Source: Leptospira sp. (GTDB lineage: Bacteria; Spirochaetota; Leptospiria; Leptospirales; Leptospiraceae). From it: DNA of 64,000 nt. The position numbers and the translations under genes were made by a program. Under the pieces are notes generated by a model, which was not told the DNA's origin, did not search any database, and saw only the letters and a program-made list of their open reading frames with translations. The stretch is from assembly GCA_034439575.1 (NCBI GenBank), contig JAWXAQ010000036.1, forward strand, positions 1 to 64,000, read 5' to 3'. Positions 1 through 64,000 of the stretch are shown here, piece by piece (the first letter of the stretch is position 1; every line of letters starts with the position of its first letter).

Positions 1-218
1 ACCCTGCATTAAATTCACGAATTTCGGAAATCACCCTAGAGCAGGATGGAGAATTTAAAATTTTTCTAAAATCACCATCGCGCTCAAAAGTCTTTTTGGG
101 CAATAAACTGGACTTATACCAAATAAGAAAATTATACGCTGCCCTTGCCTATATTGAAACCGAAAACATAAACGTTACAAATATCGACTTACGGGGAGAA
201 GACGCAGTCTATCATTAA
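1..218 (+). CDS. ftsQ: Cell division protein FtsQ/DivIB, C-terminal fragment (starts before window)
   Basis: Frame from base 3 is open ([10 protein letters not shown]...[17 protein letters not shown] 216-218); FtsQ-type IDLR motif; 1 nt before ftsA ATG. Confidence 0.8.
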
Positions 219-219
219 A

Positions 220-1452
220 ATGGAAGATGCACCTATAGTTACAGCCCTAGATTTAGGATCATCTCTGATCAAAGTTGTGATCGGAAGATTGGTCAATGAA
301 TATGAAATAGAAATTATAGGAACTGGTTCGTATCCTTCATCTGGTGTAAAGAATGGTTCCATCGTAAACATTGAAACTACGACTAAATCAATCGTGGAAG
401 CATTTGGAGATGCTGAGCTTATGGCTGGCCAAGAAGTTGGAACGGTTGTTGTCAATGTTTCTGGAAAATCCGTCTATGGATTTAACGAACGCGGTATCAT
501 TGCTGTTACAAATAAAGAACGTACAGTTACGGAAATGGATATAATGCGTGTTGTCGAAGCTGCACAATCCGTTCATGTGCCAAATGACCAACAAGTTATA
601 CATGTTTTAACTAAAGAATTTAAAGTCGATGATCAAATAAATATCAAAGACCCAATTGGTATGACAGGCGTTCGGTTAGAAGCAGAAGTTCACATCGTAA
701 CTTGTGGCACTACAGCACTTAACAATATTGATAGATGTATAGAACAATCGGGATTATTGCAATTGGATCGAGTTTTATCATCTTTGGCTTCTTCGGAAGC
801 TGTATTGACAACTGGGGAAAAGGACCTAGGTACTGCTGTTGTAGATATCGGTTCTGGCGTTTGTGATATCATTGTATATGTTGATGGTGGTATCGCTTAT
901 TCGTCTGTTGTGCCGTTTGGTGGCTTTCACATAACGAGTGATTTATCCATCGGTTTAAAAACGACAATAGAATCTGCAGAAATATTAAAGAAAAGATATG
1001 GCCATACAAGAATGGATCAAGTCGATCCAACAGAAAAAATTGAAATTCCAGCAATTTCCGGCCGCCAAGCAAGAACCATTTTTCGATCTGAACTTGTCGA
1101 AATTATGGAACCACGTGTGCGCGAAATCTTAGAAATGGTCGATAATGAACTCACAAGATCAGGATTTAAATCTTCTCTCGCAGGTGGGGTCATTCTCACA
1201 GGCGGGTCTTCCCTTTTATTCGGCATAGAATCCTTAGCGGAAGAAGTTTTTCGGCTTTCAGTAGGACGAGCCAAACCAGCAGGACTCACTGGACTAGTGG
1301 ATAAGATCGCATCCCCTGAATATGCGACTTCGGTTGGTTTGATCAAATATGCATCAAGATTGCAAAATTTAGAACAAAGAAATATAAGATCCGGATCGGA
1401 ACAGGATAGTTGGGCAAAAAAGTTAAGGCGTTGGATGGAGAATAATCTCTAA
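220..1452 (+). CDS. ftsA: Cell division protein FtsA
   Basis: [36 protein letters not shown] actin-fold motifs; upstream of ftsZ. Confidence 0.98.
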
Positions 1453-1461
1453 GGAAAAGCT

Positions 1462-2676
1462 ATGTTATATTTAGAAGAAGAAAAGACTAGCCCAGCTAAC
1501 ATAAAAGTAGTGGGCATTGGTGGCGGTGGAATGAATGCCGTAACTAGAATGGTGAACTCTCAAATGAAGGGGGTTGACTTTTTAGTTATGAATACCGACG
1601 AACAAGTATTATTAAAATCTCCCGTTGAACATAAAATCCAATTAGGAACAAAAGTAACTCGTGGTATGGGAGCTGGTGGTGATCCAGATCTAGGACAAAA
1701 AGCCGCTATTGAAGATAAAGATAGAATCGTTGCCGCATTAAAAGGTGCTGATATGGTTTTTATCACTGCAGGGATGGGTGGTGGTACAGGTACAGGTGCC
1801 GCACCAGTGATCGCTGCTATCGCCAAAGAAATGAAATGTTTGGTGGTGGGTGTAGTGACAGTTCCTTTTTCCTTTGAAGGCAAAAGAAGAGCTGATCTTG
1901 CAAACCAAGGAATTGAAGAGCTTAAGGCTAATGTGGATACTCTTATCACCATTAGAAATGATTCCATTTTTCAAGTTGTAGATAGAAACACACCTATTGA
2001 TCAAGCTTTTCGAGTAATCGATGATATTTTGTTAAACGGTGTTCGTGGTATTAGCGATATCGTGAATCATCCAGGAATTATCAATGTAGATTTTGCTGAT
2101 GTTAAGACCATTATGAGAGATACTGGTGATGCGATACTCGGCGTTGGCGAAGGACGTGGCGAAACTCGAGTTGTGGAAGCAGTCGAACAAGCGATTAACA
2201 ATTCTTTATTGGAAGATTCTTCCATCCAAGGTGCCAAGTCTTTGCTCATCAATGTTACTGGGGGAAGCGATTTAACTATACATGAATGGAATGAAGTATC
2301 ACAAATCATCACCTCTCAAGCTGATCCTGATGCAAATATAATCATTGGCCTAAACGAAGATAAAAGTCTGGAAGATAAAATCCGAGTGACTGTGATCGCG
2401 ACTGGCTTTCAAAAACGAGTTATCACTAAACAAGTCCGCGAAAATAAAGCCGTTGGACAAAATGATCAAAACTTTACGTCTATGGATTTTGGACGAAAAA
2501 ATGAAGACCAAGCGCGCCAAAACAGGGAAAATTCTATCGCTCCAGATAACGGACGTAATTTGAGAATGGGTCAGAGAAATTTAGGAAATACTCGGAATTC
2601 TCCAAACCAAGCTTATAATAATTTCGGCGAAGATTATGACATCCCTGCCTTCCTAAGAAGAAAGGCAGAAGGATAA
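1462..2676 (+). CDS. ftsZ: Cell division protein FtsZ
   Basis: Tubulin signature [18 protein letters not shown]-terminal DIPAFLRR. Confidence 0.99.
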
Positions 2677-2678
2677 GT

Positions 2679-4100
2679 CTAATTCGTATAAGAACGAATT
2701 GTCAGATAGAGTGGTTTCCCTTCTTCTACTTTGATAGAAGAAGGGGCATTCGTGATGATTCCAGTGCTTTTATCCATATCAAAACTGTATTCACCAGGCT
2801 CCAAAAACACTCGTTTGACTTGAAAATTTGAAGGAATGGTCCGCCAACAACGAAGATCGGGACCAATCACCTGTGCCGTTGCAAGACCCGCCGCCGCACC
2901 CGCGGCTAATCGCACGAGTCCACTCACTAAATCGTTTTTATTTTTATCACCTAATCCGGATTCGATGGCTTTGGCAGCTGCCTCTGATGCGATCACTGCG
3001 GCGACAATTTTTACTGCAAGTGAAGTCACATTCTTTGTAATTAATGCCTTATAGTTATCATTGAAATTTTTAAGAGCAGTATCTGAATAATTATTCAAAA
3101 TATCTCCAGAACCAATTTCTACACCATTGATATAAAAATTACGTTTTTGAGAGCCTTCCAAATCACGATCTCTGTAAATCGGTATTGGATTTTCTGCTGT
3201 ACTCAATGTCGCAAGAACTCCAGCCACAGAGGCACCAACGCCTTCTGTGCGAACAGCCACTTCGATAGCACCACGTAAGGCGAGAGCAAAATACTCATCA
3301 TCCATTAGTTTACCACGAGATTCTTTAATCGCAGATTTACCAGCTTCATGAATGATGACGACTTCTGTCAGGTTTCCTGATTTAACATCGACTTTCTGCA
3401 TAGAATGGTTAAATGCTTGCACGAAGGGTGCACCGCGACCGTATTTTCCCAAATCACGAGCGTCATTTTCTTTCATCGCTAGGACATAACGATCGGATGC
3501 CAAAGTTTGACTTGTGCCGATCAGAGATTCCATATTTTTGAATTGGACACGAGCATCATTGAATCGCCCGAGTTTTTCTGAAACATAAGCATCTAACAGA
3601 CGTGCGGCGTTGTTTTGTCTATATTCAGCCGCGGTGAATTTCATCTCTTTCAATTCAAAATCCAATCTTCGGAAATAGATTTTGGCATTATCCAAATCAC
3701 CTAGTGCCATAAAATTGAGGGCAATGAAAAATTTGATCATGACTCGTTCAAAATCTTCACCCGTATAATTTGATTCGTTATCGGAGAGTAAAAAGGCGAG
3801 TCCTTCTTTTGTGATACTCGTTTTGATGTTGTCTGATAATTCTTCTGCTTCTTTAAAAACTTTATTTGAAGTAGCAAAATCGCCTTTGGAATGGAAAATC
3901 ATTCCCGCTTCCATCATAAATAGCAGTCGATCCTTCGTACTAGAGTCTTCGTAAAGAGCTCTGATAGAAGGAATCGCAGAATCATAATCTTGACTGTAAT
4001 ATGCTTTTTCGGTGGATTCTATTATCTTATTGTAATCAGATGCACAACCAAACAAAGAAAAAGCGATAAGGAGTAAAAAACTTAAGAATTTTGGGAACAA
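2679..4100 (-). CDS. TPR-like lipoprotein, COG3014-like
   Basis: Start moved from 4193 to TTG at 4100, which follows AGGAG by 8 nt; lipobox FSLFGC; YTGEDFE and PDLRCWRTIP motifs; downstream of LpoB-like gene. Confidence 0.75.
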   Translation of the reverse strand: MFPKFLSFLLLIAFSLFGCASDYNKIIESTEKAYYSQDYDSAIPSIRALYEDSSTKDRLLFMMEAGMIFHSKGDFATSNKVFKEAEELSDNIKTSITKEGLAFLLSDNESNYTGEDFERVMIKFFIALNFMALGDLDNAKIYFRRLDFELKEMKFTAAEYRQNNAARLLDAYVSEKLGRFNDARVQFKNMESLIGTSQTLASDRYVLAMKENDARDLGKYGRGAPFVQAFNHSMQKVDVKSGNLTEVVIIHEAGKSAIKESRGKLMDDEYFALALRGAIEVAVRTEGVGASVAGVLATLSTAENPIPIYRDRDLEGSQKRNFYINGVEIGSGDILNNYSDTALKNFNDNYKALITKNVTSLAVKIVAAVIASEAAAKAIESGLGDKNKNDLVSGLVRLAAGAAAGLATAQVIGPDLRCWRTIPSNFQVKRVFLEPGEYSFDMDKSTGIITNAPSSIKVEEGKPLYLTIRSYTN

Positions 4101-4122
4101 GGTAAATACTCCTAAAAGAATC

Positions 4123-4701
4123 CTACCAACCAACGCCTTTATTTCCACGAACAGCTTGTTTGCGGTAAGATACTTTTTCAGACCAAACAGCAATGGTGGT
4201 TTCTACTTCGACTAGTTCAATGTTAATTGATTGTTCGACGATTTTTTCACCGTCGGCAGTGAACATATTTTCATTGATTTCACATCTAACAAAATAATTC
4301 GGTGACTTCAATTTTCCAATGGAAAGGCGATTGGAAGTGAGACCCGACAAACTAAATTGAATTTCTTCTAATGATTGTTCGCGAGATTTTGTGCGAACTG
4401 TATAAATTTTGTTTTTAATTAGTTTTGAAACAAAGGCATTGTCAAAAAGTTCTGTTTGGATTTGTTCGGATGTATCGTTACGAGTCGGGTAATGAGCCAC
4501 GAAAACTCCAACTTCTGATGGGTTTTCCTTGAAAAAAACTCCGATTTCATCGGCCAATTTTTCAGCGGCACGAACCAGTTCTTGGCTAGTTAATCCGCCA
4601 GAATCAGCAACAAAGTCTGTTTTATCATCTAGCCTTTTGGCACCGCTAGAACAACTAATAAGAAAAACGATCGTGAGAATGTATCCGAAAACTCGATTCA
4701 T
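4123..4701 (-). CDS. lpoB: Penicillin-binding protein activator LpoB-like lipoprotein
   Basis: Lipobox FLISC; NDTSEQIQT and IELVEVETTIAVWSE resemble the LpoB family; paired with COG3014-like gene. Confidence 0.65.
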   Translation of the reverse strand: MNRVFGYILTIVFLISCSSGAKRLDDKTDFVADSGGLTSQELVRAAEKLADEIGVFFKENPSEVGVFVAHYPTRNDTSEQIQTELFDNAFVSKLIKNKIYTVRTKSREQSLEEIQFSLSGLTSNRLSIGKLKSPNYFVRCEINENMFTADGEKIVEQSINIELVEVETTIAVWSEKVSYRKQAVRGNKGVGW

Positions 4702-4760
4702 GTAGGCTCTCTTTACGTGTTAGAAATAATTTCTATATTGGTACCTGAAAAATTCGATTG

Positions 4761-5510
4761 TCAATTCCAAAAATCATCTGCTTCATCCGCTCGTAATTTC
4801 TTCCCCAGAAAATCACTTTTTTCATAATTACTCATCACACTCAACTCCCGACTGTAGATCAAATGAATGAGTTTTTTATGTAAGGATTTATCTTCCCATT
4901 GGCGAATCTCTATCAGATTATTCGCATATAAGTCGTTCCTTTTCTTTTTAAAGATTCTAAGACGCTCTGATGCGAAGGTACCTGGATTTTTTTGCACATA
5001 GTCTTCTGCATAAAAGAGCAATTCTTGTACTTTTTGGGATGGATGGACTGGAAACAAAATTTCCTTCAATTGACCAGGAAAGTAATGTTCCCTTAAATCC
5101 TTTCTTTTTTCCCATTTTTCCCAATTGGTGTAGGCTGACTCTTTTTCAAGTATCTCTAATTCTTCTAAATAAAAAGAATAGGAAACATATACAGCGTACA
5201 AAATGGCTCCTCGTTCCCCAGGAAATTCGGCATTTATTTTTTGAAAGGTGATTTCTTTGTCACTGTTCCATTCATATCTTTCTTTTCCATAGAGAAGATC
5301 CAAATACTCTTTGAGAGGATTCGGAAAATCAGAATTTTTGAGAATGTCCGACTTTTCTTTTAATAAATTCCATGTAATTTCTGACCTAGGGTCGTATGTT
5401 TTTTTGGAGGCAAAATCAGCTTTTTTTTTAATAAAAAGGAAATAGACAATAGTTGAAATCGACAGGAGAAGTAGAATGACCACTATGAAAATCACATTGC
5501 GTTTATTCAT
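4761..5510 (-). CDS. Membrane-anchored helical protein, weakly lipase-chaperone (foldase)-like; start 5510 or 5528
   Basis: Single N-terminal TM segment, then LYAVYVSYSFYLEEL...RKDLREHYF...ILF pattern reminiscent of Lif proteins. Confidence 0.5.
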   Translation of the reverse strand: MNKRNVIFIVVILLLLSISTIVYFLFIKKKADFASKKTYDPRSEITWNLLKEKSDILKNSDFPNPLKEYLDLLYGKERYEWNSDKEITFQKINAEFPGERGAILYAVYVSYSFYLEELEILEKESAYTNWEKWEKRKDLREHYFPGQLKEILFPVHPSQKVQELLFYAEDYVQKNPGTFASERLRIFKKKRNDLYANNLIEIRQWEDKSLHKKLIHLIYSRELSVMSNYEKSDFLGKKLRADEADDFWN

Positions 5511-6009
5511 CCTCCTTACGATTTTCATATTCACTTTCGTTTGCAAGCCAAAGAAAGAAGAATCAATCGATGCAGAAACTCTCAGCTTTTTATTGTCTCA
5601 AAGAACCGGAGCAGAAGGGGCCTGTCAGAAATTTCTCCTCAGCGAAGCAAATTGTGTTTCTTCGGGTGATAATTCTTTAGTCGTATGTCCTGGTCTTATC
5701 ACGAATCTGAAAGCAAAAATCACCCCCACGGACAAAGCTAGTGACTCTGTTGCCGAACTATACTTTAATTGTTTTAGCAATGCGAATGTGATATATAACC
5801 AAGCTATCTCTTGTTCAAAAACTTCGTTTAACACAACCGCTGATTATAGACGTGCCCAAAGGGGAACGGCTTCTGGAAGTTCACAAAATGCAGTCGCCAC
5901 TTGGAAGATACAATTCAACAATTGTGCCTCTCTGGAAAACGGAACTCCTCCATCGGACTCTGGTATCAAGGAAACTGGTACTACCTTAACTGCCGACCCA
6001 TTTCAATAA
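5476..6009 (+). CDS. Cys-rich putative lipoprotein
   Basis: AGGAG 7 nt before ATG; signal ending TFVC; six further Cys residues. Confidence 0.75.
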   Translation: MTTMKITLRLFILLTIFIFTFVCKPKKEESIDAETLSFLLSQRTGAEGACQKFLLSEANCVSSGDNSLVVCPGLITNLKAKITPTDKASDSVAELYFNCFSNANVIYNQAISCSKTSFNTTADYRRAQRGTASGSSQNAVATWKIQFNNCASLENGTPPSDSGIKETGTTLTADPFQ

Positions 6010-6032
6010 CGATTTTATTCTAGGAGTTTAAT

Positions 6033-7019
6033 ATGTCACTAGTCACAAAAGATGAGTTAATTGGAAAATTAAAACCTGTTTACATGGATCATGAAATCGA
6101 TGGAAGAATTCTTCCATTGGTTGAAGAAATCAATCGCCTCAAAAAAGAAAAAAATGCGGTTCTTCTTGGGCATAATTATATGACTCCTGATGTATTTTGG
6201 GGTGTATCCGATATCATTGGTGATTCCCTATACCTTTCAAAGATGGCAAAGGAAACGGAAGCCGACATCATACTGTTCAATGGTGTGCATTTTATGGCTG
6301 AGACTGCAAAGATATTATCACCTAGCAAAAAAGTATTGATTGCTGATATGAAAGCTGGTTGTTCCCTTGCGGAAGCTATTACGAGAGATGATGTTAAAAG
6401 GTTAAAAGCCCAGTACCCAGGTGTTCCTGTAGTCACCTATGTCAATTGTTCGGCGGATGTAAAAGCTGAAACAGATGTTTGTTGCACTTCGGCAAATGCT
6501 GTACAAATTGTCAATGCTATGGAATCGGATACGGTAATATTTTTACCTGATGAATATTTGGCGGGAAATGTTAGGAATCAAACCACTAAAAAAATCATTT
6601 CACATCCTGGACGTTGTATGGTTCATGAAATGTACACACCTGCGGATATCCAATCAGCAAAAAGATTGTTTAGTGGTGATCTAACAGTCATTACTCACCC
6701 TGAATGCCATGAAGATGTAGTAAAAGAAGCGGACTTTTCAGGCTCCACCTCCCAAATGATTGATTTCATTCGTCTTTCAAAGACAAAAAAGATAATGCTT
6801 GTTACAGAATGTTCGATGGGCGATAATCTTCGTTCAGAATTCCCTGAGAAAGAATTTGTATCCACTTGCCAAACATGCCCGCATATGAAAAAAATCACCT
6901 TGGAAAAAGTGCGAGATGCATTGCTTAAGGAACAGTTCGAAATTTTTCTAGACGAAGAAGTGATCAGAAGTGCTCAAAAATCCGTAAATCGAATGTTGGA
7001 ATTAAGTTATAAAAAGTAG
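6033..7019 (+). CDS. nadA: Quinolinate synthase A
   Basis: GHNY, GDSL, GVHFMAE, AGCSLA, CMVH, THPEC, CPHMK with three Fe-S Cys. Confidence 0.97.
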
Positions 7020-7024
7020 GATAT

Positions 7025-7504
7025 ATGATTAGAGTTGGAAGTGGTATTGATTTTCACCGACTGATACAGGAACCGTTTCGCCCGCTCATGTTAGCTGGAG
7101 TGGAAGTGGAATCCGAGTTTGCTTTTCTTGGGCATAGTGATGCAGATGTTTTGTTACATGCTGTAGCAGATGCTATCCTTGGAGCGGGGGGTCTCGGTGA
7201 CATTGGACAACATTATCCAGACAATGACGCTTCGATCAAAAATATTTCATCCTCTATCATTGTTAAAAAATGCCTTTCCTTAGTAGAAGAGAAAGGTTGG
7301 AAATTGGTCAATGTTGATTGTACTTATGTGGGTGATCATCCAAAAATTAGCCCTATCCGTAGTGAACTAATCACATCACTTGCAAATATTCTTTCATTAC
7401 CACTTGATGCAGTTTCAATTAAGGCCACAACTTCCGAAGGTATGGGAGCTCTCGGAAGGTCTGAAGGTGTTATGGTAATGGCAACTGTATTGATTGAAAA
7501 ATAA
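7025..7504 (+). CDS. ispF: 2-C-methyl-D-erythritol 2,4-cyclodiphosphate synthase
   Basis: GIDFH, GHSDADV, GDIGQHYPD, SIKATTSEGMG. Confidence 0.97.
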   Translation: MIRVGSGIDFHRLIQEPFRPLMLAGVEVESEFAFLGHSDADVLLHAVADAILGAGGLGDIGQHYPDNDASIKNISSSIIVKKCLSLVEEKGWKLVNVDCTYVGDHPKISPIRSELITSLANILSLPLDAVSIKATTSEGMGALGRSEGVMVMATVLIEK

Positions 7505-7511
7505 TTGCCAA

Positions 7512-7988
7512 CTACGACTTGCTAGCTTGTCCAATAAGTTTAGTCACATTCTCTGCATTCTTTTGGAGCGTTGATTTTCCAAAGAACAAAAATATGATAC
7601 GAGATAAAAGATCGGGTTTTGTTTTCATAAAATAGCTGGAATGAACTAAATTGGATTCAGGCGACTCTGTCCAAATGTGTGTTTCCGAAATGGTTTCTGA
7701 ATGGGGAAGGTTCAAAATTTCAAAACTAACCTTTTGATTGGGAATCCATTCTGTCATTCGGACTTGGACTTCTTCGCCATCAAAATTTCCTATAATACTT
7801 TCGCCAATTGTTGGGATTCGGGCCAATTTGTTCGAATGTCTTTGCAAAATCAATTTAATGGCTGGCTCAAATTTTTGAATGGTTGTTGTGCTCTGTGCCA
7901 AAGATATTTCATCTCGCGAATATGTCACAATGGCTAAAACAAGAAAAAAGACTGAAAATAAACGAAGGAACCAAATCATTTGTTCCAT
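7512..7988 (-). CDS. Hypothetical membrane-anchored protein, possibly SRPBCC-like fold
   Basis: N-terminal hydrophobic helix; VRMTEWIPNQKVSFEI and C-terminal helix resemble SRPBCC; fills gap between ispF and divergent operon. Confidence 0.55.
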   Translation of the reverse strand: MEQMIWFLRLFSVFFLVLAIVTYSRDEISLAQSTTTIQKFEPAIKLILQRHSNKLARIPTIGESIIGNFDGEEVQVRMTEWIPNQKVSFEILNLPHSETISETHIWTESPESNLVHSSYFMKTKPDLLSRIIFLFFGKSTLQKNAENVTKLIGQASKS

Positions 7989-8039
7989 GTAAAAATCTAT
8001 TGCATAAGGATCGAATGAAATTTAATTTTAGCCGATATC

Positions 8040-10100
8040 ATGTCTATGTCTTCGGATCATTCTAGCTTCATTTCTGGTAGGGAAATCTCCTCAAGGCGCG
8101 TTTCTGGGCTCATCCGGGCACACGTTCAAGAATCAAAGTCTTCTTTAAAATCAAATCCGTTTCCAGAAATTTTGGATGATATGACTTACACAAAGATCAT
8201 GCGAGATCCAAATTTTTGGATTTCTCAAGACTTGGAAGATCGCCTGATCAATGTTATAACTCAAACTTTGGATATATCTGGAATGTTGTATCATTTGGGT
8301 ACTGAAACACTTATCACAAATGCTTATGATTTACTTCCGTTAGACGATTCTCGGATTAATCTGGAAGAGTTGATTCATCGTATCCCCATTTTAATCAATC
8401 GTTTAACAAGAACCGTTTCATTAAACATTAACATACCACAAAATAAAACAGCTGTTTTCCAATTCGACTATTTGACTCGTTATGTGGAGAAATGGTATGA
8501 TGCCATTTTTTTCCAAGGGATGTTGAACGGATTGGCTGTACTTTTTGAACTTAAAGATTACCGCATTCAAATGACCAAAACTAGGTTATACGGAATTCAT
8601 GTTACTCATAAGGATTTGGGTGATGATATACAATTCGGTTCAGAAGCAAATGAATATGTGTTAACATGGAATGATGAACCATATCAATTGTCTCGTTCTA
8701 GTTTAAACAAAGATGAACTTTCCAATCGACATAAGGTGATGATCGTTTCAAAAGGGGAAACTTCATCTGAAGAAATTTCTTTTGTGGATGTGAATGATGT
8801 GGTCGTAAAATCTCGAGAGTTAGCGATTGAAAATCGAGATTTGGAAGCGGCCGTAGAAATTTTAAAATCCTTTAAATTTGAATTAGAAAAGAAACAACTT
8901 TCCATTGCTAAAGACTTAAAACTCGCGAAGAACATTCAAAAAGGTCTTATCCCACAAATCATCCCCGATTGGAAAGGAATACAATTTTGGGCGGCCTATA
9001 GCCCTATGCAAGAAGTGAGTGGGGATTATTATGATTATTTTCCTTTCGCATCGGATAAGTTAGGCGTAGTTGTATGTGATGTTTCTGGACATGGAGTACC
9101 TGCGGCTTTTATAACAGCACTCTCTAAGATGCTTTTTTCAAATTATAAAAAAGCCAAACCTTCGGAAACTTTCAAACATATAAACAGAGATTTGTTGGAC
9201 TTAGTTAAACAACAAGGTTATACCACATGTGTTTATGTACTAATTGAAAATGATTATAAAATAATTTATTCAATCGCGGGTCACCCTAGACCGATTTTAT
9301 ACAGATCAAAAACCAAACGTGCCGAAATCCAAGAAGGAGAAGGAACGTTCTTAGGTATGTTTCCTGATGGCGGTGACACATATCGTGACCATACCTTACA
9401 ATTAGAGCCTGGAGATAAATTATTTTTATACACAGACGGTATCACTGAGGCTGAAAATGATAAGGGCGATTCGTTCAGTGAAGAAAGATTGATTGCACTT
9501 ATAGAAAAAACGGATGCTATGACGATTCAAGAAAGCATAGAATTTATAATGAACGCTCATAAAGAGTTTACTATGGGAACAGATCCCATGGATGATATCA
9601 CCTTACTTGGGTTACAATTATCTCCCCGCCTTCCAGAATTTAATGAATACAAATTAAATGCAGAAAAAAATTATCGACTAAAGAATTTCAAAGATGCTTG
9701 TGATGAATATAAAAAAGCCTATGAAATTTTGCCTCGCGAATTAAATACCCAGTTAGCTTATGGACGGGCACTTGCCAATTCTGGAAAATATAATGAGGCG
9801 ATGAAGTTATTAGAGGATTATAATAAATTCAAAACCAATAATTATCTTTCACATGCTATATTAGGATATTGTTATTATAAAGAAGGATCTTTTGAAAAGG
9901 CAGAGTTAGAGTGGAAAAAAGCTCATTCTCTAAATGATGATAATCTGCCGATTCTATTTAACCTAGCTATGGTTTATCAGAGGTTAGGTATGAAAACCAA
10001 AATGAAAGAAATGACAGAAAGAATGCGGAAATTAGAAAATGAGTACAAACACATTATCCCATTGGAGAAAAAATGGGAACTCATGTTAGATGAAAAATAG
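8040..10100 (+). CDS. SpoIIE/RsbU-type PP2C phosphatase with N-terminal sensor-like domain and C-terminal TPRs
   Basis: VSGDYYD, CDVSGHGVPAA, LYTDGITEA, DDITLL; coiled coil before, TPR-like repeats after. Confidence 0.92.
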   Translation: MSMSSDHSSFISGREISSRRVSGLIRAHVQESKSSLKSNPFPEILDDMTYTKIMRDPNFWISQDLEDRLINVITQTLDISGMLYHLGTETLITNAYDLLPLDDSRINLEELIHRIPILINRLTRTVSLNINIPQNKTAVFQFDYLTRYVEKWYDAIFFQGMLNGLAVLFELKDYRIQMTKTRLYGIHVTHKDLGDDIQFGSEANEYVLTWNDEPYQLSRSSLNKDELSNRHKVMIVSKGETSSEEISFVDVNDVVVKSRELAIENRDLEAAVEILKSFKFELEKKQLSIAKDLKLAKNIQKGLIPQIIPDWKGIQFWAAYSPMQEVSGDYYDYFPFASDKLGVVVCDVSGHGVPAAFITALSKMLFSNYKKAKPSETFKHINRDLLDLVKQQGYTTCVYVLIENDYKIIYSIAGHPRPILYRSKTKRAEIQEGEGTFLGMFPDGGDTYRDHTLQLEPGDKLFLYTDGITEAENDKGDSFSEERLIALIEKTDAMTIQESIEFIMNAHKEFTMGTDPMDDITLLGLQLSPRLPEFNEYKLNAEKNYRLKNFKDACDEYKKAYEILPRELNTQLAYGRALANSGKYNEAMKLLEDYNKFKTNNYLSHAILGYCYYKEGSFEKAELEWKKAHSLNDDNLPILFNLAMVYQRLGMKTKMKEMTERMRKLENEYKHIIPLEKKWELMLDEK

Positions 10101-11151
10101 ATTCATTTTATCATTTATTCTTTGTATATCTTTTTTATCCTTTAAATTTCCAGAAAATCATTCCTTTCATTCTGAATATAATTTGGAATGGGTTTATTTT
10201 GTTGGCCATTTAAAAAGTGAAACAGGTGTCACTTTCGGATATGAGTTATCATTTTTTCGTTTAGCTCTTGTTGACGATAAAATGAATCAAAAAATGGAAG
10301 TATTCCCTGTTCATTTCGCCATTTCAAATCCCAAAGAAAAAAAACACCTAACATTTGAAACACGAAATCGTAATATTGGCGGTATCGCAGGTTATACGCA
10401 AAAATCTATTTTTTCTGGAGAATATAATTTTGAAATCATTGCAAAAAATAAATTTAAAATTACTGCCCGACCAAAATTTAAGAATACAAATTTGGAATTA
10501 ACTTTGGATGCTATTGGCGAGCCGTTGATTCATGGCGATAAGGGATTATCCATTAAATCTAGAAAAAACCCATCTGCTCGATCGTATTATTATAGTTATC
10601 CTAGATTAAATTCAATTGGAACTCTTACTTACGAGGGCAAGATTTATAAAATTATTTCTGGTGATTCATGGATGGATCATGAGTGGAGTGAAAATAAAAA
10701 TGAAGAAATTTCATTTTCCTCGCAGAATACATCTTGGGATTGGATTTGTTTAATGACAGAAGAAGGGGATGATTTTGTTTCCTTTGGATTTCAAACTGAT
10801 AAGTTACAAGAAAAAGAAATAACTGGAATACTACGCACCGCTTTGGGAAAAATACATAAGTTTGATAAAGAAGGTGAAATCAAAATGTCGAGTCTTCCGA
10901 GCGGATTATGGAAAAGTCCTACTTCAAAAATTAAATACCCCTTGTCTTGGAAAGTGGAATTTCCGAATGGATACTGGATTGTAAAACCCATATTCAACGA
11001 ACAAGAGTTTAACGGCGAAAAAAGTACAGGAATTATCTATTGGGAAGGAATGGTTGAGGCTCTAGGCGAAATAGATGGAAAAAAAAAGAAAGCAAAAGGA
11101 TATTTGGAATTGAAGGGATATGAGGATAGTTCCCAATGGTGGGAGTTCTAA
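10090..11151 (+). CDS. Secreted AttH/CrtC-like lipocalin-domain protein
   Basis: Signal peptide; EWVYFVGHL, SYYYSYPRL, WMDHEWS, WDW, YWEG, GYLELKGY. Confidence 0.85.
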   Translation: MKNRFILSFILCISFLSFKFPENHSFHSEYNLEWVYFVGHLKSETGVTFGYELSFFRLALVDDKMNQKMEVFPVHFAISNPKEKKHLTFETRNRNIGGIAGYTQKSIFSGEYNFEIIAKNKFKITARPKFKNTNLELTLDAIGEPLIHGDKGLSIKSRKNPSARSYYYSYPRLNSIGTLTYEGKIYKIISGDSWMDHEWSENKNEEISFSSQNTSWDWICLMTEEGDDFVSFGFQTDKLQEKEITGILRTALGKIHKFDKEGEIKMSSLPSGLWKSPTSKIKYPLSWKVEFPNGYWIVKPIFNEQEFNGEKSTGIIYWEGMVEALGEIDGKKKKAKGYLELKGYEDSSQWWEF

Positions 11152-11154
11152 ACT

Positions 11155-12165
11155 ATGTGGAGATATTTTTTAAAACGATTTCTTTTGATTTTTCCTACAC
11201 TCCTTGGTATTACATTCGTGGTATTTTTGATTTCTCATTTAGCACCGGGTGGACCTTTAGATAGCGAAATTGCAAAAATTAAAGGCGCCGCAAATCAGTC
11301 AGGAGCATCTACAAAACAAATTTCTAAAGAAGAAATTGAACTCATTAAAAAGAGACTCCATCTCGACAAACCTATCCCTATTGCTTATTTATATTGGTTA
11401 AAACAGATCGTAGTATTTGACTTAGGTGAATCACGTCTTCATTCCAGAAAAGTAACGGATTTAATTTTAGAAAAACTTCCCGTGTCTCTATTTTTCGGTT
11501 TGTCTGGTTTTTTTCTAACCTATCTTATATGTATACCTTTGGGCATTCAAAAAGCCTTAAAAGAAGGGAGTAACTTTGATATTTACACTAGTTTTATCAT
11601 ATTTTTTACTTACTCTTTACCTGTTTTCGCCTTCGCTATGTTATTGTTATATTTGTTCGCATCTGGCGAAGTATTTTCATTTTTTCCATTGGGGCACGAA
11701 GTTTCAGATTACTACGAGGACTTATCATTTTTTGGGAAAGTCAATGATCGTATAAGCCATATGTTTTTACCCGTTATATGTTATGTGGTGGGTTCATTTG
11801 CTGTCCTCACACTCCTGATGAAAAATAGTTTATTGGACCAAATTGCCAAAGAATATGTAAGGACTGCCGTTTCGAAAGGACTTAGTTTTTCTGATGCGGT
11901 TTTTAAACACGCTTTTAGAAATTCATTAATTCCCATTGCCACAGGTTTTGGCAGTAATCTGACGCTTATATTTTCGGGTTCACTTTTTATTGAATTGGTT
12001 TTTAATATTGATGGTATGGGACTATTGAGTTTTGAAGCTGTCAGAGAAAGAGATACTGATCTTATGATGGGCCTTCTATTGGCACAAAGTTTTTTGGGCT
12101 TAATCGGAAAAATAATATCTGATTTTTGTTATGTGGCAATTGATCCAAGGATAAACTTTGAATGA
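11155..12165 (+). CDS. yejB: Peptide ABC transporter permease (YejB/OppB-like)
   Basis: LAPGGP, FDLGES, EAA loop [29 protein letters not shown]. Confidence 0.85.
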
Positions 12166-13211
12166 ATTTTATAAAAAATCCAGCTAACTTACGCAAGTGG
12201 AAAAAATTCAAATCTAATAAACGTGCCTACTATTCTTTACTGATACTTTTTTATTCCTATTTAATTTCTCTCTTATCGCCAGTATTATTAAATAATAAGC
12301 CACTTTTCATTCATTATCAAAATGAAATTTATTTCCCAATTATTTTTTTCTATCCTGAATCTAAGTTTGGTGGTGAACAACAAACAGAACCAAACTATAA
12401 AAAATTAGCCCTTAGCGAACAATTTCAAAAGTCGGAAAATTTTATGGTTTTTCCGATTGTTCCCTTTGGAGTGAATGAAGATAATTTAGAAAGCCTAGAA
12501 GAGGGTTCAAACCCTCCTTCAAAACCCACACTTGTTCATTGGCTTGGAACAGATGATAGGGGGCGCGATGTATTTACTCGAATCATTTATGGTTACCGAT
12601 TGGCAATGACCTTTAGTTTGATTCTTGTGATCGTAGAAATTTTACTTGCTTCGATTATTGGTGGCATTCAAGGATTTTTTGTAGGCAATGTTGATTTACT
12701 TCTTCAACGAGTGATTGAAGTTCTATCTGCCATACCATTTTTATATTTAATTTTAATCATGGGTGCCTTTTTTGGTAGAAGTTTTAATGTTCTACTTTTC
12801 ACCTACGGTGCGTTAAGTTGGATAGGCTTGAGTTATTATTTGCGAGGTGAATTTTTAAAACTTAGAAATTTATCATTCGTGGATGCCGCTCGTTCCATGG
12901 GTGTTTCCTCATGGTCAATTATTACGAGGCACCTATTGCCAAATTCATTAACTCCACTTGTAACCTTTTTGCCTTTTATTTTGATTTCTGCGATATCCGT
13001 ATTATCAGCTTTAGATTTTTTGGGTTATGGGATACCTGCTCCAAATCCTTCTTGGGGAGAATTGATTGGCCAAGGTCGTGAAAGGTTAAGTGCTTGGTGG
13101 TTAATTACTTTTCCATCCATAGCACTATTTTTAGCCATCCTATTATCAGCGTTTGTTGGTGAGGGATTAAGAGATGCCTTTGATCCTAAAGAAAAGGTAA
13201 TCTATAAATGA
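12162..13211 (+). CDS. yejE: Peptide ABC transporter permease (YejE/OppC-like)
   Basis: [42 protein letters not shown] overlap with upstream gene. Confidence 0.85.
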
Positions 13212-14191
13212 TTAACGATGTGAAAACAGATTTATTAAAAGTAGAGAATCTTTCTGTTATTTTAAATACAGAAGAAGGTAAATTATCAATCATTGAAAAT
13301 ATTTCATTTGCGATCGCAGAACGAGAGATATTCGCATTGGTGGGAGAATCTGGATGTGGAAAATCTATAAGTTCACTTGCATTAACTCGACTTTTACCTG
13401 CAAACCAAGCAGAATACCCAAAGAGTAAAATCTTATTTCAAGGTGAAGATCTGATCCATTGCGATGATTCTATATTAAGAAATTTACGCGGAAATGATAT
13501 CGCATATATTTTCCAAGAACCGTTTACTTCCTTAAATCCCTTGCAAAAAATTGGCGATCAATTGATTGAAGGTTTTCTATATCACAAGCTAGGTGATAAA
13601 AAACAAGCTTTGGAAAAAGCGAAACGTCTTCTGTTGAGAGTTGGCATTTCTGACGCCGAACAAAGATTAAATCAATATCCAAATCAATTTTCTGGTGGTA
13701 TGTTGCAGAGAGTGTCTATCGCAATGGCTCTCATGTGCGATCCAAAACTTTTGATCGCGGATGAACCAACATCAGCGATCGATGTCACTATACAATTACA
13801 ACTCATCGAGTTACTCCTAGAACTCAAATCTGAAATCAATATGTCTATATTATTTATTTCCCATGATATAGGTTTGGTTTCAAACATTGCAGATCGAATC
13901 GCAGTGATGTATGCAGGAAAAATTGTGGAGATGGGTAAGACAGAAGAAGTCATTGATTCGCCAAAACATCCCTATGCACGAGCATTAATCGATGCTTATC
14001 CGACAAAAGATAAACTTGGAAAACGATTACAAATCATCGAAGGAATAGTTCCTAATCCCAAAGATTATCCAATTGGATGTCATTTTTATGATAGATGCAG
14101 AGAAGCTATTGATAAATGTAAAATTGGTGAGCCTCCATTTAAAAAAATTACAAATACGCAAACGATTCAATGTTATGTGGTAGGCAATTAA
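13208..14191 (+). CDS. oppD: Oligopeptide ABC ATPase OppD/DppD
   Basis: [23 protein letters not shown]-terminal [10 protein letters not shown]. Confidence 0.92.
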
Positions 14192-15151
14192 ATGTTAAAA
14201 GTAGAGCATTTAAATGTAGTTTATAAAAATCGTAAAATTTTCTCAATAAAAAGTACCGAGATAATTGCTGTCGAAGATGTCTCATTTCAAATTCCGAAGG
14301 GGAAAATTTTAGGTCTCGTCGGGGAATCTGGTTGCGGAAAATCAACTTTGGGTAGAGCCATTTTACAATTGTTACCTATTCAAAGTGGTAAAATCGAGTA
14401 TGATGATGAAAATATAAGTGAGTTAAATTCTAAAAAACAACTAGCCCTTCGCAAAAAAATTCAAGTTATATTTCAAGATCCTTATTCTTCGTTAAATCCA
14501 CGTTTGACGGTTGGTGAAATTATCTCGGAAGGATTACTCGTTCATCATAAAAATTTGACTCATGAACAAAGATTCATCAAAGCCAAAGAAGTGTTAAAAC
14601 AAGTGAATCTTTCAGCAGACATTCTCAGTCGTTACCCTCATGAATTTTCTGGTGGCCAAAGACAAAGAATTGCCATCGCAAGGGCTTTAATTTTGGAACC
14701 AGAGTTAGTTGTTTGTGATGAAGCCGTGTCTGCTTTAGATATTTCCACTCAAGCCCAAGTGATCAATACTCTCCTAGATTTAAGAGAAAATTTGAAACTT
14801 TCATATTTATTTATTTCGCATGATTTAAACATTGTGAAACACATTTCTGATTTAATAGCTGTTATGTATCTTGGCAAAATCGTAGAATATGGGCCAAAGT
14901 ATTTAATTATGAATTCACCGGCTCATCCATACACTCGTGCCTTGTTTTCTGCAAGTTTCGATATAAAAAATAGAGAGCGTTCCGATCGTTCCCTAAAGGG
15001 GGAAATTCCTAGTATTTCAAATAAACCGAGCGGTTGTTATTTTCATACACGTTGTCCTATAGCGGAAGATATTTGCCAAAAACAAATCCCTGAAGTAAAA
15101 TCATTTTCAGATGGGAGAAAGGTAGCTTGCCATTTTCCATTGGTATCGTAA
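14192..15151 (+). CDS. oppF: Oligopeptide ABC ATPase OppF/DppF
   Basis: [32 protein letters not shown]. Confidence 0.92.
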   Translation: MLKVEHLNVVYKNRKIFSIKSTEIIAVEDVSFQIPKGKILGLVGESGCGKSTLGRAILQLLPIQSGKIEYDDENISELNSKKQLALRKKIQVIFQDPYSSLNPRLTVGEIISEGLLVHHKNLTHEQRFIKAKEVLKQVNLSADILSRYPHEFSGGQRQRIAIARALILEPELVVCDEAVSALDISTQAQVINTLLDLRENLKLSYLFISHDLNIVKHISDLIAVMYLGKIVEYGPKYLIMNSPAHPYTRALFSASFDIKNRERSDRSLKGEIPSISNKPSGCYFHTRCPIAEDICQKQIPEVKSFSDGRKVACHFPLVS

Positions 15152-15162
15152 AATGAAATCGG

Positions 15163-17250
15163 ATGAGCACGAACCTACCTGAAAAAATTAAAAACTATTT
15201 TGGAAGGATTTTCTTAGGTAGTATCTTTCTTATTTCTATGGGAACTTTTTTTTTACTGTATCCCCTGTTAAGTGAGCCAGATTATTATAAAAACCTTATT
15301 TTATTAAAAATTAATGAACAATCAGGTTTGTCATTTAATTACAAAGAATCGGAACCTATTTTTTTACCTTTTCCTGGCATTGAACTTACAGATGTTAATG
15401 TTTCAAAAAATTCAGAAGAAGTCATTCGCGTCAAAAAATTAATCATTCAAATTAATTTTGGAATTTTTATAGGACGAAACTTAGAAATTAGAAAAGTAAT
15501 TTTAAATACTGGAAATATTGAATTAAAAAGGGAAAAAGATGAAACCTTTCCCATTTTATCAAAGTTTTTTGAGCCAACTAACGAAAGTAATGATGATAAT
15601 TCGGCAGATAAGAAAGAAACAAATGACATTCATTCCCCTTTAGAATATGATCAAATTTTTGGAAATTTTCCTCGTAGTATTGTTTTAAAAAACGTAAATA
15701 TAAACTTTGATGATCGATTGTATAATCGAAACTTAGCTTTATATATATGGGATAGCCGTGTTGATTTCGATCTTTATAATCAACAAATTGATTTGGCTTA
15801 TTATGGAAAATTAAACGAAGAAATTTTTCAAATTTACATGAACGTTTCTTTTTTAGAAGGATTGATTACGTATGAAAATTTGAGATTCGAAGGTTCTATA
15901 CACTTCGATGATTTTTCTGGGGTCAATTTATATGATATCTCTGTTATTTTTCCCCATTTAGATTTAACAGAAGCAAAGCTTGATGCAGAAGTTCCATTTT
16001 ACAAAAGAACAGACAATGTCGTTGCTGCTGATTTTAAAAATGCCCACTTAATAAATCTAGCACGAAAGGGGTATCGTCCGTTTATTGATGCTTATATAAA
16101 TGTATTGATTTCATATGATATCAGTACTTCAAAATTAGCTTTTGATAATATTTCTGCCGAATGGAAAGGAAAATTAAAATTATTCGGAAATGGGTTTGTA
16201 ACATTTGTTAAACCGCCAGAATTGCCAACAATTATGTTTGAGGGTGGTTCTGAATATGTGGATGCAGACACCGTAATTAACATTATGCGATTGTTTCTTG
16301 ATCCAGATTTAAGCAAATCTATTTTTACAAGAGATATGCCTGATACCCATTACATTGATAGAATGAATGTATATTTAAATTTTAATTTGAAACGTGCGAA
16401 TTTACGAGGTATTTTTGCGGATGATTTAAGTTTCAATCTTCATTATAACAAAAGTTTGATGAAAATTAAAAAACTAAATGTTAATTTGTACAATGGAAAA
16501 TTAAATGGAACAGGTGGATTTTATTGGGGAGAACAACCAAAATTATCCATTTCAGGCAAATCTGAGGGTGTTTCATTGGACAAATTATTTACTCATCAAT
16601 TTGGATCATCACCTATCACGGGTACACTCGAAACAAATTACACTTTGAATGCTATAGGGAATACAGAGTCTTCTCTTGTTAAGACGTTAAAAATACATGC
16701 TGATTTTTTATCTAGAGACGGCGAATTGTTGAGTTATACAAATATTTTAAAACCTATTAGTTCGATAGGAAATCTCATTTCTCTTAAAAAACTTGATTTC
16801 AATAAATCCACGCCATACAAAGAAATAGCGGTGGATATGGATTATTTTGAAAGAAATTTCCAATTCTCCGATTTTATTTTAAAAGCAGATGGTCTTTCAG
16901 CTAAGGGTGCAGGCGCCATTGATTTAGATAAAAAAATCAATATGAAATTTACGATCGCCTTGCCAGGATTAGCTGGCAATGTTTTGAAACTACCAATTAT
17001 TTATAAAGGTACTTATGGTATCAATTCCCCGTATATTGATCCTATTTGGCTTGGTTCCATCTATGCAGGTACTATTCTTTTAGCGGGGCCTGCTGGTGCA
17101 ACAGTTGGGGGAATTGCAGGTTCTGCCGTATCCGATTATGTAGATAGAGCTGTGGACAAAGTATCAGAATCAGTTCAATCGGGATGGAGTAGTATGAAAG
17201 GAAAATTTACTCAATTATTTTCTAGTGATTCAAATCTTGATGAAAAGTAA
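15163..17250 (+). CDS. AsmA-family protein
   Basis: N-terminal TM anchor, FLPFPGIELTDV start motif, beta-rich body, LYNGKLNG, GAGAIDL C-terminal region. Confidence 0.75.
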   Translation: MSTNLPEKIKNYFGRIFLGSIFLISMGTFFLLYPLLSEPDYYKNLILLKINEQSGLSFNYKESEPIFLPFPGIELTDVNVSKNSEEVIRVKKLIIQINFGIFIGRNLEIRKVILNTGNIELKREKDETFPILSKFFEPTNESNDDNSADKKETNDIHSPLEYDQIFGNFPRSIVLKNVNINFDDRLYNRNLALYIWDSRVDFDLYNQQIDLAYYGKLNEEIFQIYMNVSFLEGLITYENLRFEGSIHFDDFSGVNLYDISVIFPHLDLTEAKLDAEVPFYKRTDNVVAADFKNAHLINLARKGYRPFIDAYINVLISYDISTSKLAFDNISAEWKGKLKLFGNGFVTFVKPPELPTIMFEGGSEYVDADTVINIMRLFLDPDLSKSIFTRDMPDTHYIDRMNVYLNFNLKRANLRGIFADDLSFNLHYNKSLMKIKKLNVNLYNGKLNGTGGFYWGEQPKLSISGKSEGVSLDKLFTHQFGSSPITGTLETNYTLNAIGNTESSLVKTLKIHADFLSRDGELLSYTNILKPISSIGNLISLKKLDFNKSTPYKEIAVDMDYFERNFQFSDFILKADGLSAKGAGAIDLDKKINMKFTIALPGLAGNVLKLPIIYKGTYGINSPYIDPIWLGSIYAGTILLAGPAGATVGGIAGSAVSDYVDRAVDKVSESVQSGWSSMKGKFTQLFSSDSNLDEK

Positions 17251-17358
17251 GTTAAACAATTGGATTTTACATTGAAAAATTGCTGATTGTAATTATTGCT
17301 GTTCATATAAAAAATATAAAATTTAACTAATATTAGATGATTATAGGAGAAAAAAATT

Positions 17359-18315
17359 ATGAAAAAATCGACTCATTTAGGGAATAGCAATTTAAATATA
17401 AATAGAATGGGCCTTGGTTGTATGGGTATGTCGGAATTTTATGGCTCTTTCAATGAATTAGAATCCATTGAAACTTTGCTCAGAGCCATTGATTTAGGTA
17501 TCAACTTCTTTGATACAGCAGATATGTACGGAAGTGGAGAAAATGAAAGGTTGCTCGGAAAGGCATTTAAAGGTCACTGGCACAAGGTTATATTAGCTAC
17601 GAAATTTGGTGTTATGCGAGGACCAAATGGAGAATGGCTTGGACTTAATGGGCAATCAGAATATATCAAGAAGGCTTGTGAGCAGAGTTTATTAAACTTG
17701 GGAACTGAAACTATTGATTTATATTATATGCACCGCCAAGATCCAGTAGTAGAGATTGAAGAGATCGTCGGTACTATGTCTGATTTAATTAAACAAGGCA
17801 AAGTCAAATGCATTGGACTATCTGAGGTTGATGCGAAAACTTTGAGGCGCGCCCATAAAATTCACCCGATAACAGCACTTCAAACAGAATATTCTTTATG
17901 GAGTCGTGAACCAGAATTGGAGCTTTTTGATGTTTGTCAAGAGCTTGGGATCACGTTTGTTTCTTATAGTCCTTTGGGACGAGGTTTCTTGACAGGATCC
18001 ATGAAAAGTCGAGCTGATTTGGAAGTTGGAGATTTCAGATTAAGTAATCCTCGTTTTACTGAAGAGGCTTTCAGGGAAAATCTCAAATTTGTAAATGTGT
18101 TAGATGAAGTTGCACAGGAAAAAAATGTAACAAAAGCACAAATTGCTTTATCTTGGGTATTGAGTCGAAATGAAGAAATTACTGTGATACCAGGGACAAG
18201 AAAAATTCATCGATTAGAGGAGAATTTAGGTGCAATGAATGTGGAATTAACAAAGGCGGATTTCGATAGGATCGAATCTGGTTTGCCAAAAATAACTATT
18301 GGAAGTCGTTATTAG
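17359..18315 (+). CDS. Aldo/keto reductase
   Basis: GLGCMGMS, FDTADMYG, ATKFG, DLYYMHR, YSPLGRG, IPGT. Confidence 0.96.
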   Translation: MKKSTHLGNSNLNINRMGLGCMGMSEFYGSFNELESIETLLRAIDLGINFFDTADMYGSGENERLLGKAFKGHWHKVILATKFGVMRGPNGEWLGLNGQSEYIKKACEQSLLNLGTETIDLYYMHRQDPVVEIEEIVGTMSDLIKQGKVKCIGLSEVDAKTLRRAHKIHPITALQTEYSLWSREPELELFDVCQELGITFVSYSPLGRGFLTGSMKSRADLEVGDFRLSNPRFTEEAFRENLKFVNVLDEVAQEKNVTKAQIALSWVLSRNEEITVIPGTRKIHRLEENLGAMNVELTKADFDRIESGLPKITIGSRY

Positions 18316-18360
18316 CTAGTGTTAGTTGATAACTGAAATTGGTTTTCAGAAACCAGACTC

Positions 18361-20169
18361 TTAAAGATTCTCGCGTATAGGAATTCCTTCTTTTCTTAAT
18401 ATGCGCAATGCGTTTGTAGTTTTTGAAATTCCTTCTCGTAAGTGATAATCAAAGTACATTTGCCCATCTTTTTCCAATTCTGTAAAATGATAAAGTTTGG
18501 CACCAGGAATTTCAGCTAAGTCCAAGTCATGAGTAGTTAAAAATACTATGGCTCCCTTTTCTTTTAATGCATTCAAAATTTCTCTCGTGGCAATTTGTCT
18601 TTCTCGTGAGTTTGTGCCTTTGAGAATTTCATCTAAAAATAAAATTGATATTTCATTTGAGGCATCAGAATTTCTTATTATCTCTGATAATCGCCTAACT
18701 TCAGAATAGAAAAAAGAGATTCCATTTTCTAGAGAATCTTGGGAACGAATGAGTGTATGTATTTTAAAATTTGTAAGTTTGATCGCAGAACCACAGATTG
18801 GACCGCCAATCCCAGCTAACAATAAATTTATGGCTATAGATCGGAGGTATGTAGTTTTTCCCGACATATTGGAACCAGTTAGGATCATAAGATTTCCTGT
18901 TTCAATTTTTGGCAAAGGATTGGAAATTCTTTGTTTTGCCATAATTAGTGGATGTGCTATTTCATTTGCTTCAAAACTTTTGTCGTTTGTCCAAATCGGA
19001 AAATCAAAGTCAGGATTGAGGAAGGCGAATTGTGCAATCGGTAGATTGGCTTCTAAACGAATCCATGATTCTCTTTTGGAATCCCATTCTTTTTTATAGA
19101 ATTGGTTCCACTTAAAGTATGCTTTTACTTTCCAAAGATCCCATAGAAACAGAATATTTAAGGCAAAATGAGGGATGGGAGAGATGACCCAATAGCTAGA
19201 GTTGGTTAACTTCTGCATTGAGTTTAACATGGCTTTGGTTTTGTTTCGATTTTTTGGATCCATTCGTACCCAAGCCCATTTAATATTCATTATGGATTCT
19301 TGGTAGGTTTGGATCTGTTTCCAAATTTTAGTAGAATCTTTTTTGTAAAATACAAAAAGGATCAAATTGATAAGAAGCAATAAAGGTGAGAACGGAAGGG
19401 AAAAAATGGAAGAAAGGATTAGCCAAACAGGAGTAAATATTCCCCAAAAAGGAAATATAAGCTTTAATAACTTTCGTTTTTCCCAAAAAGGAATTTGGAC
19501 ACTTGATGTGTAGATAGAAAACTTTTCTTTGGAATCTGAGACATGAGGTAAAGACTTTCTTAAAAATTGGTATGGTAAAAATTTATTTTTGATCAAATCT
19601 TGGACATCTTTTTGCAATTTTATCGAATCAACATTTTGAATTTGCAAAAAAGAATTTAAAAATAATGACCAAGCTTCTTTGGAAACAGTGGTATCCAGAT
19701 AAGGAAATAATCCTTGTTTGGTGCAAAGATCAAGGTCAATGCTTAGTGGGTGATTACGAATTTTTTCTTCATATTCCCAAATTTCATAACCTTCTAAAGA
19801 TTTTATATTTCCATTCTTTCGTGAAATCTCCCTGTCCAAAAATATAAGGTTTCGTTGAATCTTCTCTAAGTGTTCCTTTTTATGCTGATACAGAAATACT
19901 AAATGTAAAAAGAAAGCTGTAGGTAAGAGAAGTGTCACATAATATAGAGTAGGTGCTATTGAAAAATATAAACATGAAAATAAGATAGGTAAGGATAAGA
20001 ATACGACTAATCTAAGTCTTGATAGATTTCGTAATTTGTTTTTCTTATTGGAACTGATTCGAGAGTAACGTAATTTTGATTTTTCTAGGAATCGTGCGGG
20101 GAAATCAGATATAGCGGGGGCGTTCGTAATTTTCTTCTTCTCTTCTTGTGATTTCTGTGTCGAGTACAC
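18361..20169 (-). CDS. Membrane-anchored MutS domain-V ATPase (MutS-like); start uncertain
   Basis: N-terminal TM helices, [42 protein letters not shown]. Confidence 0.88.
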
Positions 20170-20335
20170 GGATTAGACTGCCGAGGTCACTGAGACGCCA
20201 TTTATCAATCAATTTGCCACGATCTCTGCCTGAAAATTTGTCGAGGTACAGAGTCCCAAAGAGATCCTCTCCATATTCATAGGCAATGAAACGTCCGTTT
20301 CTTTTCCCAGTAGAATTTACCATGCGAATTGTCAT
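20105..20335 (-). CDS. Small WGR-domain-like protein
   Basis: [26 protein letters not shown] resembles WGR consensus RFY..DLFG..L..WGR.G; start set at MTIR. Confidence 0.55.
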
Positions 20336-20422
20336 AAACCAGTACCAAAAATATTTCAAAAAAAAATAGTACAAGCGATTTTTTTTGCTTCAGCTTTTTC
20401 TTTTAGGTGCGATAACTATATT

Positions 20423-20496
20423 GGGGGTAGGCTACTTGTCACGGATGACAAAACCTACAAATACAAATCCCCCCGGAACCAGAGACGCACGGAGGC
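20423..20496 (+). promoter_or_regulatory. Structured 5' leader with CsrA/RsmA-type GGA loops
   Basis: TCACGGATGA (20439-20448) in a TTGTCA/TGACAA stem; GCACGGAGGC (20487-20496) over the SD. Confidence 0.6.
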
Positions 20497-20500
20497 TGAC

Positions 20501-20713
20501 ATGGATTTCTACACAGATATGGACACTGAGCTTAAGAGCTCATTTACTACACAAGACCAATTTTACACAAACGTACAAGACGAAACTCTCTTCCCACAAT
20601 TAGGCTTAAAAGCCCGCAATTTACTGAACACAAACCAAATGGTAAAACTTACCGAAATTCGCAAAAGGCACCTCAAAAAAGGGGACCAACAATCCAATTT
20701 CAATTGGGATTAA
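20501..20713 (+). CDS. Small hypothetical protein (70 aa)
   Basis: GGAGG 5 nt before ATG; occupies an otherwise empty gap. Confidence 0.65.
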   Translation: MDFYTDMDTELKSSFTTQDQFYTNVQDETLFPQLGLKARNLLNTNQMVKLTEIRKRHLKKGDQQSNFNWD

Positions 20714-20780
20714 ACCAAAATTATCTTGACCATCTGGAAAAGCCAAGTAGTCTGAAGACCGCTTTTTCAGATGGAGAGAT

Positions 20781-22829
20781 ATGGCAAATAACCTAGCAGA
20801 AGTTTACAAAGAATCCGCGGACAAATTCGGTCCAAGACCAGCATTTTGGTATAAAAATGCGGCTAAAAACTACGAGGCACTCACTTACAAACAATTATAT
20901 GAGGATGGCCTTGCTCTCGCCGAAGCTCTGATAGACTTAGGAGTCAAAGCCAGAGAAAATGTTGCTGTACTTGCAGACAATCGAGTGGAGTGGATCTTAT
21001 CCGACTGTGCCGTGTTACTCGCTGGTGCCGCCAACGTACCAAGAGGATCAGATATCACTGATTCAGAAATCGTTTATATCTTAAGTCACTCTGGTGCCAA
21101 AGTTGTTTTTATCGAAAATGATAAAGTTTACGAAAAGTATAAAGCTAACAAGAGTCAGATCAAGGGAATCAAAACCATCATCATCATGGACAAAGATTCC
21201 AAGTTAAAATCTGGATCTGGCATTGAGAAATTTCATGACTTACTTGCGACGGGGCGTACACTTCGATCAAAAGGAAAAAAAGAAACTGAAAAGCGTATGG
21301 AAGGTATCAAACCTGACGACCTTTATACTTTGATTTATACATCCGGAACGACGGGAATGCCAAAAGGTGTGATGCTCATGCACTCCAACATGATCCACCA
21401 AATGCATTATGTAGTGCCAAAAGTTGCAAAGGTGACACCTGACGATCGTATGTTGTCAATACTTCCAGTATGGCATATCTTTGAAAGAGTTGTGGAATAT
21501 TTTGCCATTATCAATGGAGGGTCGACTTATTATACGAAGGTGACTGACCTTCGCAATGACATCCAAAAAGCAAGACCTACATTTATGGCTTCTGCTCCTC
21601 GTGTCTGGGAAAGTATCTATAATGGTATTTACACTCGTATCAATGACCCGAAACAAACTCCGCCCGTAAGAAAGGCTCTATTTAACATCGCCTATTTTTT
21701 CTCAAAACACTACCATGCCTCGGTTCGTTTTTTAAAAGGATTGGAAGTCGATTATGAAGGTAGAAATATAGTAAAATCATTGGGACTTGGTGCTATAGCT
21801 ATTGTTAAATGGCTTTTGACTGCGCCATTTACAGTCTCAATCCTTTCTGCAGGATTAGCTATTTATCTTGGAAATGTTGGATGTAGTTTTTCTACAGTCG
21901 CATGGATTGTAGCCGGCTTTGGTTTGATTCTCAATGTGTATACATTGGATAAAATCGTACTTTCAAAGATTCGTCTCGCCACGGGTGGTCATTTGAGAGC
22001 TACTTTATCCGGTGGAGGTGCTCTTCAGAAACACGTGGATGCATTCTTTATGGATATTGGTATCACTGTTTTAGAAGGATACGGAATGACAGAAACAGGA
22101 CCAGTTATTTCAGCTCGTACGTTTGAAAGACCTATCATGGGTTCGGTGGGTGATGTTGTCCAATTATCCGAAGTACAAATTAGAGATGATGCTGGGAAAG
22201 TTCTTTGTCATATAGACGACAAAAAGAATATCCTCTCTGGCAAAATGGGTGTGAAAGGAGTAGTTCACATCAAAGGGCCACAAGTGATGAAAGGGTATTA
22301 TAAAAATCCAGAAACGACTGCGAAAACCATAGTTGATTCTTGGTTAAATACGGGTGACATTGGAATGGTTAACTTTAAAAAAACCATTACCTTAACTGGT
22401 CGTGCGAAAGACACCATAGTATTGCTAGGTGGTGAAAACGTTGAGCCTGTACCGATTGAAAATAAAATTGATGAATCACCATACATACGTCAGTCGATGG
22501 TTGTCGGACAAGACCAAAAAGTACTCGGAGCTATCATCGTTCCTGACTTTGATGCACTCAATGCCTGGGCACAAGACAACGGAATTACAGAAACAAAACC
22601 TGAAAAATTGATTCAACATCCAAAGGTGATGGATTTCTATAAAAAAGAAGTTCGAAATTTCAACAGTGTCAAAACTGGCTTCAAAAACTTTGAACAAGTG
22701 CAATATGTATTACTAGTTCAAAAACCATTTGAAATTGGGGATGAATTAACAAACTTATTGAAAATGAAACGCCATGTGATCACTGAAAAGTACAAAGATC
22801 GGATTTTGGATCTCTACAAAAATAGTTAA
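20781..22829 (+). CDS. fadD: Long-chain fatty acid-CoA ligase
   Basis: [43 protein letters not shown]. Confidence 0.93.
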
Positions 22830-23605
22830 TGTCAGATTTCGCAGAAATTTATCATGGAGACCGCATCTTGGAAATCAAGATGCAGTCGAATGAAAAAAAT
22901 ACTTTTGATTTCGAGACTTTTTCCGCCTTTGAACAGCTGTTATTGAAACATGCCAAAGATGAGAAAATAAGAGTTTTACTTTTTACATCCGCTCAAACTC
23001 AGTTTTTTTCCAATGGGATTGAACCGACGTTAATGTACAATAAATCGGAAAAAGAAATTCGAGATGCTGTGACTCTTCTCATAGGATGTGCGTCTTTATA
23101 TTTTAATTTTCCGGTTCCAACCATTGCACTGATTAATGGACATTGTATGGCGGCTGGCGCTGTTTTTGCCATCTACTCTGACTATCGTTATATGGTGGAT
23201 AAAGGAGGAAGGATTGGTTTTTCTGAAGCACTTGTCGGACTCAATTTTCCTTCTGCTCCTACTATGGTTTTGCGTGACCTCGTAGGTACAAATAAAACCA
23301 GGGATTTATTGTATGGCGGCAAACAGCTGAAAGGTCATGAGGCAAAAGAAATCGGACTAGTGGACGAAGTTTATCCAATAGAGAGCTTATTTAGTGAAGG
23401 AATGAAATTAGCAATGAGCCTTTCCAAACTCACTTACAATTCCGCTCGCGGTATGAAAACGGCGCAAAGAAGTTTTTATAAACCAATTCATGAAGCAATC
23501 ACAAAGGAAGACATAGATTATTTTGTTACCACCATTCAGTCTATAGACGGCCAAGAAGGTTTCCTCTCCCTCATTGAAAAACGCAGACCGAAATTTGTGA
23601 CTTAA
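22829..23605 (+). CDS. Crotonase-superfamily enoyl-CoA hydratase/isomerase
   Basis: FFSNG, PTIALINGHCMAAG, GFSE, GLVDEV, EKRRPKF. Confidence 0.92.
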   Translation: MSDFAEIYHGDRILEIKMQSNEKNTFDFETFSAFEQLLLKHAKDEKIRVLLFTSAQTQFFSNGIEPTLMYNKSEKEIRDAVTLLIGCASLYFNFPVPTIALINGHCMAAGAVFAIYSDYRYMVDKGGRIGFSEALVGLNFPSAPTMVLRDLVGTNKTRDLLYGGKQLKGHEAKEIGLVDEVYPIESLFSEGMKLAMSLSKLTYNSARGMKTAQRSFYKPIHEAITKEDIDYFVTTIQSIDGQEGFLSLIEKRRPKFVT

Positions 23606-23702
23606 ATAAAATATATTCGCTCAAAATAGGGAACTTAAATCCGTTTACTTGGGTCTAGTTCAGGTAGCTATGATTTCCTATCGTTAAAGTCTAAGGTATA
23701 AG

Positions 23703-26700
23703 TTGCAATTATCCGAAGTTTCCATTAAAAATCCAATTTTTGCATGGATGATGATGTGCGCCCTAGTTTTACTCGGCGCAATTGGTTTATCTAGATTGGG
23801 ATTATCACAAATGCCCAATGTCGACTTTCCAGTATTATCTGTGAATCTCACCTTACAAGGTGCGAATGCATCAGTGATGGAAATGAATGTTGTAGATCCT
23901 TTAGAAGAAGTATTTTTGACAGTTGAGGGAGTCAAAGAAATACGGTCAACATCTTCAGATGGATCAGCAAATATTGCCATAGAACTTGAGTTAGATCGTG
24001 ATGTGGATGTTGCTTTACAAGAGATTCAGACCAAGATTATTCAAGTCCAAAATAAACTGCCGTTAAATTTAGAATCACCTATTATCGTGAAATCAAATCC
24101 TGATGATAGTCCCATTATTTGGATCACACTCACTGCCGAGGGAAAATCAGAACAAGAAAAAATGATTTTTGTAAAATCATTTTTAAAAGATAAGTTTCAA
24201 GAAATTCCAGGTGTCGGAGAAATTATTTTGAGTGGATATGTTGATCGCACCATCAATATATACTTAGATCCAGTTCGTCTCGCCAAATATGAGTTAACTG
24301 TGGAAGATGTTATGAATACTCTTCTTCAACAAAATTTAGAAGTCCCTTCTGGAAAATTAGAAAACTCGAAATCTGAAATTTCTATACGTGCCGTTGGCGA
24401 TGTAAATTCTGTAGAACAACTTTCCAATATTTATATTAATTCTAGAAGTGGCCAGGCACTCTTCCGACCAATTCGTTTGAAGGATGTGGCGAAAATAGAA
24501 GATGGCTTAGATGAAATTAGAAAAATAGCTAGGTTTAATGGACTTTCTTCCGTAGGTCTGGGGGTTAAAAAAATAAAAGGAGCGGATGCTGTGAAAGTGG
24601 CAGATGGCGTAAAAGCTAAAATGCAAACTTTATTACCTGGCTTACCCAAAGGTTACAACCTAACTGTCGCCAATGACAATTCGATTGTCATTAAGGAATC
24701 CATCGATGAATTATTATTTACACTTTGTTTATCCATACTTTTAACAGGACTTGTTTGTCGGTTGTTTTTGGGGAGTTGGGAAAGTACTACAAATGTACTT
24801 CTTGCCATACCTACATCCATAATTGGAACCTTCTTGGTGTTATATGCACTCGGGTTTACATTGAACACATTTACTTTGATGGGTTTATCTCTAGCAGTCG
24901 GTATCGTAGTCGATGATGCGATTATGGTATTGGAAAATATCACAAGGCATAGAGAAATGGGCAAATCTTGGTACTTATCTGCATTGGAAGGAGCATCTGA
25001 GATTCGTTTTGCGGCATTGGCGGCAACACTTGCCATCATCGCTATCTTTGCACCAGTTGCATTTATGTCAGGAGTGATCGGACGATATTTTTTGGAATTC
25101 GGGATCACTGTTTCTGTAGCAGTTGCCTTGTCTCTATTCGAAGCTTTAAGTTTCACTCCAATGAGAGCCTCTCTATATAAGGATAAATTGGAAAGTGGAA
25201 GTCAGATAACAAAGGATAATCCAAATCTGCGAATTCAAAAATTATCCTTTTTTCAAATTCTTCGAAAGCATATAGAAGATTTTCGTATTTTCCTATTTAA
25301 GTTTTTACAAAAAATTTCAATTTTTAAAACGATAGATCCTTTTATGGAGAGGTTTTTATTCTTTAGTGAAAAATTTTATGTAAAAATTTTACACATAATC
25401 ATCAAACATCCTAGAATTATTTTAGTATCATCTCTTATTATTTTTTTATTGTCCCTATCTATATTTAATTTTTTAAAAAAGGAATTTATACCACCGCAAG
25501 ATTTGAGTCGTTTTGTGATCCGAGCGAAAATGGCACCAAATTATTCAATATCGGCTACCAATATAGCCATGTTAGACGTAGAATCTTACTTGAGCAAAAT
25601 GCCCGTTGTGGAAAAGTATCTAGCCAATATCGGAGGTTTTGATGGGAAAGAATCAAATGGGGCTATGTTTTTTGTTACCTTAAAATCTCTCGGTTCCCGG
25701 CCAAAAAATCCAACCACTGGCAAGGAAATGACACAAAACGATGTCTTTGATGATTTACGTAAAAATTTAAAAAAATTAGTCCCTCATGCAAAGTTTACCT
25801 TTGTTGATATTTCCCAAAGAGGATTTAGTGCGGGTAGAGGTTATCCCGTTGAACTTGTATTAACTGGACCAAGCTGGGAAAAATTAGCTCTGATATCGGA
25901 AGAAATTAAAAATGAATTAGAAAAGCAGAATATATTAAAAGATATTGATACAGATTATGTGCTTGGTCAAGATGAATTACGAATTATACCAAATCGAGAT
26001 TCGGCTGCACTTCGTGGTGTTAGCATGGCTAACATTGTGAATACAATTGGTCCTTTGATGGGTGGGAGAAAGGTGAGTCGTTTTACGGAGAATGGAAGAA
26101 GTTATGATATAAGAATCAAAATTCAAAAGGATCTTTCTGAATCCGCAAGTATAATTCCTCAAATCAAAGTCAGAAATAATTTTGGAGAACTTGTCGGTTT
26201 AAAAGACATTATCGAATTAGAATCTAACAAGACTTTAAAAAGCATAACACGTGTCAATAGGTCAAGAGCGATTAAAATATTTGGAAATCCACCAGCCTCA
26301 GTCGGTCAAAACACAGCTTTGCAAAGTACCTTAAAAATTGCCAATGGACTACTTCCAGAAGGTTATACTATAGCTGTCACAGGTTCTGCAAAGGCGACAA
26401 GTGAGTCTAGCGAAGGTTTGGTTTTCGCTTTGATTATGGGATTACTTATTTCATATATGGTGCTTGCGAGCCAATTTAATAGTTTAAAACAACCGTTATA
26501 TGTACTTCTTGCTATGCCATTCAGTATATCTGGCGCATTACTCGCTTTATATATAACTAAAAATTCTTTTAATATGTATAGTTTTATCGGTCTTATTATG
26601 TTACTCGGTCTTGTGAAAAAAAATTCTATTCTGTTAGTTGAATTTGTAAATCATCTGCGTAAAGAAGGTAAAAAAATTCCAGAAGCAATTTTAGAAGGAT

Positions 26701-26897
26701 GTCCAATTCGCCTTCGACCTGTTCTTATGACTAGTTTTGCATCGATTGCCGCGGCCATTCCACCGGCCCTTTCTTTCGGTCCCGGTTCGGAAACGCGAGT
26801 TCCTATGGCAATTGTGATTCTCGGTGGGCTTGCTCTCTCAACACTTGTTACCTTTGTGGTGGTTCCCGCAGCATACTATGTCATGGAGAAGGAATAA
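23703..26897 (+). CDS. RND efflux transporter, AcrB/AcrD/AcrF family
   Basis: PNVDFP, GIVVDDAIMVLEN, KNSILLVEF, RLRPVLMT; TTG start. Confidence 0.95.
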   Translation: MQLSEVSIKNPIFAWMMMCALVLLGAIGLSRLGLSQMPNVDFPVLSVNLTLQGANASVMEMNVVDPLEEVFLTVEGVKEIRSTSSDGSANIAIELELDRDVDVALQEIQTKIIQVQNKLPLNLESPIIVKSNPDDSPIIWITLTAEGKSEQEKMIFVKSFLKDKFQEIPGVGEIILSGYVDRTINIYLDPVRLAKYELTVEDVMNTLLQQNLEVPSGKLENSKSEISIRAVGDVNSVEQLSNIYINSRSGQALFRPIRLKDVAKIEDGLDEIRKIARFNGLSSVGLGVKKIKGADAVKVADGVKAKMQTLLPGLPKGYNLTVANDNSIVIKESIDELLFTLCLSILLTGLVCRLFLGSWESTTNVLLAIPTSIIGTFLVLYALGFTLNTFTLMGLSLAVGIVVDDAIMVLENITRHREMGKSWYLSALEGASEIRFAALAATLAIIAIFAPVAFMSGVIGRYFLEFGITVSVAVALSLFEALSFTPMRASLYKDKLESGSQITKDNPNLRIQKLSFFQILRKHIEDFRIFLFKFLQKISIFKTIDPFMERFLFFSEKFYVKILHIIIKHPRIILVSSLIIFLLSLSIFNFLKKEFIPPQDLSRFVIRAKMAPNYSISATNIAMLDVESYLSKMPVVEKYLANIGGFDGKESNGAMFFVTLKSLGSRPKNPTTGKEMTQNDVFDDLRKNLKKLVPHAKFTFVDISQRGFSAGRGYPVELVLTGPSWEKLALISEEIKNELEKQNILKDIDTDYVLGQDELRIIPNRDSAALRGVSMANIVNTIGPLMGGRKVSRFTENGRSYDIRIKIQKDLSESASIIPQIKVRNNFGELVGLKDIIELESNKTLKSITRVNRSRAIKIFGNPPASVGQNTALQSTLKIANGLLPEGYTIAVTGSAKATSESSEGLVFALIMGLLISYMVLASQFNSLKQPLYVLLAMPFSISGALLALYITKNSFNMYSFIGLIMLLGLVKKNSILLVEFVNHLRKEGKKIPEAILEGCPIRLRPVLMTSFASIAAAIPPALSFGPGSETRVPMAIVILGGLALSTLVTFVVVPAAYYVMEKE

Positions 26898-26906
26898 TGA
26901 AGATTT

Positions 26907-27560
26907 GTGTTATATTTTAAAAATATAACACAAATAAAAAAATATTTCTGCTTAAATCCTCGAATATTTCTATTTTCATGCATATTTTTAATTTCACATA
27001 TCGCTTGTTCTTCAAGTCCTGAAATAAAAGTTGCGGAAGGAGTTGTCGAAGAAAATCTTAAAAAAATAGCAGGTGTTACTTCAAGGGACATTTCAAGAGT
27101 TTTAAAAAAAGAAAAATTTAATTTAGATGATTTATATATCCTTGCGATAGAACGTACGGAACGAATTGCACTGAAGAGTGAAATGATTTCGCAAACTAAG
27201 GCTGGCAAAAATCGAGCAATGGCAGGATTTTTACCAACATTGTCTTATGTTTATAATAAATTTTATTCTATCCCAAGAAAAGGTGATGATCCTACCACCG
27301 TTGAAAATTATCGCACCTTACAAGCGATAGATAAGGGCGATGCGCTATATTTTGCTCCCGATAATTCGACATCAACACTTCCACCAACTGTTGAGGCGGC
27401 CTCTCGATTGTTGCTTAGTTTTCCTATTACGGCTGGGTTTAGTTCCTACCAAGACTACAAACAATTTTCACTTTTAGAAGAACAAAGGCAATTAGAAGCA
27501 AAATTGACAGCTTCACAAACCAGAAGGAATGCAAAAATTGAAATAGAAAACTCTAATTGA
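26907..27560 (+). pseudogene. Truncated TolC-family outer membrane factor (N-terminal part only)
   Basis: Lipobox HIAC, LDDLYILAIERTE, AMAGFLPTLSY, LSFPITAG; only 217 aa; no continuation visible before the next gene. Confidence 0.7.
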
Positions 27561-27667
27561 TTGTTCATTATGACTTAAATATTATCATAAATAGTTTTGA
27601 ACTATTGCCACTCGAGTATTTTTTATAACTGTGGTTATAATGTTTGGATTGACCTAGGAGATTATTT

Positions 27668-28009
27668 ATGAGTGAAAAGAATCATTATTTTAATGCGAGT
27701 GACCTCTCTAAATTTCCAGAGATAGGACGAGTCAACAAAGATTTATCGGATAAATTTTTTGCCTATTATGGTGCTGTTATGGGAGAAGGAGCGTTGACAG
27801 AGCGTGAAAAAGCATTAATCGCTCTTGCTGTTTCTCACGCGTTAAAATGCCCATATTGTATTGACGCCTATACAACTACATGTTTACAAAAAGGTGCGGA
27901 TGAAGCTCAAATGAATGAAGCAGTCCACGTAGCAGCTGCTATGGCTGCCGGAATCAGTTTAGTTCATAGCATACAGATGAATAACAAAATTGATGAGTTA
28001 TCGATTTAA
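27668..28009 (+). CDS. AhpD/CMD-family peroxidase-like protein associated with ArsS
   Basis: GALTEREKALIALAV, CPYCIDAY; AGGAG RBS; adjacent to ArsS. Confidence 0.9.
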   Translation: MSEKNHYFNASDLSKFPEIGRVNKDLSDKFFAYYGAVMGEGALTEREKALIALAVSHALKCPYCIDAYTTTCLQKGADEAQMNEAVHVAAAMAAGISLVHSIQMNNKIDELSI

Positions 28010-28028
28010 TCCTAACATGGTATATTGA

Positions 28029-29018
28029 GTGTTAGTTGACAAGCAATTAGAAGTTTTAAACTCATATCCAGATTCGTTTTATCATCGAATCTCCAAAAGT
28101 AAAGAAACTGGGATTACTTTTAAGGGACTTCGCCTATCAACGTTTCAAATGAATATAGGTAAGTGGTGTAACCAAGCTTGCAAACATTGCCATGTAGATG
28201 CTTCACCAAAAAGAACAGAACTTATGTCAAGGGATACTATAGATTTATGTTTGAAAGTGATTTCAGAAAATCCCAACATAACGACTGTCGATATCACGGG
28301 AGGGGCGCCAGAAGGAAATCCGCATTTTACCTATCTTGTAAAGGAAGCAAAAAAACTCGGTAAAAAGGTAATAGATCGCTGTAATCTTACCATACTTGAA
28401 GAAGAAGGCTTCGCATACCTTTATGATTTTTTCGCAGAAAATGATGTGGAAATATTTTCTTCCTTACCATTTTTTTCGGAAACTCAGACCGACAAACAAA
28501 GAGGAGATGGTGTTTTTAAAAAATCAATCACTGCTATAAAAAAACTCAATGATCTCGGCTATGGTAAAGAGAGAATTTTGAATTTAGTTTATAATCCCGT
28601 GGGACTCTATTTAAGTTCTTCTCAAAAACAGTTAGAAAAAGAATTCAAAGAAAATCTCTTTAAAAAATTTGGCATTTATTTTAATCAATTATTTTGTATT
28701 AATAATTTGCCGATCAGTCGATTTCTTTCTGCTTTAGTTCGAGCAGAAAAATTTGAAATGTATATGGACACTTTGGTGAATGCATATAATCCGCAAACGA
28801 TAGAGGGACTTATGTGTCGTCATCAGATTTCTGTTGGTTATGATGGTAAGGTTTATGATTGTGATTTCAATCAGATGCTTGAATTAACAAGCCTTCCATT
28901 TTCTCATATTTCAGAATTTTCATTACCAGAATTTTTAAATCGTCAAATTGTTGTAGCTAATCATTGTTATGGATGCACAGCAGGAGCGGGTTCAAGTTGT
29001 GGGGGAGAAATTGTTTAA
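28029..29018 (+). CDS. arsS: Radical SAM Cys-rich protein, arsenosugar-biosynthesis ArsS family
   Basis: CNQACKHC, DITGGAPE, IDRCNL, LMCR, YDCDFNQML, C-terminal HCYGCTAGAGSSCGG. Confidence 0.9.
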   Translation: MLVDKQLEVLNSYPDSFYHRISKSKETGITFKGLRLSTFQMNIGKWCNQACKHCHVDASPKRTELMSRDTIDLCLKVISENPNITTVDITGGAPEGNPHFTYLVKEAKKLGKKVIDRCNLTILEEEGFAYLYDFFAENDVEIFSSLPFFSETQTDKQRGDGVFKKSITAIKKLNDLGYGKERILNLVYNPVGLYLSSSQKQLEKEFKENLFKKFGIYFNQLFCINNLPISRFLSALVRAEKFEMYMDTLVNAYNPQTIEGLMCRHQISVGYDGKVYDCDFNQMLELTSLPFSHISEFSLPEFLNRQIVVANHCYGCTAGAGSSCGGEIV

Positions 29019-29038
29019 AAAAATAAGAGTAATAAATA

Positions 29039-29069
29039 AGCCGCCAATCTGAAATCCAGATGAACGGCT
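29039..29069. terminator. Hairpin between convergent genes
   Basis: AGCCG/CGGCT outer and ATCTG/CAGAT inner stems; T-rich tail on minus strand. Confidence 0.5.
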
Positions 29070-29079
29070 GTTTGGTGAT

Positions 29080-29301
29080 CTATTCTTCTGCGAATAGGTT
29101 ATTAAGAGAGTCAATCAAGGTATCGACTTCCACTCCATATCCCATACAAACTTGTTCAATCGTTTCCACTTCATTGATGGAACAATGAGAGCAACCACCT
29201 AAGTGGTAGCTGGAGAAAACTAAGCCAGCTTCTGGATGGATGGCTATCGCCTCTCCAACGGTCATTTCTTTAAAAAAACGTGGTTTTGTTACCTCGGTCA
29301 T
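29080..29301 (-). CDS. DUF1858-like small redox/disulfide protein
   Basis: EMTVGEAI..HPE..VF...GGCSHC...ETIEQVC..YGV. Confidence 0.8.
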   Translation of the reverse strand: MTEVTKPRFFKEMTVGEAIAIHPEAGLVFSSYHLGGCSHCSINEVETIEQVCMGYGVEVDTLIDSLNNLFAEE

Positions 29302-29366
29302 GGCCTCTATACCTCAAAACGAAATTAACTATACAATATTAGACGTAAGGCTTATTCGTCAATGGA

Positions 29367-29768
29367 ATGTTTCTACAAGAATCTGGTAATTTTTATGTGA
29401 GAATAGAGGGACGGTTCGAATCTGCCCATTTTTTGTATGATTATTTTCCTGATGGTTCGGATGAGCCGATACACGGCCATTCTTGGAAAGTTGAGGTTTT
29501 TTTGGCGGGAAAGGGGAATATCCGAGCCGATGGAATCAGTTATGATTTTTTAACGGCAAGGACGCGTTTGTTAGAACTAGTTCATAACATTGACCATCTG
29601 CTCATCAATGAGCACCCTGATTTCAAAGGAATCAATCCGACCTCGGAAAATGTGGCGCGGTGGTTTTATGCGGGCTTGAAAGAAGAAGTGGCAAAAACAG
29701 CTGGAAAGATCCTACGCATAGTGATCCACGAAGGACCCGAAAATTTAGCGTTCTTCGAGCCCTCTTAA
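29367..29768 (+). CDS. PTPS/QueD-family (COG0720) pterin enzyme with PTPS-III-type EX2HGH motif
   Basis: FESAH, EPIHGH, IDHLLINE, NPTSENVA. Confidence 0.88.
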   Translation: MFLQESGNFYVRIEGRFESAHFLYDYFPDGSDEPIHGHSWKVEVFLAGKGNIRADGISYDFLTARTRLLELVHNIDHLLINEHPDFKGINPTSENVARWFYAGLKEEVAKTAGKILRIVIHEGPENLAFFEPS

Positions 29769-29773
29769 ATTTT

Positions 29774-30802
29774 TTATGTCCAATACGTACGTACAAGTTT
29801 TTCCCAAGTCTGAGATTGTGGGATTCCTGGTTTCCGTTTTCCAAAACACTGAAGGATCAGTAGTCCTTCTTCGGTAAAAAGTTCCACGGAAGTCACATTC
29901 CCATCTGACGTAGGTTTGTCTACGATCCAAGATTCATAAACTAAATCAGTCCTAAGATGTAAATTAAACTCAGGATCCAAAACATTAAACCAGGGACCAC
30001 GAGATTCTAATTTTTGGATCTGGCCAGTATGGATTTGTATCACACCTTTACTCCCTACAAAAATCATAACTTCTTGGTTCTCTCTCGCACAATCTGCGAG
30101 TAAGGAATAAAAAGATTCATTTGGGATTTTTTTTGTGAACCGACCTTCTGCCAGTTCTAATGCAGTTGATCGTTCCAAATTGTATTTTTTGAGTAATACA
30201 AAAAAATCATGTGTATCTTTTAATTCTGACCAACTAACTAAGAATTCATTTTTGAGATTTATATCTACATTTGTATAACTCGAGATTTTTTTTTCTTTTT
30301 CTTTTGTCACAAAGGGCATTACGGAATCAGTAACAAACTTTTCTTTAATTGTTTTCCAAGCATTTAAGTCGGATGAATCTGTAGAATAAATTTTGAAAAC
30401 AGCTTCTCCATGTGGATCAAAAAACTGAAGACTGTGTAAAATTTTTCCATCGCGTTCTTCTTCCGAATAGAATCCAAATTTCCAATGGTTCAAAAAAATC
30501 CTTAGATCAATATCATCACCCGTAACAAGGCCCATATTTCCATTGATGGAAACATTTTCAAATATTCCTTTTCTTTCATGGACGCATGGCTCATTTCTTG
30601 TGAGAACCATCACCTTACCTAAAGTAGGTGTTTGTTTTAAGATTTCAGACCAATCGTCTTTTAAGCAACTGATTCCTTGATTTAAGCGGGTAGCTAACAA
30701 TTCTGCTTCACTCACTCCAAGAGTATTCGCTGCGTCTCGAATTCGTAAATTCGGTATTTCTTTTTTTAAATTCTGCCATGATTCAGCGAGTGTTGAATTC
30801 AT
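29774..30802 (-). CDS. hemS: Hemin-degrading/chaperone factor HemS/ChuS
   Basis: RIRDAANTLGVSEAELL, LTRNEPCVHE, IDLRIF, DTHDFF, IQIHTG, FGKRKPG. Confidence 0.95.
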   Translation of the reverse strand: MNSTLAESWQNLKKEIPNLRIRDAANTLGVSEAELLATRLNQGISCLKDDWSEILKQTPTLGKVMVLTRNEPCVHERKGIFENVSINGNMGLVTGDDIDLRIFLNHWKFGFYSEEERDGKILHSLQFFDPHGEAVFKIYSTDSSDLNAWKTIKEKFVTDSVMPFVTKEKEKKISSYTNVDINLKNEFLVSWSELKDTHDFFVLLKKYNLERSTALELAEGRFTKKIPNESFYSLLADCARENQEVMIFVGSKGVIQIHTGQIQKLESRGPWFNVLDPEFNLHLRTDLVYESWIVDKPTSDGNVTSVELFTEEGLLILQCFGKRKPGIPQSQTWEKLVRTYWT

Positions 30803-31583
30803 ATAATTGTTCCTTTGTTGTTTGTTTTGCTAAAATAAAAGTATGATGTTTATTTTGAATGATATGAATGGGTATATCATATACATCGCTTAAAATTTCT
30901 TCGTTTAACGAAAGTGATGGGTCGCCACTTACATAAATGGATCCATTTTTAATCAGAGAAATCGTATCGGCATATTGAAATGCTAAATTGATATCATGTA
31001 AAATGATAAATACTCCATATCCTTGTTCTGCCATTTGTTTAGAAATTTCTAATGTTTTGATTTGATTGGGAAGATCCATTCCAGAAGTCGGCTCATCAAG
31101 AAAGATATATTTATCAGGTGAGTCCCAAATTTGTGTTAGTACCCGAGAAAGCTGAGTTCTTTGTTTTTCACCACCTGACAAGGTATTGTAATCCCTTTCA
31201 CCTAGATGTTGTATGCTCGTAATATCCAAGGTTTCTTGGATGATCATTTCATTTTTTTCTTTCACATAGGGAAAAGGCATTCTTCCTAAGGCAACGATTT
31301 CACTCACGGAAAAAGGAAAATTAAGATCATATTCTTGGGTCAAAACGGAACGAATGGTGGAAAGAGATTTTACATTATAGGTATTTAAATTTTTATCATT
31401 TATGAAAATTTCACCAATGTTTGGCTCGATATCACCACATAACAATTTGAAGATGGTTGATTTTCCTGCTCCATTTTTACCCAAAAGTACATGAATTTCG
31501 CCTGGTCGAATTCTAAGATTGATATTTTTTACTAAAAATTGATTATTTATTTTATAAGATATGTTTTGAAATTGTATGCTCAT
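30783..31583 (-). CDS. hmuV: Heme ABC transporter ATPase
   Basis: GKNGAGKS, LSGGEKQRTQLSRVLTQ, DEPT, HDINLAFQYAD; heme locus context. Confidence 0.92.
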   Translation of the reverse strand: MSIQFQNISYKINNQFLVKNINLRIRPGEIHVLLGKNGAGKSTIFKLLCGDIEPNIGEIFINDKNLNTYNVKSLSTIRSVLTQEYDLNFPFSVSEIVALGRMPFPYVKEKNEMIIQETLDITSIQHLGERDYNTLSGGEKQRTQLSRVLTQIWDSPDKYIFLDEPTSGMDLPNQIKTLEISKQMAEQGYGVFIILHDINLAFQYADTISLIKNGSIYVSGDPSLSLNEEILSDVYDIPIHIIQNKHHTFILAKQTTKEQLYEFNTR

Positions 31584-32587
31584 AGACTGTTACCTCGACT
31601 TTTTTTTAATAAAATCAAAAAGGTCGGGGCTCCCATAATTGCCGTTACGATTCCAACTGGTATTTCAGAGGGTGAAAGTATGGTTCTACAGATGGCATCC
31701 CCAATTGCTAAAATTGTACCACCTAATATATATGAAATGGGCAACATAAACTTATAGTCTTGTCCTATCACAAAACGAATCATATGTGGTATCATCACAC
31801 CTATGAAGCTAATGTTTCCGGCGAGAGCAACAGATGCTCCAACTGAGACCCCAACGAGTAAGAGGATAGATCGTTTTAAAACTTCTACGGATATTCCTAA
31901 ATGCTCTGCTTCTCTTTCTCCCAAACAAAAAACATTTAATTTTTTATATAGTAGTGGGCTAAATAGAAATGGTAAAATCAAAAAGATTCCAAATCGAGAT
32001 AATGAAGTCCAACTCGCACCACCTAAACTCCCCAAGTTCCATGAAGATAAATTTCTAAGTTGAGCATCATTGGCAATATATGTTAGAAGTCCAATAGCGG
32101 AATAACAAAGAGCATTGATAGCGATTCCAATAAGTAAGAGACCAAATACTTCCGTTTTACCATTGTTTCGTGCAAATGAAAAAATTAGAAAACCTGTTGT
32201 AATCCCGCCGACAAAAGAAAATAGAATCGTACTCCAGATTGTGGGTAAAAATGGTAAATAATTTCCAAGTACGATTCCGATTCCTGCAAATAACGAAGCA
32301 CCTGCGGTGATTCCAACGAGACCTGGATCAACGATGGGATTTCTAAATATGCCTTGGATCACAGCACCAGACCATGCCAAAGAACCACCCAGTAGAATTG
32401 CGAGAATCACTCGTGGCAAACGAATGTTCCAAAAAATTTCATTTTGAATGGATTGTGTATCATTAAGTAAAGCCATTAAAGATATATTATAAGCACCAAT
32501 GATAGAAACTATAGGAACAGATAGAAACAAAATACTAACTGAAAAAATGAGTAAGCACTTTCTTTTTGTTAGTCTATTGATTTCCAT
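31580..32587 (-). CDS. hmuU: Heme ABC transporter permease (FecCD family)
   Basis: IRLPR, QGIFRNPIVDPGLVG, LGEREAEHLG, EIPVGIVTA. Confidence 0.92.
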   Translation of the reverse strand: MEINRLTKRKCLLIFSVSILFLSVPIVSIIGAYNISLMALLNDTQSIQNEIFWNIRLPRVILAILLGGSLAWSGAVIQGIFRNPIVDPGLVGITAGASLFAGIGIVLGNYLPFLPTIWSTILFSFVGGITTGFLIFSFARNNGKTEVFGLLLIGIAINALCYSAIGLLTYIANDAQLRNLSSWNLGSLGGASWTSLSRFGIFLILPFLFSPLLYKKLNVFCLGEREAEHLGISVEVLKRSILLLVGVSVGASVALAGNISFIGVMIPHMIRFVIGQDYKFMLPISYILGGTILAIGDAICRTILSPSEIPVGIVTAIMGAPTFLILLKKSRGNSL

Positions 32588-33402
32588 TTGTTTCCTAGTT
32601 CATTAAGTGCGGTTGGTAATCTTGGACCAAAGCCAAGTAAAAGTAAATCATCCATAACAATCAGATTTTTTTCCTTTCCTGCCCTTGTTGATTTTATGCC
32701 TGATATTTCCCAAATAGCTTCACCACCACCGATCATATCAAATGAATGTTTGGTGAGAAGGATTATGTCTGGATTGTTTGCGACTAAACTTTCCGTAGTT
32801 AGTGGTTTATAATCATCAAACTCTGATATCGCATTTGTAGCACCTGACAAATGTATCATTGCATCTGGGGCTGTTTTTTTTCCTGAAACAAATAAATTTG
32901 TAGCTCCGCGCGAATAGATAAATAGAACCTTGATTGGCTTTTTCAAATTTGGTTTTTTAAATGTACTTATCTGGGTATTGAATTCATTTATTAATTTTTC
33001 ACCCTGAACTTGTTTGTTTGTCGAATTCGCAATTTTTCGAATTTTCTCTTCTACCCCTTTTGCAGAAAATTCATCAGATAAAATCAAAAGTGGAACCGAA
33101 GTCTGACGAATTTGATCCAAAGTAGAGGCGGGACCGGCAGATTCTGTCCCGATGACAAATGTGGGTGAAAAAGAAAGAATTCCTTCGGAAGAAAGGATTC
33201 TTTGGTAGCCAACTTGTTTGATTTTGGAAGTTTCCTTCGGAAAAGTCGAAGAAGTATCAATTCCTATGATTTTTTCCCCCAATCCTAATTGGAATAAGAT
33301 TTCTGTGACGGAACCATTGAGTGAAACTATGCGTTCTGAGGGTTCGGCATCCAAAATACTTCGGAAAAAAAGAAATAATACCATTGGAAAGATTCGTTTC
33401 AT
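32569..33402 (-). CDS. hmuT: Heme ABC transporter periplasmic binding protein
   Basis: Signal from MKRIF; RIVSLNGSVTEI, VGYQRILSSEGILS with heme-ligand Tyr, LLGFGPR. Confidence 0.92.
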   Translation of the reverse strand: MKRIFPMVLFLFFRSILDAEPSERIVSLNGSVTEILFQLGLGEKIIGIDTSSTFPKETSKIKQVGYQRILSSEGILSFSPTFVIGTESAGPASTLDQIRQTSVPLLILSDEFSAKGVEEKIRKIANSTNKQVQGEKLINEFNTQISTFKKPNLKKPIKVLFIYSRGATNLFVSGKKTAPDAMIHLSGATNAISEFDDYKPLTTESLVANNPDIILLTKHSFDMIGGGEAIWEISGIKSTRAGKEKNLIVMDDLLLLGFGPRLPTALNELGNKWKSID

Positions 33403-33444
33403 AGGAGCAAGATTCTTGACTGGTAGCATTTGTCAATCAATAAA

Positions 33445-33512
33445 TGAGACTGAGACTCAATATAGTATTTGACAGCCAGCTTGGGATTTCTTTTGTTGAG
33501 ACTAATTCTCAA
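33445..33512. promoter_or_regulatory. Two Fur-like 7-1-7 boxes in a divergent promoter
   Basis: TGAGACT-G-AGACTCA (33445-33459) and TTGAGACT-A-ATTCTCAA (33496-33512); TTGACA on both strands (33469-33474 plus, 33431-33436 minus). Confidence 0.7.
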
Positions 33513-33525
33513 AAAGGGGTCCACT

Positions 33526-34263
33526 ATGGACAAAAATTATTTAAAAATTACCATCTTACTCGCTGTCGCACTCTTGCTATTTTCAAATTGTGAAACTAAA
33601 TCCGAGGAGCAAACGACCAATGGAGCCGTATTACTCGGACTTGTTGATTCACAAAGTAAAGCAGAAGCGGCTCGTATTGCCGCAACCAAAGTCTGTGAAA
33701 CGACAATAGATAGCACATACACTTCAGGTTCATACGCGGTAATTTGTACACCTAGTGCTGGTGTGGGAAGATTTTTCCGCATTACAGGCGTAAAAACAAA
33801 TGGTGATAACGGATATCTTTATCTTTTCTTAGGTTATGCCAGCACTCCAACATCTGTCACTCCAAATGCGACTGGCCAATACCAATTTGTATTTGGTAAA
33901 TCTGTTACAAATGCAAATCCATTTGCTTGGTTTAGAAATTTAGAATATGGTAATTATCAAGCAGGGCAAACAGCTAGTGGTGCGAATCCATCTTTATCTC
34001 TTACCACTGAAAAAGAAATCTGTGTGAGTTTTTCTGGAACAAGTTCGGCACCGAGAGTTAACTTTTGGATCACGGGAACTAACGGCGCCGATTGTCAAGT
34101 TAGATCAAGCTTAACTCAGACATCATCTATCATAGATTATATTGGTTGGTCAAATGCATCCAATGTTATCTCAAGCACATCTATAGCCAATCATTTCCGA
34201 TTTAGTAGCACTGCACTTTTGACTGCGACTAAAATTTTTGTATCAACTGAAAGCATTTTTTAA
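33526..34263 (+). CDS. Ser/Thr-rich lipoprotein of the heme locus
   Basis: AGGGG RBS before ATG 33526; lipobox LFSNC; four further Cys. Confidence 0.8.
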   Translation: MDKNYLKITILLAVALLLFSNCETKSEEQTTNGAVLLGLVDSQSKAEAARIAATKVCETTIDSTYTSGSYAVICTPSAGVGRFFRITGVKTNGDNGYLYLFLGYASTPTSVTPNATGQYQFVFGKSVTNANPFAWFRNLEYGNYQAGQTASGANPSLSLTTEKEICVSFSGTSSAPRVNFWITGTNGADCQVRSSLTQTSSIIDYIGWSNASNVISSTSIANHFRFSSTALLTATKIFVSTESIF

Positions 34264-34268
34264 ATTGA

Positions 34269-34288
34269 GGGGAAGGATAATCTTCCCC
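34269..34288 (+). other. Intercistronic hairpin
   Basis: GGGGAAG-GATAAT-CTTCCCC without a strong U tail. Confidence 0.55.
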
Positions 34289-34307
34289 AATTAAAGGTAA
34301 AACATAT

Positions 34308-34958
34308 ATGAAATTTATAATTAAAAAATCAATTTTGTTCATACTCTTATTTTTCTTCTATCAATGCGAAGAGGGAAAACAAAAAAATTCAGATATGGGA
34401 GCAAGCGCACTATTGCTTTTGCAACCAGCATCCACTCAAACAAATTCAACTACTTCAAGCACTCAAGATGTAGAAACAAAAGCAGAAGGTTCCTTGTATT
34501 CAACAACTGTTAATGCATCATCAACATCTGCTTGGATGTATGTTAGTTTAAAAGAAGGGGGAAAAAAAGCAAGTTCAGATATACAATGGGACATTCGATT
34601 CAAACGATTTGTAATAGGAACTAACAGTGGTACAAGTGGTAGTGGAAACGGTGGTTCTTGTGATACAACAAAATCAAGTGTCACTGACGCTTCGATTAAT
34701 GCTTCCACTTGTACCTTGGTAATCGATTCAGTGCAATCGCAAACTGGAGAAGGTGGATTTGGTTCTGCTAGCGAAAGTGCCAGTCCTTCCATGTTTACTT
34801 GGTATTCTTATGATGGAACTAGTCACCTTTTAAGTAGCAAACGACTCGTATACATTGTAAGGGGTAGTGATGGAACATTGTATAGATTACAAATGTTAGA
34901 TTATTATAGTTCGGCTGGGACAAGCGGATATATGAAATTCTATTGGAAAGGCTTATAA
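34308..34958 (+). CDS. hmuY: HmuY-family heme-binding lipoprotein
   Basis: Lipobox FYQC; WDIRFKR, IGTNSGTSG, WYSYD, YRLQMLDYY, GTSGYMKF. Confidence 0.9.
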   Translation: MKFIIKKSILFILLFFFYQCEEGKQKNSDMGASALLLLQPASTQTNSTTSSTQDVETKAEGSLYSTTVNASSTSAWMYVSLKEGGKKASSDIQWDIRFKRFVIGTNSGTSGSGNGGSCDTTKSSVTDASINASTCTLVIDSVQSQTGEGGFGSASESASPSMFTWYSYDGTSHLLSSKRLVYIVRGSDGTLYRLQMLDYYSSAGTSGYMKFYWKGL

Positions 34959-34964
34959 GAATAA

Positions 34965-37313
34965 ATGTATTTTCCATTCTATTTTTTTTTCATATTTCTT
35001 TTTGTTTCTTCGTATTTAAGTGCTGAAACTTTAGAAAATACAAACAAAGACGATGCGAATGTTATTACAGTAACAGGGACTCGGCGTAAAGGTCTACTGA
35101 AAGACTCGACAATCACGACGGAAGTGATTTCTAGAAAAGATATTGATGCTATGGGAGCAAAGGATGTTTCCGAAACTCTTGGCAATGTTCCTGGTATTGA
35201 AGTTCGACCTGCACAAGCTGGAGAGCGAGGAAGTACGGTGAGATTGCAAGGATTATCATCGCAAAATGTATTAATACTTGTGGATGGCCAGCGAACAACT
35301 GGTAGGTTTAGTGGATCGATTGATCTTACCAGATTTAAAGCGGATGAAATAGAAAGAATAGAAATTGTGAAAGGAGCATCGTCTGCGATTTACGGGTCTG
35401 ATGCCATAGCAGGTGTGATCAATATTATCACTAAGGAAGCAAAAAGTCCTTTGTTTGCTGAATTTCGCACCATGGCAGGTTCCGGCAGTAAATCGTATTT
35501 TGGTCCTTATATCGACTATCGTAATTATGCGAGTGCCGGAACTAAGGGAGATAAGATCGGGACAATTTTTACAGTTGGCTGGCATAAGGGAGAGGGTTAT
35601 GACCTAACACCTGACGCAACTAAAGGTCCGAGAAATGGACGAACTGCCTCGCTTGCTCCCGGTTATAATCCTTATCCAAGCGAAACCTCCTTTATACAGT
35701 CTTATTATTTGGCATCCAGACTTCCCAATTATTCTCCGCCATTGGAATCAACTTCTGGCGGAGCCTTTAATGATTTAAATGTTTCAAATAAATCTACATT
35801 TCAACTTACAAATGATTTGTTGCTCACAAGTACTATGTATTATAGATACCTTCAGCAAACAGCTGTAGATGCGATTTTGCCAAGAACAGTTTATGACAGG
35901 ACAAATAAAACGCATGATTTTATGGGTGCTTTGAATCCGGATTGGAATCTAACAAAAAAAACTTCCATCAATGTGAATCTTAACCATTCAAGATTTCAAG
36001 ATTTATTTAACAATGACCAACGTAAATCAGATGAACTAGATACACAACAGAGGACGGACAATGGAATTACTGAAATCCGAACTCGAGTCGACTATAAATT
36101 TGCTGAAAACCATATAACTTCTGTAGGTGTTGAACATTTATATGATAAATTATCATCAGCACGCCTTGCACCTGATTGTCGAAGATCATATCCTTATTTA
36201 TGCCAGGAAGATTTTAATCCTGATATAGCAAAGGGCCAGTCCATTAATGGAAATATTTTTCGGTTCAGAAATGCTATATTTTTACAAGATGAGTGGAGGA
36301 TATCAGATAAGCCAAGAATACAAATCGTCCCAGGAGTCAGATACGATCATGATTCTTTGTATGGCGGTGAGTGGTTACCAAAGTTAGCTGTTAGGTATGA
36401 TGTGACTGATACATTTAGAATCAGAATCGCAAATGGCTTAGGGTTTAGAGCACCTAGTTTTCAAGATTTATATTTCAATTTTTTAAATCCTGGTGTTGGA
36501 TACCGTGTAACAGGTAATCCAAATTTAAAACCAGAAATATCTCGTAGCTATAATTTTGGATGGGAGTGGGATATATCAAAGTATGTTTGGTTTAGTTCCA
36601 ATTTTTTTCATAATAACATCGATAACTTAATTGGATTTCGAACAAATCCGATCCGAGATAACTCAGGCCTACTTGTATATCAAACATCAAATTATCTCAA
36701 GGCGACAACTTCTGGGGTTGAAACTTCGATCCAATTTCGTTTGCAGGAATTTTTATCAATAGGTGGTGGCTACACATATACGCATTCAAAAGATGAATTA
36801 ACCAATTTACCTTTAGAAGGAAGAGGGCCTCAGAGGTGGAATCTCAATTTACGATTCGAAGAAAAACAAACAGGAATTAGTTTTTCTATATTTGCCGTTA
36901 TTTTTGGCAAACAACCATATTACTGTGTTAAAAATCCGATTTGGTGCAATCCTGATTTTAGTGACAACAACTTCCAAGGTATGGAATCTGTATTGATATC
37001 AAATTCGCAAAAAGTTATTAATGAAGCATTTTCTCAAATTCCCCAAGCAATTTCTGAAGAATGTGCTTTAAGAAATCAATCATTTTGTACTAGAGAACAA
37101 ACCTTCGGGTATAGAATGGTGAATGCACATACCAATTTGAATTTGAGAATTTCGCAAAAATTCTTCACCAACTTTCAGTGGTTTGTTGGAATAGATAATG
37201 CACTAGATAGCTGGGATTTAACATATAATCCACAAAAACCGAAGTTTATATATATAGGACTTGATGGAAAATTTTCCTATCAAGAAAAAGAAAAATTATC
37301 ACCTAACATATGA
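34965..37313 (+). CDS. TonB-dependent heme/hemoglobin receptor
   Basis: TonB box ITVTGT, plug IERIEIVKGASSAIYGSDAIAGVINIIT, FRAP and NPNL motifs. Confidence 0.93.
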   Translation: MYFPFYFFFIFLFVSSYLSAETLENTNKDDANVITVTGTRRKGLLKDSTITTEVISRKDIDAMGAKDVSETLGNVPGIEVRPAQAGERGSTVRLQGLSSQNVLILVDGQRTTGRFSGSIDLTRFKADEIERIEIVKGASSAIYGSDAIAGVINIITKEAKSPLFAEFRTMAGSGSKSYFGPYIDYRNYASAGTKGDKIGTIFTVGWHKGEGYDLTPDATKGPRNGRTASLAPGYNPYPSETSFIQSYYLASRLPNYSPPLESTSGGAFNDLNVSNKSTFQLTNDLLLTSTMYYRYLQQTAVDAILPRTVYDRTNKTHDFMGALNPDWNLTKKTSINVNLNHSRFQDLFNNDQRKSDELDTQQRTDNGITEIRTRVDYKFAENHITSVGVEHLYDKLSSARLAPDCRRSYPYLCQEDFNPDIAKGQSINGNIFRFRNAIFLQDEWRISDKPRIQIVPGVRYDHDSLYGGEWLPKLAVRYDVTDTFRIRIANGLGFRAPSFQDLYFNFLNPGVGYRVTGNPNLKPEISRSYNFGWEWDISKYVWFSSNFFHNNIDNLIGFRTNPIRDNSGLLVYQTSNYLKATTSGVETSIQFRLQEFLSIGGGYTYTHSKDELTNLPLEGRGPQRWNLNLRFEEKQTGISFSIFAVIFGKQPYYCVKNPIWCNPDFSDNNFQGMESVLISNSQKVINEAFSQIPQAISEECALRNQSFCTREQTFGYRMVNAHTNLNLRISQKFFTNFQWFVGIDNALDSWDLTYNPQKPKFIYIGLDGKFSYQEKEKLSPNI

Positions 37314-37431
37314 TTTGGTCTATCTTTTAATCCTGAAATTAGTAAATTTATTTTATGATTTAAAGTATAAGAAGAAAACTTTTTAAAATATAGGTCCAAT
37401 TTCACTTGCCTAGTCTTTAGAAATAGTTAGA

Positions 37432-37743
37432 ATGATGGACATGAAACAATCCATTATTTTCATTTTCACAGTTTGTTTTCATTTTGCCATTTGGTCGCAA
37501 AATAATGGGATAGGTTCCCCTGGTTCGGGAACTGGCGATGCAGGGAATGGAATCGGTAATCCTGGAACAAACATTGGGGATCCTGGTAATGGAATTGGTG
37601 GACCAGCGACAACAATTCCAAGTGACCCAGATCAGAATCAAAATGATGGTTATAGACAAAATCAAGGGGATCGAGATCGTAATCATGGTCGTCCTCATCA
37701 TCATGGACCTAGGCAAGGCAATGGGGGAAGAGGCAGGAGATAA
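37432..37743 (+). CDS. Small secreted Gly/Asn/Pro heptad-repeat protein with His/Arg-rich tail
   Basis: Signal peptide ending AIWS; five heptads; repeat divergence falls largely at synonymous positions in this frame. Confidence 0.65.
   Translation: MMDMKQSIIFIFTVCFHFAIWSQNNGIGSPGSGTGDAGNGIGNPGTNIGDPGNGIGGPATTIPSDPDQNQNDGYRQNQGDRDRNHGRPHHHGPRQGNGGRGRR
37504..37608 (+). repeat. Degenerate 21-bp x5 tandem repeat (42-bp super-period)
   Basis: NGIGSPG SGTGDAG NGIGNPG TNIGDPG NGIGGPA. Confidence 0.75.
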
Positions 37744-37790
37744 TTAGAAATTAAATTTGAACTAAAATCATATGTATATGTTTTTATCCC

Positions 37791-38426
37791 TTAGTATTTA
37801 GCACCCGCAGAGATTAATAATGAAACTATCTCTGCGTGGCCTTCTTGGTTTGCTTCACTCAAGGCAGATCCTCCAAATTTATCAGTCAGATTAAGATTTG
37901 CTTTGTATTGAAGTAATAATTTAACAGAATCTATGTGACCATTACTCGCAGCATACATAAGTGCTGTAGCTCCCATTCTATCTTGGTGATTGATATTTGC
38001 CTTTGCATTTATTAATACTTGCAAAATATCAGGAAACCCATTGAAAGATGCCCAAATAAGAGCCGTTTTGTGGTCATCATTTTTAATATTTGGATCTGCC
38101 TTCGCATCAAGCAACATTCCTACTATAGGTAGATAACCATTTCTCGAGGCATATATCAAAGGAGTAGAGCCATCTTTTGATTTTACATTTGGGTTAGTAC
38201 TAGAAGATAATAAGGAACGAACAATTTCTTCATTTCCGAAAATGGCGGCAGAGATCAAGGGGTGATTTCTTTCGTCCAATTTATCTGAAGTATCAATATC
38301 TTTTGAAGAAGGAAAGTATTCTGTAGAAGGTGCGATGATTTTGTCAGTGGAGCGTTTGTTTGCAGGTTTAGTGAGGCACGAAAAGAAAAGTGCAATCAGT
38401 AAGAGCAAAAATAGTATCTGCTTCAT
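37791..38426 (-). CDS. Ankyrin-repeat lipoprotein
   Basis: Lipobox FFSC; about five ankyrin repeats (GSTPLIYASRNG, TALIWASFNG, TALMYAASNGH). Confidence 0.93.
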   Translation of the reverse strand: MKQILFLLLLIALFFSCLTKPANKRSTDKIIAPSTEYFPSSKDIDTSDKLDERNHPLISAAIFGNEEIVRSLLSSSTNPNVKSKDGSTPLIYASRNGYLPIVGMLLDAKADPNIKNDDHKTALIWASFNGFPDILQVLINAKANINHQDRMGATALMYAASNGHIDSVKLLLQYKANLNLTDKFGGSALSEANQEGHAEIVSLLISAGAKY

Positions 38427-38476
38427 GTTTGAAATATCTTCATATGTTGTAGGAAACTGGCAATCATTAATCGAAA

Positions 38477-39115
38477 TTATATGGAAGCCGAGATATTTTT
38501 CCGTCTTCGTCTGGCGCGAATTCCCCCTACAAAAATTAGTCTTAATTGTTTGACGGTCTTTATTTGGATTCGCCTATGTTCGCGTTCGTCGGAAAGATCT
38601 ACATCCAAATATTCTCCAGCCATATGAAAGGCATTGGATACAATCATTTCAGAAACAAATTCAATATCTGAGAAGGGAATCGACTTTGGCATTCTCATAT
38701 CTGCGGCAAGTTCTGAACCTATAAAAGCCATTTCATTGCGAATGGCTTTTCGAATGCGTTGATTCCCTCCTGTCTTTTCCCGAGAGAGAAACCGAAAGAG
38801 GAGGCGATTTTTATTTACGTATTCAAAAAACAAATCAAGAGATTCTTTGAGCGCGGCCCGATAGGCTCCACTTTTTCTCGCATCACGAAGCAAAGTGCGC
38901 AATTTTCCACCCATATCATCCACAACGGCCAAACCCAGTTCCTCCATGTTTTTGAAGTGCCTATAGAATGCTGCTGGTACGATTCCTGCCGCTCCAGCCA
39001 CTTCTCGTAGGCTCAACTCACCAAGTCCTTTCTCTTCACCCATAAGTTTCAATGAGGCAGAGATCAAAGTAGAGCGTGTTTTTAGCTTTTGGAGGTATCT
39101 TTGGTTGAGTTTCAT
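38477..39115 (-). CDS. desT: TetR-family regulator, DesT/FabR type
   Basis: QKLKTR..LI, LSLREVA..AGIVPAAFYRHF, QLRLIFVG; divergent from desCB. Confidence 0.85.
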   Translation of the reverse strand: MKLNQRYLQKLKTRSTLISASLKLMGEEKGLGELSLREVAGAAGIVPAAFYRHFKNMEELGLAVVDDMGGKLRTLLRDARKSGAYRAALKESLDLFFEYVNKNRLLFRFLSREKTGGNQRIRKAIRNEMAFIGSELAADMRMPKSIPFSDIEFVSEMIVSNAFHMAGEYLDVDLSDEREHRRIQIKTVKQLRLIFVGGIRARRRRKNISASI

Positions 39116-39123
39116 TTGGATCT

Positions 39124-39226
39124 AAGTAAACGATTGTTCACTTTTTTTTTCTGACAAGGAGAAAAAGATGCAAAACGGGGTTGACATAGTTAACGCTGTA
39201 TGGTAACTCTGTGAACAGTTGTTTAC
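39124..39226. promoter_or_regulatory. Two DesT/FabR-type operators and a sigma70 promoter
   Basis: AAGTAAACGATTGTTCACTT (39124-39143), GTGAACAGTTGTTTAC (39211-39226); TTGACA 39181-39186. Confidence 0.8.
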
Positions 39227-39242
39227 CAAAAACGAGGCGAAA

Positions 39243-40328
39243 ATGAAAACTTTACCATTTATCTACAACCAACCAAAGGAATTTTGGGCTTCTTTAGAGC
39301 CTAAAGCCTGGGCAGACTTTATCCTAGGGGAAATTAACCCCTTATATTCACTTACAGAGACAAAGGCGAAGGTTCTGGAAGTCAGAACTGAGACTCCAGA
39401 TACCAAAACACTTGTTCTCCAAACCAATCGAAATTGGAAGGGATTCAAAGCTGGTCAGCACGTTCCTGTAACAATTGAGATCGCAGGAAGGAAAGTGACT
39501 CGCTTTTATTCTCTTTCCAATTCTCCTTCGGAAAAACAAATTTTTATCACAGTTAAGAAACAAAACGGTGGCCTTGTTTCCCATTTCATTAACGAACGCA
39601 TCCAAAAGGGAGATATTTTGGAATTGGGGGCAGCCCAAGGGGAATTCGTCCTTCCGTCTGTCCTACCGAAAAAAATCCTAATGATTGCTGGTGGAAGTGG
39701 CATCACCCCGATTCATTCGATCATTAAAGAACTTAGTGCAAAGAAATATGAAGGCGATGTCAAACTTCTGTATTTTTCAAGATTTCGTGAAGATATCATT
39801 TTCTTTGATTCTTTTGCTCAATTGGAAAAAACACATTCTTGGTTAAACATAAAACATGTATTAACGGACGTTCCTATGGAAGGCTTTGATTCAGGTTTTT
39901 TAACCAAAGATATGTTAGATGCATATACTCCTGATTTAGCTGATAGAACAGTATTTCTTTGCGGTCCAGCTCCTTTACAAAAATCAGCCAAAGCGCTTCT
40001 CGGAGATAAGGAAGTTTTATCAGAACTTTTCCTACTTCCAAATCAAGTATTAGCAGATGTGAAGTCCACAGGCCCAAAGGAAGTGGTACTTCTCCAATCA
40101 CACAAAACAATTTTACTAAAAGGTGAAAAATCAATTTTAGACGAATTGGAAGATAATGGAATTTATGCACCAAGCGGCTGTAAAATGGGTATTTGCCATA
40201 CTTGTGTTTGTAAAAAAGTAAGTGGTTCTGTCACAAACGTACTTAACCAAGAAGTATCAGGCGTGGGTGAAGAGAGTATCCAAATCTGTGTGAGTCGTGC
40301 GACTGAGAAATTAGAATTAGATTTATAG
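39243..40328 (+). CDS. desC: FAD/NAD ferredoxin reductase with 2Fe-2S domain, desaturase partner
   Basis: FKAGQH, RFYSL, AGGSGITP, LCGP, GCKMGICHTCVC; GAGG RBS before ATG 39243. Confidence 0.88.
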   Translation: MKTLPFIYNQPKEFWASLEPKAWADFILGEINPLYSLTETKAKVLEVRTETPDTKTLVLQTNRNWKGFKAGQHVPVTIEIAGRKVTRFYSLSNSPSEKQIFITVKKQNGGLVSHFINERIQKGDILELGAAQGEFVLPSVLPKKILMIAGGSGITPIHSIIKELSAKKYEGDVKLLYFSRFREDIIFFDSFAQLEKTHSWLNIKHVLTDVPMEGFDSGFLTKDMLDAYTPDLADRTVFLCGPAPLQKSAKALLGDKEVLSELFLLPNQVLADVKSTGPKEVVLLQSHKTILLKGEKSILDELEDNGIYAPSGCKMGICHTCVCKKVSGSVTNVLNQEVSGVGEESIQICVSRATEKLELDL

Positions 40329-40353
40329 AATTAAAAAACTTAAGGAAAATAAA

Positions 40354-41526
40354 ATGAAAACGTTAAGCAGAAATTTATCAAAACAAGAAATCGAATCTTT
40401 TGGGCAAGAATTGGAAACCATGCGCAAAGAAATTACCGCTAAAGTTGGTAAGGAAGATGCTGACCATATCAAAAAAGTATATCGCGTTTACCGTTATACG
40501 GAAGTTTTGGGTCGGGGGTTATTACATTTTAGCTTTGAACCAATTAGTTTTGTCGCAGGCACAATGCTTTTATCCATTTCCAAAATACTCAACAATATGG
40601 AGATCGGTCATAATGTTATGCATGGTCAATACGATTGGATGAATGACAAAAGATTTAATTCGAGAACCTTTGAATGGGATATTGTATCTGATTCAAAACA
40701 ATGGAAGTTTTATCATAACTATATGCACCACACTTTTACCAATGTAATTGGAAAAGATCATGATTATGGTTACAATTTTACTAGACTCACAGAAGAACAA
40801 ACATGGAAACCAATTCATTTAACGCAAGTTATTTCAAATTTGTTTCTTGCCTTTAACTTTCAGTGGGGTGTCGGAGCTCATGGTCCAAAAGTAGAATATT
40901 TGGAAAAACCAAAAAAACAAAGAACCAAAAGATCTTACAAAGATTACAGAGCAGTTTTTTTCAAAAAGATAGAATTGCAATTGGTAAAGGATTATCTTTT
41001 CTTTCCTATCCTTGCGGGATTCAATTTTCCAAAAGTATTTCTTGGAAATTTGATCGCAAACATGATACGTAATCTTTGGACTTATGCAGTAATCTTCTGC
41101 GGTCACTTCACTGAAAATACAGAAACCTTTACGCCAGAAGAGATCAAAAATGAGACAAAGGCGCAGTGGTATCTTAGACAATTAAAGGGAAGTTCAAACC
41201 TAAGTGGTGGAAAGATATTTTATATAATGACTGGGCATTTAAGTCACCAAATAGAACACCATATGTTTCCAGATATTCCTGCAAAACGTTACCAAGAAAT
41301 TGCTCCTCGTTTGCAAGAGTTATGTGCCAAATACGGTCAACATTACAATGCAGCTGGTTTCTTTAAACAATTCGCATCAGTGTGGAAAAGAATATTTGCC
41401 TACTCTTTACCTGATAGATATGCGATGAAATTAATGGAATCTAGAAATACTAAGGCTCGCCAAGAAGTAAAGGTTCAAAACATAGAAACTGTAACGGTTA
41501 AAGAAGAGGAATTGGTGATCGCATAA
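40354..41526 (+). CDS. desB: Acyl-CoA desaturase (DesB/DesA3 type)
   Basis: His boxes HNVMHGQYDW, HNYMHH, HQIEHH. Confidence 0.92.
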   Translation: MKTLSRNLSKQEIESFGQELETMRKEITAKVGKEDADHIKKVYRVYRYTEVLGRGLLHFSFEPISFVAGTMLLSISKILNNMEIGHNVMHGQYDWMNDKRFNSRTFEWDIVSDSKQWKFYHNYMHHTFTNVIGKDHDYGYNFTRLTEEQTWKPIHLTQVISNLFLAFNFQWGVGAHGPKVEYLEKPKKQRTKRSYKDYRAVFFKKIELQLVKDYLFFPILAGFNFPKVFLGNLIANMIRNLWTYAVIFCGHFTENTETFTPEEIKNETKAQWYLRQLKGSSNLSGGKIFYIMTGHLSHQIEHHMFPDIPAKRYQEIAPRLQELCAKYGQHYNAAGFFKQFASVWKRIFAYSLPDRYAMKLMESRNTKARQEVKVQNIETVTVKEEELVIA

Positions 41527-41563
41527 TAAAGAATCTACGCAAACAGCAGATCAGAAACGTATT

Positions 41564-41592
41564 AAAGCCCGGTCCATTGATCGGGCTTTTTT
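41564..41592 (+). terminator. Intrinsic terminator of desCB
   Basis: AAAGCCCGGTC-CATT-GATCGGGCTTT followed by T run. Confidence 0.9.
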
Positions 41593-41721
41593 ATTTGTTT
41601 TACTCATTGGTTTTTATATTTTTGTTTTGATTGCCATTTTCATCATAAAAAAGAGATAGTATATATAAAACTCGATTTCAAAAGAGTTAGATCCATTTTT
41701 TCCCTATCTAATTTTAGCATT

Positions 41722-42399
41722 ATGCTTCCAACGAAAAAAATTCTTATCATTGAAGACGAACCAGGAATTCTTGAAACAATTGAAATTGCTTTAAATCAAG
41801 AAGGTTTTCATCCCATTTCGGCAATGACTGGAGGCGAAGGTCTAAAAATTTTATCTTCTGAAATTCAATTAGTTATTTTAGATATTGGTTTACCCGATAA
41901 AAGTGGATTTGAAATATTAAAGGATATTCGTTCAAAACACCAAGTACCTGTTATACTGCTGACGGCACGCGATTCTGAGATTGATAAGGTTTTGGGATTG
42001 GAGTTAGGAGCGGATGACTACGTCGTGAAACCATTTAGCCCGAGAGAACTTATATCACGAATCAAAGCTATATTACGCAGAACTGCGACACAAGAAAAGC
42101 CAATACTATCACCGATCCGAATCAATCTTGAAAAAAAAATCATTCATTATTTTGATAAGATGTTGGCACTTTCACCTTATGAATACAAAACATTAGAATT
42201 ATTTATAAGATATCCAGGTAGGATTTTTACACGAGAAGAAATAATGGACATGGTCTGGACGGAACCAGAGGATAGTTTTGACAGAGCCGTTGACACAGTG
42301 ATAAAAAATATTAGAGCCAGAATGAAAGAAATTAATAATGAATTGGATCCTATCGAAACTCGTCGCGGCTTAGGATATGGTTTAAAAGAAAATTTATGA
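41722..42399 (+). CDS. creB: OmpR-family response regulator CreB
   Basis: IIEDE, LDIGLPD, LGADDYVVKPFSPREL, winged helix ETRRGLGY; upstream of creC/creD. Confidence 0.88.
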   Translation: MLPTKKILIIEDEPGILETIEIALNQEGFHPISAMTGGEGLKILSSEIQLVILDIGLPDKSGFEILKDIRSKHQVPVILLTARDSEIDKVLGLELGADDYVVKPFSPRELISRIKAILRRTATQEKPILSPIRINLEKKIIHYFDKMLALSPYEYKTLELFIRYPGRIFTREEIMDMVWTEPEDSFDRAVDTVIKNIRARMKEINNELDPIETRRGLGYGLKENL

Positions 42400-43834
42400 A
42401 ATTGTGGATCAGTGTGATGTTCGGTTTTTTTTTGTCCTCGGAGCCGGTTTTTATTATTTAATCAATAATACTGAAGATTCGATTCGTCCGCGTTATATGG
42501 AGACAGTGGAAGAATCTTTGAATGATACAGCTCATCTTCTATCTGCAAGTATAGAAGTCAAATTACCAAAAACAAAAATAAATCCATTAACTTTTAAACG
42601 TATAACTACCGATACATTAGGTCCAATGTTTCAAAATACAGGATCTAGGAGATTTGAGGCAAAGATATATAGTTTAATAAAAAAAGAAGCTGATTTACAA
42701 GCATATGTAACAAATGCCCAAGGAATTGTCATTTTTGATTCGGAAGGGTACCGTGTTGGTCTCGACTATTCAAAGTTTAACGATGTTTATTTAACTCTCA
42801 AAGGAAAATACGGCGCGAGATCAAGTAAGTTGTTGGATCCAAATGAAGAAGGCGCTTTGTTTGTCGCGGCTCCAATTAAATTAAATGAAGTAATCATTGG
42901 CGTATTAACTGTCATCAAACCGAAAATAGGTGTTGTCCCATTCATTCAATTAGCCAAGGAAAAATTTTGGCGGATTAGTTTGATCGTTGCTATATCAATT
43001 GCCATTGTTTTTAGCATACTTGCTTATCTTCTGTTTCGGCCCATTGGAAAATTATCATCCTATGTATCAAGTCTTAGAAACAAAAAAAGAATTCCATTTC
43101 CTAAAATTGGCCTAAAGGAACTTGAACTCTTAGGACAAGAAATGAATACACTTATATCTGAATTGGAAGGTAAAGAATATATTGAAAATTACATTCAAAC
43201 CTTAACTCATGAAATCAAAAGTCCACTATCCTCTATCCTTGCTTCTGCCGAATTGATTAAAAACCAAAATGAGAATTCATCTCGACTCACAAAAAATATT
43301 CAGCGTGAAGGCAAACGCATACAAAATATCATTGAGCATTTGTTAGAACTATCATCCCTTGAAGGCAAAAGATTCATTCAAAAAAATGAAAAAATTGAGT
43401 TATTGAATATGGTAAAGGGAATGATAGATATTTTTTTTACTGAAGCTCAATCTAAGTCCATTCGTATCGAAGCTATTGGAAACGTGACTTATGTTATAGG
43501 GGACAAAAATTATATTGAGATTGCTGTCAAAAACCTGCTCCGCAATTCAATCGATTTTTCTAAACCCGGTGATAATATAAAGATAATTATAAAATCGCAT
43601 GAGCCAAATTATACCGAATTGATTGTGTTAGATGAAGGTCAAAAAATTCCAGAGTATGCATTGGAGAAAGTGACAGAGCGGTTTTATTCTCTTCCACGTC
43701 CCGATACAAAACTAAAAAGTTCTGGTCTGGGTCTCAGTATTGTAAAACAAATCGCAGAATTACATCATGCAAAATTTGAAATCAAAAATCGAGAAGAGTC
43801 CGGAGTAGAAGCAAAATTAACCTTTTTTAACTAA
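42396..43834 (+). pseudogene. creC: Sensor kinase CreC, frameshifted at T9 tract 42425-42433 as written
   Basis: ATG 42396 overlaps creB stop and reads MKLWISVMFGFF to a stop at 42461; body (NDVYLTLKGKYGARS, THEIKSPL, FYSLPRP) is in another frame. Confidence 0.8.
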
Positions 43835-43844
43835 ATAATTTATC

Positions 43845-43898
43845 CTCACACAATCCTCACAATTCACTCATAATTTCCACATTCATTGCTCCTAGAAT
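43845..43898 (+). promoter_or_regulatory. cre-tag-like direct repeats and -10 of creD
   Basis: CTCAC (43845), CTCAC (43856), CTCAT (43867) at 11-bp period; TAGAAT 43893-43898. Confidence 0.75.
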
Positions 43899-43914
43899 AG
43901 AATTTATTAGGAGA

Positions 43915-45243
43915 ATGAATATGAGTAAATTTCAAACATCAATCAATATTAGATTAATTATTTTGGCAGGAATGGTAATCGCATTTCTGATTCCACTGCA
44001 AATGATTACTTCTTTAATCGAGGAGAGAAGTCTTTCAAGGGACACAGCCTCAGAAGAAATGAGTGAGAAATGGGGCAAGAATCAGAGTATTACAGGTCCA
44101 ATTTTACAAATACCATATAACGTTCGTATACCGAATCCTTTAGCTAAGAACTCAAAAGAAAAGTGGGATTATGTGACGGACTATGCTTATTTTTTGCCGG
44201 ATGAATTGGATTATTCGGCAGAACTTACAACCGAACTTCGAAAGAGGAGCATTTATGAAACTCCGTTATATTTAGCAAAGATCAAAGCAAATGGAAAATT
44301 TTCTGCAATTAGCTCAGAAGAATTTCCTTCAGATACCACTTACATTTATTATGAAGATGCAAAAGTAATTTTTAATATAAGTGATGTAAAGGGATTAGGT
44401 GGTGAAATAAAATTTTTATGGAACGGTAAAAAGAAAAATTTATTACCCGGAACTAAATCGAATGTATTTTTCAGTGGCCTTCACGCACCGATCCACCTAA
44501 ATTCAGATGATTATACTTTTCAAATTGATTTTGATTTGAAAGGATCAGAAAATTTGAATTTTGCACCTATTGGTAAGGTCACAAAAACCAATATCAGTGC
44601 CGATTGGAAAGATCCATCATTTAGCGGCAATATACTCCCCAAGGATAGATCGATCACCGAACAAGGATTTACTGCGATTTGGGAAACGAATTATTTTGGA
44701 AGAAATTATCCGCAAAGTTTTACTTCTCTTGATTCCACAACGGCTGAAATCATTTTGAATTCGGGATCCGGAGTCAATTTAATCCAACCTATAGATTATT
44801 ATCACAAAATCCAAAGAGCTACCAAATATGGGATTTTACTCTTAGTTACTAGCTTTTCCTTATTTTTCTTGATGGAAATTTTTGGCGGAGTGATCTTGCA
44901 TCCGATTCAATATCTTTTGATAGGAAGTGCGATGATAGTTTTTTATATACTAAATCTTTCTTTGTCAGAGCATATTGGTTTTCTATCTGCATACTGTTTG
45001 GCTTCATTGGCTGTCACTGGACTTATCGGGTATTATGCGACAAGTGTATTGAATAGTTCAAAGAAAGGTATGATCACAGGAATTTATTATCTTCTATTGT
45101 ATCTTTTTATCTATATCATACTTTCTTCGGAAGAACATGCATTGTTACTCGGTTCCTTCGCATTGTTTATCGTAGTTGCTTGTTTAATGCACTTCACAAG
45201 AAAAATAGATTGGTATCAATTTGGTAAAAAAAATACGAATTAA
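43915..45243 (+). CDS. creD: Inner membrane protein CreD
   Basis: LIEER, WGKNQSITGP, PSFSG..LP, RATKYG, HPIQYLLIG, SLSEHIGF, TRKIDWY. Confidence 0.95.
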   Translation: MNMSKFQTSINIRLIILAGMVIAFLIPLQMITSLIEERSLSRDTASEEMSEKWGKNQSITGPILQIPYNVRIPNPLAKNSKEKWDYVTDYAYFLPDELDYSAELTTELRKRSIYETPLYLAKIKANGKFSAISSEEFPSDTTYIYYEDAKVIFNISDVKGLGGEIKFLWNGKKKNLLPGTKSNVFFSGLHAPIHLNSDDYTFQIDFDLKGSENLNFAPIGKVTKTNISADWKDPSFSGNILPKDRSITEQGFTAIWETNYFGRNYPQSFTSLDSTTAEIILNSGSGVNLIQPIDYYHKIQRATKYGILLLVTSFSLFFLMEIFGGVILHPIQYLLIGSAMIVFYILNLSLSEHIGFLSAYCLASLAVTGLIGYYATSVLNSSKKGMITGIYYLLLYLFIYIILSSEEHALLLGSFALFIVVACLMHFTRKIDWYQFGKKNTN

Positions 45244-45343
45244 ACATTGAAGTAAAACTTTGATATCATTTCCAGTGATAGAGATAAAAACTCTATTCTG
45301 GAAATGTTTATGTACTTAACTGTATTTCAATAACGATTCAAAA

Positions 45344-45874
45344 TTATTTTTTATTCCTATCAGATTTTTCCCAATCTTTTCGATTCAATATATGAACAAG
45401 GCATTCATCCTCACCAAACATTCTTATACCGACAGGAATAAATCCCAGTCTCTGATAGAATGTATGAGCTCTAATATTATTTGACAAAGGATCGATAAGG
45501 ACTGCTTTGATGGAAGGATTAGAAAAACAAATTTGTAAGGCATGTTTCATCATCAATGTCCCATAACCTTTGTTTAAAAAGTCTATTTCCCCAATCCATA
45601 TATCTATGGCCCGTATATTCTCTTCCACATCACCCCAGTAATGTGACTCTTCTTCCTTAGGGTCTATGATTTGAATGAAACCTATTGGTTTTTCATTGAC
45701 ACTGGCTATTAACTGATCACGCCAAGGTGGATTTTTTTGTAATTCAGTTTCCCACAACCAGTCATCGTTGGGATCCGAAACAATGACATGCTCTTCATTA
45801 TCCCAACGATTTAATATTTCAAGATCATCGATTGTAGCGTTTCTAAATTTAAGCTGGTACTCCATTTTCAACAT
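45344..45874 (-). CDS. GNAT acetyltransferase, AAC(6')-Ib/Acetyltransf_8-like
   Basis: PIGFIQ, RAIDIWIGE..LNKGYG, DPLSNNIRA..FYQRLGF. Confidence 0.85.
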   Translation of the reverse strand: MLKMEYQLKFRNATIDDLEILNRWDNEEHVIVSDPNDDWLWETELQKNPPWRDQLIASVNEKPIGFIQIIDPKEEESHYWGDVEENIRAIDIWIGEIDFLNKGYGTLMMKHALQICFSNPSIKAVLIDPLSNNIRAHTFYQRLGFIPVGIRMFGEDECLVHILNRKDWEKSDRNKK

Positions 45875-47594
45875 TGACTTCCTGTAATCGAATTAAATTC
45901 CCGCTAACGATAGCTAGTGAATCGATATGGTATTCTTTGTTATAAGACTGCCTAATTTTTTTTCTATCACCATTGGAACGATAAGCCGCTCTCTCCATAA
46001 GATAACTAACAACTAACCTTGCCGCCGATTCCACAACTTCAAAGGCATATTTTTCTCGAAGATTGGTATCAGAAAAACTTTTCCAATTTTCTACCAGGAC
46101 TTCAAAGTTGGTTCGAATTTTCTTTAAAACTGGAGTGGAAGTAAAGTCTTTAGAAAGATGATCTAAATAAGCGCGGAATATACCTGATTGCGACATTCCT
46201 GAGGTAATGCCACCTATGGCAGCATTGACCTGAATTTGTGTGGTTCCATCGTAGATATTTGTGATTCGGGCATCCCGGTACAATCTGGATAAATCATATT
46301 CTTCTGTATATCCGGCACCTCCAAACACTTGTAATGCGTCATAAACCAAATCATTACACGTTTCCGAATTGAAATATTTAGAAATGGGGGTGAGAGTATT
46401 TGCCACTTTTTCCCAAAATTTTGATTCTTTGACTTCGACGCTATTGGGATCTTGGTTTTTAAGATCTTCGGCCCAATAATATTTGTCAACGGAGTAGGCG
46501 GCTTCCACCATTAAACAGCGCATAGCCGAGATTTCCCTTTCCATACGATCAAGTAATTTTTTAACTGCAGGAATTTCAATGATAGGTTTTCCGAATTGGA
46601 TGCGTTCCTTAGCATATTTTGTTGCTTCTTCAAAAGCTGCTGTCGCTATGCCTGTTCCTTGAGAAGATACACTGAGTCTCGCTCCATTGAGCATACCCAT
46701 TACATACTTGACTAAACCATATCCTTCTTTGCCAACTAGGTGTGCTTTGCTATTTTCATAGACCACCTCACAGGTAGCAGATGCTTTGATTCCTAGTTTT
46801 TTTTCAATTCCTTGGATAGAATAATCTTTATTTTCTACTATAAAAAAAGATAATCCTCTCGCTCCACTTTCTTGTGTACCATTTCTCGCTAAAGTGAGAG
46901 TCAATCCAGGTTCACCATTGATACCGCAGGCAACGGTTTGATATCTTTTGGTGCCAGTGATAAACCACTCTTCTCCCTTTTTAATCGCTTTGGTTGTGAC
47001 ATTCGGTAAATCCGAGCCGTAATCTGGTTCAGAAAGACCCATCGTCACACAGTAGTTATTTGCTATAATTTTCGGTATCCATTCATTTTGCATCTCTTCC
47101 GAGGCACATCTTTCTAAGATACTTGCCAGTCCCATGCTTCCTACCGCGATCGTAATAGAACTGTCGGATCTATACATCAATTCGGCAATCATAGCTTTCA
47201 CAATATTTGGAACACCGAGTCCACCAAACTTTCGTTTGAATCCTGCTGGACCAAGGCCTGCTTCGTGATATTTGTGAATCACATCTACCATTGCCTGTGG
47301 GTGTTTAACTTCTCCATTTTCAAAGCTCAAACCTTCCCAATCCACTTCTTGTGCGACTTGCGAAACATACATTCCAGATATCTCACCACAAGATTTTAAG
47401 ATTTCTTCATAGTATGCGATCGCTTCATCGAGATTATTCGGAGCCATTTCCAATTTTGGATTTTTTGTTTGTTCATATGATTTCGCATCAGCGAAGTTAT
47501 GTTCATATGTATTTACAACTTCGTTCCAATCAATCAGTGAATAGAAATGTTCTTTAAGATCTTCATTTGTGCTAAAATAATTACTTTGAATCAT
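45849..47594 (-). CDS. Acyl-CoA dehydrogenase
   Basis: MGLSEPDYGSDL, EKKLGIKASATC, ERIQFG, QVFGGAGY, RDARITNIYDGTTQIQ. Confidence 0.95.
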   Translation of the reverse strand: MIQSNYFSTNEDLKEHFYSLIDWNEVVNTYEHNFADAKSYEQTKNPKLEMAPNNLDEAIAYYEEILKSCGEISGMYVSQVAQEVDWEGLSFENGEVKHPQAMVDVIHKYHEAGLGPAGFKRKFGGLGVPNIVKAMIAELMYRSDSSITIAVGSMGLASILERCASEEMQNEWIPKIIANNYCVTMGLSEPDYGSDLPNVTTKAIKKGEEWFITGTKRYQTVACGINGEPGLTLTLARNGTQESGARGLSFFIVENKDYSIQGIEKKLGIKASATCEVVYENSKAHLVGKEGYGLVKYVMGMLNGARLSVSSQGTGIATAAFEEATKYAKERIQFGKPIIEIPAVKKLLDRMEREISAMRCLMVEAAYSVDKYYWAEDLKNQDPNSVEVKESKFWEKVANTLTPISKYFNSETCNDLVYDALQVFGGAGYTEEYDLSRLYRDARITNIYDGTTQIQVNAAIGGITSGMSQSGIFRAYLDHLSKDFTSTPVLKKIRTNFEVLVENWKSFSDTNLREKYAFEVVESAARLVVSYLMERAAYRSNGDRKKIRQSYNKEYHIDSLAIVSGNLIRLQEVNVENGVPA

Positions 47595-47687
47595 GCTGTA
47601 CCTGTCTTCTTGCTAAAATTGGAATGTATAATCAGAACAGGCGATCAAAAAATTTGTTTCAAAAATAAAATTCCAAACAAAATGAAA

Positions 47688-47709
47688 ATTTAGACCGAAC
47701 GGTCTAAAT
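47688..47709. promoter_or_regulatory. 10-bp-arm palindrome: TetR-type operator and/or terminator
   Basis: ATTTAGACCG-AA-CGGTCTAAAT. Confidence 0.65.
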
Positions 47710-47712
47710 AAA

Positions 47713-48150
47713 TCATTCCTTAGACTCTGCAAATTTTTTGAAATTCGTTAGGTAGGTCATGGATTGTTTTTTAAACATAGAAGGAAAGATCCAACCAACG
47801 ATTTTCATAAATCCTTTAAATTGAAATTCTTGTTCAGAAATATAGTTAGTTTGATTTTCTGAAATTTCTATAAATTTATTTTTTACGATATTAAATACGC
47901 CTTGTGCTTCATAAGTTCCAGAAAATTCATCGGGTAGATTTCTGACTGTAATCGTTTCGATTAATTCCATTGTCCGTTTGCCCATTTGAAATTTTAATCT
48001 CGATTTAGTTCCTACTTCACCAGTCTTTCCGGAAATAGTTTCAAAACTAATGAGACCTGGCATCCATTCTTTCAAATAGTCAGGATTATCAAAAAGTTCG
48101 ATGACTCGCGTGCGCGGTAAATTGATTGTAATAGAGACTGTGTAGATCAT
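47713..48150 (-). CDS. SRPBCC-family protein
   Basis: ITINLPR..V..LFDNPD..KEWMPGL, C-terminal helix FKKFAE. Confidence 0.88.
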   Translation of the reverse strand: MIYTVSITINLPRTRVIELFDNPDYLKEWMPGLISFETISGKTGEVGTKSRLKFQMGKRTMELIETITVRNLPDEFSGTYEAQGVFNIVKNKFIEISENQTNYISEQEFQFKGFMKIVGWIFPSMFKKQSMTYLTNFKKFAESKE

Positions 48151-48241
48151 ATAAATTCCTTTGATTATAATAAGTATTCAAATCCTTAAGATTGACAATC
48201 AAAAAGATAAATATCATTGTCTAAAGGTAGATAGGAGTTTT

Positions 48242-49048
48242 ATGAAAAAATATCTAATTTTATTATTAGTTCTAACAATTGTAAATTGTTCCAGTACACC
48301 AACGGCAAACTTGCCAGTAAAAAGCACAGTCGAAGGAAAAGCTTTAGAATATAAGCTTGATGGCAAAACTTACGAAGGTTATATGGCCGTAGATAAGTCA
48401 ATTAGCGGAAAGAGACCAGGCATTCTTGTCATACATGAATGGTGGGGACTCAATGAATATCCAAAACAAAGAGCAAGACAACTGGCTGATCTTGGTTATA
48501 CGGCATTTGTTATGGATGTCTATGGAAAAGGAATCATTGCGGCAGATCACAATGAAGCAGGCAAATTATCTGGTGCGAACAGCGATTCAAAGGTACTCCT
48601 AAAGAAAATTAGTGAAGCAATGAAAATTCTTAAAGCAGATCCAAGTGTGGATGCAAATCAAATTGGTGCTATAGGTTATTGTTTTGGGGGAATGGGTGTG
48701 ATAGAAATTGCACTTGATGGCCAAAATTTGAAAGGGGGGATTGTATCATTCCATGGTATGCTTGGTAGTAAAAATTTAAGCAGTGGAGCAAAAAAAGTAA
48801 AAACGAAAATGCTCGTTCATCATGGTGCTGATGATCCTTTTATCCCAAAAGATGCTGTCACTAACTTCGTAAAAACATTAGAAGAAGCGAAAGCACCTTT
48901 GAAATTTGTAGCTCACCCAGGTGCCGTACATGGTTTCACTCGACCTGGATCTGAAAAACATGGACTTCCTGGTTTATCGTATAACAAAGACGCAGATTAT
49001 GCATCCTTTGAAAGTATGAAATCATTTTTCGCTGAAAACTTTAAATAG
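48242..49048 (+). CDS. Dienelactone hydrolase-family lipoprotein
   Basis: AGGAG before ATG 48242; lipobox IVNC; HEWWG, GYCFGG, HGADDP, HGF. Confidence 0.92.
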   Translation: MKKYLILLLVLTIVNCSSTPTANLPVKSTVEGKALEYKLDGKTYEGYMAVDKSISGKRPGILVIHEWWGLNEYPKQRARQLADLGYTAFVMDVYGKGIIAADHNEAGKLSGANSDSKVLLKKISEAMKILKADPSVDANQIGAIGYCFGGMGVIEIALDGQNLKGGIVSFHGMLGSKNLSSGAKKVKTKMLVHHGADDPFIPKDAVTNFVKTLEEAKAPLKFVAHPGAVHGFTRPGSEKHGLPGLSYNKDADYASFESMKSFFAENFK

Positions 49049-52000
49049 ACGATCGGCAAAATAAATAGTGTCAGAAAACTAGAAGTTACTAAGCCACCAA
49101 TAACAACCGTTGCCAGGGGCCTTTGCACTTCCGCCCCTGGTGATGTACTGATTGCCATAGGTATAAATCCTATCGAAGCTAACAATGCCGTTGTTAATAC
49201 TGGGCGCAGTCGAAGATTTGATGCTTCCAAAACAGCATCAAATGTATTCTTGCCACTAACTTCAAGTTGGCGAACGAATGTCACAAGTACAAGTCCGTTC
49301 AATACCGCTATCCCAAATAAGGCAATAAAGCCGATTCCAGCAGAAATGCTAAACGGCATTTGCCGTAAGCTAAGGGCAAAAATACCACCTGTAACTGCTA
49401 GGGGAACATTCAGAAAAATAATTAAAGATGGCTTCCATGATTGAAAGGCAAGATATAAAATAAAGAGGATGATCATTAGCGTAACGGGAACTACAAAAAT
49501 TAAAGTATTCACCGCCGATTGAAATTTTTGAAATTCGCCACCAAGCTCATAACGATAACCAGGTGGAAAAATAACTTTTTTATCAATGGCTTTTTTAACA
49601 TTTTTAACCGTACTCAGCATATCATTTCCACGGATATTAAATTGAACCAGAGCAATTCTATTTTGATCCTGATGATTAATTTGGACTGGTCCATCTTCAA
49701 TCCGGATGTCGGACAACTCACTTAAAGGTACATTTTGTCCATTTGATAAATTGATTGGCAAGTATTTAATATTTTCAATGATTCCATTTAGATCAGATTT
49801 TAAAACAATATCAAATCTCCGCATACCTTCATAAACGACACCTAACATATGACCAGAAGAAATGGTTTCTACAGCATCATTTACTACTTTGACCGATTGT
49901 CCATATCTTGCTAATTTATTTCTATTTGGTGTTATGCGAAGATACTCCAAACCAGAAAGTTGTTCAATACGTAAATCAGTAACTCCTTTTTCATTTCGTA
50001 TATTTTCAGAAATTGACTCGCCAATTTCTTTTAACTTTTGTAAGTCGTCTCCATAAATTTTGATTCCAACATCCGCGCGAATGCCCGCCATAATTTCATT
50101 GTTTCTCATTTCGATCGGTTGGGAAATGCCAAAGGAAACTTCTGGAACTTGTTCACTTAAAATATTGGAAATTTTTGTTTCCAATTCTTCTTTGCTTTGG
50201 CTCCACTCTTTTCTCGGTTTCAATTCAAGATAAACATCAGTTTTATCTATTCCCATTGGTTCTACCGCTAATTCAGGTGAACCTGTTCTAGATGTGATAC
50301 CTGTAATTTCAGAAATTTGATTTAACAAAAGTTTCTCAATTTTTAGGGATGTATCTATTGAATTCTGTAAAGAAGAAGAAGGAAGTCTTGTAATTTCAAT
50401 GAGTAAGTTTCCTTCATCCAATTTTGGCAAAAACTCACCGCCCATAAAAATAAACATAACAATTGAGCTGACAAAAATAAGAACAGTTGTGACCATTGCT
50501 ACTTTGCTATTAGAAATCATATAATTTAACTTAGGTGAATACCAGGTTAAAATTTTGTGAAAAAATAATGTCTCGTTATGCGAGTTAGCATCAGATTTTA
50601 ATAAATAAGAGGCAAGAACTGGAATAATTGTTAATGTAAGGAAAAAAGCACCGAGTAATGCAAATAACACGGTTGTTGCCATTGGAATAAACATTTTACC
50701 TTCTGTTCCGCCCAATACGAAAATTGGAATGTACACTATGCCGATGATGATTTCACCAAAGATAGTGGCCTTTCTAACTTCAATCGTAGCATTCAAAATG
50801 GTTTCTTGTTTTTCTGATTGTGTTAATTGGCGTCCAAATTCTTTTCCTTTTTCTAACAATCGCCGATGTGAGTTTTCTATTAAAATGACAGCACCATCTA
50901 CGATAAGACCAAAATCTATGGCGCCCATTGACATCAAGTTAGCTGGTAAATCTCTTAAATGCATCATTCCTAAGGCAAAAAGCATCGCCAATGGAATGAT
51001 ACTTGCAATTACTAGTCCTGAGCGAATATCTCCAATCATCACAAACAAAATAATGATAACAAGAATTGCGCCTTCTGATAAATTCCAAATTACTGTTTGA
51101 ATCGAATTGGAAACCATAATCGTACGATCATAGTAAGGAACTATCTTCAGACCAATGGGCAGTGTCTTTTGAATCGATAGGATTTTTTCTTTGACTGCCC
51201 CAGTAACTTCTAATGAATTTTGACCAATTAACATAAGTGTGACGGCACCTACGACTTCGCCTTTTCCATTTGCAGTTGCAGCACCCTTTCTAAGTTTGAA
51301 GCCTTCCTCAATTCTCGCAACGGATTTGATTTGAATAGGGAATCCATCTTTTGTTTGACTAATTTGAATTTTTTGAATGTCCTCTATATTTTTTATTAAG
51401 CCATCACTGCTTATGATCAATTGTTCTTTGTTTTTTTCTAAATACCCACTGCCTGTAGATGAATTATTTTTTACTATAGCTTCTGCTATATCAAGAAATG
51501 ATACACCTAACGAAGACATAGCTTGGTGATTTGCTAAAATTTGAAATTCCTTTGTTTTCCCACCAAAGGTATTCACTTCGACTATACCTGGAACAGTTTT
51601 TAACATTGGATTGATAAGCCAATTGAGGTAGGTAGTTTTTTGAATATGATCAAATTCATCTCCTTCCAATGTGAATTGAAATATTTCACCAAGACCAGTT
51701 GTGATCGGTGCAATTTGTGGCGTTCCAAAATTTTTTGGTATTAGGGAACTAACTTCTTGTAATTTTTCACTGATCAATTGTCTACAATTCAACAAATCTG
51801 ATCCATCTTCAAATACCGCTGTGATTAAGGAAAACCCATACCGTGAGACGGAACGCACTTCAATTAATTTGGGAGTTCCTGATATTGCTCTTTCGACAGG
51901 GTAGGTAATATATTGTTCAATCTCCAATGCAGATAATGATGGTGAGGTGGTGATGATTTGCACTTGGATATTTGTTATATCTGGAACTGCATCAATTTTA

Positions 52001-52107
52001 ATTTTTGTCGCACTATTTATCCCAAATAGTACCAATAAAAAAGTGAGAAAAAGTATGATTGGTCTATTGTTTAAGGACCATCTAACAAGATAAGTTAAGA
52101 TTTCCAT
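48997..52107 (-). CDS. czcA: Heavy-metal RND transporter, CzcA/CusA family
   Basis: IDAVPDITN, TTGLGEI, AIDFGLIVDGAVILIEN, FLPKLDEG, GAEVQRPLATVV. Confidence 0.93.
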   Translation of the reverse strand: MEILTYLVRWSLNNRPIILFLTFLLVLFGINSATKIKIDAVPDITNIQVQIITTSPSLSALEIEQYITYPVERAISGTPKLIEVRSVSRYGFSLITAVFEDGSDLLNCRQLISEKLQEVSSLIPKNFGTPQIAPITTGLGEIFQFTLEGDEFDHIQKTTYLNWLINPMLKTVPGIVEVNTFGGKTKEFQILANHQAMSSLGVSFLDIAEAIVKNNSSTGSGYLEKNKEQLIISSDGLIKNIEDIQKIQISQTKDGFPIQIKSVARIEEGFKLRKGAATANGKGEVVGAVTLMLIGQNSLEVTGAVKEKILSIQKTLPIGLKIVPYYDRTIMVSNSIQTVIWNLSEGAILVIIILFVMIGDIRSGLVIASIIPLAMLFALGMMHLRDLPANLMSMGAIDFGLIVDGAVILIENSHRRLLEKGKEFGRQLTQSEKQETILNATIEVRKATIFGEIIIGIVYIPIFVLGGTEGKMFIPMATTVLFALLGAFFLTLTIIPVLASYLLKSDANSHNETLFFHKILTWYSPKLNYMISNSKVAMVTTVLIFVSSIVMFIFMGGEFLPKLDEGNLLIEITRLPSSSLQNSIDTSLKIEKLLLNQISEITGITSRTGSPELAVEPMGIDKTDVYLELKPRKEWSQSKEELETKISNILSEQVPEVSFGISQPIEMRNNEIMAGIRADVGIKIYGDDLQKLKEIGESISENIRNEKGVTDLRIEQLSGLEYLRITPNRNKLARYGQSVKVVNDAVETISSGHMLGVVYEGMRRFDIVLKSDLNGIIENIKYLPINLSNGQNVPLSELSDIRIEDGPVQINHQDQNRIALVQFNIRGNDMLSTVKNVKKAIDKKVIFPPGYRYELGGEFQKFQSAVNTLIFVVPVTLMIILFILYLAFQSWKPSLIIFLNVPLAVTGGIFALSLRQMPFSISAGIGFIALFGIAVLNGLVLVTFVRQLEVSGKNTFDAVLEASNLRLRPVLTTALLASIGFIPMAISTSPGAEVQRPLATVVIGGLVTSSFLTLFILPIVYLKFSAKNDFILSKDA

Positions 52108-53255
52108 TATTCTTCACCAAACGTAGATTTGAATAAGATTGATTTTAATTCAAAACCACCAGAAATTACCAATTCATCATTTGCGTTAAGTCCAGAAGAT
52201 ATTTCTGTTTCGTCATCGATCACATTACCGATTTGCACTTGTGTCCATTTAAAAGTTTGTGAACCAACTTTGATAAAAACATAATTTTGATTTTTGAGTG
52301 TAAACAGAGAAGTAGTTGGAATTTTGATTCCTTGTTTTCCTGATTTTTCTATAAATGCCTTTCCGAAGAGGCCTATTTTTCCTTTGTTATTTTGATTTTT
52401 AAAAACGATTCTTGCATGAATCGTCCTCGAAATCGGATCAACTTTTTCTCCGATATGTTCTAAGGTTCCTGAAAATTCATCATCAGGATAAGCATTCAAT
52501 ATAACTTTTGCTATATCTCCTTCCGAAAGGAACTTTAAATCTCCTTCGAAAATTTTGCCTTGAAACCATAAATGACTTAGATCAGCTATAGTTGTTAAAG
52601 TCTGGTTGCCCAAAACTTGTGAACCCAAAACAGCATTTCTAAATATAGCCTTTCCTGACCGTGGTGCTATTACTTGGTAAGTTCCGGACATGGAATCTGA
52701 CAGGCCTAGTCCGTTGACTCGTAAATTTTCTTCTGAAGCATTTTTTTCTGATATTAAAACTTTCAAGTTCGATTCGGAATCGATAAGCTCTTGTTTTGCG
52801 GCCAGATTCATTTGGACTAAGGATCGTATTCTCTCTACATTTTGTTGTGCAGCAAAAAGTTTTGATTTGGCCGTTATATAATTGGAACGAAGTTTTGCCA
52901 ATTCGGGTGAGTCGATAACCACAAGGACCTTTCCTTTTTTTATGAAGTCACCTTCCACAAAATTGACTTGAGTGATACGACCAGATAATCTTGCTGGAAC
53001 GTCTAAGATTGAATCAGGAACTGCTTCCGTTTCACCTAATAACTGTATTTTTCTACCGAAGTTTGTCAGTTCGATTGGTTTGGTTTTTATTAATAAATTT
53101 TTTGTAGTATTTTCAGAGAGTTCAAGAATATTTTGATTTTGAATTTCTGCTTTGTCTAAATTTATATTATCTGTTTTTGATTTAGAATTTAAATAAAAAT
53201 ATGCAGTTAGAGATAAAAGCAGGATAACGATTGTTATAACTATTTTGTTTTTCAT
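52107..53255 (-). CDS. czcB: Membrane fusion protein CzcB/CusB
   Basis: GDFIKKG..L..IDSPEL, IADLSHLW, VDPISRT, EISSGL. Confidence 0.92.
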   Translation of the reverse strand: MKNKIVITIVILLLSLTAYFYLNSKSKTDNINLDKAEIQNQNILELSENTTKNLLIKTKPIELTNFGRKIQLLGETEAVPDSILDVPARLSGRITQVNFVEGDFIKKGKVLVVIDSPELAKLRSNYITAKSKLFAAQQNVERIRSLVQMNLAAKQELIDSESNLKVLISEKNASEENLRVNGLGLSDSMSGTYQVIAPRSGKAIFRNAVLGSQVLGNQTLTTIADLSHLWFQGKIFEGDLKFLSEGDIAKVILNAYPDDEFSGTLEHIGEKVDPISRTIHARIVFKNQNNKGKIGLFGKAFIEKSGKQGIKIPTTSLFTLKNQNYVFIKVGSQTFKWTQVQIGNVIDDETEISSGLNANDELVISGGFELKSILFKSTFGEE

Positions 53256-54589
53256 GGTAACTCTGTTATGATGATTTTTTCATTCGGAAGTCCGAGAGCA
53301 CGAATGAGTTCAATTTGTGCTAATTCGTATTCCGTTTTTGTTTGTAGATAATTGATCCGCGTTTGAACGAGAATTCTTTGGTTATTGATGGCATCTAAAA
53401 CTTTTATTTTCCCACTTTGTAAGGCTTCTGTTATATGATTCAAATCAGATAAACTTCGATTCAGCATAACTTCATCATACATCTCAAATTCTTCTTTAGA
53501 ATTTAGGTAATTCGAAATTGCATTGATAACATCTTGTTTGACAGATCTTTCTGTAAGCGCTCTAAATTCTATTGATTGATCTTCTTTGGCTTTAGAAATC
53601 ATAGTCTCTCCTTCATAATTGCGCCATAAAGTTAAAGGAAAACTAATTTGGCCCCCGATCACTCGTTCATTAAATCCATCGTTTTGTACAAAGGCACCCA
53701 AACTTGGATTAGGTATTTTTTGTAATCTTACTTCTTGTGATCGTAATACAGCTATTTTAATTTCTTTTTCCACAACTTTAAGCTCTGGTCGATTTTGAAT
53801 GGCGATAGAAATTAAATTTTCTTTATCTTGCGGTACGGATATAACTAGCTGAAATTTTGGTTTCCATTTCCATTCTTCATCGGTTGATACATTTAGAAGT
53901 AATTGCAATTCACCTTTCGCTTGTTCCATTCTTCTTACTGACTGCTTCCAAATTTTTGCCATTCTAAGTTCTTCCGATTCAGAAAGGCTTTCATCTATTC
54001 CGGGTGTTATACCTTCACGAACGCGAGCCTTTGAAAGTTTTGTTAAATTCTTAGACAAATTGTATAAGTCAGAAGTTACATAGACTTCATTCTGTAGATT
54101 TAGGTATCGGAAAAGCGATGCCATCGATAAAAAATAAATATTTCGACTAATCGTATTTAAACGCAATACCTGAGTTTGAAATTCTTCATCAGCAATTTGA
54201 ATTGATTTTTCGCGTTTTCCTGCGACAAAAATTTCTTGCGAAACCATTATTTGGAAATTGGTTGCATGATTTGTTTCAGGAAAAAATCCTAATTGGCTCC
54301 CTTGCTGATTTCTATTTGAAAGATAAGTCGAAATATTGGGATTGTTTGGAAAATAATACTCTGCTATTTTTTTCCGACCGAGCATTTCGTTTAATCGAAG
54401 TAATTCGATTTGGTAACTAGGATGCTGATTTATGGCACACGAAGATACTCTTTCTAAATTCCATGGAGGTTTACAGTTAACCCTCTCTTCAGAAATAAGT
54501 ATGCTAGGAAAAGATAATAAAAGACAAAATATAAAAGTATATATAGCGCGCATAATGCGATGCGCAAAATACCTTTGGGTAAAATACAT
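53252..54589 (-). CDS. czcC: TolC-family outer membrane factor CzcC
   Basis: PNNPNIS, SQEI, NRPEL, ISFPLTLW, SGKI..LD; GGAGG RBS; first gene of CBA. Confidence 0.88.
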   Translation of the reverse strand: MYFTQRYFAHRIMRAIYTFIFCLLLSFPSILISEERVNCKPPWNLERVSSCAINQHPSYQIELLRLNEMLGRKKIAEYYFPNNPNISTYLSNRNQQGSQLGFFPETNHATNFQIMVSQEIFVAGKREKSIQIADEEFQTQVLRLNTISRNIYFLSMASLFRYLNLQNEVYVTSDLYNLSKNLTKLSKARVREGITPGIDESLSESEELRMAKIWKQSVRRMEQAKGELQLLLNVSTDEEWKWKPKFQLVISVPQDKENLISIAIQNRPELKVVEKEIKIAVLRSQEVRLQKIPNPSLGAFVQNDGFNERVIGGQISFPLTLWRNYEGETMISKAKEDQSIEFRALTERSVKQDVINAISNYLNSKEEFEMYDEVMLNRSLSDLNHITEALQSGKIKVLDAINNQRILVQTRINYLQTKTEYELAQIELIRALGLPNEKIIITELP

Positions 54590-54591
54590 AA

Positions 54592-54649
54592 GACCTCCAT
54601 GAAAATAAATTACTAAATTTTCTTTAAGTAATGTTTTCGCGTGGAGGTC
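54592..54649 (-). promoter_or_regulatory. SD-sequestering hairpin joining leader-ORF RPP codons and the czcC RBS
   Basis: mRNA GACCUCCA/UGGAGGUC, GAAAA/UUUUC and AUUACU/AGUAAU nested stems. Confidence 0.8.
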
Positions 54650-55004
54650 GGAAGTATCCTTCAGTTGTAGAATATTCCAAAAATACGAGTGTCGGGAAGG
54701 AAAGGTATATTTTGTTTAAACTAATCAATACAGGATATAAATTTAAATCCCAAGAAACGACTAGTTGCAAATTGCAAGGGCAAGAAAGACAAACATGATC
54801 TTTATGATCACCTTCTTCTTCTATGTCATGACTTGTTTCTATTCCCAAAGAATGATCTAAAAATGAATATTGGCAGGTGCTTTCAACAGAACCTAACACC
54901 CCACAAATAGCTTCATTATCGACAATTTTTTGTGCGGTGAAATTAAGGCAAAAAATGATTACAAAAACAATTTTAAATAGTCTGTATAGTGTAATCTTTC
55001 CCAT
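54624..55004 (-). CDS. CzcI/DUF2946-like leader protein (signal, His/Cys motif, C-terminal RPP)
   Basis: Hydrophobic N-terminus, DHKDHVCLSCPC, YFRPPR; 34 nt upstream of czcC. Confidence 0.75.
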   Translation of the reverse strand: MGKITLYRLFKIVFVIIFCLNFTAQKIVDNEAICGVLGSVESTCQYSFLDHSLGIETSHDIEEEGDHKDHVCLSCPCNLQLVVSWDLNLYPVLISLNKIYLSFPTLVFLEYSTTEGYFRPPRENIT

Positions 55005-55185
55005 CTTTGATTTTAGAATCTCTTACTTTAATATGACGTAAATTTCTAATCTAATACAATAGCTATAGAATCATTTGGTTAAAAATTTGTCTGTTTAAAA
55101 ATATATAGGGATGATTCCTTAAAATGCGATTCATTTAATAACAAACCTTCTTGCCTAAGAATTAGTTTTTAAAGAATTTGTTACT

Positions 55186-57138
55186 ATGCCGCAAACATTT
55201 CCTATTTGGAAACCTACCTCAAAATCACAAAATATAACTGAATTTCAAAATCATTTAGCGCAAATATACGGTTTAACGTTCAATTCGTATTCAGAATTTC
55301 ATAAATGGTCTGTTTCTCATTTGGAAAAATTTTGGTCTGCTTGGGCAAAAAGTTCAAAATTTATTTTTCGAAGAGAAGGGACAGAAACTGTTAGGTTTGG
55401 AAAAAATTTTTGGGAAACAGAATGGTTTCCTGGTTCGGAAATTAATTTTGCAGAAAATTTATTGGAAAAAGGTGAACCGAATCATATCGCCTTACATTTC
55501 TTACGTGAAGATGGTCAAAAGATTGAATTAACATATAGAGACTTAAAAACTAAAGTTACAAACCTAGCAAATTATTTTGTTTCTATTGGAATCAATAAGG
55601 GTGATAGAATTTGTGGATTAGTCCCAAATTCTCCGATTTCCACAATAGGCATGTTAGCCGCTACTTCACTTGGAGCTATATGGTCGAGTGCTTCTCCTGA
55701 TTTTGGAGTGAAAGGTGTTCTTGATCGTTTTGAACAAATTTCCCCTAAGGTTTTATTGACAGTTGATTCCTATTTATTTAAAGGTAAAAAGATTTCAATC
55801 CTAGAGAAAGTGATTGAAGTATCAAATCGGTTAGGTGACTCGAATCCAGAATATAAAGCAACACTTATCAGCTCTTTTTTAGGAGACTCGTTTTCTTTAG
55901 ATTCGATACGATATCCGATACGTTATGAGGAAATACTCGAATCAAAGAGTCCTCTGATTTACACTCCAATTACATTCCAAGATCCAGTGTACATAATGTT
56001 TTCATCGGGGACGACTGGACTTCCGAAATGTATCGTCCAAGGAGCTGGCGTTTTATTAAACCAAACGAAAGAATTGGCATTGCATTGTAATTTAACAAAG
56101 AATGATAAATTGTTTTATTACACTACTTGCGGATGGATGATGTGGAATTGGTCACAGGCTACCTTAGCTCTCGGTGCTACACTGTATCAATTTGATGGCA
56201 ATCCATTTTATCCCAACTGGCAGACGTTATGGGACTGGTCAAATAAAGAAAATATTAATATTTTTGGAACAAGTGCCAAATACTTATCAGTTTTGGAATC
56301 CGAAAAAGCAGAGCCTATCAACCATTTTAATTTGGAGTCTCTAAAAATCATTCTATCAACGGGTAGTCCTTTGTTTCCTTCTGGATTTCGTTATGTATAC
56401 TCAAATATAAAAAAAGATGTCCAATTATCATCTATTTCCGGGGGAACCGACTTGAATGGTTGTTTTGCGCTCGGATATCCCGAATTGCCTGTGTTCGAAG
56501 GTGAATTGCAATGCATTGGTCTCGGGATGGACGTGAAAGTATTTAGTGAAGATGGATTGGCCATAGAACAAGAAAAAGGTGAACTAGTTTGTTTGAAACC
56601 TTTCCCGAGTATGCCACTATATTTTTGGAATGATCCAGATAGGAAAAAATATAAATCGGCATACTTTGACCGATTTGAAAATATCTGGTGTCATGGAGAC
56701 TTTGCTGAAATCACAACTAATGGCGGTATGGTGATTCATGGCCGATCAGATGCCACTTTAAATCCTGGTGGAGTAAGAATTGGCACTGCAGATATTTATT
56801 CTGTAGTTGAGACTTTTGCAGAAATAGCGGATTCAGTCATTATTGGTCAAGAATGGAAAGATGATGTGAGGGTGATTTTGTTTTTAAAAATGGCTCCAAA
56901 TCATATGTTAGATGATGAATTGAAAAGTAAAGTTAAGGATAAAATCAAAAATCAAACTTCCCCTAGACATGTTCCTAGTTTGGTTTTGGAAGTGAAAGAC
57001 ATTCCATACACAGTGAATGGCAAAAAAGTAGAAATAGCAGTCAAACAAACTGTGCTCGGTCAAGTCGTCAAAAATCAAAATGCTTTAGCAAATCCGGAAG
57101 CATTGGTATACTTTGCAAATAGAAAAGAATTACTATGA
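55186..57138 (+). CDS. Acetoacetate-CoA ligase
   Basis: WFPGSEINFAEN, FSSGTTGLPKCIV, YTTCGWMMWNW, SISGGTD, GRSDATLNPGGVRIG. Confidence 0.95.
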   Translation: MPQTFPIWKPTSKSQNITEFQNHLAQIYGLTFNSYSEFHKWSVSHLEKFWSAWAKSSKFIFRREGTETVRFGKNFWETEWFPGSEINFAENLLEKGEPNHIALHFLREDGQKIELTYRDLKTKVTNLANYFVSIGINKGDRICGLVPNSPISTIGMLAATSLGAIWSSASPDFGVKGVLDRFEQISPKVLLTVDSYLFKGKKISILEKVIEVSNRLGDSNPEYKATLISSFLGDSFSLDSIRYPIRYEEILESKSPLIYTPITFQDPVYIMFSSGTTGLPKCIVQGAGVLLNQTKELALHCNLTKNDKLFYYTTCGWMMWNWSQATLALGATLYQFDGNPFYPNWQTLWDWSNKENINIFGTSAKYLSVLESEKAEPINHFNLESLKIILSTGSPLFPSGFRYVYSNIKKDVQLSSISGGTDLNGCFALGYPELPVFEGELQCIGLGMDVKVFSEDGLAIEQEKGELVCLKPFPSMPLYFWNDPDRKKYKSAYFDRFENIWCHGDFAEITTNGGMVIHGRSDATLNPGGVRIGTADIYSVVETFAEIADSVIIGQEWKDDVRVILFLKMAPNHMLDDELKSKVKDKIKNQTSPRHVPSLVLEVKDIPYTVNGKKVEIAVKQTVLGQVVKNQNALANPEALVYFANRKELL

Positions 57139-57198
57139 AATAAGCAAATTATCAATAACGTATTGCAAAGAAAAAGAGAATATAAGAATATAATGAAA

Positions 57199-58743
57199 TT
57201 ACTTGATTTTCGAAAATTCAAAAATAGTAAGTTTCTTTCCCTCAATGGTCTTTTCTAGTTTATTATATTTATTTAAAACTTTCAATATGGAATTATAATG
57301 TTCTTCTGGCGGGAAGAGCCCAATTTTTATCGCCTGTTCCACCATAGGTGTCATTTTAATTTTACTAAAAATCAAATTTTTAGGAATCAATATTTTTGAA
57401 TGATTTTTTGCCAAAAATGAATCTAGCTGTTCTGCATTTCTAGGTAACATTGAGGGCACAGACAAATAATATCCCCCAGAATATAGAACGATAGATTCAC
57501 ATCCCGCCATATGCAAACTAACATCCATTTGATTTAAATCATCTTGGAATTGGCGAATGTCTTTTGTCGCAAGACTTTGTGCCTTAAAACCTATCACTAA
57601 AATTAATATGGAAAAAAATAAACCAAAATAAGTGAAGCGCATTGGCCATTTATTTTTTGCCTGCAAAATATGGATTATATAAGTATCAAATAAAAAGAGA
57701 CAAGGCAAAATACCCAAATTCAAATAACGAGCACCCCAATTCGTGACACCATCGTTAGGTGCAATTATTGCAATGAAAGGTAAAAAGAATAGCAATGTAT
57801 AGGCGAGGATTCTATATTTATTTTCAGACTTAAGATTTTTTCTAAATAAATTCCAGACGAGTGCTACGAGAAAGATCGGTGTAAAACCGAAAAATCCAAT
57901 TTTCCAATTTGCTAAAAAGAGAAGGTGGATCACTTGATCCAATCTTTCTGCAAATACAAAATTGTTTAAACTACCTTGGTTGATCACAAAGCGAGCCCCG
58001 AGAGGGTGATGGTATAATAAATAATTTTCAGAAAAGAAACAAATTAAAGGAAGTAAGACGCCGAGAAGTGAATAGAAATACTCCTTCAAAAATTTTATGA
58101 GATTCATTTTGTATTCTAGTATTAGGATGATAAAATAAAAACCTCCAACAAAAACTAATGTTTCCAACCGAAGGAATATCCCAATGGTTAGAAAAAAAGC
58201 GGAGAAAAATAAATTAATTTTATTTTTTTCTTTGAAGAAAAAAAACAATCCCAATGCCTGAAACAATAGTAACATTGAATTTTCAGAATATTCTAAACCT
58301 TGAAATAAGAGAGGAGTTCCAAGGCTCGCGAGTATTAGAGTTAAAAAATGAAGTTGTTTCGTTATATAAAATATGAAATAAGAAACAAAAGCAAAAATCA
58401 GACAAATGTATGGTAAAAATTTCCAAGAAATAAATTTTAATAATACCGCGTTAAAATAAGCGAAGTTAAAGGGAAAGGGAGATATGATTTTGTTTTCCAC
58501 TTTCAGAACATATAAAGGAATCGGATACATTTCCATTGAAGTATCTATCTCTTTTGAGCTATAAAATAATTCCTCAGACATGTATGAGTTTTTTTGAATG
58601 GAAACGGTTTGGACTAATTTGACAAAACTATCTAGAGCATAAGTGGATTCGGGTTTAAGTTTATAAAGGTGAATGAAAAAGATTGCGACTAATATAACGC
58701 TAAGGGAAAAAATTCGAACTTTAGGATTTGAAAAATAATTCAT
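57199..58743 (-). CDS. Polytopic membrane protein, putative GT-C-type glycosyltransferase
   Basis: About 11 TM segments; DSFVK, YSEN, LRLE, HPLGAR, WGARYL. Confidence 0.65.
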   Translation of the reverse strand: MNYFSNPKVRIFSLSVILVAIFFIHLYKLKPESTYALDSFVKLVQTVSIQKNSYMSEELFYSSKEIDTSMEMYPIPLYVLKVENKIISPFPFNFAYFNAVLLKFISWKFLPYICLIFAFVSYFIFYITKQLHFLTLILASLGTPLLFQGLEYSENSMLLLFQALGLFFFFKEKNKINLFFSAFFLTIGIFLRLETLVFVGGFYFIILILEYKMNLIKFLKEYFYSLLGVLLPLICFFSENYLLYHHPLGARFVINQGSLNNFVFAERLDQVIHLLFLANWKIGFFGFTPIFLVALVWNLFRKNLKSENKYRILAYTLLFFLPFIAIIAPNDGVTNWGARYLNLGILPCLFLFDTYIIHILQAKNKWPMRFTYFGLFFSILILVIGFKAQSLATKDIRQFQDDLNQMDVSLHMAGCESIVLYSGGYYLSVPSMLPRNAEQLDSFLAKNHSKILIPKNLIFSKIKMTPMVEQAIKIGLFPPEEHYNSILKVLNKYNKLEKTIEGKKLTIFEFSKIK

Positions 58744-58866
58744 ATATTTGGTTTTAAATCTAATTCTACTTAAGCAAACTAATTCAAACTGAATTCAATA
58801 GCAAGTAAAAGAGAAAAAATATATTTCTCTTCCTATTCAAATTTCTTCTAAATATGGACCTGAAAG

Positions 58867-59217
58867 TTATAGAAGTTTTATGCCCCATTTGGCTAAAACA
58901 AAATTCCACACTATAAAAATAGAAATTGAGATTATTATACTCAAACTAATCGCAATCCAAAATCCATATAAACTTATAAATTTAGGAAATAGTAAAAACA
59001 TTGGAAGCGTTGGAATTACATACCAAAAAGTATAATAAGCATGATTCGCTATTTTTTGGTTATCCGTATTTTCAATTTTTAACCATATCATAGTGAGTAA
59101 GGTGACTATGGGCAAAGCAGCAATCAATCCGCCCAAGCGATCATTTCGTTTTGCAATTTCAGAAATTACTATAACCAAAAATGCAGTTGCGAAATATTTG
59201 AAAAGTAAATATAACAT
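58867..59217 (-). CDS. DUF3147-like small membrane protein
   Basis: SEIAKR..LGGLIAALP, TFWYVIPTLPMF. Confidence 0.8.
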   Translation of the reverse strand: MLYLLFKYFATAFLVIVISEIAKRNDRLGGLIAALPIVTLLTMIWLKIENTDNQKIANHAYYTFWYVIPTLPMFLLFPKFISLYGFWIAISLSIIISISIFIVWNFVLAKWGIKLL

Positions 59218-59241
59218 GTGTTAAAATTATAATTTAGCGAA

Positions 59242-60024
59242 TTATTTAAACAAGGGTTTTTCGGTGATCAAATCATACTGTATTTGGTAATCTTTATGAT
59301 TTGTCTTAAACAATTTATCCCACCAATTGAAATACAAACCATAATTGCAATTAAACCATTTATGATGCATATTGTGATGGGTAGTTGTGTTGTGCCAGTT
59401 TGTTAGACGGCTTCCTACAAAACCTTTGGGAAACATTTCAAAAGCTAAGTGTCCAAGTACATTTAAAAAAGTCATATATATCAAAAAACTAAAAATGGCA
59501 AGACCATGTACAGGCATAAAGGAAACAATCAATGGAACGATTCCAGCTTCCACAACAGCTTCGTAAGGATGAAAGGAAAATGCTGCCCAAGGCGAAGGGT
59601 TTGTGGATTTATGATGAACTAGATGAAAATGTTTGAACAATAGTTTATGATGCATTAGTCGGTGAGTAAAATAAAAATATGCATCGTGTATAACAATCAT
59701 AGCGATCACACTAAATATAAAATACCCCCAACCGTGCTCATTGATATTTGAATAGATATGAGTGTATCCAGCTTTTTTAGCCGCAAAGATTCCCACGCCC
59801 ACAAGTCCAAAGATAAGCATGGTAGTTAACGAATAAAATATTTCGTGTTTGATTTTATCAAATTCGGGAAGTTTGCCTTGAATGATTCTATGGGCGAATT
59901 TTGATTTCCATTTTTTCCAAATGGCAAAGTATGCAATGCCAGCAAATAGCACATAACGTAAAGTGACGAGCGTAGTTCCTATTAAAAATACAATGATGTA
60001 TGGAGTTAAAATTTCAAGGTTCAT
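59242..60024 (-). CDS. Sterol desaturase / fatty acid hydroxylase family protein
   Basis: HRLMHH, HLVHH, SFHPYE, HHNMHH, NYG..F.WWDKLF. Confidence 0.93.
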   Translation of the reverse strand: MNLEILTPYIIVFLIGTTLVTLRYVLFAGIAYFAIWKKWKSKFAHRIIQGKLPEFDKIKHEIFYSLTTMLIFGLVGVGIFAAKKAGYTHIYSNINEHGWGYFIFSVIAMIVIHDAYFYFTHRLMHHKLLFKHFHLVHHKSTNPSPWAAFSFHPYEAVVEAGIVPLIVSFMPVHGLAIFSFLIYMTFLNVLGHLAFEMFPKGFVGSRLTNWHNTTTHHNMHHKWFNCNYGLYFNWWDKLFKTNHKDYQIQYDLITEKPLFK

Positions 60025-60119
60025 TCCTGACCACCTTCAGACATATTCTCCTTTTTGAAAAGAGATTCAACCTATTTTGGGGTTGACTCAAGCTTTTATT
60101 CTCTTAGGCTTCCCTGACA

Positions 60120-61451
60120 ATGTTGCAATCCTTTATCAATTGGTTCCAGCCAGCTAAAGCCATTCCTAGAAAGTCTGATGATCTCATCCAGTCAGAATAC
60201 CCAAAGTTTCGCTTTCGAATTCTAGAATCCACCTTTCTTGGTTATACTACCTTTTATCTTGTAAGAAATAATTTTTCCCCAGTTTCAAAAGAAATTGGCG
60301 AGGCTCTGCAATACACCAGACAAGACTTAGGTGATATGCTCGCAGTAACTGCGATTACCTATGGGATTGGAAAATTCATTATGGGCGCACTTTCTGATAA
60401 ATCAGATCCGCGCAAATTTATGGCCGTTGGCCTTTTTCTCACCGCTATTTTAAATTTTGCTTTTGGATTTGCCAATACGTATTGGGTGCACATTATCCTA
60501 TGGGGATTGAATGGTCTGGTGCAAGGTATGGGTTGGCCACCTTGCGGACGTTCGCTTGGACATTGGTATTCAGTAAGTGAAAGAGGGAAAACTTTTGCTT
60601 TTTGGAATATCGCTCACAATGTTGGCGGAGGCCTTGTTGGTGTCATTGCTTCACAATCTGCTGCTCATTTAGGTTGGGAATATGCTTTTTTTGTTCCAGG
60701 TGCCATTGCTCTTGTTGGTTCAGTATACCTTTATTTAAGATTGGCAGATACACCACAATCTGTCGGATTACCTCCCATCGAAGAGTATAACAATGATTAT
60801 CCAAAAGATGAAGCTTCGCATCATGAAAGAAAACACGAACATGAATTAAGTATGCGCCAACTCATAGTGGCAAATGTTTTATTGAACAAATACATTTGGC
60901 TCTTTGCGATCATTAATTTTTTTGTATATATTATCCGATACAGTCTTATCGACTGGGGCCCTTCTTATTTAAAAGAAGTGAAGGGTGCTAACTTAACAAG
61001 CGGAGGTTTTTCCACATTAGTTTTGGAATTTGGTGGAATTGGTTCGACTCTACTGATGGGTTGGATCTCCGATAAATCGGGAGGTCGTAGAGGTATGGTT
61101 AGTTTATTATGTATCATACCTATATTTTTTGCCTTTCTTGGTATTATTTACAATCCTCCTGGAAATATTTGGATCGACTTTGTTTTGTTTGGTGCGATCG
61201 GTCTGTTCATATATCCGCCTGTTATGTTACTCGGTGTCGCAGGTCTAGATTTTACCTCAAAAAAAGCAGTCGGCACGGCGGCAGGTTTTATAGGATTATT
61301 TGGTTCCCTGGGTCGAACAGCACAAGGAAAGGGTATCGGATATTTAGTCGATCATTATTCATGGGATGTAGCACTGCTTGCCATCGTAGCATCTACGTTA
61401 TGTGCTATTTTTCTTTTGGCTTTTACATGGAACCTGCGGCCTCGAGGTTAA
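60120..61451 (+). CDS. MFS organophosphate:Pi antiporter, GlpT-like
   Basis: [56 protein letters not shown]. Confidence 0.92.
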
Positions 61452-61749
61452 AGTATTTTAGTACAACTGCTCATCTAGAGCGGTTGTGCTCTAGGCTCCA
61501 AATTTTATTTTTATCCCCACATCATTTGATTATTAACCGAAGTAATTAAAAAATACAAAAAAATTCTTTTCATACTGACTTCACTTATTATAGAAATATG
61601 TATAAAAAATTGATTAAAAATATTTCTACTTATAGAAAGAATTGTTCAAATTCAGGTATCTATTCTCGTCAGATGAAATATGTTTTTTTCGCTACTTAAC
61701 GAACACAAAAAATCTAATAGGCCTGCGAAAGAAAGAGGTATACTGCATT

Positions 61750-63237
61750 TTGGACCATGAAGCGCACTTATCAAATCTCCTATCTCATGCTCCATTGTTC
61801 TTTTTCGAAGTAGACTTGGATTTAAATTTTATATATCTAAATAAAGTGCAATCAGGCTTTACTAAAGAGCAAATTCTCGGAAAATCCGTGATCGACTTTG
61901 TTCCACTGGAATATAAGGAAAGTTATGAACAATTCTACCGCTCTGTTATTGCTACACATGAAACAGGAAATTTTGAAATCAAAGCTGAAATCGGTCCTGG
62001 AGAATTTGGCTATTACCAATTTACCTTAGCACCTATTTTTAAAGACAAGAAACTCACGAGTTTACTCGGCATCAGTAGAGATATCACTGATCAGAAAAAT
62101 GAAGTGATTAAAACGAAATTTTTGCAAATTAAGGCGGAGAAGGAAAGCTTATTAAAATCAAACTTTCTCGCGGAGATGAGTCACGAAATTCGGACTCCAC
62201 TCAATGGTGTAACTGGATTTGCCCAATTATTAACTCTATCACTAAAAGAAATGGCGATCGAGTCTAAAGAATTCGAAACGATCAATCAATATATTTCTGG
62301 ATTGAATGCAGCATCGAATTCACTTCTAGCAATCGTAAATAATATATTAAGTATCACTGAAATTGAGGCAGGGAAGAGTTCCTTAAATTTAGTAGATTGC
62401 GATATCCTTGATTTGATAAAAAATGCGAGGGATTCACTTCAGTTAATGGCCGAAAAAAAGGGAATTAAAATCATCATTGAATCAAACTTTAATCACCTAT
62501 TCGTAAAATTGGACAAAGGAAAATTCTTAACAATAATGAATAACCTTATAAATAATGCGATTAAGTATAGCAATGAAGGAACGATTCTAATTTCGGTACA
62601 ATTTAGTGAAAATATTCTAACAGTTAATATAAAAGATGAAGGAATCGGAATCAGCAAAAATAATTTAGAGCGAATCTTTAAACAGTATGAACGTATAGAA
62701 AGTGGGTCTACTCAATTGAATGAAGGATTTGGAATTGGTTTATCTTTAGTAAAAGGCTATTGTGAGGTGATGGGTGGAGAAATTTCGGTTCAATCCACTT
62801 TGAATGAAGGCAGCACTTTCACGGTTCGCCTTCTTGTATCCAAGTCGGTAACAACTGCTAATGAAACCTTCGACTCACACAAACTTACTTATCATCGAGC
62901 ATTAGTAGTGGATGACAACCAAGCAAATTTAATGATACTTAAATCACTATTAAAAAAAGCGGGCATTCAAAACGTTGAAGTTGCCAATAGTGGTTTTGAG
63001 TCATTAGAAAAAATAAAAGAATTTAAGCCAGACATTGTGTTTATGGATCTATTTATGCCAAATATGGATGGATTTGAGACAATCGAAATGATGCGAAAAA
63101 TGGAACTTAGTGTAAAGTATGTTATGGTAAGCGCAGATGCAATGGATTCGACTGTCCAAAAAGCGTTATCATTGAACATAGAATATATGACAAAGCCTGT
63201 TGTTTTTTCAGTTCTTAAATCAATCATCAACTCTTGA
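61750..63237 (+). CDS. PAS-domain hybrid histidine kinase with receiver; start 61750 or 61642
   Basis: PAS/PAC ending SRDITDQK, MSHEIRTPLNG, NNAIKY, DEGIG, GFGIGL, VVDDN, FMDLFMP. Confidence 0.9.
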   Translation: MDHEAHLSNLLSHAPLFFFEVDLDLNFIYLNKVQSGFTKEQILGKSVIDFVPLEYKESYEQFYRSVIATHETGNFEIKAEIGPGEFGYYQFTLAPIFKDKKLTSLLGISRDITDQKNEVIKTKFLQIKAEKESLLKSNFLAEMSHEIRTPLNGVTGFAQLLTLSLKEMAIESKEFETINQYISGLNAASNSLLAIVNNILSITEIEAGKSSLNLVDCDILDLIKNARDSLQLMAEKKGIKIIIESNFNHLFVKLDKGKFLTIMNNLINNAIKYSNEGTILISVQFSENILTVNIKDEGIGISKNNLERIFKQYERIESGSTQLNEGFGIGLSLVKGYCEVMGGEISVQSTLNEGSTFTVRLLVSKSVTTANETFDSHKLTYHRALVVDDNQANLMILKSLLKKAGIQNVEVANSGFESLEKIKEFKPDIVFMDLFMPNMDGFETIEMMRKMELSVKYVMVSADAMDSTVQKALSLNIEYMTKPVVFSVLKSIINS

Positions 63238-63358
63238 CTTTCCATTAAAGAATCATTCTATTCACAAGAGTTTCACTTTTTAAGAACCAATGGTTATTAG
63301 CATATCCATAAATTCCTTGAACAGTTCATTAAAAATGCAATTTTGAATGATATCTGAA

Positions 63359-63393
63359 AAAGTTCGGGAGAAGAAAATCCCCTCCCGAACTTT
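63359..63393 (-). terminator. Intrinsic terminator, possibly bidirectional
   Basis: AAAGTTCGGGAG...CTCCCGAACTTT 12-bp inverted repeat; T run on minus strand. Confidence 0.85.
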
Positions 63394-63421
63394 AAACTAA
63401 TATAGGTGTTTAGTTAATCAC

Positions 63422-64000
63422 TCATTCACTTTCAAAACGTAAGGTCGATGCAGTGGAAGTGGAATGTTTAAATGACGTTGTATACAAAGAGATTGGCTTT
63501 GGTACGGCATACATTGGATCAATATTGTCAATAGCAAGTGCTAGACGGCTTCCGACAGAAAAGTCATGTGCTACTGCTTGCAAATCAACATTTATATCTG
63601 TGTCTTTCCCCTTCACACCAAATAGTGTCGCCGTTCCATGAGAGATCAACTTTCCAGTTCCCCAAAAATCTACCTCATACAAATACACCACTACGTGCGG
63701 CGCATTGTCAGAACTATTGATCCGACCTTTGTAAAAACTGCGACCTCGAAGTTTCAATGGACTTGTTAATTTGTCTGAGAGATACACCATGGCATTGGTG
63801 TGATCAATCAAATTGACATTCGTTGTCACTGGCACAGATACTGCTCCATCTAAGATCTCTGATAGAAGAGGAACACCCGTTGTGGCACCTGTTCCACCAG
63901 AAAGGATCGTATCGGTTCCGTTAGATGTGTTGGCAGTCGTAGTGATTTTCCCAGGGCTTAAGAGTCCCATGGGGCGTAGGTGATAGGTGCGTTCTATTTT
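63422..64000 (-). CDS. C-terminal part of a CocE/NonD (peptidase S15-like) hydrolase, partial
   Basis: Frame open to window edge; YLYEVD.WG.GKLISHG, VDLQAVAHDF..GSRLALAID..DPMY. Confidence 0.75.
   Translation of the reverse strand, partial: KIERTYHLRPMGLLSPGKITTTANTSNGTDTILSGGTGATTGVPLLSEILDGAVSVPVTTNVNLIDHTNAMVYLSDKLTSPLKLRGRSFYKGRINSSDNAPHVVVYLYEVDFWGTGKLISHGTATLFGVKGKDTDINVDLQAVAHDFSVGSRLALAIDNIDPMYAVPKPISLYTTSFKHSTSTASTLRFESE

Follow-up and report, generated by a model that had tools for sequence, protein, structure and literature searches.

The czcCBA operon and its surroundings

The window in this study, the whole 64,000-nucleotide stretch of Leptospira sp. DNA that was analyzed, contains a minus-strand operon with the gene order leader ORF-czcC-czcB-czcA. 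A preliminary description of this DNA had proposed that the small first ORF is a metal-sensing ribosome-arrest switch controlling czcCBA. The genes of the operon and the region upstream of it are as follows.

54624-55004, minus strand: leader ORF, first gene of the operon, 126 codons plus TAA
53252-54589, minus strand: czcC-like outer-membrane efflux protein, 445 aa (PF02321 OEP, E 1.4e-28)
52107-53255, minus strand: czcB-like periplasmic adaptor, 382 aa (PF16576 HlyD_D23; TIGR01730 above its cut-off)
48997-52107, minus strand: CusA/CzcA-family heavy-metal RND pump (ACR_tran), 1036 aa (TIGR00914, 1056 bits against a cut-off of 701)
55005-55185, no strand assigned: divergent intergenic region of 181 nt, which by its position must hold the operon promoter (not located)

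The start of czcB overlaps the stop of czcC, and the start of czcA overlaps the stop of czcB. Compared with solved structures, the pump scored nearly equally with ZneA (556 bits) and CusA (545 bits). Its TM4, DFGLIVDGAVILIEN, resembles DFG-DGA-VEN, which we take to be the signature of divalent-cation HME pumps.

The preliminary description stated that no two-component or MerR regulator lies beside the operon. This agrees with our scans, in which two-component, MerR and other regulator domains were absent from the seven ORFs of 120 aa or more that flank the operon within some 6 kb. A separate czcC promoter in the 34-nt gap between the leader ORF and czcC had been named as a finding that would speak against the switch. 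A consensus scan found no minus-strand sigma-70-like site in that gap or elsewhere in 54400-55300, and a scan of the same kind found no terminator-like site in the same interval. Rfam gave 0 matches at E up to 1 in 54300-55400, which indicates that no known riboswitch or leader RNA lies there.

The leader ORF

The protein features of the leader ORF, all encoded on the minus strand, are the following.

54933-55004, minus strand: residues 1-24, a K/R-containing start followed by a hydrophobic stretch, candidate export signal or N-in/C-out anchor (from the sequence)
54873-54920, minus strand: residues 29-44, DNE-x2-CG-x2-G-x2-E-x2-C block holding the first Cys pair, C34 and C44 (family alignment)
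54771-54806, minus strand: residues 67-78, H-K-D-H-V-C-L-S-C-P-C-N, candidate metal-binding motif H-x-C-x-x-C-P-C-N (family alignment)
54651-54779, minus strand: residues 76-118, a 43-residue spacer ("ruler") of fixed length and poorly conserved sequence
54639-54653, minus strand: residues 118-122, F-R-P-P-R, candidate ribosome-pause motif, five residues before the stop

A signal-like N-terminus, a His/Cys cluster and R119-P120-P121 near the C-terminus had been described previously, and each was found. The K/R-containing and then hydrophobic start coincides with helix 2-34, the sole confident part of the AlphaFold2 model (block pLDDT 82-94). C72, C75 and C77 lie within DHKDHVCLSCPC, and five residues remain after the Pro-Pro pair. 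The N-terminus has no obvious canonical A-x-A site, so it may be an uncleaved anchor. The mean pLDDT of the model was 50.4, with values below 50 at residues 41-103 and 106-126, and the mature part of the leader protein is thus predicted to be disordered. Profile scans against Pfam and NCBIfam gave no match for the leader ORF. A search of the 8,819 genomic ORFs with 60 aa or more gave a single match, so no second small ORF of this type is present, and the same genome encodes EF-P.

Distribution and conservation of the leader family

The leader ORF was matched in 38 of the 41 genomes of the genus, with 39 matches and none with internal stops. Among 301 Spirochaetota genomes the family was found in 23, every one of them Leptospiraceae, and its members include named saprophytic Leptospira species. 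The leader ORF is therefore a member of a small family confined to Leptospiraceae. A profile search with the genus alignment (A1) covered 1.84 billion representatives exhaustively and found 14 proteins with E-values up to 0.001; 13 of these were in-family, and no bridge to other families appeared. A 798-aa protein matched over 40 residues in this search was set aside as unrelated.

The type of gene that follows the leader is constant. A czcC-like gene comes next in all 26 outgroup loci and an ORF of 422-445 aa in all 30 genus loci. In the genus loci the gap before that gene is 34-59 nt (34 nt here), and in members from a Leptospiraceae MAG clade, some of which have strong hairpins, it is 120-276 nt.

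The proposed alignment of orthologous loci for CxxC and RPP found both invariant in the 30 genus sequences. At 44-60% identity, these orthologues share M1, C34, C44, H51, H59, H67, H70, C72, C75 and C77 as well as F118, R119, P120 and P121. In the family alignment (A2, 20 sequences), D29, C34, G35, G38, E41 and C44 of the first block and H70, C72, C75 and P76 of the second are invariant, and C77 and N78 are at least 90% conserved; C72-x-x-C75 is thus invariant in both alignments. Relatives with identities down to 27% retain C34, C44, H70, C72, C75, P120 and P121. Among 57 unique family sequences, the pause-motif variants were FRPPK (32), FRPPR (14), IRPPR (8), NRPPK (2) and VKPPS (1).

The distance between the two motifs is fixed. 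From the second Cys of CxxCP[C/S] to [R/K]PP there are exactly 43 residues in 57 of 57 unique sequences, and a hand count gave 43 residues in L074 also. In the same 57 sequences, the linker from the first Cys pair to CxxC has 12-27 residues and the tail that follows PP has 2-7. A similarly fixed spacing of 45 residues is reported for CruR, where altered spacing impairs regulation (PMC9426467). An exact spacer at identities down to 27% amounts to a natural experiment on the distance from metal site to peptidyl-transferase centre that would set the sensor.

A predicted hairpin over the czcC Shine-Dalgarno sequence

The last leader codons and the 34-nt gap before czcC are predicted to form one hairpin, with the following parts.

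54592-54649, minus strand: long bipartite hairpin (MFE and centroid structures identical)
54642-54649 with 54592-54599, minus strand: outer stem, in which GACCUCCA is the exact complement of UGGAGGUC
54634-54638 with 54601-54605, minus strand: middle stem GAAAA/UUUUC (predicted fold)
54627-54632 with 54609-54614, minus strand: inner stem AUUACU/AGUAAU (predicted fold)
54594-54598, minus strand: GGAGG Shine-Dalgarno (SD) sequence of czcC, 4 nt before the ATG at 54587-54589

One long hairpin with both nested stems had been proposed, and folding recovered it. The 121-nt stretch folded at -32.7 kcal/mol compared with a shuffle mean of -17.7 (sd 3.35; z -4.49), and none of the 200 shuffled sequences was as stable. 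At this locus the predicted probability that the SD is paired with the RPP codons is 1.0. As a crude control, 65 same-strand gene pairs of the same genome with a gap of 20-60 nt and an SD present were folded; the probability of the SD pairing with the final 27 nt of the preceding ORF exceeded 0.5 in five pairs and 0.95 in none. The predicted SD sequestration at this locus is more than chance.

The exact complementarity between the RPP codons and the SD, which the preliminary description had emphasized, is present but is less informative than it appeared. When the last eight codons at this locus were recoded synonymously, the SD stayed sequestered (P >0.5) in every one of 100 recodings. The GACCUCCA/UGGAGGUC match is less remarkable because CCN-CCN is inherently complementary to GGAGG, and it is largely a by-product of the Pro-Pro codons. 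Taken to its end, this observation would strip the locus of any regulatory role: Pro-Pro codons opposite a GGAGG would be enough to produce the hairpin, and the ORF would encode a small lineage-specific protein with an unrelated function. The orthologous loci bear on this explanation, which the recodings at this locus favor.

Pairing of the SD with the stretch between the RPP codons and the stop codon was predicted (P >0.5) in 25 of the 30 genus orthologues, a count that overstates independent support because the orthologues are related; the mean probability was 0.81. In 16 of the 30 the SD pairs with codons after RPP and in nine with the RPP codons, and in five loci sequestration was not predicted. 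Masking by leader codons was likewise not predicted in the MAG clade with 120-276-nt gaps. Synonymous recoding gave an expectation of 17.5 of 30 loci on average, so much of the SD pairing follows from the leader amino-acid sequence, as a by-product would require. The maximum over 100 recoding replicates was 23, however, and the observed count lies above every replicate. For example, in L002, L004, L005 and L011 the expected pairing was 0.20-0.38 and the observed pairing about 1.0. The inner stems are also retained with differing sequences among orthologues. These results, the low genome background of five pairs in 65 and the strict linkage of the leader to czcC make an explanation without regulatory meaning very improbable.

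For the two candidate arms, pairing was seen in 75% and 73% of cells; sliding the partner by 1-3 columns lowered this to 25-47%. The RPP codons as a conserved anti-SD, an idea of the preliminary description, did not hold up: only nine of 30 orthologues pair the SD there, and the P120 codon is variable at its third base (CCT 12, CCA 13, CCG 3, CCC 2). Since the third positions of the RPP codons vary freely, selection acts on the peptide. The suggested check for covarying anti-SD/SD pairing had a divided outcome, with predicted SD pairing widespread but only the inner stem recovered as a consensus. RNAalifold on the 30 orthologous 3' regions gave only a 4-bp inner stem at -0.84 kcal/mol and no consensus outer helix. 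Because the 5' arm shifts its register from one species to another, the SD helix yielded no classical covariation evidence, and two-sided compensation is not expected there because the SD is invariant. The leader architecture as a whole (candidate export signal, Cys cluster, Pro-Pro near the stop and predicted SD-sequestering hairpin) is supported in silico as conserved at 27-60% identity. CruR and CutF have been defined by features of this set (PMC9426467, PMC9973294).

Strength of the candidate pause motif

In the ORFs of this genome of at least 150 aa, RPPK occurs 5 times against 5.2 expected and RPPR 7 times against 2.7, whereas RAPP and RGPP are each absent against 3.9 and 4.4 expected. 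RPP[K/R] is not avoided in the proteome and is thus unlikely to be a hard arrest motif by itself; alone, it is probably a weak, EF-P-sensitive pause. Arginine upstream of PP is among the residues reported to strengthen polyproline pauses (PMC5811046). A pause is not strictly required, since any translating ribosome also opens the hairpin. If the switch exists, RPP[K/R] would show that a weak polyproline pause suffices.

Proposed mechanism and alternatives

We give a probability of roughly 0.6 to the reading that the leader ORF is a regulatory peptide of the CutF/CruR kind, sensing metal during its own synthesis and export. By analogy with those systems, the leader probably switches on translation of the pump in the presence of metal. 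Within this reading we infer that the peptide is exported, binds metal and pauses the ribosome, and we also infer the direction of the response; induction by metal is an assumption made from the efflux function of the target. Of the arrest switch first proposed, the architecture and the predicted SD masking stand, and the spacing of Cys motif and Pro motif is fixed at 43 residues, but the RPP codons as a conserved anti-SD do not hold.

The N-terminal hydrophobic segment would direct co-translational export. With the ribosome at R119-P120-P121, the C72-x-x-C75-P-C77 cluster with H67 and H70 would lie 43-48 residues behind the peptidyl-transferase centre, and so just outside the exit tunnel, at or in the translocon. 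Formation of the Pro-Pro peptide bond, which is intrinsically slow, would produce a pause, and metal on the exposed cluster would prolong it, for instance by preventing disulfide formation or chain-pulling folding, as proposed for CutF. A paused ribosome covers roughly the next 12-15 nt. A ribosome with P120/P121 in its P and A sites would therefore cover both 5' arms, the RPP codons and the tail codons, and the czcC GGAGG, 49 nt downstream of the pause, would stay free for a second ribosome. Translation of czcC would follow, and then that of czcB and czcA, which are packed closely behind it. Without metal, the leader would be finished quickly, the hairpin would re-form and czcC initiation would be blocked.

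The same hairpin geometry also fits ordinary translational coupling, because a ribosome reading the last nine codons would melt the 5' arm. In such an arrangement the hairpin would do no more than tie the occurrence and frequency of czcC translation to those of the upstream gene, there would be no regulated pause and RPP would be a structural or interaction motif. The leader product would be a stable, mature exported or membrane-anchored periplasmic metal-binding accessory protein, for example a CzcI-like regulator or a pump chaperone. Several observations agree with this. First, five Cys and four His are invariant and D29, N30 and E31 are conserved in the genus, which exceeds the residue conservation described for CruR-type leaders, and so many invariant Cys, His and acidic residues would be just as compatible with a role in a mature periplasmic protein. 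Secondly, RPP[K/R] is not avoided in the proteome. Third, the nearest named Atlas set by language-model features was CzcI (PF28244), with a feature score of 0.96 and 137 of 256 features shared; no alignment or E-value lies behind this score, which is a lead only. CzcI itself is encoded upstream of czcCBA in Cupriavidus and is reported to have no proline motif (PMC9973294). However, a fixed-length, sequence-variable and predicted-disordered spacer of 43 residues has no obvious role in a folded protein, and no fold was predicted (pLDDT 50). In addition, RPP always lies 2-7 residues from the stop, and coupling leaves the missing nearby regulator of the efflux pump unexplained. We consider coupling with an accessory protein doubtful.

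A regulatory peptide could also work at the level of transcription, with a default stall at RPP that metal relieves and with Rho-dependent polarity or mRNA decay acting on czcCBA. CruR operates in this manner (PMC9426467), and the MAG members with 120-276-nt gaps, in which SD masking was not predicted and some strong hairpins occur, would suit it. At this locus, by contrast, the gap is 34 nt (34-59 nt across the 30 genus loci) and the SD lies within the hairpin. A metal-relieved stall would moreover shut the efflux pump off when it is needed, and no terminator-like site was found in 54400-55300. This logic is therefore improbable for the leader.

The nascent-chain metal sensor, if true, would explain how czcCBA is controlled in saprophytic and intermediate Leptospira without a nearby two-component or MerR regulator. 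If confirmed, it would be the first switch of the CutF/CruR type examined in a spirochaete and before an RND heavy-metal pump, and it would provide a test case in the commonest genomic context of CutF-like proteins. A more specific form of this reading is put forward tentatively and may well not hold in full. In it, the leader would be an independent (convergent or unrecognizably diverged) transmembrane nascent-chain metal sensor with an R-P-P-[K/R] core, a 43-residue ruler from H-x-C-x-x-C-P-C and two interchangeable anti-SD arms in its last nine codons. As the only regulator of a CzcA-type pump, it would respond to a divalent cation (Zn, Cd or Co) rather than copper.

Comparison with known systems

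The preliminary description knew of no comparable system in a spirochaete, a claim of novelty that was too strong. A published survey covers 5,334 CutF-like proteins, in which the commonest downstream neighbour is an OEP of the CusC/CzcC type; Spirochaetota members exist in that set and are given as scarce (PMC9973294). The claim is further weakened by UniRef, which labels two members of the leader family (L. fletcheri and L. fluminis) "DUF2946 domain-containing protein", a source label that the PF11162 searches described below did not reproduce. In the literature, no paper was found on Leptospira together with DUF2946, and for Leptospira czc regulation none of the matches listed was on the topic, judged by title.

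The closest parallel in arrangement is CutF of Rhodobacter capsulatus (cutFOG). Cu-induced CutO synthesis is reported to depend on the CutF signal peptide, its CxxxC motif, its C-terminal PPP and the SD-shielding stem-loop (PMC9973294; bioRxiv 10.1101/2025.02.05.636593). Both are small proteins (118 aa for CutF, 126 aa for the leader), CutF exported and the leader putatively so, with two upstream Cys followed by CxxxC in CutF and CxxC in the leader. Both have Pro-Pro with a basic residue near the stop (GPPPRL-stop in CutF, FRPPRENIT-stop in the leader) and a short gap with a stem-loop shielding the SD of the next gene, predicted in the case of the leader. The target in each is metal detoxification. 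In terms of the published CutF-like rule set (PMC9973294), the leader is shorter than 150 aa, has PP in its last 15 residues and has a same-strand neighbour at a gap below 1000 nt, and so passes the four rule-based filters examined. The two differ in several respects. No sequence homology between them was detected, and the leader has RPP[K/R] in place of PPP, CxxCPC with an extra invariant His, and two alternative anti-SD arms within its coding region. The target of the leader is an RND pump, that of CutF a multicopper oxidase.

CruR (Bp2923) of Bordetella pertussis is the prototype of Pfam DUF2946/PF11162 (PMC9426467). As described there, it has in common with the leader an export signal (a candidate one in the leader), CxxC, a fixed-length spacer (45 residues in CruR, 43 in the leader) and Arg with Pro-Pro three to five residues from the end. 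It also heads a metal-homeostasis operon and is predicted to be poorly structured. The leader spacing agrees with the DUF2946 pattern, in which the spacing is conserved to within 1-2 residues. In contrast, CruR has RAPP rather than RPP, a 162-nt gap and Rho-dependent termination; its target is an uptake receptor, and metal turns the operon off. Membership in the family was not detected. PF11162 (gathering score 23.7 bits) left the leader protein unmatched at E up to 1. With the limit relaxed to E up to 10, it still matched none of the 30 genus members and none of 10 distant ones, and a scan of the whole genome at E up to 1 gave 0 matches. RAPP or RGPP occurs in 0 of 57 leader-family sequences, and [F/I/N]-R-P-P-[K/R] in 56 of 57. 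An hhalign comparison of A2 (20 sequences) with a DUF2946-like alignment, A3, gave a probability of 2% and an E-value of 0.025 over 27 columns covering HxCxxC only, a weak negative result because A3 is small. A3 consisted of seven sequences, one above the PF11162 cut-off and the others weak matches with RAPP or RGPP. Leaders of the canonical CPxC-46 aa-GRAPP form were also observed in another Leptospira group at genus level, where they precede a different gene.

RAPP-like arrest peptides are known with RAGP in SecM, RAPP in ApdA/ApdP and RGPP (PMC12992588). In common with these, as described there, the leader is a small, putatively secretory or membrane protein encoded upstream of a candidate regulated gene and carries an Arg-containing Pro motif near its C-terminus. 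The absence of RAPP and RGPP from the larger ORFs of this genome matches general reports. The leader has no Ala or Gly between Arg and Pro-Pro. [quoted passage not shown]

Lastly, CzcI of Cupriavidus metallidurans is, like the leader, a small protein encoded directly upstream of czcCBA. It has been suggested to be a metal-sensing regulator, and differs from the leader, in that account, by the lack of a C-terminal proline motif (PMC9973294). The concept of a nascent-chain metal switch is already published, and by its likeness to these systems the leader family appears to be an RPP[K/R] variant of the same kind.

Organization of the operon and its neighbors

The genes of the operon, with position and strand in the window, are as follows.

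54624-55004, minus strand: leader ORF, 126 codons
34 nt after the leader ORF, minus strand: czcC-like gene for an outer-membrane efflux protein, 445 aa
Downstream of the outer-membrane efflux gene, minus strand: HlyD_D23 adaptor, 382 aa
After the adaptor gene, minus strand: RND pump, 1036 aa, TIGR00914 match

The pump scored 1056 bits against TIGR00914 (CusA/CzcA heavy-metal family; cut-off 701). Against solved structures, the pump scored nearly as high with CusA (545 bits) as with ZneA (556 bits), which does not single out a metal. The leader protein had no match in Pfam or NCBIfam. Seven ORFs in about 6 kb of flanking sequence contain metabolic or transport domains or no domain, and no regulator domain was found among them. 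A 514-aa ORF at 57199-58743 (minus strand) has many hydrophobic segments and matched nothing in Pfam at E up to 0.001. The genome also carries a gene for EF-P.

Ahead of the leader, the window has a 181-nt divergent region and then a gene for an AMP-binding enzyme. In six of the seven other species examined (loci L002, L005, L006, L010, L022 and L026), a same-strand ORF of 365-390 aa lies upstream and ends no more than 25 nt from the leader ATG; in five species it stops 4-25 nt ahead of the ATG, and in L026 there is a 4-nt overlap. Of these ORFs, the pair scanned by Pfam, in L006 and L002, are DUF1574 proteins (PF07611). Thus, the boundaries of the operon vary among species.

Distribution of the leader family

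The leader ORF is a genuine gene, conserved within a small family. It was matched in 38 of 41 same-genus genomes at 41-60% identity to the query, and none of the 39 matches contained an internal stop. A profile built from 30 orthologues and searched against 1.84 billion representative proteins yielded just 14 hits (E up to 0.001), of which 13 were relatives of 103-131 aa. Named records with family members include Leptospira idonii, chreensis, abararensis, vanthielii, soteropolitanensis, kemamanensis, yanagawae, jelokensis, haakeii, ryugenii, fletcheri and fluminis, in addition to Leptospiraceae metagenome-assembled genomes (MAGs). The family was present in 23 of 301 sampled Spirochaetota genomes, all from the Leptospiraceae: 18/18, 0/15, 3/10 and 1/1 in its genus-level groups g1 to g4, and 0/256 in other families. 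A czcC-like gene followed the leader in all 26 outgroup loci (20 in one set and six in another).

In Leptospira chreensis (genome G007), the leader and its czcC-like neighbor occur twice on one 419-kb contig, in opposite orientation and about 150 kb apart (loci L032 and L033). The two leaders do not differ in sequence and their czcC neighbors score equally, indicating that this part of the locus, at the least, was recently duplicated.

Conserved features of the leader protein

The preliminary description had placed a C72/C75/C77 cluster in DHKDHVCLSCPC and R119-P120-P121 five residues before the end of the leader, and both were found as claimed. Residues invariant in the alignment of the 30 orthologues include D29-N30-E31, C34, C44, H51, H59, H67, H70, C72, C75, C77 and F118-R119-P120-P121. 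Once relatives down to 27% identity were added, the invariant residues were D29, C34, G35, G38, E41, C44, H70, C72, C75, P76, P120 and P121.

The distance from the second Cys of the CxxC to the Arg of RPP was exactly 43 residues in all 57 unique sequences, and a hand count gave the same spacer at one extra locus. In the 57 sequences, the linker from the first Cys pair to the CxxC varies in length (12 to 27 residues), as does the tail past PP (two to seven). The spacer itself is poorly conserved in sequence across the wider family alignment of 20 sequences. The fixed 43-residue ruler is the most telling feature of the family. The candidate pause motif was FRPPK in 32 of the 57 sequences, FRPPR in 14, IRPPR in eight, NRPPK in two and VKPPS in one. 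The third positions of the RPP codons are free to vary among orthologues; thus, conservation is on the peptide and not on the RNA. The predicted structure (mean pLDDT 50.4) is confident for helix 2-34 only, with the whole mature part at low confidence.

Predicted masking of the czcC Shine-Dalgarno sequence

All coordinates and motifs of the preliminary description were correct, including GACCUCCA at 54642-54649 facing UGGAGGUC at 54592-54599, along with both nested inner stems. Folding of the 121-nt stretch gave -32.7 kcal/mol, compared with -17.7 (sd 3.35) for shuffled sequences (z -4.49; 0 of 200 shuffles as low). When each orthologue was folded separately by partition function, the czcC Shine-Dalgarno sequence (SD) was predicted to pair with the final leader codons, RPP through the stop (P > 0.5), in 25 of 30, counts that are not independent because the orthologues are kin. 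The partner varied: it was the RPP codons in nine and the tail codons, often AACCU of Asn-Leu, in 16. Pairing in the two named helices was seen in 75% and 73% of the cells of the alignment, compared with 25-47% after the partner was slid. RNAalifold recovered a 4-bp inner stem alone, and deeper lineages retain inner stem-loops of different sequence.

Synonymous recoding of the last codons (100 replicates) left a mean of 17.5 and a maximum of 23 of 30 orthologues paired. Thus, the observed pairing is enriched, yet largely imposed by the peptide; at the window locus, the SD was still paired in 100 of 100 recodings. As a control, 65 other same-strand gene pairs of the genome gave P >= 0.5 in five and P >= 0.95 in none.

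Most members of the genus have a conserved palindrome in the leader-czcC gap (columns 38-78 of the alignment), CGCAAT and ATTGCG separated by 3 to 5 nt, which forms the inner stem; the window has ATTACT...AGTAAT in its place. The palindrome could be a nucleating stem alone or a protein-binding site as well.

The gap measures 120-276 nt in Leptospiraceae MAG clades, where leader codons are not predicted to mask the SD. Gaps of this length occur in MAG and outgroup lineages (L043, L044, L046, L048, L051 and L074), some with very stable hairpins or repeats. For example, the last 12 leader codons plus the 135-nt gap of L051 fold at -51.7 kcal/mol. These long gaps and predicted folds suggest a different coupling mechanism in those lineages.

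Probable pause strength and proposed mechanism

An Arg upstream of PP is reported as one of the residues that strengthen polyproline pauses (PMC5811046). Motifs were counted in the genome's ORFs of 150 aa or more (3,079 in total), where PP overall occurred at 0.85 of expectation. RPPK (5 vs 5.2 expected) and RPPR (7 vs 2.7 expected) were not avoided, which makes a hard arrest core unlikely for RPP[K/R]. At most, one should expect of it a weak pause that depends on context, like that reported for CutF. In the same ORFs RAPP (3.9 expected) and RGPP (4.4 expected) were absent, consistent with reports that these arrest cores are avoided.

Most likely, the leader works as a CutF-like nascent-chain switch in which metal would lengthen the pause and so promote czcC translation. 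The ribosome would pause with P120 and P121 in its P and A sites. At that point the Cys/His cluster, 43-48 residues back along the chain, would lie just beyond the tunnel. With a footprint reaching some 12-15 nt past the P site, the paused ribosome would cover both alternative anti-SD arms and leave GGAGG, 49 nt downstream of the pause, free. Metal bound by the cluster would prolong the pause and open czcC to initiation. Plain translational coupling, with the leader maturing into a CzcI-like periplasmic protein, is on balance improbable but still a serious rival, since a ribosome simply reading through would open the hairpin too.

Comparison with CutF, CruR and DUF2946

The DUF2946 model matched 0/30 and 0/10 family members and nothing in the genome. 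Profile-profile comparison of the family with seven DUF2946-type sequences aligned the HxCxxC stretch alone, with a probability of 2%. Two family members carry the UniRef label "DUF2946 domain-containing." Our literature search found no paper linking Leptospira with DUF2946.

The concept of such a switch is already published, in a catalogue of 5,334 CutF-like proteins that mentions scarce Spirochaetota members and in which the gene downstream is most often an OEP gene of the CusC/CzcC type (PMC9973294). CutF is described as a small Sec-exported protein; copper-induced CutO synthesis needs its CxxxC, its C-terminal PPP and the SD-shielding stem-loop downstream. EF-P is reported to counteract the stalling there, and copper in the periplasm to enhance it (PMC9973294; bioRxiv 10.1101/2025.02.05.636593). 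The leader shares this layout, known here from sequence and predicted fold, and agrees with the rule-based "CutF-like" criteria that were checkable. The family is thus "CutF-like" by rules, not by demonstrated homology, and by analogy probably functions like CutF and CruR.

In group g2 (L077, L079, L080, L081 and L082), short ORFs encode CP-x-C and, some 46 residues further on, GRAPP close to the stop; they sit 33-56 nt upstream of a 476-484-aa gene without CzcC/B/A similarity. They match PF11162 only weakly (E 0.02-0.7), and from their sequences look like canonical CruR-type leaders in spirochaetes.

In CruR, 45 residues separate CXXC from RAPP, and this spacing is reported to matter (PMC9426467); in the leader family 43 residues lie between CxxC and RPP. 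Two features of this family merit specialist interest: its ruler of exactly 43 residues and its RPP[K/R] core.
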